Source: Pocillopora damicornis (Eukaryota). From it: a stretch of DNA of 64,000 nucleotides. A program made the translations under genes and the position numbers. Below are positions 1 through 64,000 of the stretch, piece by piece (within the stretch, counting starts at the first letter, position 1; each line of letters begins with the position of its first letter). The notes below the pieces were generated by a model that saw only the letters and a program-made list of their open reading frames with translations, did no database searches and had not been told where the DNA came from. The stretch is from NCBI RefSeq assembly GCF_003704095.1, contig NW_020845264.1, positions 992,001 through 1,056,000 of the forward strand, written 5' to 3'.

Positions 1-1493
1 AGGACTTGTTCGTTCTGGACTCTCTAAGAAAAACGCCATCACTTCACAAATGATCTGAGGAAAAACAAACAATACTCATGACCTTCAACAACAATAACCA
101 CGAATTCATCTTATTATCAACATCGAGCAGCACTCACTCTGTCGCCGAGGTAAAACTCAGCTGACTTGGTGCTAATTACCACCGCGGTCTCTTCTGTCCT
201 GTTGGATAGCAGTACCAATTTCCCAGGCTTTCCACCCAAGAAGCTTATGAGTTTATACCATGTGACTTTGTACCCAACTCGATAGGGTCCTGGAGCCAAG
301 ATGTCGTACGTACACAGAAGATGGATTGATTCACCTGCCAGGATGTTATCCGGGGGGACTACTGGTGTGATCTGTGGGGGACCATCCAAAATGGGATATT
401 GTTCGCGAACTGTGAAGAGATATTTAAGGTGATAGTATTTGGTGAATATCAGTTTATTGACTGTGTTGTAAAAAATTACTACTTAGCTTCTTAAAGTTCC
501 TACAGCGGCCACCGTCGAGATATCACGTAGCTTACTCCTGTTGTATACCAAATTGATGTGGTCTCTCGTCTAACCTGCTGTTGATATATTACTTACCTCT
601 ACATTTTGGTGCATATCCTATCTTACCGGGTCCACAAGGAACTTTGTCGGCTGAAAAAAAAATTCTACAATTACTTTTTTATGTATATTTTTGGCTTTTC
701 GTTTTCAAGTCAACCAGCCAACGGAAAAGGAACCAAAGAGGAGTTCTACTAGTTGGACATCATGCTGTGTCACTGGGTGAGTGCACAGCGGAGCTGAAAT
801 AATTTTGGCTTTTTTAGGGAATATATGAGGTAGTGGGTGCACCCTGTTTGGTCCGAAGGTGTGTTTAAACGAGAGTATGTAAACACAATGGTGGAGTTTT
901 AGTTTCACGGATGTTTTTAGGAATGTCTAATAAAAGCAGAGATGTCTTTCATGTGTTTACATAGCCTCATGGAAACACTCGCGAGGTTGGCAGATTACGA
1001 GACAGTCATAACAACCCAAGACACTTCACTGAGTTTAGTTTGAAAAAGAAACCTACAAATATACTTGTACCAAGGTGGAGTTGCTTGCCTGACAAATTTT
1101 AATCACCTTCTTTAGCGCAGTAAGCCGAGCAATCGTCCGTCCTCTTTAAATGATAAACTAAGAAGCCACCACAGTGAATCACGCGAACAGGTAACCGCCA
1201 CAAGCAACAAAACCTGTCCACTCCCTCCCATGCTACGCATGCGCTGCCATTCTTCTCCTCTCCAAACTCGGGATGTCCCGCGGGTTGCAACCAAATCTGA
1301 GCATGCGTACCACACGAACCAATCTCAGGGCAGCTCGTAGGAATTTCGGCGGGAATCCCATCAAGCTCCAACTTGTACCAAGCCTCCTCTAACTTGTTAT
1401 CACACAGGGGGAGCACTGAGTCCACTTGATTGGACTGTGCACGTGCAGGAATGTCGAGAATTTTGTGACCTGATGGGTGACACTGTGGTTTGT
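1..1493 (-). CDS. VWDE-like protein (uromodulin/GP2-type D8C cysteine-rich domain), partial; continues off the left edge
   Basis: Phase-compatible GT-AG exons at 1493-1107, 650-597, 409-138 and 54-<1. Translation DKPQCHPSGHKILDIPARA...CDNKLEEAWY...EIPTSC...CGTHAQIWL...CCLWRLPVRVIHCGGFLVYHL...CSAYCA matches the N-terminal D8C region of VWDE-type proteins. First exon not certain. Confidence 0.8.
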
Positions 1494-1984
1494 CTACGGC
1501 ATAAATGAAGATGACAATTTACTGTGATGTAGAAATGACGTCGCTGAGGAGCGAGTGTAAATACTAATATCTCAGTCACCTCTTCTAAACTGTCGCTATC
1601 AAAGAAACCTGCATCTTTGCAAATGTTTCAAACGGAAGAAAAAGAGCGTAGCAGTCAAGATATCGGTGAAAAGAAAATGTTTGAGTCAAGTTGATGGGTC
1701 TAGTATTGAGTATTAATCGAGTTTCCTGGTGTGAGGTCAGTAATCACATGGAAACTACAACAACAACCACAACAACACCAGATAAGAGGACATTTGGTAA
1801 ATGCATAACCATATGACCTTACAGAGTAAATTGCTCATTCTTTCACTGATATGACCATTCCAGTTCACAGATCATCGTGATGATTAGATAAGACATGTCT
1901 AAACAACGGAAATTCAATAAAGTCGTTTCCGATGAAATCTTCCGTATGAGTATTGGGTCAATTTTTGCTGCGTTTGTGCCTTTG

Positions 1985-2298
1985 GCCTCCCAGAACCCCT
2001 ACCCCATAACTGAAGCCAGATATAGACCCCATCGTAGTCTTTTGAGCAACTGTAATTTTCGCACTCCCAAGTTAGTCACTTTCTGGTTATGCATTTACCA
2101 TATGAAGCCTTTTAAAAAGGAAAGCACGACTTGAAATACGGTAACAATCTTTCACGCGCGAAATCACGAAAATGTGCAACCTCTTTCTAGTAACCCTATT
2201 GAAAATGCAATTCCACTATAGTCAATCCAGTTGTGAAAATACGACCCCAATCAGAGGCACATTCCCATTTGCTTATAAGGAAGTACTCCTCTCCTCCC
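1985..2298. repeat. Interspersed repeat fragment
   Basis: Contains tcccaagttagtcact, which recurs as tcccaacttagtcact at about 27343-27358. Non-coding and ends at an N gap. Confidence 0.35.
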
Positions 2299-2315
2299 NN
2301 NNNNNNNNNNNNNNG

Positions 2316-3197
2316 TTATTCATTACTCTTTGTTAATATAACGATAATAATCTTTCTCCCACCTCCAACTGTGAAGAGTTTTTCAATCCATTGAAGCACT
2401 TCATGGTCAATTCTTGAAAATAACGCGACGTCCCTTGTAGTGGAAGAGCAAGTCGGTCCGTACGTGTAAACACCAACTACAGCCCAATGACCGTCCTGCT
2501 TGATAACAACCGGGCTTCCTTGATCAGTTGAACACATTCCTTTAGTTCCAGCTACAGCACACCACGATTTATCTAACATTTTTCCCTTGCTCCTGTCTCT
2601 GAAACTCCGATGACAATCCCGGCCAGGAGTTAACAAAACATCACTTTGAACGAGCGTTTTAAACTGGGAACTTCGCCCAGATAAGTGACCCCAGCCCGTA
2701 ATCTTTCCGAGTAGACGGCGCGAGACGTTGTTGGTCTCAAAATCTGGCAGTTTCGCGTGTGATACGGGAAGATCATCAGGCAGCATAACTTTGCGTGCAA
2801 GATACAGTAGACCGAAGTTACCAGTTGAAGCTGAAGCATTATACTTAGGATATACAAGCGCTCTCAGTACCGGTGCTGTGTCTTCGCCTCGTGCTTGAAG
2901 ATCGACATGATGATTGCCAACTCTGATGAACACTGTCGAGTGATCGCTATCCACATTGTGTTTTGAATTCAATTTCCCTTTCACGAGTTTAGTACACAAG
3001 GCTGATGATAAAATCCATTGCTCCTGAATTAAAACTCCGCTACACTTCACAGACCTCACGAACACATGCCAAGGAAATCTTTCTCTCAAGGGATAATGCG
3101 TTTGCTTGCGTGTATTGAATGAATGGCCATAGTGTACATCGTAAGAGGATGTTAACGGTAGAAAACAAAGAGCCAAAAAGATGTTAAAGGCAGCCAT
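2316..3197 (-). CDS. Secreted trypsin-like (S1) serine protease homologue, catalytically inactive
   Basis: 293-aa ORF with signal peptide (MAAFNIFLALCFLPLTSS) and S1 landmarks FPWHV, CSGVLI..WIL, ITGWG, WAVVGV. Triad motifs read SSALC (H to L), NFGLL (D to N) and TDQGSP (S to Q). The exon may really end at a donor at 2363. Confidence 0.85.
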   Translation of the reverse strand: MAAFNIFLALCFLPLTSSYDVHYGHSFNTRKQTHYPLRERFPWHVFVRSVKCSGVLIQEQWILSSALCTKLVKGKLNSKHNVDSDHSTVFIRVGNHHVDLQARGEDTAPVLRALVYPKYNASASTGNFGLLYLARKVMLPDDLPVSHAKLPDFETNNVSRRLLGKITGWGHLSGRSSQFKTLVQSDVLLTPGRDCHRSFRDRSKGKMLDKSWCAVAGTKGMCSTDQGSPVVIKQDGHWAVVGVYTYGPTCSSTTRDVALFSRIDHEVLQWIEKLFTVGGGRKIIIVILTKSNE

Positions 3198-4380
3198 TGT
3201 ACATGGTATCTCTGTATACGTGTTCCGCTTCCGACGTTATGCTGACAGTTTATGCCCTAATGGTTTTGTTATTTACCACACGGGGTAATCGGTAAATATT
3301 TGTAGGTCGTCACCGGCTATTCCGCTAATTGGCTCTCATTACCAAAATAACAGCTCTTTACAGAAGCTCACACTCACTTGATGGTTTGCAAAGTGATATG
3401 TTTCCTGGCGGCAGATCAAATAAATATGTTGAACATTTGCTTACCATTAAAATTTATCACTGATAACAGAAAAGTATTCTTGAAAAATATGCTCTCTCGG
3501 ATATTTCCGCAATCGACGGAGAGTTTAAAGTTTCAAACTCAAAATTCTTACATTAAATCCGTGTCATTTTTTGACCACGAAACACTACGAAGGGTCACGA
3601 AAGGTGAAAAACTCCTTGTCACGTATTTTTATGTAACACACGGAAATAACTCAAGTGAGAAGACTTTCCTCACTCCTATAACACGACAAAAAAAATAATA
3701 AATATAAATAACAGTTGACTCACACGAAAATTTACTGAACAGCCCAACAAGGTTGACGATGGTACAAAGTGTAAAGGTGTGTGGGCTCTGAATGTCCTGA
3801 AGTAAATTCAATCTCTGTTACAAATAACTTGAGACACAACGGGAAGAAGTCTTAAAGATAGTTAAAGAAAACAAACATCAGAAGGGAAACCATGTTAGTG
3901 TTTTAATCGAGAGAGAAGGTCACCGGCCAGGAGCGCATTGAAACGACAGCAAATTGAAGAAAGAAAAGCACAATAGGATGGTTCTGTTTGCTTCAGGTTA
4001 CGAAGACTTCTTCACAGGGGTAAGGCGTGGTTGACTTTTATCATGGATCATTATGCCACTCTTTTATTGATTGAGATCGATCAATTTCTTCAAAGGCTTT
4101 TTTTTGTGGGGAAGATAGTATTAAAAATGGCCAGGTTTTGCGCGAAAGGAAAATTCACTTGAATTTTTAGGTAATATGACTGTTTTTACAACAAAAGTTA
4201 ACAAGCAGGAAGGCGTTGAAGCGTGGTGTACATTGCATGACACGCACTCGGATTTCCGTCTCCATTCAAGATAGCATTTCAGTATATGATACCCAAGAAG
4301 TCTCGACATTTAAACTCTGAAAGTACCTCTGAGATAAAGTTTTTCATGTTTCGTCACGCAAATTACTTTTCTGATTTCTA

Positions 4381-4510
4381 GCGGTCACATTTATCGACGG
4401 GAGGGAGGGGGGGAATTTTTGTTGTCACATAAAAATTTACCCAATACCCCCATGTAAGACTCTCCCCTTCCAACAGTTATAATTCTTATCATTCCCCCCT
4501 CCTTTGGGGG
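4381..4510 (+). mobile_element. Partial MITE of the family at 5117, 57065 and 57681
   Basis: Shares the G-run, ttgtcac..taaaatttacc and C-run motifs with 5139-5200. Confidence 0.4.
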
Positions 4511-4590
4511 TTATGTACAAATACTAATATTAAAAATCTATACAGGTAATTACAATATAATTTTAGATAAAAATGTTTGACATTGAGCAA

Positions 4591-4836
4591 AGCCGGGTTG
4601 TTCAAAGCTGGGTTAAGATAACCCAGGGTAAATGAAAAATCTGATTTCAGATCTGGAAACTTTAAAGGAAAATTCAGTATTAGTCTTTTTGTCCACAATT
4701 TGGTGATTGGATGCACTAAAAAGAATAGAGAAAATTATGCCAAAAAGGCTTTTCAAAAAAGGAATGAAGAGACTGGGATTAAAATTTAATCCTAGAAATT
4801 TAATCCAGGGCTAGCACTAATCAGCCTTCGAAACAG
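4591..4836. mobile_element. Short TIR element (MITE)
   Basis: Left end ggttgttcaaagctgggttaag; degenerate inverted right end ctaatcagccttcgaaac; about 245 bp, non-coding. Confidence 0.45.
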
Positions 4837-5116
4837 ATGGCTGATTAGTAAGTTCCTTGTATAACTGTACGACTACTGAGCTTGTCAAAATGAAAATTAG
4901 CTTCAAAGACATATTTTCTATATTCCACCGATGCTATATGGATAATTTACTTTATTGGAAAACCGTAGCTTGCATAGTCAAGCTCCTGAAGGAAGGAGGA
5001 GGAGGAGAAAGTGTGAATGGGATAAAAGAAATACTCAATTTTCTCTATTCCCACTTTTCTATCTGGTTGCGACGACTGATCCCCCCACCCTAGGCTCCGT
5101 TGTTCTGCGTGTTATA

Positions 5117-5340
5117 CATCAGTATCGCTAGATGGCTGAGGGGAGAGGTTGGAGGATTTTGGTTGTGTCACACAATAAAATTTACCCGATCCCCCTCTAG
5201 GGTCCTGAAGTATTTTATTGATCCCCCCTTATTGACCTTCCATGCAAGAATTGACTCCCTCCGTTCCCCCTGAAAACCATGTGATTTCACCCCCAAATCC
5301 TTCCCCCCTGCCACCCCTGGTGATAAATAAACACCGGTTT
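5117..5340 (+). mobile_element. MITE (G-rich/C-rich family, possibly PIF/Harbinger-derived)
   Basis: ggaggattttggttgtgtca...aaatttacccgatcccc...cccctgaaaaccatgtgat...cccctggtgataaata; homologous copies at 57065-57328 and, inverted, 57681-57942. Confidence 0.6.
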
Positions 5341-5694
5341 ATATATATTCTAGGGTGATCAGATAAAGAAGCGAATTTTCCTCACAGGATTCAGAGGCAG
5401 GAGCTCCTGTCAGTGACCAGGAAGAACCGTGTAATGTCTCATTCGTTTCCCTTTTTCATTTCATTCTGGAAAAAAGTGCGTAAAATTTCTTGAACGAGTA
5501 TTCAATCAAATTGTTTAAATGATTAAGACGAAAGAAATATTTCCTGCGGTGTTACCTAAGTTCAGCCACGACTTTACAGACTATTGATGACTTAATATTG
5601 GCTGCATCTGATCTATTTTCACAGCGAGTGCACTTTTCTCCTAGTCTCTTCTGTTTTGACGTTTATCTCTCTTCCATTTCTAGTATACTTTAAA

Positions 5695-6045
5695 CTGATT
5701 TCATCAACTCAGTCGATAACGTAAATTACCCACCGGAGAGAGTTTCCAAAGCTGACGTTTCCAGCGTTAGCCCTTCGTCAGAGCGAACGGAAGATTTTTT
5801 GTAGGTAGTGTCTGATTATATGCAGGAAAATGGAGCTACGCTGGGAACGTGGTAACTTGGTGTAACGTGTAATATTGTTGAGATGAATTTCCGAAAAAAA
5901 CCCTAGAACTAAAAAGTTTGTGCATTTAAACATTCACAACCAACAATTCCCCAGTTCGCTCTGACGAAGGGCAAGACGTCAGCCTTAGAAACTTTTTACG
6001 GTGGACAATTTACAGCAAAAACTCAGTTGATTAAACCAAGTTATC
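5695..6045. mobile_element. Penelope-like terminal-repeat remnant, inverted pair with hammerhead ribozyme motifs
   Basis: Minus strand 5784-5751 reads gctCTGACGAagggctaacgctgGAAACGTCagc; plus strand 5958-5983 is an internally deleted copy. The outer arms are reverse complements and match 20207-20403. Confidence 0.65.
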
Positions 6046-6366
6046 ATTGCGTGACACGCAGCCAGAGGCGGGTCTCGTTTAATCTTCTATCAGGCTACAA
6101 TACATTTGGAAGAAAATACAAAAGTTTGTTTTGTTTGTAAAACTAGTGTGGTCATTCCACTGAATGTGAATGTTTCAAAATTTATCCACCGTCACAATTG
6201 TCTAATTTCAAGCCTATTGTTGTCATAAAATTCCCACAAGCGCGTAACCAGGTAACTATTATTTGCGATGAATGCGTCAGAGCAATGCTGGTACATACGT
6301 AGTTATAACCTGCACAGTTTGAGAGGTTCCATGTTAAACTTTAATTGGTCGAAACAAGACAAAGAC

Positions 6367-6380
6367 GTTCCTATGGAAAC
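6367..6380. promoter_or_regulatory. RFX X-box candidate in the alpha-tubulin 1 promoter
   Basis: GTTCCTATGGAAAC fits RTHNYYWTRRNRAC exactly, about 125 bp upstream of the ATG; second weaker site GTAACCAGGTAAC at 6245-6257. Confidence 0.5.
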
Positions 6381-6503
6381 TCTTTTTAAAGGACAGGTCG
6401 ACTCCCCCTTTTACTTCTAACGAAAGCCGTTACTCTCGTCGGAAGGTCTAATCGAGCACTACATTTTTAACCGAGTTTTCGCTGTGGTAAATCATTCGTC
6501 ATC

Positions 6504-10471
<3,968 letters not shown>

Positions 10472-12410
10472 TCATTTTTCATCTCAGTAAAAAGGACAAA
10501 ACTAAAAAACTTTTTAGGACTTTCATTGTATATTTTATGATCTTTAAAATACACTTTGACTTGCCCTCCTTAGCACCCTGTCCCTAGTTGTTGTGTCATA
10601 TATGGATTATTTTCAACTGTTTTAATGATGGCCTAGTTCCGGACATCATCTTGTCTTCCTCTGAATTATAAAAGTGTCATTCAAAAGATAAACAAAGAAA
10701 AATCGTGCCAGGAAAGAAATAGAGGAAAGTGAATTACTCAGAGAACCAAACAATTGCACAAGGCGGAAAGAATCTTTGAAAGCAGCGCGCGCGCGAGCGA
10801 GACGTCACGCGTGTAAAAAAACATTGGAGGGCCTTGCCCAGAGTTCCTGCCGAAAATAGTATTCGAGCAGTTCCCTAGATGGACAGATCCCTTTTTTTTG
10901 TGTTGTGCATCACATATAAATGAATCAAAGAAACCTACGACCAACTTATGGATAAAGTAATCCTGAAATGACACATGTTTGTCAACTTTTTACAGTGGTC
11001 CAGTAGCATGTAAAGTTGCTCTCTCCTCCAGAGTTAATGCGCTTGCTTTGCTGCACCCACATTACGTGCAACATTACAATGCATCACGTTACGGACTTTT
11101 TGCACGTTCCAGCGAACATACATATCGGAAGCTCGCTCGCTAGTATTAAAACCTAAAGTGATTCAATCCTCTCCATATAGCAAATGTCGGAGGAGTGTTA
11201 TTATGGAATATTTTGCTCACTTTCCGATCGACCATAAGTCCTTTTAAATGGCTATGTCGGGGTAAATTTGCTTCGGTGTGCTCTTGGTTACTCCAAATCT
11301 TTCTGGAGATGTGTTACATAACAGGAGAAGAAATCCAAAAAAGGCCTAGGGTTTTTTCGGTATTACTTTGTAACTTTGCTCCAGAGATATTTAGAATTTT
11401 GGTAACGACCCAACTCCGCAGAATAATAAAGATATACCTCGGGCAGTCTACAAAATCAGTACGAAAGGAAATCATGCGTTCATCATATTTCTGTTAAAAA
11501 AATAAATCAAATTTAGACGCTGCGATTCAAATCTTTCTTTGCCTGCGCGATCCAATTTCCTCGGTATTTCCAGCCCATTGTCACGTTTCGCCGCACAGTC
11601 GCTCAATAAATATTTGTGTTGTAAAACGATATTTGTTTACTAGTTTTTCTCCCTCCTACATCTGTTAACAAACCCAAACCTCTAAAGTTTTCTGCCTCGG
11701 AAGATACGCATTTTAGGAACTTGTCATTATCACGCCTGTGCGGAAAGATCAGAACCCCCCACCCAATGTAAATAGCAAGCGAACCCTTTTCTTTATTCAA
11801 TAGTTATGAACCCCCCCCCCCCCCCCCCTCCTCGTCACCTCATATTTCCTCTTATAGGGGCAAATACATATACCAGCATTATTAACTAATGAAAGTGATG
11901 TTTTGTTAGAAAACATTTCTTGATTTTGAAAAAGTGATAGATTCTACAAATTATGGTGAACACAAATATATTACTATTGTATTTGTGACTTTGTCCCGGA
12001 GAAATTACAATTATAGCCATGCAGAAAAAGCTATTTTCCAGTGATTTTCCTACAGTTGTAAAAGGACTACTTTCTTGTTGTGATATCATGTTTTAAAATT
12101 GCTTTCATGACGGAGCGCGGGGAGGGCACGGCTACACATGGGCTGAATATGTCTGCATCTTAATGAGTGAGTGTGTGACCAACTTGCATAGTACTTCGGG
12201 TATCCACAAGTGAAAACGCGTCATTCTTATTTCAAATTGCATGATGTGGTTCATATATACTTTCATGGTTGACTGAACAGGTAGGCAGTCATAAATAATG
12301 CAGGCAAAATCAAGTGAATCCCTTGAGAACTTCGTATCCCTGGTTAATTCGGCTAAATCTGTCAATACAGGAAAGGTGGGGCTCATTGAAACTGAAAGAT
12401 ACAGGTTTTT

Positions 12411-12572
12411 GATTGGACCTTTCGTATGACGGATTAGATTGCCATGCCAACTGCGGTTTCTTGGAGTACCTGCTTTTTAGGAGCGCGCAAATCAAGGATT
12501 GGCATATTGTACCGTTTCTTTCTTCTATCGAAAGCCGTTGCCTTTCCGAAAGAAGTTTCAAGCGCTTTATAC
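12411..12572 (+). promoter_or_regulatory. Alpha-tubulin 2 proximal promoter (reverse CCAAT boxes, X-box-like site, TATA-like element)
   Basis: gattgg at 12411 and 12497, ATTGCCATGCCAAC at 12438-12451, tttataca at about 12565, upstream of the ATG at 12609. Confidence 0.4.
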
Positions 12573-12608
12573 AGTATTTTCCTGCCTGAAATCTAACACT
12601 ACATCAAC

Positions 12609-15437
<2,829 letters not shown>

Positions 15438-16670
15438 TCATGGGACAGTTTGTCATCTTGTCTGTTTAAGTTTTGGAAGATAAGCAATAAAGAGATTTTG
15501 CTTGGAAAATGGTGTCTTATGATTAATTTCTAAATCAGCTTTATTGTCAGGTTTTGTTTGATTTTTTCAACCATTCCCCGTTGAACAAAGTACTATTCGA
15601 TGAAGCAACACTGCTAAAACATAGTTCTCTTTACCTTGAAATGTGAAATATTAGTCTTTTGCACTTAAAAGTGGTCACAAATGCGAGATTTGGGTCATAT
15701 TATTTGGAGGCGAACCATAACTTCACCCCTCAAGTAAGCTTTGACAGTATTTTAGGCGAACTTTGGGTCAACACTTAAATTAAGGTGTTGGAGACTTCTT
15801 TTTTTACTCGTTTGTTTCTAATTTAATTCGCCAAATTTTCAAACTTAAATTCAGTGGAAATGTTGGGACCTCTTCCTTAAGCTACTCTGAATGCTGCTGC
15901 ATCCATTGGCGAACATCATTAATTGCTTAGGGTGACTAAAATCATGGAATTTAGGTTTGGCTTCTGGAGAATCAGCAGTCTTTCAAAATGTGCAAAGCAA
16001 TGTAGATCAAAACTTGAAAAAATTAACCGAGTCAATTTCAGTAGAAATAAACATCACACTTTCCATGCTCGCGGACGTTTTTTTTTAACACTTAATTTAT
16101 TTGTGACATGCATGTTTGTGTGCCGTTTGGAATAAGCCTATCAGTTCACTTGCTTTAGTTACATCATGGCATTTTCCAAAGAGTCGTGGGAAATCGTGGA
16201 ATTTTCACAGCTCAAAAGTGTGCGAACCCTTAAAGAGCTAGGAAAGACTTGGTAAGTATTTATACCCCCTACAGTTGAAATACCATAGCCCCATGGTTTA
16301 ATATCCTTTTTTTTTTGTTCAAATTCTAGCCTGAATTATGGCGAAAGCTTATAGGCCGCACTTTACCAGGAACGTCTAAGAGACGGTTTAGTATTAATTG
16401 ACAAATAATTCTCAACATTGCAATTTTAGTTTCTGTACTACTGCGGAAACGTAATCAATAAACGAAAAATATTATCTAGGCGATAAAAACCTAACATTAA
16501 TTGTTTATTTAAAGAGTTGCAAAAAATAATAATAATAAATAAAAAAATTAAACAACGGTCAAAATTTAACAGTTTTCTAAACTCAGAAGTGTTGAGTTTC
16601 GCGTTATTTGAACTCATTCTCCAAATTATCAGAGTTGTGTATGTCACGCTGTCACGATCTAAGTCGAGCA

Positions 16671-17741
16671 TCACATCATGGTCTGGCTGTCACGATATTC
16701 CGTGGATTGGATTGGCATCCGCTGTATCGTGGGATTCTGAGTTTCCATCTCTTGCTTTCGGCACCTGCGGCACGAGCAGAACCCAAACCAATCTTTCCTA
16801 AAATTGGGTATGTAACAAGCAAAAATTAATGGATTGAAAAGTGAATTTACAAACTTCATCAGTTCCGTGATGATTGTAAGGACCAGAACAATATCGGGGT
16901 GCACTTCAGCCAGGACGTTAAAGGATCGAAGCATGGAGATGAATACAGAAGGGCCCCAACAGATGACCACGCCCATAGAAAGTGCGCTCAGCATGCGTGT
17001 GACTTTTCTCTTCGCGTTGGCAGTCTCCTTACTGATGGTACCATTTTTTACATCTTTCTTGAGATAAACGAACGTCACGACAAACAGGAAAACCATGACA
17101 ACCAGAGGAACAGTAAAAGCCAGCAGAAAATACAGGGTAGTAGAAAGCTGCCCGCTCCAATTCCGATACAAATCGCACAGTTTGGGAACGCTACAGTTTT
17201 TTAGCTCCTCTGTTAAATTTTGATCAGCCTCTGGTATCTGCGTATAGAGGATACTCTGTGCGCTGTACATTAACGGTCCACTACAGACAATAGCGTACAG
17301 CCAAACGACGAAAACCACAACAAAGGGCGTACGGCGTGACATGAGACCTTTTAAAGGGTATGCCGCGTCACGATATACATCAACAGAAATCACTAGAAGC
17401 GAAACAAAAAAAGCCGCACCACAAGCCGAGGAGAAGAAATGTAGTAGCTTGCATGGAATAGTCCCCTCCTCTACGCTAAATACTGTGCTCAAATATATCA
17501 AGGGTCCCACGGTTAACAACCGAAATATCAAATCTGCTACAGACAGATGAAATACAAAAAAGTTTGACAAGTTCTTTAGCACACACTTGTTTTTCAGCAT
17601 GACTCCGCAGACTGTAGCGTTGATAACGATTCCGATGAAAATCAGAAAGAAAACTGTTGCTTCAGATGCCTTGGCAATTTGTTTAGCCGTTACACACGTC
17701 ATCTTGAGGATGTCGGCTTTGTCATTTCCTAAAGTCTGCAT
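16671..17741 (-). CDS. Class A (rhodopsin-like) GPCR, peptide-receptor-like, atypical motifs
   Basis: 356-aa ORF with 7 hydrophobic segments, N1.50, LSVADL, TM3/ECL2 cysteines, CWGP and NSLFNP. DVY replaces DRY and NPLIF replaces NPxxY. Confidence 0.92.
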   Translation of the reverse strand: MQTLGNDKADILKMTCVTAKQIAKASEATVFFLIFIGIVINATVCGVMLKNKCVLKNLSNFFVFHLSVADLIFRLLTVGPLIYLSTVFSVEEGTIPCKLLHFFSSACGAAFFVSLLVISVDVYRDAAYPLKGLMSRRTPFVVVFVVWLYAIVCSGPLMYSAQSILYTQIPEADQNLTEELKNCSVPKLCDLYRNWSGQLSTTLYFLLAFTVPLVVMVFLFVVTFVYLKKDVKNGTISKETANAKRKVTRMLSALSMGVVICWGPSVFISMLRSFNVLAEVHPDIVLVLTIITELMKFVNSLFNPLIFACYIPNFRKDWFGFCSCRRCRKQEMETQNPTIQRMPIQSTEYRDSQTMM

Positions 17742-18792
17742 GGTGTCTGTCTTTCTTGGTTTTAGAGATATCTCAGTTTCCTTTTAACTTTTTCGCTGAA
17801 ACCGAAAAAAAAAAAAAAAAGAATAAGTAAGTATAAAACGGTGGTGCATATCAATTAAAAACAGGAGCCTATCGGGCTCTCAAGATTTTATGAAGGGCTT
17901 TGACCTTTCACTTACGAATAAATCGCGGTGGAAGCCGTCAACTTAATTTGATAGTTGCCTTAGAAAACCTTGCGAGACAAAAACTGTGTCAAACTTTTTA
18001 ATGTATTTCAAAGGTCTTATTTGTCGTTTCGAAATCATCTTCTGATTGGTTTAAAAGAATCTGGTGGTCCGAGGTTTTTCTCGTGACCTTGCATCTGTCA
18101 GTATGGTATTAAGATTATTTGACCATCATATCATGTAACGTTCACAAAAGTTCCCTCCACCATTCATTGTTGTTGCGAAGGAAGCAAGGTTCCATTAACC
18201 TTTCGGTTGCGCCACAGGCATGGCATGTTCTTGTTTATAAACGATTTCGTCTTGTTTACCTCTCTATCTTTGGTATAAGGACTTTCATGGAAAAAATGCA
18301 GAGGCCTGTACTCGACAACTACATCGAGTAATAGGTAATGCAAATAGTGATGGGCAATGAAACAATGTTTTTTTTCAATGATCAAGGTTTATGGGCTGTC
18401 GATAAATGGCCTGTTCGTTCGTGATATTTTTCTCATAATTCCTTGATGACGTTATGGAAGATGAGATAAATGATGTATTCCACGACTTCCGTCAAAGAAA
18501 ATCTAAGGTCGCCTAGACAGGAATTAATATACGCACTCAATCAGTTTTTAAACAACTCACTCAACTCAAACCTGTTTCCTCAAGGTACGTGCGCCAAAAG
18601 TGGACAGTCCCTTGAGAGGAACTTATAATACACGGGTTGAGCGAGTGGAGTTCGCTGAAGACTTTCGATAGACTGCTATTTACGGACGGTCAACCGAGCT
18701 CAGTTATTGCGAAACCGAGTGACATTACAGAAAGCGCAGCAATTTGACACCGTTTTGTGGTGGCTGTTAATTATGGCATATGATATCAGCAT

Positions 18793-19276
18793 ATAGAACG
18801 TTTTCACTGTAACGCAACGAAAATATAAATATTCAGTATAAATATAAATATTCAATAAATGAGGTCAAGAAGATGTAATGTTATACACTACATTATATGT
18901 GGTGCACCAACATGGCGGCCGGAAGATAGTATAAATATCTGGAACTTACTTTTGCAATCTAGTCGAATGATTATCTAAAATAAACAAACAGACATTTAAA
19001 AAAAAGCATTTTTCCTAACTCTTTAACTCCTAAAAAGGCTAAAAACCAGAAGATAAATGTATATTTTTTCACAAACACGATCGGAGCTGCATGTCACCTA
19101 CCGCCACAACTCTGAACTTCAAACTGCGCTGGTTTCCTAACCAAGCACGGTATTAAGCTGAAAATTTTATCACAAGTATTAATTTAGACCCTCTTATGCC
19201 CGATGAGGATAAAAGGTCTCGTGGCTCTCTAGTTTTGAATTTCGGAATTTGATGCGTTACGTAAAAAAGGTTCTAC
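18793..19276. mobile_element. Degenerate TIR element
   Basis: tagaacgttttcac at the left end versus gtaaaaaaggttcta at the right end; non-coding interior. Confidence 0.3.
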
Positions 19277-19326
19277 AGACTTGACTTGAAATAAATATTA
19301 CGGGAGTTACTACATCACGGGCGACG

Positions 19327-19426
19327 NNNNNNNNNNNNNNNNNNNNNNNNNNNNNNNNNNNNNNNNNNNNNNNNNNNNNNNNNNNNNNNNNNNNNNNNNN
19401 NNNNNNNNNNNNNNNNNNNNNNNNNN
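19327..19426. other. Assembly gap (100 N); other gaps at 2299-2314, 27553-27626 and 36296-36305
   Basis: N runs in the sequence. Confidence 0.99.
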
Positions 19427-20206
19427 TTTTTTTTCCAACACAGCACGCGACAGGCTGCTAAGGAACCGAGTTCGCGCGAGCAAAAATGCCGCAAAAAAAT
19501 AAAGCTCATGTGAACTGAATAACGGTTACCTTATTCGATATCTATGACATTTAAGTGAAAAAGAAAGCGGAGGTACATCACCTCCGTTCGAGTGTTTATC
19601 GTAAAAGAAACCCTTGTTGTCTCCCTAGAAAATATGAACCTTAAGAAAATGACGATGCTGTTTCGTAATTCGGTGACATTATTTCTTTGATAATATTGCA
19701 AACTACTTAATTTTATACTCAACTAAATTACTATAAATATTTCAACGACGTGTCAATTACAATTCAGCTGTAGTGGATTCAGCTGGGATGACAATACTGC
19801 AATATCCCTGCAGTGAACCACCTCGGGTAACATTTGCCCACGGAAGGCGAAGTTGAATGAAAACTTACAAGACACTGGGTTAGGTAAGCAGCATACGTAT
19901 TTTAAAAGCTGATATATTCCCATCTTTGTAAATCTTTCTCGTCTTCCTTACTATTCCCTCTTGATGCAGTCTTAAACGTATGGTCGATGTGGAATGCATA
20001 GCCCAGCAGTTTAAAATGGCTTATTATGATACTACAAAATAATTTTCCATTTCAAAAAATCTAAGTGTATCTATGGCTGTCAAGGAAGCCACTTCAACAC
20101 CTTTATGTAGCTTCTTAACAGTTTTAAAAAAGAAGCTCGCTTATCTTAGTTGTGTTTACCAGAAAGAAAAACTTCCTAAAAGTGGTATTGTGACTGTTCA
20201 GGTAGA

Positions 20207-20460
20207 AACAGGTAATTTAGTGTTAACAACTGAGTTGAAAACGTAAATTGACCACCGTAAAGAGTTAAAAGACTGACGTTTCGAGCGTTAGCCTTTCGTC
20301 AGAGCGACTGACAAAGGGCTAACGCTCGAAACGTCAGCCTTTTAACTCTTTACGGTGGTCAATTTACGTTTTCAACTCAGTTGTTAACACTAAATTACCT
20401 GTTATGCTCTCCCACCGACGCAGCACCACAGTTTTTTTAGATACTCACCCCCTTTGTTCA
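20207..20460. mobile_element. Penelope-like element remnant: near-perfect palindrome with two divergent minimal hammerhead ribozyme motifs, plus tail
   Basis: Arms 20207-20302 and 20308-20403 are near-perfect reverse complements. Cores are CTGACGAaaggctaacgctcGAAACGTC (minus) and CTGACAAagggctaacgctcGAAACGTC (plus). Tail ctcccaccgacgcagcaccacagttt is shared with 63091-63210 and 63799-63980. Confidence 0.75.
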
Positions 20461-21171
20461 GATAGAATACGTGCTTGGAGTAGGATGCAAGCTTATGGTC
20501 TCAAAGATAAGTTTGAACTTATTTCACAGATGAGATTGATTCAAAAGTATGCAAATGTGTATTGTTTATTCACAATAGTACATCGTGTGTTTCATATCTT
20601 TGTAACGTGGTTCGACCCAAAGGTGAGATATACTTAAAAGTAACCAAGTCTACAAATACCAGGTAGGCCTTTTCACAAACATTTTTGTAGATCTAGAAGG
20701 TAATGAAATGATCAGAAATTTTCATTTTCTACTCAAACAAATAAATTGTTTGGTCTGACTGTTAAAAGACGCTTTAATTTCACAGCAAAAGTAATAGATA
20801 TATTGAGAGGTTCTAAAAATAATTTTTTGTGATATTGGTCAAAATTTTTTTGCATTCTTTATAGGTATTCAGTCACTCTCGCGTGATATTTTTGGACAAG
20901 ACAAGAGATAAAGAAGGCTGAAACACTTAATTTTCATTTCTTTCGGGGCATCTGAGTTCCCTTTCGAAAGTGGGAACATCACAGTGTTAATGGGACAAAA
21001 TGCGATTAAATTTTCAGCGTAACCAATCAGTTCTAAAGATGATGTAGTTAACAAGGATATTCGAAGATCACTTTCACATTCAAGGATATTCGTATCCACC
21101 AATCTGAGTAATTTTCTGTCTAAAATAACATCCTTCTGCCACTATTTTCGTTAAAATCAGAGTCTGCATTG

Positions 21172-21555
21172 CGGCGTCAACAAAATCTGGATCGAACCGG
21201 ATCGGATCACGGATCACGGATCAAATGCTAAACCGCGTACAATCCGCAAACCGGAAGGAGCAGCAAAACCGAAAAACCGAAAAACAGCCAAAACTGCAAA
21301 ACCGAAAATCCCAATGCCTCCTTCCCGCTTGCCTTCATCCATGGCGGCACTGCACAACACTCCTCGATACAGCCGTGAAAGTGATTACATGGAGCCTTTT
21401 GGGCAAAAAAAACTTTCAAATGGGCCTACGCTCAATTATGTCAAGCAGTCTTTATTTTGGCTTGTCGCGTAAATTTTTTGAGTCCGATCCATGATCCGTG
21501 ATCCGATCCGTGATCCGTGATCCGGTGCGGTCCGATCCAGATTTTGTCGACACCG
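21172..21555. mobile_element. MITE with 23-bp TIRs and subterminal ggatc(a)c repeats
   Basis: cggcgtcaacaaaatctggatcg ... cgatccagattttgtcgacaccg; cggatca arrays on the left are mirrored by tgatccg arrays on the right. Confidence 0.8.
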
Positions 21556-21999
21556 TCCGCAACATATAAGAGAAATTGGATTTGCTAAATATCAAACTTA
21601 ACTGTAACAAAGTTACAGTCGATCAAAATGATAAAATCACTGTAACTGACTAAAATGACTAATTGAATATTGGCCGTAAAATTCCTCGCTATCTCGTCAA
21701 ACATTTGAGAATAATGCTCAAACTTGGTGGAAAGATGCGGATTCAAGTTAATAATTTGGCAGATAAGTTAATATGCAGTCTGCTGATGAAGTAATTTTCG
21801 TCGATGTGTGAACCTAGCACCTTCTACTACGGTCCTCCTAAAATAGAATCAAGGTTTTCAGTGCATTAGTTAAATAGAAACAGATGAAGAACAAAGGAAA
21901 CAAGATCTAGCTGTAAGGGTACTGAAACGTTATTTCACTCTCCTTTTCCCCTCAGTATTTGGAGCCAAAACTTCAGTTGAAGATCGACACGCATTCGCC

Positions 22000-24900
22000 A
22001 TGGGTTACGTGAAACAAAGAACGCCGCACCGAATGTATCTATTGGTTTTTATTTTAGCATTTGTATTTTCTCTATTTTCGGTTGTTTACGTTCATTACTA
22101 TACTTTGGTTGTGCCGCTGAAACGAGGAAGTCCATCATTTGTCATCAAACAAGATGTAGATGCCTCGCGCAGCTACACAAGTGCAGCCAGCAGTGCAAGT
22201 CTCATGCATTCCGTAGCAAACAAGAAGGAAAGTTTTCAGCGCAACACAGATGATCTATCATATTCAGGGAAATCCATTCCTCTGATGGACTTCAAGGACT
22301 TACAAAAGAGAAAAAAACGATTGCTTTTATTGGTTACTGTTGGCAGTGCACCACAAAGATTCGACAGGAGGCAGGCAATAAGAGATACATGGTGGAAATT
22401 TTGTTACGAGAAAAAGGTGAGACACGGTTAATTCACATACCATAAATAATCGATCAAACGCCGCCCTTAAATGAGCGCTTCACTTTAGAGGAAAAATGTA
22501 AAGGTTACGTCCCACCTTCAGAGGTTTAAAAAATCGATTTTTCTTTTATTTGACGAAACTGAATTCAAACATTTAATTTAATGTATCCATAAAATAGAAA
22601 TTATTGAAATCTTTTAAAGCACTTGAGTTATTTAAAAAAACGTATTTTCAGCTAAAAGTTTCAACTAAAAGTTTTCAACTAAAAATTTCAACTTAAAACC
22701 GGGCTCCATGAAAAAATAGTGGTACTTGTCGTAAATGAAAGCTAATCCAGGCTGATGATTGAAGAAAATAACTCCTACTTTAAGCCAAACTTAAATTAAA
22801 AATTGGTCCAGGCTTTCAAAATTCTAGTTTTGGTAAAGTCTTTGTATTCCGTTGTGAAAGCGACTGGTACTGGCGGGGCGGGCATAGGGTAAAATATGGA
22901 CTGGACTATTTTTTGGACCATTTTTTGGACCATTTTTTGGACCATTTTTTGGACCATTTTTTGGACCATTTTTTGGACCATTTTTTGGACTATTTTTTGG
23001 ACTATTTTTTTGGACAATTTTGAAGGGGGAGCACACCATTAGTACTGAGGAAGGGGTAGGATGAAGTCTATCAGTACTAAGGGAGGGGTGAGAGGTGGAG
23101 TGTTATTACTTAGGGAGGGGTGTGAGACGGACTATTTCTACGCAGGGAGGGATGGGAGGTGGTTGTAATAGGAAACACTGCTAGCTAATGGAGCTTTTAC
23201 TCGATCGTACAAACAATTTTAATTGGTTTTTCGACTGAGTTTTTGTATGTCAAAATTTTAGCGCTGGGCCGCGGCGTTTCTTAATATTTTGTCATGCGAA
23301 AGCGAAACTGCCACGTAAACACTGGACTTTAATTTGTATTGAAAATATCGCGTTTACGATCCTCCACTGTTGAATGATGCGTGCGCCTTTTAAGTCAACT
23401 TGTGCACCATCAGTTGCTTCAAATTTCCCTTTGTGTATACAGTATGTAATTACTAACTTTACTATCTTCCTTTTGTCATTGATCTTATCAAACGAGATCA
23501 CGGAATTTCCGGTCTTTAGCCCTTGACTTAGCAGCATTTAGAATTCACAAGCGCTATCGCAATTTTGAAGTTTATACCTTTACTATATAAAATCATGAGC
23601 GAACGATTTCGAAGAGGAATCCATGTTCTCGAATGGACCAAAAACACTGCTGTACTCTCAAAATGGGAAAGCGCAAATATCGATTTCATCTGTTTCGCAA
23701 ACAAAGGAGATAATCACCGACACCGGAAATCGCGACCAGATATTCCTCGCGACTCCCTTAGGTTTGTTTTCCAATTTGCCCAAGCCGCTGTCGATCAGTT
23801 CTTGCGTTAAAACCTATGAAACCTGCGAAGTGGAACTATGTTGGCTACTGTTGCTTGCCGATAATTTCCGTCGGCAAAACGTAGAAGTCCAGTGTTTCGT
23901 GGCAGTTTCGCTTCCGCATGACAAAAAAATGAAAAAACGCCGCGGCCAAGCGCTAAAATTTTAACATGCAAAATTCAGTAGAAAAACCAATTAAAATTGT
24001 TTGCGCGATCGAGTTAAAGCTCCATTAACCAGTAGTGTTTACCATTACAACCACCTCTCACCCTTCCCTGCGTAGTAATTGTCCGTCTCACACCCCTCCC
24101 TGAGTAATAACACTCCACCTCCTACCCCTCCCTTAGTACTGATAGACTTCATCCTACCCCTCCCTCAGTACTAATGGTGTGCCCCCCCTTCAAAATGGTC
24201 CAAAAAAAATAGTCCAAAAAATGGTCCAAAAAATGGTCCAAAAAATGGTCCAGTCCATATAGCTCCACGCTGGCGTCCAGATTTCGAACAAAGAAGTCGC
24301 TGTCATACCAAAATTTGCCATACACAATGTTAAAAACGAGGTTTTATTTTCTTCATGCAAGTACCAGCCTTGATACAAAAACATTAACAATCGCCTCGAA
24401 TCGTAATTTTGAAAGCTGCCTGTCGATTTGTTGTCTTGCACCTCAGCACATTTTCCGTTTTTTTCATTTATGCCGCGGATTTTCTCCTTTGTCTTTGGCA
24501 ACTTTGCTCATTGTTAAGTCGTCTTCTTCAACGCTCTACCGAGCGATCGAGATAAAAAAAACGTGTCTGCGAATGGTTACTTTTCGCGGGAAATCATGAT
24601 CCATCGTCATTAGCGCCAGGAGGTTCCGTTGTCCCATTGGTTTGCGGTTTCAGGAGGTGAGGTAATCTTCTGGTGTGGCGCGAGTTGTTTGCGAACATTC
24701 AAGGAATAATGACAAACGAAAGTGTGTCAGGGAATTTTGATATTTGAAATTGTTGATTGATGCCTTGTGAATAAGACTGTGCAGCCATTTTGCTCGTGCT
24801 GCGGCATCTGATACCCGATAAAGTCAATATTATATTATATTTCTATCGTAAACTACAGTCATTGAGCTTTCTTCTGATGTGTAGTTTGTTAGGATTTTAG

Positions 24901-26795
24901 TGAAAGTAGCGCGCGTACGAATTTTTTCTCGGACACCCGCGAAGGTGGGAAGTAACCTTAATAAACGCCGCCCTCGAATAAACGCCGCATCATCATGCGG
25001 CGTTTATTCGAATGATAGACTCAAAAAGCACACAACGACAATTGCTTCGATCGCAGTTGGAAATTTTGAGTAAACCAGACAAGTTCTCTTGAATGAACCA
25101 ATTCTGATGTCGAGCCAAGCAATCCGACATACGATCTTTATTCACTTTATATATTGCAATAGTATTAACATGCAAATGATGAAATTGAGAGCAATATGAA
25201 AAATGACTTTTTAGACAAACACAAAAACATGTTTTTTTTTCAAAAGTAAAATGGTCAGTTACCATACTACTGTTTGGATTTTAAATAAACGCAGCCCCTC
25301 GAGTAAACGCCGCATTCGAATCACGAAAAATTTAATAAACGCCGTGGCGCTTAATCGAATAAATACGGTTTTAAAATTTGGAATTGTTCCCAAAGACGAT
25401 AGACTCTGACAATGGACAGCAGTGTGTGTCCACCTGGTCCTATTGCCTCTTGCAGCCAAGGAGGGCTGGTCACTTAGAAACCTATATATGGCACCATATA
25501 TGGCAGTCGCTTTCACGCTTCCTTCGTTCCATTTCCATGTCCGCCTACCTCGTTAGCTAGTGTACGTACCATGCTTCAATGTTTCTATGTAGCTTTAAGG
25601 TTTATTTTCTCGGTAGAACCCTTCCAGTTAATCATGTAAAACTAGACTAGAACGGTATTCCTTAAATGAGAACACGCCATGAGTACAGTAAAACCCCTTC
25701 ACTTGATTCCGGTTACCTCGAACCCCCCGCACACTCTTTAATCGCGTTTGATACGAAGGCGATACCATTTATGGAAACGTAATACATTTCGCTTAACTTC
25801 CTAAGCTAAACATAGCTCCGACATAACAAAGTAAAAGTTCGAAAATGACTGTTGATTGTACAAGAATGGTAAAAACAGAATTCACACCAACCCCAATAAC
25901 TCGAATTTCCGCTAACTCGAACCACTTTTCGTTTCTTTTGTGGATTCGAGTTGGTGGGGTTCTACTCTACAATTAATTTAAGAGTGGAGACTCTGTCGCC
26001 TAATGTTGGCTGATTATTTCTCTTCAACAGGTCAAATGCGTCTTCTTTACAGACGGCATCATTAAGAACCAAACTCTCCTTACCCTTCTACTCCAGGAAA
26101 AAAACCGCTACAAAGATTTAGAGCTTCAACCGCTTCCATCTGGTGTTCAATTCGGGCAACGCTTTCTAAATTCCATCAAATGGGCCACGGCCAAATTTGA
26201 CTTTAAATATTTTCTCAAACTGGATGACGACTATTTTGTTTGTCTAAAAAGACTCCTATTTGAACTTCCTTCGCGACCGAAGCGCAATCTTGTATGGGGA
26301 AGTTTTCATTGTGAGTTTGGAATTTCTTGGGCAGACGAAGCATTCGTAATATTCTCTGCTGACATGATCCGCAAATTCTTGATGCAAGATAAGAAAAAGA
26401 TGCTCTGTCACCCATTTGCTGACCAACAGTTTAGTATTTGGATGAAACATATGACTAAGCTTTATTTTCATGACACAAGGCTTCACCATGACCCACCAGC
26501 TTCCTTTACGCCTGAATTTAAAGAAATGAAAAACCTATGTGACTCGTATATTGGAATACATGGTACATACGTAGAAGAGATGAGGAAGTTTGCGAAGGTT
26601 GCAAATGATGGCGCAAAAGAAGTAGAAACTTTCCCTAAATTTTCAAGATTCTGCCCATTCAAAAACTTTGATTATCGAAAGTTTTCACCTAAGTATTATT
26701 TTCGTCCTAAACCTTGTATACAGAATCCCACTTGGAAGAATTCTACATTTACTGGTCGTGAAGACGAACACATACTGCGTCAGGATGATCTATAA
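22000..26795 (+). CDS. GT31 family (beta-1,3-galactosyltransferase-like) glycosyltransferase, 393 aa
   Basis: Exons 22000-22416 and 26031-26795 (phase 0). Type II N-terminal TM, SAPQRFDRRQAIRDTW, CVFF, YKDL, FDFKYFLKLDDDYFV (DxD motif). Confidence 0.92.
22439..25369. mobile_element. Composite TIR element(s) filling the GT31 intron
   Basis: Left accataaataatcgatcaaacgccgc versus right end reverse complement accgtatttattcgattaagcgccac; further aataaacgccgc motifs at 24960-25013 and 25285-25345. Confidence 0.5.
22881..24260. mobile_element. Foldback-type element with long inverted arms and 12-bp tandem repeats
   Basis: About 10 copies of ttttttggac(c/t)a at 22903-23016 mirrored by tggtccaaaaaa at 24196-24251; arms 22894-23280 and 23935-24260 are reverse complements. 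Confidence 0.85.
25684..25969. mobile_element. Tc1/mariner-type MITE (TA-CAGT ends), degenerate
   Basis: tacagtaaaacccc ... ggggttctactcta with internal (t)aactcgaa motifs. Confidence 0.5.
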
Positions 26796-27899
26796 GACGA
26801 AGAGCATCGACTACCGGGGTTTTATTTCTAAACGCCAGAGTTCCAAGTCTCAAGCACAGTTGATGAATATGTGATAATCTCAAAAAAAGGTTTAATTTAT
26901 GAATTGCAAACCAGTTCTCAAGAATAGTTTAAAACGCTTATTCACAAGATAGTGTTAATAGCTTAAAAGAAGAGAAGGCCGTGATAGACCTATTTACCTA
27001 ATAAATGTTATTTTGATAGATTGATTAATTTATATTTATTTTTTCCAATTTAAGAACCATTGTAGAATATAAGCTGGGCTGGTTACTTCAAAATTTTAAA
27101 CTACCGTGTAAACAAAAATTTCTGTTCCCGTGCGCTGCGAAAAATATTCGCAGAGTAATTAATAGAATAGCCACTGTTTGTAACTAAAATGCGTTCGCTT
27201 ATTTTTCCTTACACATAATCTCTTCCCATAGATTCGCTTTTGCAGAGATGCGTATTTGCGCGAGGAAAGTTGGGGCGAGGGGTGAGAGGGTACTTGGATT
27301 ATTTGCCCGTGCCGCTAGCCTCTCTCAACATTGTTGTTGTGATCCCAACTTAGTCACTCTCTTGAGCCTTTAAGGTAATTCATCTTAAAACAAACTGACG
27401 CATTTATTAAACTGAACACTTAATTTTTCATCTACAGTACAGAAATTTAGGTACATTTGAATCTTCCTAATTTTTAAATCCGTACTCACCCCTTACCCCT
27501 AAAGTCCTGAAAATGTGCAACCCTGTTGTAGTAACTCTAAGAAAATACAGTCNNNNNNNNNNNNNNNNNNNNNNNNNNNNNNNNNNNNNNNNNNNNNNNN
27601 NNNNNNNNNNNNNNNNNNNNNNNNNNACGTAATTGTTCTTCTCGGAGCAGATAATGTCTGCGTATAAATAGTCAAAACAATCATCACAAACAGCTTACCA
27701 CCAAAAAATTTTAAAACGGGAGGGGTTGATTTCTGGAAAATTGTAGACGAAAATATCAACAGTTTAATAAGGATCTGGAGAAGATCTGATGAACCAAAGA
27801 TAGAATAAAGATAAAATAATAAAAACAACGAATTTGTACTTGCCATTTGTACTTTGTCACGAACTGTATCTAACTTAACACGAAGACTGACCGGACCGC

Positions 27900-28110
27900 T
27901 TAACCCTTCAACTCTTAAGATCTGATTGTTAATTCTCCCCTCCAGCTGCTACACAGTTCCTTTTAAATTAGTTACGAGAATTTGATGTTAGATCGAGGTA
28001 ACAACTTCTGCCTGATAAGTATGAGTATTCGCATTTCCTGTTTGCTGAATAATGAAGGGATATTACAGGGAGAGGTTACATGTTGATCATTTCTGGGATT
28101 AAAAGTGTAA
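27900..28110 (-). mobile_element. TTAA-type (piggyBac-like) MITE
   Basis: ttaacccttcaactcttaagatctgattgttaattctccc is the reverse complement of the right end of 8984-9196. Confidence 0.7.
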
Positions 28111-28604
28111 ACTACATAACATCACAGAAAAATATAATACAGCGAGTTTGGTTAGACATCAATACAACCCCTTCCTGACTCCTCTGATTAACACTGAATG
28201 GAAATTTCTAGGAGAAGCTGAATATCAAAAAGTTGTATTAAAACAACATGCAAGCAACAGATCTCGAGATCGGCAAGAAGTAATGGAAACGCGTGTTTTT
28301 CTACCCTCAATAATAATTCGTGTAATTTTTAGGAAATAGGCAATAATACTTTTTAAGGAGGATGCCAAAAATTTCCTTGCAAAGTATCTTTGTATTCTGT
28401 ACACTGCTCTGATACTGTTCCTTCTTCCAGCTTACTTGTCAGAGACATTATTCACATCTACTTGCAAAACTTTATTCTTCATGCGCCTGACCCCAGACTC
28501 CTCTCAAATTTGTGCGCCTGCCACTATTTTAGATTTTACCCTTTCACGCACGTGAAACAGTTGGGTCGCAATTCGTCGTATTTTGTAATTTTCTTTGTTG
28601 TAAA

Positions 28605-32069
<3,465 letters not shown>

Positions 32070-33651
32070 CCAAACTCAAAGGTTTTCTTGGAATTGGACG
32101 ACTCTTTGTTATCTGCAGAAACTGGCGTTTATGCAAAGAATGTTTTATTATTGCAGAAGAATAAAATAATGAATTAAATAACAGAGAAGAGTCAGTAGAA
32201 TCGTACCGGTCAAAAGTTTGAAAATGAACTGACATTTGTAATGTTTGTCCTTGCACATGTACGCATTGTAAAGACTTATAACGTTTTTGAATTAGCGCCT
32301 TGACTAGAGGGAAATTGCGCGAATTCTTGTCTCATTCGCATGTAAAATCTTTGATTACGTGAGGCCCGAAGACTGGCGCGTGATCCTCAGAACCAAAAAG
32401 GTAAAATAATCTCGCTTAAGTAAACAGCTCTACTTCCGCGCAGTGTTTCTCTCTCGAATTGCTGTTTCAGTTGCCGACAATTTAAACAGAAAGTTAATAC
32501 TCAAGAGGTAGAAAATTGTAAAAGTCGATTGTTAATGAAAAATTTGACATGGTGCGATGACTTCCTTTATATCATATTTCAACAGGGGCTCAACAAAGAT
32601 ATGTATCTTTCTTTAATTGTTTTATTTTCGGGAAAAAAAAAACTAAATCAAAACAAAAAAAAAAACATTTCAAAAGTGCAATAACAATTTTCAAACTGGA
32701 TACATGTGATTCGCAAATTAGCCCGCGGAAAACCTGAATTAGCAATCCGTGAAGTAACCATATTATGTTCGTTCGACATCGGATTTTTACAGTTTACAAC
32801 AATTTTATGTTTTCGTTCAAAACATTTAGATCGTGAGTTCCAAAAGATAGGCAATGTGTTTGATTGGTAACACTGTATGCCTCTGCTAAGATACGTGACA
32901 AAATTTTAAATCAGTTTTTGTGTTGAAAATAAATAATCGATTTCATTCAAATAACAATGAAAAGCAAGTTTGTCGGCTGTAGTGCATTTGATTGTCATTC
33001 TTAGTTTTATTTATTAATGATTTTACAAGGTTACTTTAACACATTCATTTAACTTTTATCGCAACAGAATTTTTAATATTAACGTAACGCGAAGAAATAA
33101 ATCTAAACTGTGCTACAAGCTGTCTGGATGATACTTCTCATTCCGAAAATACACCTTGTCAGTGGTCTTAGAGAGTTAAATGAATTGGTTATGTATGAAA
33201 TCATTCACGGGTTCAATTTTTATATTCTTTGTGTTGGCGTGGTCGACATCTCTTAGTTTCCTACAATGAATCTGTTTGACACTTTGACAGGCGGCGACAA
33301 AAGAAACCCAGACTGAATGACTGAAAATTGTTACGAATCTAAACAGAGGTACAGATGTCACAAAGTCAACAGTGGAAGGTCAACAGACGCATAGGTTACC
33401 AAAGATTTGATCAACGCAAATAATGAACAGAGGAAAGCCTTGATCACGTCCCTTTTCCCCTCTAATTTTGTCCTGTTTTTTCTTTTTAATTAGCGGTGTC
33501 GTATAAAAACAGGTTTATTCGTATTAACCGAGGGGATTTGTTCTCACCTGAAAGTGTTGACAGCTTTCATCACTTGACTCGCTTTAAGACGTCACAAGGA
33601 TTGCTCAATAACAGGCTTGATACAGTGTTACAAATTTATTTTGAACACGGC

Positions 33652-36121
33652 ATGGACGGTAACAAAGCTAATTACAGCAGATACTTTCAAACTGTAACCT
33701 CTATGGATAAGAACAGTACCTCGGCCCCTGGACTCGGGTCACAAGCTCGTCTTCTTGAAGGTTTTGGTTTATCAATCGTTCTCTTTGTCTCGCTGGTGTT
33801 AAATCTCTCCGTTTGTGCGATTATCTGGCGAACAAAATCACTACGTGAGAAGGCGACTAATACATTTGTGGCAAACCTGTGCATCGCTAATTTGTTACTG
33901 ACTGCCTGTGTGATTCCATTTAGCTTGGTGACCATCGTTGAAGATGAACATGCATCTTATTCAAAACTTTTTTGCCAGGTAGGACTGTCAATATTATTGG
34001 AATCAATTTGAATTTTAACATGTTTCAATGTAATAGTTTTCACGAGGCATTGCAGTTCTGTTGCGAAACGCTTTTAATATTTAACAAGGTTACCACACAA
34101 GAGATCAGTAATCAGTTAACTTAAGTTTTTTTCTTAGTGCAAATCGCTGCAAAATATATTTTTTAACTATTTGAATGTAATGTTGCCGCAAATGCTTTTA
34201 TAACTCGAATATTGAATGAACTAATTTTGTGTGTGGCAACCAAGTTTTTTCTCCTCGTCCTTACGGTGCTAGTAGTAAGTGATGGGCGAGCCATTGTAAA
34301 CTGGAAATTTAGCGTACCTTAGCCGACCAATTGTTGCTGAACAGGTAAAACTGTATTTTACAGTTTTCACCACACACAAACAAACAAAGATAAACAAACA
34401 AACAAAAACCGCAACTATGGTAAGACTTCGAAAAAAGTGACAGTGCGTAACACAAAGGACCATGTCTACTAGAAGCTCGTATTTGGGACCATCTTAGCTG
34501 GCAACAATACAACCTGCGTCTCTCTGCACTCTCTATCTTCTTGACTGTTTCCCAACTGAAATTCTACATCAATTATGGTCGAACAAGATTCCTTCTTTCC
34601 AAAATCAATTTTAGTTATTGTTAGTATGTTTTTTAGGGATGATGCTTGACTTGAAAATTGTACTGAATCTGCTTATATTTACGCAGCACACGAAAAGTAA
34701 AACTTCCTCAACACTTTGCTACCTAACATCAGTATGCATATTCTCCATTCATTTCCTAAGGTGCTGACAAGGAGAATTTGTTTAACAATCGAGAGTTTCT
34801 TTAGTTGGTGATACACTTCCTTTATTCTCATGACCCTTTCACTTGATTCAAGAGTTACTCTGTAAGGAGAAATTTTAAGCCAATCATTCTTGGGTGTCAG
34901 AGGGTTAAGGCAACGGTGTACACAGAAATACTGTATTTGATCAATAAAATAAATTTTCTTTGTATCTATAATTTATCTTGTAACAGATGCTTCCTCTATT
35001 TTCAGGCAAATGGTTTCATAAGTGTTGTGTCGAGTGTTGCGATTGTCATGACTCTTTGTTGTATAAGTCTTGATCGATACATTGCAGTTACCAGGCCAAC
35101 ACGTTACAAGATCATCGTCACGGTCAAACGTGCTTGGTATACTTTGCTAGTGGTCTGGGGACAAGGACTCTTGTACGCCACGTTTCCCATATTTGGTTGG
35201 TCCAGGTACGAGTATCATCCGGGGACTTTACACTGTTCACCAGTATGGACATCAGAGTGTTCCCTGTACATCTATCTGGCAGTTGTGGGATTTGGAATTC
35301 CAATGACTGTCATGGTGTTCACGTACATTCGTATTTTCTTCGTCATACGTAGACACGCGCGCAAGGTTTCCACTGTCAAGCGAACGCGACCAAAGGTTCA
35401 AAACAATAATTGCAAACTGATTTCTGTGAAACAAAGAGGGAGTGTACAGGCACACTCGACTCAAAATTCATCGAATGAGGACAAGTCCTCGAGTACGGCC
35501 GACAAGCTAAACTCTTCAGCTGCAAATGAGCAAATGTTATGTAGCTCTACGGCAAACCTTTCAGAGTTAGACAGCTGTGCCAAGCAATTTGAACTGAATG
35601 CGAAAACTGGCGTGGTCAGTGGTTTATATTTGCAAGAAGGCGAAAAAGTACTCTTCGCAACTGAACTGCCGTCTGTTAACACTTGTGACCATGGAGCGCA
35701 GTCAAACAGCAGCAACGAGCCTTCAGATGTCCAGCGGAGCAAACGTGGTTTAATTCACGTTACAAACACGCTCAGAAAATTCTGGCCGCGAAAACGCAGG
35801 CGCAACCAACGACCGTTATCCAGAGAATTCAAAGTAGCAAAGACTGGTGTGCTGCTGTTGTTTATTTTCATTGTCTTGTGGTTACCTTACATGGTCGTGC
35901 ATATCTGTTCCTCCGGAGTAAAAGCTCCACCAACTGTGTTTCGATTGACAATGTGGCTTGTGTTCATGAACGGGGTTTTGAATCCTATAGCTTATGCGTT
36001 GGGCAATTCGACGGTGAAAATGAAGTTTCAACAGATGTTCGCCACGGTTTTTTCTCTGTGCTGCAAGTGTAGGAGGACTGTAGAACAGCGAGCGACTCCT
36101 CGCATGTCAGAAAGAGTCTGA
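33652..36121 (+). CDS. Class A GPCR (GPR161/aminergic-like orphan), 480 aa
   Basis: Exons 33652-33978 and 35006-36121 (phase 0). NLCIANL, SLDRY, FGWSRY, WLPY, LNPIAY; ICL3 about 160 aa. Confidence 0.92.
34708..34908 (+). mobile_element. TTAA-type (piggyBac-like) MITE in GPCR intron
   Basis: cctaacatcagtatgcatattctcc...gtgctgacaaggagaatttg...agggttaa; close match to 44477-44686. Confidence 0.7.
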
Positions 36122-38561
36122 ATATTTTTCTCCACGTTCAAACATATTTGCTTGGACAAACGTTTATCGGCATCGAAGGTATAGTCACAAAGACACGTCT
36201 TGAAGAGGGGCGATGAACATCTCTCCACCGCCAATATTTCCTCTCACGCTTTCTCTACCCTCCTGTCCCAGCTTATCTTTCCCCTTCTTATCGCTNNNNN
36301 NNNNNCCCCCCCCCCCCCCCCCAGCTACAATCTGTTCAGGAATTCTGAACAATTTAATTTTATTCGACTGAACTGAAGGAACTGAAAAACGCCTTTATTG
36401 CCAACATGATTGATAGGAGACCCAAATGCTTAGCTGAGCTAACGTAATACACGAATTACTTTCAAATGACTTAACTACAGTTGCCAGGCAATTGGAAAAT
36501 GATATGACCTATATTAACTGTGTTTGTTAGGGTGCAGTATTCTATAGCTTAGCCACAAAAAACTACTGTACTCCTGCTGTGACTTAAATGAAAATGATAT
36601 AATTTAACAAATATGTAGGATACATCTAGCCAATATTGTAGACAAAATAGTCTGTGACAACTTGGAGGACTCGTGTACAATCGAAAACAAAAATGCAAAG
36701 CATTTGAACATAATCACGGAGCGCAAGTATTTTCTTCGAGAGCTTCGTCGAGCACTGTCCAAAATAGTCACCTCGAACTTGACTGAAATCTTAATGTTAG
36801 TCAAATCCCATTTCTCTCAAATCCCCTAACAACATTTGTAGTTTCAAATTCCACTTACGTTGTATCCTTCAGAGAGGAGGAAAAAAAAATATAATGTACA
36901 CATTAAGATAGTCAGAGTGATATGTTAAAAAAAAAGATCCGTCGCGATTGAAACACGTAAAGCCAGCGGCTTCGTTTGTTGATTGTTCCGTTTTGACCTC
37001 GCCTCCTCTTTGTAATTTACAAAACATTGTTATCTTTGTATCATCCTAATAGAAAATTTTTAAATTTAACTGTGACTCAAAATTTAGTTATCAGTTGATT
37101 TACATATGAACACGCAGTTATCTATCTCTGAAAATACTATTTTTGTCTCGGTGCCCCAAGCGTGATTTCTATATCAGTGACGCAAGCCACATAACCTAAT
37201 GCCTTTGGACATGTTTACAGCAAAGTATAGCTACAACAGTTCTGAAGAGTAATTTTATTGTTGTCAAAATGCGCATAAATTATCCACACTAACTCTGAAA
37301 ACACTATTTTATTTTCTAATTCAGCCGATGTTTTGATCTAAAGGGTCGACAAAATAAGCTACATTTCACCGTCCACTCTGAAAAACAAGCCGACCTGCTA
37401 TTCCGAATGCTTATAGCTCAATTTTCGGCATGGAGGCATAATGTTGGTGCTTAATTTTTATCACAGTCCGGTTTATTTAAAATCTTTTAGACATCTCTAC
37501 CAGAACTCTACTTGTCCTACTTCCCATCGGCAAAGCAAGGAAGTCGAAGTTGTGCCTTATCGATATCTGTCTAGCCGTTTACTTTTCTACAATGTAAGTG
37601 GGAATTTAGAAATATTTGACCGACAAGTGTTTTTAAAATGAATAGATGCAAAAAAATCGGGGCGCATTAATGTACAGTTTTCACAAATGCAGTTATTTTT
37701 CATTTTTAAGATGAGGGAGGATCAAAAACTGGCCTATATAAAACACGATTTCGCCGCAAACTTCCTCCTCGGCAAAGACACTTGCCGGCACAATACACTA
37801 AAGTGATCACGTGACCTCTAATCCGCTTTTATTGCCGGTGAACCAGTGGCTTACTTTTGTATCAGTAATACTAACAGTACCAAGCTTTTACATTGGAAAA
37901 AAGTATAAACTCATTTCTCTATTTTAAAGTGTTTTTTTCACCTTCTCTGATTGTAAGGGAAAGACTATTGTTGACTTAAACGCATCGCACAAATTCATTA
38001 CCATTTCAAAATGTTACCGCTTTTGTTTTCTTTTCTAAAATATAAACAATTGGCACTTTTACCAGTCTGAAAAAACAGGCCAAAAATAGGCCTCTAATAA
38101 CTATGTTTGAACTACATTAAGTTTCATGTCATTGGCTGAGCAAGGCTGTTTTTCTCCTTGGCTGCAAAATGAGTATGTAAACTTTTCACGACTGTGTTAT
38201 TAGCATCCTTTGGCAGCGGCTAATTAGACACTGAAATATTCAGATTAGAGATAGTGATTTCCTGAAGATTGTACACATTTGGCATAATGATTGTTTCGTA
38301 ATGACAAGTTGCTATTATCGGTAGCCAATCTTGAGCGTTCTTTTGAAAATTGTTACAACAAGACCATTGATCGGTGAATGATTCCTCCCGGAAACCTTCG
38401 AGTCATAAAACGATTTCTCTCGTTTAGTTACAGGAAATATCCTTTCAAGTGCTTGTTCAACAAAAACCGTCAATATTCAACAGTATTCTACGCCAAAACG
38501 AGCATTAGACATTTACAGTTGATTTTGGCCGACGAACTTTGTTTGCCGCACTCGCCGCCAA

Positions 38562-41500
38562 ATGGCGGAGCTTACTGAGAAAGATGACCCCGTTACTTCG
38601 TCTATTTTACATTTCGTTCAAGAAGTCTTTCTCGTATTTGTCATAGCCGCAGCCATCGTACTTAACTTTTCTGTAGTTTATGTTATTTGCAGAAACAAAC
38701 ATCTCAGGAAGATCACCACTAATATATTCATTTTAAACCTGGTTGTGTCTAACGCGTTAATGGCAATATTTGTGATGCCACTGAGCTTGGTAACGTTTAA
38801 AAGATTGGGTTGGACCATTGATTCATCGCTTTGTAAGGTGAGAGGAATTTTTTTTAAAATTTTAATCAGCTTTTCACAGTTTCTTCGCTAACCAAAATAT
38901 TGAATAATGGAATTCCCAGTCGGAAAAAGGAGCACGTTTTTCATTATTTCAGTAGTTTACTAGTACTGGGAAAACTTTGTTAATGTACCAGTCATGCCAA
39001 GCCAGCTGTAAGGCGTTCTTTTCTACCATTGTCAGTTCTGCTTGCGATGAGACCTACACGGGAAAAATCGCCTTCAGCAGTATATTTGAAAACTGAATTG
39101 TAAACATCCTTTTGTTAGGGACTTGTATGATAACGAAAAGAATTCTTCTGCTTTGTTTAACTCTCTCATTTGCTTTGGTCTGTAGTTGTTATTTTGTACC
39201 CAAAAAGGAAATAGGTGACCGTGGGTAGTGAAAAATTAAAGTTTACAAATTAAAGCAGAGATGGTCTACCCGACTATAGAAATAGAGAAGTGCTAAAACT
39301 TTTCACACTTAAGAAATTAAACAGAAATTTGTCATAAATATTCAATCGCTTCACTGCCTGAAAATTATTTCACCAACACGCAAATTAAAAGAGAATTTTT
39401 TTTTCATTTTTCTAACTGAGATTAGCCGTACAGATTTTGACGTCAAAGAAAAAAAAAAGAAGTAATCCAAAAGGATGTCTGCGGATTAGATACTAGTCAT
39501 TTTAGTCAGTGCAAATAGGGAACTCGTTTATATTGTCATCCTATGTTCGTGACGAAAGTTTATCTCTAGATGAACAAACAAAATAGCGAAAAAATTCATT
39601 TTCAAGAAACGGAAATTTGAGCACCTAATGGTTTGAAGAATTTACCTTATTCAAAAGCGGCGTTCACGAATTCCATGTTTTCGATTGTTAATGTGAGATG
39701 AAACACTTCATGACATATCAGGCGAAAGGAAATGGCTTAATCTTATTACTGATAACTTAAAATCGTTTTTGAAAATCCCGTAGGAGGCAGGTATTGCTTG
39801 ATATCGAATCCTACGCATCGCTAGAGGTAAATATTCATATCGGGAGCAAAGAGGAAGTAAGAGAATCTCATCATCACATTTCCTTAACGAAAACGAGATT
39901 ATACGGCTTTTGTTTTAACCAAAGAGACGGATTCGAAGACCCTGATTGTTTCATAGCAACATAAAACTGTGTAAATTCCAATTCTATAGAGAATAAAATG
40001 AAGGGCCATTATGTGCCACTATCTGAGTCTGTTCACCAAGGAGCTCCAGCGCGTAAGCTCTAGGAAATCCAACAAGCTGAAGAAATTTGTTTATCACACT
40101 TTGGCTATACGTTAGTCGATATGCAAAGTGTATTTTGCGCGAGCACCTACTTGCATTATGTAAAAATTGGAATGAAGTGAAGAGCGTCGAAAAAAATAAA
40201 ATAAAATAAAAAACTGCACTGTTAGGCGCAGCTTGGTCTAAATACCGTTTTAATCATTTGCCTGTTAATTACAGATGAATGGAATTTCCAGTACTATGTT
40301 GTGCTTTGCATCCATCTCAACTCTATGCTGCATCAGTGCTGATCGATACTTAGCAGTGGTCAGACCAATGCGCTACAAGCATGTGCTAACCCCGAGGAGA
40401 GCGTTCTGCATGCTCATGCTGGTTTGGTTAGGGTCTCTGTCTCTCGCTTGTTTGCCACTGATCACTAACTACGAGTTTCACCCAGGAACGAACCACTGCT
40501 CTCCTGCATGGCATCGTAGCTGTGAATTATACGGATTCATGACTGTTTTAGCTCTCGGAATACCTTTAGTAACTCTTCTTTCCACTTATGGTATGATATA
40601 CTCGTCTGTGCGTAAGCATGCAAAAAGAGTTTCTCATTGGAGGGTTTCAACCAGTGGCGCAAGCGGGCAGCGGGACAGCACGTGCGTACGAGAAGCTGAA
40701 ATCACGGGACATGAAATAGACTCGTTTCTCTCTAATTCAGCGCTTGATGAGGAACATACAGAACGTAATTTGAGTAGATTCAAAAAGTATGTAGATCAGA
40801 ACAATTCGGAAAAGTTCATTGCACCTCTACGAGCTTTTGGATGCAAAGGAGAATCTTCTAAGTCAGAGATTCCAGACAGACATCAAGACAAAAAGTTTCG
40901 ATCGTATTCCGCTGGATGCGAGCACGCTAGAACGGACGAGAATATTCCTCCTTTCTCCTTACGAATGAAGTTAGCTGAGGAAGCGGATAATGAGCCTGCG
41001 AGACCGCGATCGTGCTCTGTCAGCGTGAAATTTTCTGTCAGTGAGCTCGTACCAGGAACTGTTTCACCTTTTTTTTGCCCGCATGACCTGGAAGGAGAAC
41101 AATTCCACAGATCGCTGAGGATGAGTAGTTATTGTATGCTGAAGGAAAAAAGCTTTACTTTTCCAGAGCCAAAGTCGTGTAGCTCTTTAGAATTGCGCCA
41201 GACCATTGATTCAATCAAGGAAGGAATGCCTTCTCATTCAATTAGTTTTACGGTAACCAGCGCTTCCACTCCTGCTGTAAGCCCTGACTTAAACATTCCA
41301 GTCCCGTTTACTTTGAACAGAGTTATTTTGCCAGATCAGAGGTCTTCAGGAAACTATAATGAAACGTCACAGTTTTCAGATGAGTCGAAACAAGCGTGGA
41401 ATTCAAAAACCTGTCCTAACCATCTTCAGTTACCGCCCACCCCCATGCCTATTTTTGTTAAACCTGTCAATCCGGATGAACCCGTCCGTAGTAGGAAAGC

Positions 41501-41981
41501 AAGTTTACCAGAGCTGATCTCTCGGCCGAAATCTCGTTCGCGATCTCTCAGTTTTGGAACGTTGTATGACGCATCTGACAAGAACCCCACATTACTTAAA
41601 GCACCTACCACGCAGAAAATTAGTTCTCCCTTATTACGACTTCGTGCCATTTCAAAATTTAAAAGCAAACTTCGTGTTAGCGTCGTACCACGCGAGTACA
41701 AGGTGGCTAAAATCGGGTTCATTCTCGTGATGGTTTTTTTCTTATCTTGGGGTCCGTACATGATGGTGCATAACTGTCAGCCCTCCTCCAAGACCCCTCT
41801 TTGGGTGTACCGAATAGCCATGTGGTTGGTGTACTTGTCGTGTGTATTGAATCCTATTGTGTACGCATTATCAAGTAAACATATCAGAACAGCTTTTAGC
41901 AACCACATGAAGTGCTGTAAAAGGCTAAACGCTCGTATATCGATGCGTCGTGCGCGACCAAGAGCGGCAACAATAGCCTGA
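38562..41981 (+). CDS. Class A GPCR (GPR161/aminergic-like orphan), 660 aa, paralogue of 33652-36121
   Basis: Exons 38562-38837 and 40275-41981 (phase 0, same intron position as its neighbour). SADRY, SWGPY, LNPIVY; ICL3 about 360 aa. Confidence 0.92.
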
Positions 41982-42909
41982 AAACAGTTTTACGCTTTCA
42001 CATTAAGTTGATGAGGACACTAATAGCTTTTCGCATTCACTAACACCTACGCCCTTGAACAGGGGTAAGGGATGTTAGTAATGAGCGAGAGTGACACATG
42101 GATGAGACCAGGCAAAAGACGCAAAAATTGGCGTGTTCGCGTTGCATATTACTCATTGTTTTCATTTATGGACTTAATGTGACAAGAAAGTCTGCTTCAA
42201 ACGCTACTTTGGAATGTTTATTACAACACTGACAGAGAAGTCGGTAGAGAGTTGATTCAGAGTATTCTCTGTAATCTTTTTGTGGTGATCTTGAAATTGT
42301 GCAATTTAAGGTCTTTATAGGTATAGTCTGCTTTGAGTGATCATATTCACCACGATGAAATAAAAAGCTACCATGAATAAGATAGGATAAGCAAAAATGT
42401 AAGGATACGAATACCCCAAAATTCTGCAGTTGGAAGATTTCTCTGTTTGTTGCCTGGTAAAATCTTTCACGTAAATAAGGGATGACAACCTATAAAATTA
42501 GAGGTTTTAACGATTTTTAACCAAATTTATTCGAAAGTAGCCAGCTTTGTTCATAAAGAACAAGCAGTTACTTCAGGAATGGATCTTCAAAAATGAGCAA
42601 TAGTTAGTAGTTGTACCTTGAGACATTCAGTTTCAGATATTTTATTGCTAAATCCTTGATACATGGTGCTATAAGTAAGCAAAACCGTTTCTACAACTTT
42701 TTCGTATCATTCCAAGCTTTAAAATCTCAACAAGTTCCTCTTTTTCAATAAAAAAATTTACAAAAGCAGTGTAAGAATGTTTGAACCAATTTTACAAAGA
42801 GCTTACGATAACATGATCAGTACACATGTACTGCTTATAAAACCTTCTCATGTATAACTTGGTCTAAGTTTCCTTACATGAACTGGTTTTAAATGGCAAC
42901 TTGGGCCAA

Positions 42910-43110
42910 TTAACCCTTTGACATCCAGAAGTGACTAACACATAACTTCTCCCTAGGATATCAATTCATTATCCCGCAAACAGGTAATAATTTACTCAAA
43001 CTTGTCAGGTACAAGTTGTTATCTTGATCTGTAACCAAATTCTTCTGACTAATTTGCATGGAAATGTTTAGCAGCTAGAGGGGAGAATTTACAATCAGAT
43101 CATGGGTTGA
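42910..43110 (+). mobile_element. TTAA-type (piggyBac-like) MITE
   Basis: ttaaccctttgacatccagaagtgac...gggagaatttacaatcagatc; homologous to 8984-9196. Confidence 0.7.
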
Positions 43111-44476
43111 GAACTGGTCCACTTGAGCTCATTGACAATTACAGTTTTCAGAACACATAAACTATTTGGGTTTCTTCCTGCATAAATTGTTGAAGAGGTA
43201 GGTGGTCATCTAGATGAGAGAATTAACTACTTGATCATTCATGCATGTGTAGTGTTAGTGACTCCACAAAAATTCACACACCTCCCTAAAGCCTAATAAA
43301 ACACCACTTTTTCAAGAAGTACTTAAATTAATGTTCAATGTAAATCTCTTATGCTCAAGTCTAAATTTACCTTCTGCATCAAGAGGAAAACCAGTGGTGT
43401 TATAATCATATGATATGTACAGTGCTTTGGTATCTCTTGTTGTGTTGTTTGAATTTATTGGCCAAAAGTTGGGTGATAGAAAGTTTTGGCATGCACTAAA
43501 AGTGCTTATGAGGTGGAAGAATGCCATCTGTGTTCTCACTTGATTCCTGATTTACTCATGCTAAAGTGCACCAAGGATACTAGACTGTGAACAGACCCTA
43601 ATTATCAGCACTGCAGGGCATAAGTTTTGCCACCAGTGGGAAGATTTGTGACCAGTTGCCAAAGTTAGGGAGAGGTTTACTGAGGGTCTGGCACTAATGA
43701 TGAGTGCAAAACCCTTACAGACCTCTTGCAGGCTCCAGTTGCTTTAGGCCTCGTGTTTATGAAGAAATGCTTCTGCTGAAGAACTGATAATAAGGAGTTG
43801 CCAGCAGGCTAGATAAACACTAGCTCTAGTCCTATCAATATTAATGAATCAAGTAATAGCAATGATTTGAAATGAAGAATATTTGCCAAAATGAAAAAAA
43901 AATGAAAAAAAACCACAAATTTTCTACATGTTAGTACAATAGTCCAAATGGTGCATTTTAGTCAAAAATGATGTCCAAATTGTATGAGGAGATAAAAACA
44001 TTTTTTCATCTCATAGGTACTGTAACAACTACTTCATCTTTGTATTACTGGTATGTAGAATGATCACAACACACAAAGTGAACAATATAAACCATCCATG
44101 TGACAAACCATGAATATATCAAGTTTTCCTTGACATCAAGCTGCTCTGGTAGCGGGAGAGAGGGGAATGGAACCAAGGTTTAAGTAACCGCTCACGTGGT
44201 ACTCTGATTGATTTACTATTCACCATCTTTTGAGGTTCCACATTATTCAAACGCTCTGATGGAAAAAGAAACATTCAGGATCAGTTCTGATCATATATCA
44301 AGAAATGTAGTTGTAGGAGAGCAGAAGGAAAAAAGGAAAGTATTATCTGGTAGGTAACAGCTCCATTTCTGTATAAAAAAAAATAGCTCAGGCAAAATTT
44401 AGCATGAGAATTCTCTGTAGTGGAGATGATTATGTTATTTCTATTGCCTAATGAACCTCCTGTCAACAAAACCCTT

Positions 44477-44686
44477 TTAACTCTCTATAACCTAACATCA
44501 GTTTGCATATTCTCCTAACTGTCCTCTGTACATTTCCTAAAGTGCTGACAAGGAGAATTTGTTAAACAATCAAGAGCTGCTTTAGTTGGTGATCATTTCC
44601 TCTACTCTTGTGACCTTCATGTCTGATTCAGGGTGATTTTGTAGGGATAATTAGATGCTAGTCACTCTTAGGGGTTAAATGGTTAA
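44477..44686 (+). mobile_element. TTAA-type (piggyBac-like) MITE
   Basis: ttaactct...ggggttaaatggttaa; homologous to 34708-34908. Confidence 0.7.
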
Positions 44687-45174
44687 ACAAAAATCATTGC
44701 ATAGTAGCATCAGTCACTTAGCAACCAACAACATTCTTCTTTAAGACTCTCATTCCCTAGGAAATGGTACAACATTTCTCTATCAAACATATTCACTGAA
44801 GTCTTGCATCCTAGCATATGGTTAGGAAATTGGACCCCTTGGACAGTGTGGGACCTAGATTAGTTCTTGAACAAGAATTTTTTTGTCACAAACATTACAG
44901 AAAAGATCAATTCATCTCTCAGAATGAGGATGAAGTGATAAATATTTTTGATATAGAATTTACGTGTTTGATCATGGTCAGTTATGGGGTAAGAGATTTT
45001 GATAACCCACCTCTATGAACCAAATAAATACTTGTGTCATGAGGACCATATGGATAATTTGCCAGCTTACAATTCTGAAAAAAAAGGGAGTTGAGCTTAT
45101 TAACAGGACTAGGAGAAGCTATGCTAAATTTGTAGTATGAAAGACTTTTCATATTTCTTGGAATTTATAACTTA

Positions 45175-45480
45175 GGGAGATGTGGTGGGCTAATGGTTAG
45201 TGCCCTAAACACCAGGTTGAGTAGTTCTGAAACCTGGCTGCATGATTGGATTATGTTCTTGGTCAAGACACTTTTCCCTCACAGTGCCTCACTCCACCCA
45301 GGAGTATAAATAGGTAACATTGAATTATCAGGGAAGCCCGTTGAAATTCTGGGGGAGGGAACCTTGCAATGGACCAGCATCCCATCCAGGGGGAAGTAGT
45401 AATACCACTATCTGCTTCTTAGTAAGGAAAGGGGGATAAGCACCCACTGGGTGGGCCACTTGGCTCATGTACAGACTTAA
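45175..45480 (+). mobile_element. tRNA-derived SINE
   Basis: A-box-like tgggctaatggttag, degenerate B box, central tgttcttggtcaagacactt...ccacccaggagtataaataggtaac and gcaatggaccagcatcccatccagggg, typical of conserved-domain metazoan SINEs. Confidence 0.65.
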
Positions 45481-48400
45481 CTTATTATGAGCCTAGGACA
45501 GCACTTTAAGGGATCTTGCAAAAAAAAAAAATCAGTTGAAATCTGTGGAAACAAGGGGTTGTTGTTTATGGCTCCGCTGTAAGTTCCACAAGTTTGTTAG
45601 GTTTCAGCAAAGAATTCAAAGTGGTAGCAAAACCTTGAGCATTGCCATTTCAACCTGTGTAAATAGCAGCCTGCAGAGATTGCTTTAAACTTGATGATAT
45701 TTCACACATACAATGCCATTTTTGCTTTAAACTCTGTGATCATTAGGGGAAAAGCACACTGCACACTTCTGTAAATAAAGTAACAGTTTTGGAGGTTACC
45801 TTAACCATTTTATAGAAGCTATAGAAACCCCTGATTTTTTGTACAACAACTGCAACAAGATATGCTTTACATAAAAAGTAACTTACTTCCAGAATAAGAT
45901 TTCTGTTCTGCATATCCTGTGTCCATTGTGGAACATACCTCTGTGGAATTTGAGGATGATAACGAGACCACACGGGTATGCTAAGTCCAAGCACACAAAA
46001 AACTGATTTCAATATTTAACCCATCTTTGGAAAGTGGCCCGATCTTAGTTTTCTTACGCTTTTTTCTTTAGGAAAAGTCCTCTTGATCATTAGTTGACTT
46101 GACTTTACATTATGTTCATCTCGTAGTGTATATTTAAGTAATTTGGCCAGAAAATGTCTAGTTACTCGCATGATTAGCTGAATTAAACTTCACTGAAAGA
46201 CAGAAAAGTTGTTTTTCTTAGCTTAGAATATCGATTCAATTCAGACACAAACTTACTTTAAAATAAAATTTCCGACATATTTGAACTTCGTGCATGTCAA
46301 TTATGCACTGTCTTAAGCTTCTCTGATTACTTATAAAGTCCAGACTTCTTGCTCTTAATGATATATCAGTCTAATTTAAATTATTCTTTTAGGTTGGAAG
46401 TTTATTAGAATGCCGTCACACGGACTGTGAAGACGTAAGAGACTTGATTCATGGAATTTTCTGTCATCTTTTTAAGGTAAACTAGCTTGAAATTATGCAC
46501 GCTAAAAGTATTTTAAGAGTTAATCTGCTCTGAATAACCTAGAGCATGAATGTTTGATCTTACAAAGGATTTGCTCAAACAAGCTGAGACTAGCTAAAAT
46601 ACCAGGATTGCTGCGTGAAATACACTGCAAAACTGGCACCCTTAATTTATTTTTGTTTGTTACCTAGTGAAATCATTCTTGTAAACAAACGGCGAACGCT
46701 TGACAACCTACAGAAACTGCGCAAATCGAACGTGACGACCTTCTTAATTTACCTGTGAGTTTGACTTTCAGTTGCCATTATCTATGTAGTGGTTCGCTAG
46801 GCTTTATGCGAGAATTTAGAACTATTCTAGAACGAATGTATTCACGCTCGCTTCGGCGTCAAGGTTTGCAGGAAGCCACTGAAAATACTGTGACAGAGCG
46901 CTGTAGAGGGACTGGGTATCAGCCTCAGTCCCATTCCTCCTTTACAAGTTAGGAAGATGTATTACTCTTCATCACAAAAACATGGTTGGTTGGAATTTAA
47001 CCTTTTTGTCAGCAGCACCGCTTGAGACCGAGGACGAAGAATAGGATAAAGACTTTTAGAGAAAGTAGCGTGACATTTTATGCAACCAGAAGTTTTTTTT
47101 ATTCATAGGTTGTTAAGAGAATTTAATATTGTGCTATTTGTTGACGCCAAAGTACTCAGGGCGAGTGGGTTAGAATATACCACAAAAAGCCTTCAGGGAG
47201 CATTGAGAACTCAATTTAATATCACTTATGAGAATAGCTTCACGGCATTGAAATCACAGAATTTGTGCATTTCAATGTGCTCCCATTATAACTGGGAAGT
47301 GTAGATACTCAATCCTAACACATTCGCACTTGGAAGTTGATGTTCACCCTAAGCGAGTTTTACGAAGCCTGATTTTTGCTAATCTTGTCCCGTTGATCTC
47401 TAATTTAGAGCTGGATTGTAGAACACACCGAAGCGAATTAGTCCAGATATTCCATTAGAAAAGCTTTCGGAAGAACGCAAAAACTTAATTTGAAATCATT
47501 AACTTGATACATACGTAGCAGATTCATTTGAAAAAAAAGTTATCTCCTTGATCCATTGTGGGCAAAGAATACAGGGCAGAAATTTGCATTAATTTTTCCG
47601 CCCACAACAGATTTTAAGCGTAATTTGCGGGAAAATGATAAGGTTGTTTCAATTTGCACTTCAATGACAACTGATTTCGTTACATTTCTGATATTTGGTC
47701 GATGTTCTTCAGTCTTTTTGGACGTGAATCTTGTTACGAATACGGTAATCATCTAAGCAGTTTGTTGGTTTATTGCCTCTTGCACTGGTCTCACTCTTAA
47801 GTACCCTGTCAAAATAAATACACGCAACTGTTTGAGGAGTGGTGGCCTTGGACTTATGTAACTGTTGAATAAATCTTCCGGTCCTCCGCTCTTTCAGTCG
47901 AGTCGATATCCATAATTATTTGCGAATCGACGGAAGCTCATGAATAATTGATCAAACACATTAGTTTAACTTGAGAGAGTGATTCATCCCAACGTGATTA
48001 TTCAGTTAAATATCCTAAGAAGACTTAACAGAGGTATAGCCATCCCGAAGTCGATTATGCTTTTTCACCAGATTGCGGCATAAGACCAGTTAATTGTGAC
48101 CCAAACGATCAATTATCCGAAAACTTCTGAAGATTATTTAGGAAACCGATTGCGGTCCATTTTGAGAATCATTTAGCAGTCGTTAAAAAAGAGCTGTTTA
48201 AGTCGAGGTCCCAGTAAAACTGCAATGCACATAGTAAATATGTTAATAAAGCTTTTAACTCTTAAGCTTCTTACCTTGACCCCTGCATGTTAAACCTATG
48301 AAGGTGACTGTTTGCTTCGTTCACAGTCGGAGCTTTGAAGTCTGCCTCCCACATAGAAACTTTTCAAAACCTACCGAAATTAAGTATTAATAATGGATGA

Positions 48401-50459
48401 AATAAGTCCTCGATTCTTGATTCGTGAGGATTCATCTCTAAGTATCACTTAACTCAGACGCAAAACTCTTTTGAATAACTCTCTTCTAATGGCTCATTTC
48501 TTTTAAAGTACGCGATGATAAGTATCTCTATGCTATGGACACTCAGTGTCCTATTTTATCGAGGAAACTACTACAGATGTTTTACTTCGTCTTCAAATCG
48601 ATTTTTTCCGGTGTGTTAAGAGGTAAAAAGGTGTGTAAAACAGTCAGTTCATTGGTTGTTTTCGTTTTATTTGAGTTTTAGCCGTCAGGTCATTAGAGCG
48701 AGTTGTACCAGGGAATTTAAAAAGGTTGAGAATTGCGAGTTTCAAATTAAGTCGATGTTCATCGCAGGCCACTGACTCAACGTTCGGAGTCAACTATTTG
48801 TGGAAGTCAGACTGGTTGGAATATTTAACAGGCCTTTCATGGCCCTTGTAGACTTTATTGCTCCTTAGTTTAAATTTTACATTAACCATAGGAGCGGTTT
48901 CTTGTTTTGGACGTTTTGTTTGCTGTTGCGTAGCTACCACCATCTTAAAAACTTAGCAGATGTACTGAGTCAGAAACAATGTTGAGCTTTCTTTTAAGCA
49001 TAGAATCACAGCTCGGTGAAATTTATTTTTCTGTCTCTCGTTTGTTATCATAAACAAGTTTTCAGTTAGTTTCAGTGTCCGAGTTTTTGAAACCACCTCG
49101 AAAGCAACGCAAGTTATTATTGAGTAATTATACAACTTGTGGGAGATCTGGGTACGAAGATAGGCAGCCAGCTGATCATGCGGATCAACAAGCCTCTGGC
49201 CTTTAGTCTGTGCTTGGTTCAACCCGCTCAATATTTGTTTTTGTGCTAAGTTCCAAACAGTGCCCTGCACAGAGAATAATTTAGCAGCAACGTTTTACTG
49301 CGGAGGACTGAAGAACGAAAAGCGTTAAGTTTCCTCTTCTCTGTACAAACTCTCTGAAACGATTTAAGAATCAGTAGAAGAAGAGAAAGTAAGTAGAATG
49401 TTTATTTGTTTTGTTTTTTTTCCTTTACGCTATTGCCTCATCGCAATGGTTCAAAACATTTTATGCCAACATTCGTTAAAGTACAAAAGCCCATTTGTCT
49501 GAAAGACGAGCTATGATGAAACCCGACGTAATAGCCGCGATCAAGCTCTACTCAATTAGTTCAGTCCAGATGTCTTAGTTCCGCGTTTTAGAAGAAAAAC
49601 GTTTTAATTTTAAGAAATGAATCTTTCGTTTTTTGGATCAACACCCTGGCATCTGGAATACAATAAGAACTAGTTTGTAATCTTAAAACTACCAAAATTG
49701 ATTTTGGAAGGTAAATTTCCATTTCAGACTCTGGTGAAATGTAAATAGCGGAACAGTCGAAATTAAAACTTGCAAATTTACAGCGAAGAAATTGCCTTGG
49801 GCGAAGAATAAGGTGTTTTCATGTTGGCATCCAATGGAAATTTTTTTTTATTTTCCGGTTCATTTATTGCATATGGGTCTATTACAAAAATGATAACAAT
49901 CAGAAAAATTTTAAATTTTCTCTAAATCCCGATTTGAGAAAAAGGTATCGGTTAGCGATGCAAAGGACTTTTACAAACTTATCGTAATGCAAGAAGTATT
50001 GAGACGAGATTTTGAAACTCCAGAGTAATCGTTCTTTATCGGATGCAAAGTCTTACTGAAATATCATGTTGAAGTTCTACACATGTAAGTTTGTTCTGTC
50101 TCACTTTGTAATGACACTTATTGCACCTTGTTTTCAACTTTGTATAGATGATCGAGGACACGAAGACCTAATGATATCTGTCATATCTGTCAATGAAAAT
50201 AATGATGATTATTATAATTATGATAATGACGAGCATAAAATATTCAGATATTATAGATAACACGAACAGTGAAGAATGTGGTTTCGTGTGATAACTACAA
50301 ACTTCATGCCGCAGGGACACCCTACTATTACTTAGAATCAGATAATGTGCATGGCAGCTAATTTCCAATCCAAACTCCCGTTCCTGTGGACTTTCGCTAT
50401 TATGGACACAAACTCGAGGTTTCTTGGTTGTCCCCTCAGTTGTATTTGACAACTGATTG

Positions 50460-50570
50460 ATGTTATTGTTGTTATTATTATCGTCATTTTTATACCAGTC
50501 ACTTTTAAGATTACTATCATTATCAATACCATTATTAATATTATTATTATTACTATTATTATTATTATCA
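50460..50570. repeat. Imperfect (TTA)n/(TTG)n microsatellite
   Basis: ttattattattactattattattattatc and flanking degenerate triplets. Confidence 0.85.
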
Positions 50571-53500
50571 TGGACAAGGATCATGGTTATTATTGGGTCT
50601 ACCTGCCCTCCGACGATCTATACCAAATTTATTACAAAGTGCAACAACTTTTTTAATGCAAACTGCGACAATTTTTTTCTATTACAAAGTGAGACAGAGT
50701 GAGATGATTCATAACAAAGTGCGACAATTGTTACAAGTGCGATGATTGTTAAAAAGTGCAACAGAACAAGGTTTCTCGTCACTTTAAGGTTCAATTTTGG
50801 TGTTCATATGCGCTTAAAAGAGGTTTCAAAGAAACTAAGTTCATTTAAACCTGAAAATATTCGAGGAAGTGTTCGTGACTCGGCCCAGTAGCCAATTACT
50901 TTAAGGATAGGTGTCTACTTTGTGTGAGGTCCGTATGACACAACTTTCACTTGAAAAAGTTCTTTAATAAAGAGAACAGCTGGAGGTAATTTGAAATTTT
51001 GTTGAAACAGCCAATATGCTAATGACGGCTTATTAAACGGATCGGAGAAACTGACTTAGTGCCACATTTAAACAGGTTTCTTGCTGTAAAGTATCCTTTA
51101 TTGTTATACGATTTTTCATGAAATGTAATCTCTTCATTCTCAGTATGCAGATGACGAGGATGCTATGTTTTGATTATCGATTTAAGTGAAATTTAGCATC
51201 CCTTCACCGCAGATGTTCTTACCAACTTGAGAGACAGTCTATGTAAATACTTATTTTTCTGGGAAAATATAAACTGGCCCGCAATTAGTTAGACGACAAT
51301 CAACTGAGCGCGCAGGCTCTAATTGTGCTTACCGAAAGAGTAAGTTATTTCCGCTGGAAAAGAGAAATTTTTTGTCGAGTATGAATAATATTAGTATCTC
51401 CAAATTAATTTATAATCTTGGGATATATACTTAAGGTGAACGAAAATTTAATCCTTTTTATTAGACTACGAAAAACTTTAAAATAGTGTGAATATTATCA
51501 TCATTATTATTGCTGTACTGATTACTAGTAGAAATGTTGTTATTACTAGTACTTCTATTACCATGCAGCTACGTAAGCAAGACACACGTGAGCGCCTTTT
51601 AATTAATGTACTTTTGACATATCCCAGCTCTGATTTTCAAGTAAACGTTCCCAAAAGCTAGTTGTTGCTTTACCATGATAAACTTATTGATGTTTTAAAA
51701 TTTAACAACTTTTTTTTCACCTTTTATACTTAAAAAAATTGTCAGCTTTAAAATTTAACAAGTTGCTGTTTAATTTGAAACTTGTATCGGCTTTTCAGAG
51801 ACTATTTTACCAAGTGCATGCACAGGTAATGTAGTCCTTGAATATTGCGGCAAAGAAACATGATTATCTGAGCTCTTATCTGGCCCTGGGCACCAATTCG
51901 TCGCTCATTTAAGATTTACATTTGACTGTCCCTTTGATTGTTACAGCGGAGATCATTATACAGAAAGCCCGCCACAATCCGAATTCATAATCAGTTTAGA
52001 ATTGTTATCAATGCGACTGAATCACCCCATTAGCGTACAAGGCGGCTTAACATATCGAGGTATGAGTATTTCAGAGGTAAATGAATCAGATCACAAACTT
52101 TGTTTTACATCAGGATGGTTCCCAAAATAGTAAATGACAGTGCTGATTAGTAAACAAATAATGCTATGTAAAGAATGTTCATGTACGGGGTTTTTTTTCG
52201 CCTTGGATTTCAGAACACCTGAGTTCCTCACCGACGCGTGGGCCTTTAGCAGCGGACCACAAACGGTGAGATTTTGAAACTTTTTCAAATATTAGGCTTC
52301 ATACTTTTTATCTGAGCGAAAGTTAAATCATGTAAAGCTTGACACTTTCCTGTCATGTAATCTGATTTTAGTTTTTTCGTATTTTTTGATTGCGTACCAT
52401 TAATAATGATTGTGGTACAGAGAAAAACCCACGCATAATATCACAAATTAGATAAGGTTTCTTAGAAGTTAAGTTTTACATGCAAATGAGAATTTTTTCC
52501 TGTGAATTGGGATCACGCTGCCTATGCATCATTGGGTTTTTTTCGTGTTTTGACTATTAAAAAAAATCGAGAAATAAGAATAAACCCGAATATGTATAAC
52601 AAGGACGGGAAAGGAAATTTATTAGAGGGCTAATTTATTTTTATGTTATTCGGGAAAGAGAAGTTTATAGCCTAGCTTTTGCGCAAGGTGGTATGACGAG
52701 GGAGTCAACGTTGGCTCCTTAAAGTTTTTCAGGACATGTAGCCGGCTGTTCTTTGTAAACGCTCGATCTCCATTTGAAATTTTTCGTTTATAATCATACT
52801 TACGTGTAAACTGTTGGAAAGTCATGAGTGGCCCTTGGACACGCTTTTTTAATACACGTGAGCTTTTTACTGTCTTTCTCGCCTACATAACCAATGGTAA
52901 AACACTGGTAATTAATGGAGACTAACTATAATCTTGTTGATGGAGATTAGAATTGAAAATGACTTCGCCACTGAAGGAGATCCTCACGGACTAACCGCTT
53001 ACGGTAAAATCTGCTTAACGTTTTCGTTTAGCATACATGGATTGCAAACCTGAGGATGAATTAAACTCATAATCTGAATATTAATGGTAGAAATTTGCAG
53101 AAAACTTTTTTCATCCCGATTAATGCTTTTGACACGTTCTTTGTGGTTTACTTTCTGAAAACGATTTTGGGTTATTAAAGCTTTTAAAGCTTTTAATTTT
53201 ACACAGGTGGTGTAGGTCTCATGTCGAAAATGGATTAATTTTTTACAGAAATTCTTAGAGCTGGTGCCTTAGTCTTTTTTGTTAATGGAAAAATCCCAAG
53301 TAGTTTTAGCTACGAAAATGAGTTGGCAAAAAACCTTTCATTGGTAACTGATGTATAACTGCTCTGACTTGTTTGAAGTTAGTAATGTATACTTTTAGAA
53401 AATGAGTTGAAAAAAAATCGATCTCAATTAGTGAACTCTATATTACTGAACTCCTGCTTTTGTTTCGGGTGATTTCCCCAATAAATGCAAAAACGATTCT

Positions 53501-56028
53501 TGATTTTCGTCCTCACATTAGTATTTTATTTTAATTTAAAAGCGTTCAACATGCATGCAGCACGCGACGATAATCGCGTCTCTAATTGACAACCCATTTT
53601 TGGGTCTTCCTTTGTCATTTTTCATAGACAAACATTGGCAGACGCAGTCTTGTTTTCACCAAATGACGATTCATTCAATTCAATTGCACTCAAAGTGTTC
53701 TTGGTCCTATTACTACCAAATACAACATTGATGAAAAGATTTAGTATCAACAATTTCCAGTATTCTAGAGATATCGGCAAAGTGACCAATCGCACCTCTC
53801 TGAATTAATATAAAACATTTGTTTAGTTTTTTGAATCGGAAACACTAATCTGGAAGCTAATATCGCAGGATCAGATGCACAGTGATGGGCTTGATTGAAA
53901 TTTTGACATACGTCGGAACATTTCAGTCATAAAAATAGATCGAGCTGTAGACATAACGGAAATGGAAGAAATTATACGCCAAATCCTTTAGAGTTCCATA
54001 CAGTACGTAATTTGCTAATCTACCAAAGATAAAAAGCTTTTCGGACAAACAAACGAAAACATCTTGAAATTCAGACCAACTTTAAGGTATACAAAGGCGT
54101 GCTGTGATAGTAAAATAATCCGTCACCTTTTATTTATAACGCTTACATCTTGCAGCTGGCTCTAAGTATGTTAATTCGTGGTTTGATGTAAGTTGTCTTT
54201 ATATGTATTTACCTGAAAGCCTTCAGGTCTTTGTTCAAGATAATTTATTTCGTTTAACCGCCCGTGGGTTATAGTCGCCAACAAACTGGACATCGATTAT
54301 AAGTCATTGAATAAATATTCGTGAAAAAATCCCCGAAGGCTCTGTTCACTCAAACAAGACATTTTCATCATCTTACAAATGTAGGTAGACAAACTCGTGA
54401 TAAAACTTGAAGTTTTGTGATTTTTATTAATAAATCAGTATAGGAAGTCATGTCATAAGATATTTATAACGTTGTGCATTTTCATTAAGAAATTTTGTAA
54501 CTAAAAAATGCTGTATCTAGGCGTCGCTCGGTTATCAGGTTGGCTTCAGGTGCAAAGTTTTGTTTCTGATAGGAGAATTGATCTTATCGAATGGAATATT
54601 TGCGTGTATCGGAAGACTTAGTCGATAGAAAAAGTACAGAGTCCAGAGATCGAATACGTTATTTCAGTGCTTTTTTGGACATCGAACACTTAAGAAATGG
54701 ATCTTGATGACGAAATTCTACCCCCCGTGGAATGCAATGCGTTGTGATTGGATTGTATTAAAATGGAGACTGAAAAAGAATTTCGGAAAGTTCTTAATTC
54801 ACTGTATGCACAAGAGGAAAAACTGCATGAGGTTAAAGCAAACATTATTATATATAGGCTAGGTGATTATGGTGATTCTGACACGTTTTTCGTAATTGGA
54901 GATGAGAATGCTATAGTACTCAGCCGGAAAATTAATTTATCTTGAGGTAGGAACACATGCACTCATTCAAGGAGAGTAATGGAAAAATTTCTGACCGTTC
55001 ATTTTCCTCCACTTTACCAAGCAGAAAAGGTGTAACTTCCTAACATCAAACTTGTTATCATATCCTGTCGCCCGATGAAGATACGAGTCCATTTTCACTA
55101 AGCCTTTGAAACTTCCTGAATATTTTGAGCGGAAGAAACAGGCTCACATTACCGCTCTCTGATTATAACAGCCTGAATGTACAACATTCTATATTTTCGC
55201 CTATCTCACTCGGCTTGAGACTTGTTCTAATTCTTCTAAACCTGGTTTAATTCAAGTTGTACTTAAAAGTTTAAAAGGGAAGAATTTTACAAATAAGTCC
55301 TGTTTGTCAAAAGTTAAGAGTATAGGATTTAGAATAACGATGTATTCATGTATAGAATAGCGTAGAGATACCTCAACAAAAAAAGAAACTGACAAGTTGA
55401 TCGCAGTTTTATTGGAGCCGGTCATATTTTTATGGTTAGTAGTGCCGATGAAACAAACATCATTTCCACAAAGATCTGAGCAGTAATTCGAACTCTGGAG
55501 AAGAACTGAAATCGTTTTGACTTCTCTTCAACTAAGACACCATCTCAAATCACCTGTTCGTAGCTGCAAAGCGCAATTTTCATACGATCCTGCCTTGTCA
55601 GGGAGTTTTTTTGCTATGTTCTTTTTTACAGGCTTAAATGTCTTCAAATATTCACCGACAGTGAGACAAAATAGTTCTGAATAAACAAAGGAAGATAACT
55701 TTTTACCTCTTGAACCTTGCACTTTCCGTGTGGTATATTTTGTTAAACTTTCCACTAAGAAGTGTAATTCTAACTGAGTAAAATTAATTTGGCTTCAACT
55801 CATAACAAAACAATAAGTATTTGTTCTATTCAACTCAATGGATCGACTGAGCATAGTCGCATGGATCTTACAGCTATTTCAGTTATTACTTTTTAGAGAT
55901 TTGTTCAAACATCGGACATTTCCACTCTTCATGGCTTCAGCAAACCATACAAATCAAGACTGAACTCCAGTGTATTGAAAGACGTAGAAATATCGATTTT
56001 GTCTTCTCGTTTTTCAGGCTTAGAGAGG

Positions 56029-57060
56029 ATGGCGGATGCCGTGTACACATTTTTCGCTATTTTGGCCACACTCATTGGAGGAAGCGGTGTGATCCTTAAC
56101 TTTCTCGTGTGTTTGATGTACTTCGCAACTCCGAAGCTTTTAGATGCCACTAACATCTTCATGCTCAACATGGCGGTTGGAGACTTAACTTACTCAATCG
56201 TGGCTCTTCCGCTTCTGGTCGCTTCCAACGCTCGGGGTGAATGGGCATTTGGAGAAGCAGGTTGTACTGCTTACGCCTTCATCACATTTTTTTTTGCACT
56301 TGGCACCATGATGCTACTGGCGGTTGCTGCTTACGAGCGTTACTTCACGCTATGTAGGTTGTACAATGACGGTCAAACTCAGTTCAGTAAGAAAAGAGCA
56401 ATCGTTCTGTGCGCACTGATATGGTGCTATTCTCTGTTCTGGAGCGTGATGCCGGTTCTTGGTTGGTCCAGATACATCCCGGAAGGTATTGGTACCAGTT
56501 GTTCAGTGGACTGGACTTCAAAAGAGCAAGGTAATGTGTGGTTCACCATCCTTTTGATCCTGGGCTGCTTTCTGCTTCCTGTTTCCATCATTATCTGCAG
56601 TTACCTCAAGACCTTCAGGGCTTTGAGAAAGTTAAGCCAACAAGCGTTGCAGAATTGGGGAGAAAACAACCGTGTCACCCAAGAAACCCTCAAGGCAGAA
56701 AGTAAGATGATGTGGATAATAATCGCCATAACAGCAGGATACCTCTTTGCCTGGACGCCGTATGCCTTAACTGCAGTAGTGGCCATTATAAACCCAAACA
56801 GGATCAGCCCTATTGGGGCCACGATTCCAGCTTATATGGCCAAATCTTCAGCTTGCTACAATCCAATAATTTACGTGTTCATGTATAGAAAGATGCGAAG
56901 CAGATTGTGGGCAATACTTTGTTGCAAGAAATCTCAAGTTCATCCAGACGCACAAATTGCTTCTGAAATGGCAAGCTATCAGAAAAGTGCAGCGGTTACA
57001 TATGCTGGACGAGGAACTTCATTCGATGATAAAAACGTAGACTTTCCCCACTCAGCCTGA
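56029..57060 (+). CDS. Opsin (cnidarian type), 343 aa, CDS without introns
   Basis: 7TM ORF with ERY, GWSRYIPEGIGTSCSVDW, FAWTPY and PAYMAKSSACYNPIIY (retinal-binding K296 equivalent). ATG at 56029 follows an acceptor ttttcag at 56017, implying a 5' UTR intron. Confidence 0.96.
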   Translation: MADAVYTFFAILATLIGGSGVILNFLVCLMYFATPKLLDATNIFMLNMAVGDLTYSIVALPLLVASNARGEWAFGEAGCTAYAFITFFFALGTMMLLAVAAYERYFTLCRLYNDGQTQFSKKRAIVLCALIWCYSLFWSVMPVLGWSRYIPEGIGTSCSVDWTSKEQGNVWFTILLILGCFLLPVSIIICSYLKTFRALRKLSQQALQNWGENNRVTQETLKAESKMMWIIIAITAGYLFAWTPYALTAVVAIINPNRISPIGATIPAYMAKSSACYNPIIYVFMYRKMRSRLWAILCCKKSQVHPDAQIASEMASYQKSAAVTYAGRGTSFDDKNVDFPHSA

Positions 57061-57064
57061 ATAG

Positions 57065-57328
57065 CTGGCGGATCTTGAGGGGAAGGGGGGTCAGAGGATT
57101 TTGAAGTATCTCTACAAAATTCACTGATGATCCCCCCTTAAGTCTCTGCAATATTCTTTTGAACCACCCTCATTGGCAGTTAGTCGTCTATCGATTTGAA
57201 GTAGTCCCTCCTGTTTAGTCTGTTGGCAACGACTTATTCCCTCTCATGTATCCCCTGAAAACACGTGATCCCCATAAATCCTCCGCTCCCCCTCCCCCTC
57301 TCAAGTGATAAACAGTGATGGTCCCTAA
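57065..57328 (+). mobile_element. MITE immediately 3' of the opsin stop codon
   Basis: Same family and orientation as 5117-5340; ends gtgataaacagtgatggtccctaa. Confidence 0.6.
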
Positions 57329-57680
57329 CTGACATCAAGGAATATCAGTGAAAGAGTTTGATCTTGTTTCCGGGTTTTTCAAAATATCGTGAACTTTAAC
57401 TGACACAAACAACGCCTATGAGGTTTCCAAGATTTCCGGAGTTCTAATGGAACTCAACTGAAAATTTTAGCATTCTCTCAAAACGATGCGTACTCTATGC
57501 ATTTCGACAATGTTAATCTGACTCGTCCTTGTCGGTTGGTTTCGAGAAACGCGAGGAAGATGGGTACAACTCATGGACGTACGCAACAAACTACACAGGG
57601 GACGGTGAGGCAAATGTTCTCTCCTTCTTTTGCGTGCGATTTTCACGGAAGGAAGAGGGACAAGTTCTATATTTGTTCTC

Positions 57681-57942
57681 AGGCGTTACTTATTATTTAT
57701 CACGAGGTGAAGGGGGGGGGGGGGGGGGGGGAGGGGGAGAAAGGAGGAGGTTTGGGGGATCACATGGTTTTCATTGTTGCCAGAGAGTATACAGACGGGA
57801 CTTTGAACTAACTACCAAGAAGGGGGGAGGGGGGGGGGGTCATAAGAATGTTACAGAACTTTATGGGGGATCAGGTAAATTTCAATGACACAACCAAAAT
57901 CCTCCAGCCCTCCCCTGGTGATAAATATTGAACAGTCACTTA
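57681..57942 (-). mobile_element. MITE, inverted copy of the 57065 family
   Basis: gggggatcacatggttttca and gggggatcaggtaaattt...gacacaaccaaaatcctcc are reverse complements of motifs in 5117-5340. Confidence 0.6.
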
Positions 57943-58809
57943 GGAAATGTGAGAAACTCCATATATTCATAAAAAGGATCCTAAAGTTGAAAAAATCCAC
58001 AGCCAAAATAGATTTTCCATTACTCTTAAAGGAATCTTTAGTTAACTGTTGTGTCATGAGAGTTCAACAGAAAAGTAATGTTCATTGAGTAAACATGTAA
58101 AGTGGAGTCGAAATAATTGAACTCACTACAACTTAAATTACTTTAAAGTTATTTCCTTAAAAAATACCCTTTGTAAAATCATATTGCCTTTAATGGTAGA
58201 TACTCAGGATATCAAGTTTGTCAAAAAATAACGTAGGAGGAGCAAGTTTACTTTTTAGTGCAAGGAAAATATATGTTATTCAAATAGAGTTCTTTAACCA
58301 ACTTTCAGTGACAACATCAATATACACACAAGGAATCAATTACGAGCACTTGAATATTTTCTTCAACATTGTAAATCCCAAACTTGGGTCACACCAATGA
58401 CATTACCTTAAACCAAATTTGGTTCTGAATTAACACTGCATTTCTATGTTTAAAACATTCTTTGCCTCATACCTTTCATTATGACCACAGTCCCCAACAC
58501 TAACATGGTTGGAACTTGAAAATGTTTGAGAAACCAAGACCAAACAATATATTGTGGAAGGCTCCAAGCCATGACTAAAACCCTCTCATAGCTTCCATCT
58601 AAATCTAAGAATTCAACTAATTCAACTGCACTTGACTGGCAAGACTCCAAAATAAACCACTTTACAACTGGCCTTGCCTTATTTTTACAACTCTATAGAT
58701 TTAGTTGCTTCTTAGAAAAGAGTTATCAGTAAGTAGAAGTTGTCCCCAGAGATCTGACAGCACCCCTAGTTTTTTACTATTGATGTGGTTCAAAATAATG
58801 CATCACTTC

Positions 58810-62666
<3,857 letters not shown>

Positions 62667-63090
62667 ACCAGTATTCTATGGCAGTCAATTATAGACAAAA
62701 TTCGATAATGAATTACCACTCCTTGCTTGATCAAACGCAATCAATATGTAGTCGCCTGGTTCCCAAGCAACACCGAAGCATGTTTGCAACCGAGAGAAGC
62801 TGGGAATAGCAGCTGGGGCCTGGGCATACAAAGTTTTTTGTTTTTAGTTTTTCGAGTGGGAAAAGGTTTTTTTTTTTCCTGTCATGAAAAAGGGATAGAG
62901 AATGGAAGGAGGTTGTATGTAGAGGGACTTCTTTTTATCGGAGACCCGACGTTGCCCTAATAATGGGCAGAGAAGCAACTATGGACATTGCAAGGGCAGT
63001 CATAGCTTTTGAACTTGATTCAAAATTAAAGCTCCCCCTTTTTTCTCCCTCTTGGAGAAATTTAAGTACGCGATGAAAATTAGTTATACA

Positions 63091-63210
63091 ACTTTAGAAA
63101 GTGCTAACGGTGGCCCATGAAATTATCAACTTAGTCGTTAAAACTAAATTATCATTTAATAGCCCTAACCGACGTAGCACCACAGTTTCTTTAGAAACTT
63201 ACCCTCTTCA
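63091..63210 (+). mobile_element. Penelope-like family arm and tail fragment
   Basis: acggtgg...tatcaact...actaaattat...accgacgtagcaccacagtttctttagaaacttaccc matches 20350-20455. Confidence 0.6.
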
Positions 63211-63798
63211 TCTTATTTTCTCTTTCCCTTCTCGTGGGCTCGTTCTTTTTAACCTTTGATTAGGGTTAACAAGTTTCTTTGGCATTTCTAATTAGTTCAG
63301 CTGGGAGTACAACTTCAACTTCCTGAAATGGTGACCCTTCTACTTCTCCCGTGGAGAGTGATCTACTCTGGAAAAGAGTGTGTACTTGTACAAAATGATT
63401 TTAAAGCACTTAAAGACACTCTTAACTCTAAATTTTCCATTTTCGTTGGCTTACGAGATCGGTTCAATGCATCCAAATGATTACATTTTACCGGAAATGG
63501 ATTTGAACTCATTACGAACCTTTTAATAGCAATTTTAAGCACATCTGATACTCTTAATCTCACGCGCATTAGAATAACTCCCACGCAATCTTGTTTTTTT
63601 TTTTTTTATTCAGTGCGAGAGAATTAACACTTCACCAAGGATTAAGTAACCTTATTTCTGTCAACTCTAATTTAAAAATCAAGTTCCTAAAAGAGGTAAG
63701 TGTTCACCCCTCAATTAGAAAAACATTGGGATTTGATTTATAAGATGTTTCTTAAGACAGTTATTTAAGGATAAAGCGACCTCAACTAAACAATGGAA

Positions 63799-63980
63799 AG
63801 GTAATTTGTTATTATAACTGGGTTTAAAACGTAAGTTGGTCACCGGTTAGAGTTTCATAGCTTTAAAACTCTTAACGGTGGTTAATTTACGTTATCAACT
63901 CAATTCATAATACTAAATTATCTTGTTACACTCTCCCACCGACGCAGCGTCGCATTTTCTTTACAAACTTACCCCCTTTA
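63799..63980. mobile_element. Penelope-like family inverted pair lacking the hammerhead core
   Basis: Left arm aggtaattt...caccg, right arm cggtggttaatttacgttatcaactc...aaattatctt, then tail ctcccaccgacgcagc...aaacttaccccctt. Confidence 0.6.
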
Positions 63981-64000
63981 ATCAATGGAAACTCAGTTAC

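What the first reader, a model, noticed from the sequence alone, without database searches (positions are those of the whole stretch)
20195..20467. Palindromic element with back-to-back minimal hammerhead ribozymes on both strands
Seen: about 96-bp arms form a near-perfect hairpin whose centre holds one hammerhead-like motif per strand. The family consensus from copies at 5751, 5958, 13749, 20272 and 20308 is GCU-CUGACGA-A-GGGC-UAAC-GCUC-GAAA-CG-UC-AGC: core CUGANGA, 4-bp stem II, GAAA, a self-complementary ACGU in place of stem III, a GUC cleavage triplet and a GCU/AGC stem I. A 12/13 direct repeat flanks the element (tgttcaggtagaa 20195, tgttcagatagaa 20455). Established: Penelope-like retroelements carry minimal hammerheads thought to cleave as dimers and leave inverted terminal-repeat remnants. 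Caveat: every copy here has at least one defect (G8 to A on the plus copy, a stem II mismatch on the minus copy). Five loci in 64 kb imply a very abundant family that could yield self-cleaving or dsRNA-forming RNA from either strand.
Basis: partly seen in the sequence, partly recalled or inferred. Interest (0 to 1): 0.7.

Follow-up and report, generated by a model that had tools for sequence, protein, structure and literature searches.

The report
Penelope mirror insert marks RNA start
This 250-base mirror-image sequence in a coral genome is a damaged stump of a very common Penelope-type jumping gene, likely made when both cut DNA strands copied the same RNA up to its predicted start; its two hammerhead-ribozyme-like motifs are mutated passengers, not a two-way ribozyme device.

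Summary
Hairpin, motifs and 13-bp flanking repeat are real. The element (20208-20454) is a head-to-head pair of pLTR fragments of an endonuclease-bearing Penelope-like element (RT + Zn-finger + GIY-YIG; Neptune-type motifs), with a 51-nt tail on one side and a target-site duplication; the genome holds at least 1,184 arms and 202 such palindromes. Inserts end at two fixed 3' sites (+95-107, +148-164) and hit a sharp 5' wall 31 nt below a TATA box, just before the hammerhead. Both mirror forms of the central junction occur, and both arms carry the same subfamily letters (266 of 276 sites), so two cDNAs, one per target strand, likely copied one uncleaved sense RNA to its predicted start. The hammerhead is conserved across subfamilies, but here the minus copy has lost G10.1-C11.1 and the plus copy is cut inside the core. 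A minority of palindromes stop at the predicted cut site, a hint of cleavage in vivo that microhomology can also explain. Architecture and motif are published; this scan has noted the same structure in other genomes. New member of a known kind, useful for an open mechanistic question.

The parts
20195..20207 (+). Left copy of the 13-bp target-site duplication
   Evidence: family TSDs 13-16 bp in 37 of 46
20208..20309 (-). Inverted arm: pLTR fragment from family position about +102 back to +1 (+1 = 20309); keeps the RNA's predicted 5' end; outer end at the first (inner) RT start site
20272..20305 (-). Minimal hammerhead, complete in length; G10.1>A at 20294 breaks the G10.1-C11.1 pair; stem I ends in a G-U pair; predicted cut between 20275 and 20274
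20303..20310 (.). Central head-to-head junction: inverted arm reaches +1, tail arm starts at +9; commonest junction class of the family
20309..20338 (+). 5'-truncated hammerhead (+9 to +38): no 5' strand of stem I, G8>A at 20313; predicted cut site 20335/20336
20309..20403 (+). Direct arm, pLTR +9 to +103
20404..20454 (+). One-sided 51-nt tail between the two inferred RT start sites; both sites lie just 3' of a TTACC motif
   Evidence: 0 of 60 palindromes have two tails
20455..20467 (+). Right copy of the target-site duplication (12 of 13 identical)
5705..6046 (.). Older head-to-head pair of the same family whose arms run upstream of +1 (to about -51 and -39); motifs at 5781(-) and 5961(+), the latter with a deletion
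13688..13886 (.). Older decayed palindrome of the family, in an intron of the second alpha-tubulin gene; motif at 13779(-)
63090..63208 (+). Solo arm plus tail of the family, no hammerhead
63799..63978 (.). Tailed palindrome whose centre is AGCT, the predicted cut site; short TSD visible; no hammerhead left

Best explanation
The element is a non-coding, mutated insertion of two head-to-head fragments of a Penelope-like retrotransposon's terminal repeat with a one-sided tail and a 13-bp target duplication, likely built when the element's protein cut both target strands and each end primed its own cDNA on one uncleaved sense RNA, running to the RNA's predicted 5' end. Shown by sequence: family identity, link to an RT + GIY-YIG ORF, TSDs, two fixed 3' ends, a sharp 5' wall at -2..+5, a TATA box at -31 and CCAAT at -57 above that wall, both mirror junction forms, matching arms. 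Inferred: (1) the two 3' ends are internal RT start sites, as measured in vitro for anole Poseidon; (2) staggered cuts 13-16 bp apart, with 1-4 nt of pairing between primer and RNA; (3) the wall is the Pol II start site of the pLTR promoter, so any copy keeping -60..+160 would supply template in trans; (4) the two cDNA ends join through 1-3 nt microhomology, which usually trims one arm into the hammerhead core; (5) the hammerhead is under selection in the source elements, probably cleaves only with the element's protein or as a dimer, and is not needed for insertion; it may cut a few per cent of templates in vivo. This copy is most likely inert.
For: Upstream of +1, longer copies carry the C-terminus of a GIY-YIG PLE protein; 29 of 30 such copies end at the same two 3' sites while their 5' ends vary across the ORF, which fixes the direction of synthesis. 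First 100 of 1,184 arms: 3' ends 49 at +95-107, 36 at +148-164, 15 other; 5' ends (97 not bounded by N) 41 at -2..+5, 26 at +6..+17, 9 beyond -2; stop rate 0.10 per nt at the wall vs 0.007 at +18..+48 and 0.012 at -30..-3. TATAWA at -31 in 44 of 69 upstream-bearing copies, CCAAT at -57 in 36 of 69; no AG or GT at the wall. 60 tailed palindromes: inverted arm keeps the 5' end in 25, tail arm in 18, both in 13, neither in 4; none has two tails. Arms agree at 266 of 276 subfamily sites vs 180 expected (max 208 of 500 shuffles); private changes 47 in one arm vs 3 in both. TSD in 46 of 52; overlap with the inverted arm >=2 nt in 40 of 46. PMC11167929 (main text read): protein nicks and extends both strands, two internal starts define the tail, hammerhead mutants still insert.
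Against: No RNA end data: all 24 runs are contigs, so the start site is inferred from DNA only. I could not link the tail to the ORF start and found no intact ORF, so it is not shown that the +1 RNA is the mRNA. Promoter motifs come from copies of one family and are not independent; D. virilis Penelope's promoter is TATA-less (PMC2377424, passages). Five of the 18 solo arms at the wall are local duplicates on one contig (L211-L215). The 60 palindromes are pooled from searches biased to young copies and to given junctions, so the 25:18 ratio is not a genome estimate. PMC11167929 reports initiation without homology to the target, whereas junction overlaps here suggest 1-4 nt of pairing. The tail (about 50-58 nt) is longer than the published 30-40 bp.
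Confidence: 0.75

Rival explanations
1. Self-priming or fold-back: one cDNA (or an antisense RNA, as proposed for rotifer Penelope) folds back at the centre and copies itself to make the second arm.
For: PMC3846280 Discussion (read) proposes self-priming on an antisense template for head-to-head palindromes. Arms match within a locus, which fold-back also predicts. Both outer ends read as splice-donor-like AG/GG|GTAA on the antisense strand.
Against: Fold-back of the tail-primed cDNA can only give junctions where the tail arm keeps the 5' end; 25 of 60 have the mirror form. Solo copies also end at +95-107, so that site is a start, not a stop. Long copies are fixed at the tail end and variable in the ORF, the polarity of a sense template.
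Confidence: 0.1
2. Same two-primer insertion, but the wall at +1 is not a transcription start: it reflects truncated master copies, an RNA processing site or an RT stop.
For: No RNA 5'-end data. Link between +1 and the ORF not found.
Against: Several subfamilies share the wall; TATA sits at the canonical distance (canonical -31/-30 is recalled knowledge); no splice signal; the predicted hairpin ends at +8, seven bases short of the wall; solo copies do not share 5' flanks apart from local duplicates.
Confidence: 0.1
3. The palindrome is itself the mobile unit (a MITE-, SINE- or retrozyme-like element) whose two hammerheads process RNA from either strand.
For: Recurrent identical centres in many copies; the short unit is abundant in RNA-library contigs of four studies.
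Against: Centres vary and come in mirror forms; 40 of 100 arms have no inverted partner; one arm is usually cut in the core; no head-to-tail tandem of the unit in the window or among the loci read; TSDs of 13-16 bp and a one-sided tail do not fit a MITE; RNA contigs run into unlike flanks, as embedded copies would.
Confidence: 0.04

Closest known systems
EN+ Penelope-like element insertions with inverted 5'-truncated pLTR, one-sided tail and TSD (Pen2a_Av, PMC3846280; fig. 2 legend of PMC8557442)
   Same: Head-to-head inverted copy, tail at one end only, TSD, hammerhead in the pLTR.
   Different: Miniature (250 bp, no ORF), hundreds to thousands of copies, TSD 13-16 bp rather than 8-10, tail about 50-58 nt rather than 30-40, and a fixed central breakpoint under a TATA box.
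Poseidon of Anolis carolinensis in vitro (PMC11167929)
   Same: Two internal RT starts bounding the tail, both strands extended, uncleaved RNA the main template.
   Different: Other clade by motif (CX4CxxC linker here); no ATG in the hammerhead; short primer-template overlaps seen here; genomic rather than biochemical evidence.
Minimal hammerheads of metazoan PLEs (PMC4209133; about 4,500 non-canonical motifs in Acropora millepora, PMC7229834)
   Same: Core CUGANGA / GAAA / UH, extra base before stem II, G10.1-C11.1, palindromic ACGU instead of stem III; opposite-strand pairs 100-700 bp apart were already noted in Schistosoma.
   Different: Stem II 4 bp and stem I 3 bp (shorter than in Schistosoma); pairs here are 5-40 bp apart and usually one is cut in the core.
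Animal non-LTR retrozymes (PMC7229834; bioRxiv 10.64898/2026.07.22.740005)
   Same: Short, non-coding, hammerhead-bearing, PLE-related, large TSDs, present in corals.
   Different: Retrozymes are head-to-tail tandems with canonical type I ribozymes and circular RNAs; this is head-to-head with a minimal motif.
L1 twin priming (recalled, not read here)
   Same: Both target strands prime cDNA; 5' inversion inside one TSD; microhomology at the inner junction.
   Different: In L1 the inverted part is a different stretch of the RNA; here both primers copy the same stretch, giving a palindrome.

Membership tests
EN+ Penelope-like element | Repeat linked to an ORF with PLE RT and C-terminal GIY-YIG endonuclease | tested here: met
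   ORF end lies about 100 nt upstream of +1 in 30 loci, 82-97% identical to P0086; RVT_1 and GIY-YIG by Pfam in P0050, P0086, P0156
EN+ Penelope-like element | Inverted 5'-truncated copy adjacent head-to-head | tested here: met
   also beside ORF-bearing copies such as L088, L093, L338
EN+ Penelope-like element | Optional tail at one end only | tested here: met
   0 of 60 palindromes with two tails; bimodal 3' ends
EN+ Penelope-like element | Target-site duplication | tested here: met
   46 of 52 vs 7 of 1024 null
EN+ Penelope-like element | Partial tandem pLTR-ORF-pLTR source copy | tested here: inconclusive
   none found in 12 fetched regions or the 5'-end searches; assembly is fragmented
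Neptune (or Nematis) clade | CX2-5CxxC linker, DKG motif, two cysteines inside GIY-YIG | tested here: met
   read in P0131, P0156, P0050; definition from PMC8557442 passages
Neptune (or Nematis) clade | Placement in an RT tree | not tested
   no reference sequences in hand
Minimal hammerhead (family majority) | Core, extra base before stem II, G10.1-C11.1, palindromic 15.2-16.2, stems I and II | tested here: met
   1,539 core matches vs 5 for the reversed pattern; three other families keep the core with different stems that still pair
Minimal hammerhead (the two copies at 20.3 kb) | Intact core and G10.1-C11.1 and stem I | tested here: not met
   minus copy G10.1>A; plus copy G8>A and no stem I 5' strand
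Minimal hammerhead (family majority) | Self-cleavage as dimer or with protein | not testable with these tools
   only indirect genomic hints
Non-LTR retrozyme | Head-to-tail tandem units with canonical type I hammerhead | tested here: not met
   head-to-head or solo, no stem III; no Rfam hit
Non-LTR retrozyme | Circular RNA | not testable with these tools
   contigs only
MITE | Inverted repeats at both termini, fixed ends, short fixed TSD | tested here: not met
   one-sided tail, solo copies, TSD 9-18 bp

The most novel reading that the evidence does not exclude
These mini-palindromes are a genome-wide fossil record of Penelope RNA ends: most mark a TATA-driven start site five bases before the hammerhead, and a minority mark the ribozyme's own cut, including a young, TSD-flanked copy (G000:C708:87166) whose two arms both begin exactly at the scissile bond with no microhomology; that would be evidence that a minimal Penelope hammerhead cleaves in vivo and that the 5'-OH product is still retrotransposed by two-strand priming.
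Probability: 0.35. Interest if true: 0.65.

Novelty: new member of a known kind. Interest (0 to 1): 0.4.

Why it matters
How Penelope elements build their inverted ends, which strand is the template, and whether their minimal hammerheads cut in cells are stated as open in PMC3846280, PMC8557442 and PMC11167929. A family with hundreds of short, young, TSD-flanked palindromes gives base-level predictions (start site, two RT starts, cut spacing, junction forms) that one CAGE run and one in vitro assay can test. For coral genomics it also flags thousands of near-perfect hairpins that would form dsRNA when read through. The single locus itself is probably an inert passenger.

Tried and rejected
Rfam scan of the window: 3 weak unrelated matches, no hammerhead. 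Cleavage-site excess in solo copies: 4 of 32 at +36 vs 7-9% in a simulated null, not significant; in inverted copies 10 of 36 at +36 but 8 of 36 at +32, a microhomology site with no cut (99 of 139 matches examined); 2 of 97 in the unbiased sample. A second 5' wall near the ORF start, suggested, was rejected when run contigs showed the element continuing upstream. Splice acceptor at the wall: no AG. Cap-copy G at solo 5' junctions: seen by eye in a few loci (L043, L143, L208), not counted, not claimed. Arms from two different subfamilies: 0 of 46 palindromes; 9 loci differ at 1-2 sites only. A-to-G excess among changes shared by both arms: 2 of 14, none. Gene conversion between arms as the cause of their match: private changes are mostly one-armed, 47 vs 3. 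Intact source ORF and tail-to-ORF link: not found. RNA runs: 23 of 24 hold the stretch, 14 on record as RNA, all contigs, so no strand, end or level can be read. Sequence look-up in earlier scan findings gave nothing. No fold or complex prediction was run, as the finding is non-coding. Literature searches gave no paper on this family, on twin priming in Penelope elements, or on insertion ends mapping a PLE start site; the library lacks most subscription papers and Repbase. Supplements were not opened: fig. S3 of PMC4209133 and fig. S1 of PMC7229834 list cnidarian minimal-hammerhead families and may already show this motif.

Full report
Observation. The hairpin is real: arms 20207-20302 and 20308-20403, 93 of 96 bases complementary, folding at -164.3 kcal/mol with none of 200 shuffles close. 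The direct repeat at 20195-20207 and 20455-20467 is there. A 51-nt stretch (20404-20454) lies between the right arm and the right repeat, so the insert is asymmetric. Positions below use a family numbering in which +1 is the first A of C[C/T]AATCGC, the hammerhead core runs from +8 to +35 and the predicted cut is +35/+36.

The two motifs. The minus-strand copy spans the whole motif but has G10.1>A (20294). The plus-strand copy begins at +9: it lacks the 5' strand of stem I, its apparent C3 is a substitution in the other arm's sequence, and it has G8>A. Neither passes as an intact minimal hammerhead. Rfam finds no hammerhead in the window.

The family. The window lies in G000 (234 Mb); protein homologues named Pocillopora meandrina at 91-94% identity point to a stony coral. 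The genome has 1,184 exact matches to a 22-nt arm pattern, 202 head-to-head palindromes with two exact 12-mers, 124 perfect 39-nt motif copies and 1,539 minimal-hammerhead cores against 5 for the reversed pattern. These are lower bounds.

It is a Penelope-like element. Six of 30 loci continue upstream into a shared sequence that encodes the end of a GIY-YIG endonuclease. Thirty further loci carry up to most of an RT + endonuclease ORF, 82-97% identical to P0086 in the endonuclease part; Pfam gives RVT_1 and GIY-YIG. Full-length homologues have DKG, a CX4CxxC linker and two cysteines inside GIY-YIG, the Neptune/Nematis pattern of PMC8557442 (passages); no tree was built. No intact ORF was found.

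Ends. I took the first 100 of the 1,184 arms in contig order. Their 3' ends are bimodal: 49 at +95-107, 36 at +148-164, 15 elsewhere. Of 30 ORF-bearing copies, 29 end at the same two sites (11 and 18; one is masked) while their 5' ends scatter over the ORF. Synthesis therefore starts at these sites and runs upstream on a sense template. This matches PMC11167929 (main text read), where purified Poseidon protein nicks and extends both target strands and starts at two internal sites that bound the tail. Both sites here follow a TTACC motif.

The wall. Of 97 arms not bounded by N, 41 end at -2..+5, 26 at +6..+17 and only 9 pass -2; the stop rate is 0.10 per base at the wall against 0.007 at +18..+48 and 0.012 just upstream. 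Eighteen of the 41 are solo copies, five of them local duplicates. Copies that extend upstream have TATAWA at -31 (44 of 69) and CCAAT at -57 (36 of 69), with no splice signal at the wall. I read +1 as the Pol II start of the pLTR promoter (inferred; the canonical TATA distance is recalled). Against this: no RNA ends could be read, the link from tail to ORF start was not found, and D. virilis Penelope has a TATA-less internal promoter (PMC2377424, passages), although a rotifer pLTR has a TATA plus Inr-like motif (PMC3846280, passage).

Two cDNAs, one template. Among 60 distinct tailed palindromes pooled from all fetched loci (not an unbiased set), none has two tails; the inverted arm keeps the 5' end in 25, the tail arm in 18, both in 13, neither in 4. 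Fold-back of a single tail-primed cDNA cannot give the first class, which includes the focal copy. In 46 gap-free palindromes the arms agree at 266 of 276 subfamily sites (random pairing 180, maximum 208 in 500 shuffles), while private changes are one-armed 47 times and two-armed 3 times; no locus pairs two subfamily haplotypes. So both arms likely came from one RNA or one source locus and then decayed apart. TSDs were found in 46 of 52 scorable loci (8 of 60 lacked the end motifs), 37 of them 13-16 bp, against 7 of 1024 mismatched pairs; the TSD overlaps the inverted arm by 2 nt or more in 40 of 46.

Is the hammerhead functional? In 61 arms covering it, +8..+38 has no subfamily-level variant site (0 of 31) against 12 of 40 downstream (Fisher p 0.0007; arms were selected for aligning through the motif and the threshold was set after viewing the table). 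Three other families in the genome keep the core with different, still pairing stems. That supports selection on the fold in source elements. But the monomer prefers an inactive hairpin (-12.3 vs -7.0 kcal/mol), and most inserts contain the whole motif, so their template was uncut, as in PMC11167929. Hints of cutting: of 20 non-duplicate short-centre palindromes (21 loci, read by eye), 15 have an arm ending at +36-38; symmetric centres are AGCT 8, ACGT 1, TCGA 1 (p 0.003); L327 is a young, TSD-flanked copy with both arms starting exactly at +36 without microhomology, and L240 and L331 are similar. Against: solo copies show no significant excess (4 of 32 vs 7-9%), the non-cut microhomology site +32 is nearly as common as +36 in inverted copies (8 vs 10 of 36), and only 2 of 97 unbiased arms end there. 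I put in vivo cleavage of a minority of templates at about one in three.

Comparison with what is known. Minimal hammerheads in PLE pLTRs, cnidarians included, and opposite-strand pairs are in PMC4209133 (parts 1-2 of 4 read); more than 6,000 motifs in Acropora millepora in PMC7229834 (passages); the inverted copy, tail and TSD in PMC3846280 (passages and Discussion) and PMC8557442 (passages). The element fails the retrozyme test (head-to-tail tandem, canonical ribozyme; bioRxiv 10.64898/2026.07.22.740005, part 1 of 5 read) and the MITE test. My searches found no paper that describes this family or uses such inserts to map a start site; supplements and Repbase were not seen. After I had recorded my reading, one search showed unchecked notes of this scan with the same reading in other genomes; I tested two of their claims here and found no two-RNA palindromes and no A-to-G excess.

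Verdict. A real, abundant, mechanistically informative footprint of a known kind of retrotransposon, not a new bidirectional ribozyme element. Penelope remnant: about 0.97. Two-strand priming on an uncut sense RNA up to its start site: about 0.75. Interest 0.4.

Noticed in passing
G000 (one search list); L222-L227, L136: At least three other minimal-hammerhead families with different stems I and II; in L136 two direct copies of one lie 3.7 kb apart, a candidate pLTR pair of another Penelope-like element with a fragment of this family inserted between them.
   Followed up: partly
window 20397-20403 and 20445-20454: Both inferred RT start sites follow the same TTACC motif; on the other strand each reads as a splice-donor-like GGTAA[G/T]T, so antisense intronic inserts could supply cryptic donors.
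   Followed up: no
L035/L068/L179 (C203), L219 (C352), L104: Short 18-20-nt tandem arrays made of the hammerhead's first half sit at the centre of some palindromes, suggesting repeated template jumps at the RNA's 5' end.
   Followed up: no
L244, L284, L308, L172, L174: Copies with the promoter or +1 intact but most of the hammerhead deleted internally, some between the short repeats of stem I.
   Followed up: no
window 6727-10471 and 12838-15437: Two tandem alpha-tubulin genes 90-98% identical in exons; only the second has the family's decayed palindrome in an intron.
   Followed up: partly
window 22894-24260: 1.4-kb inverted-repeat element with arms of 12-nt and 32-nt tandem repeats, MITE- or foldback-like.
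   Followed up: no
window 21172-21555: MITE-like element with 51-nt terminal inverted repeats (90% complementary).
   Followed up: no
window 8984-9196, 27900-28111, 42910-43101, and 34743/44524: Further dispersed repeat families of 70-210 nt in both orientations.
   Followed up: no
window 16671-17783(-), 21874-22431(+), 26004-26795(+): The focal insert lies between a rhodopsin-family GPCR ORF and the first coding exon of a likely galactosyltransferase (weak Pfam hit on the later exon), about 1.4 kb upstream of the latter.
   Followed up: partly
L133 (C1863:13000-21500): Complex insertion with four pLTR pieces and ORF fragments in nested inverted orientation.
   Followed up: no
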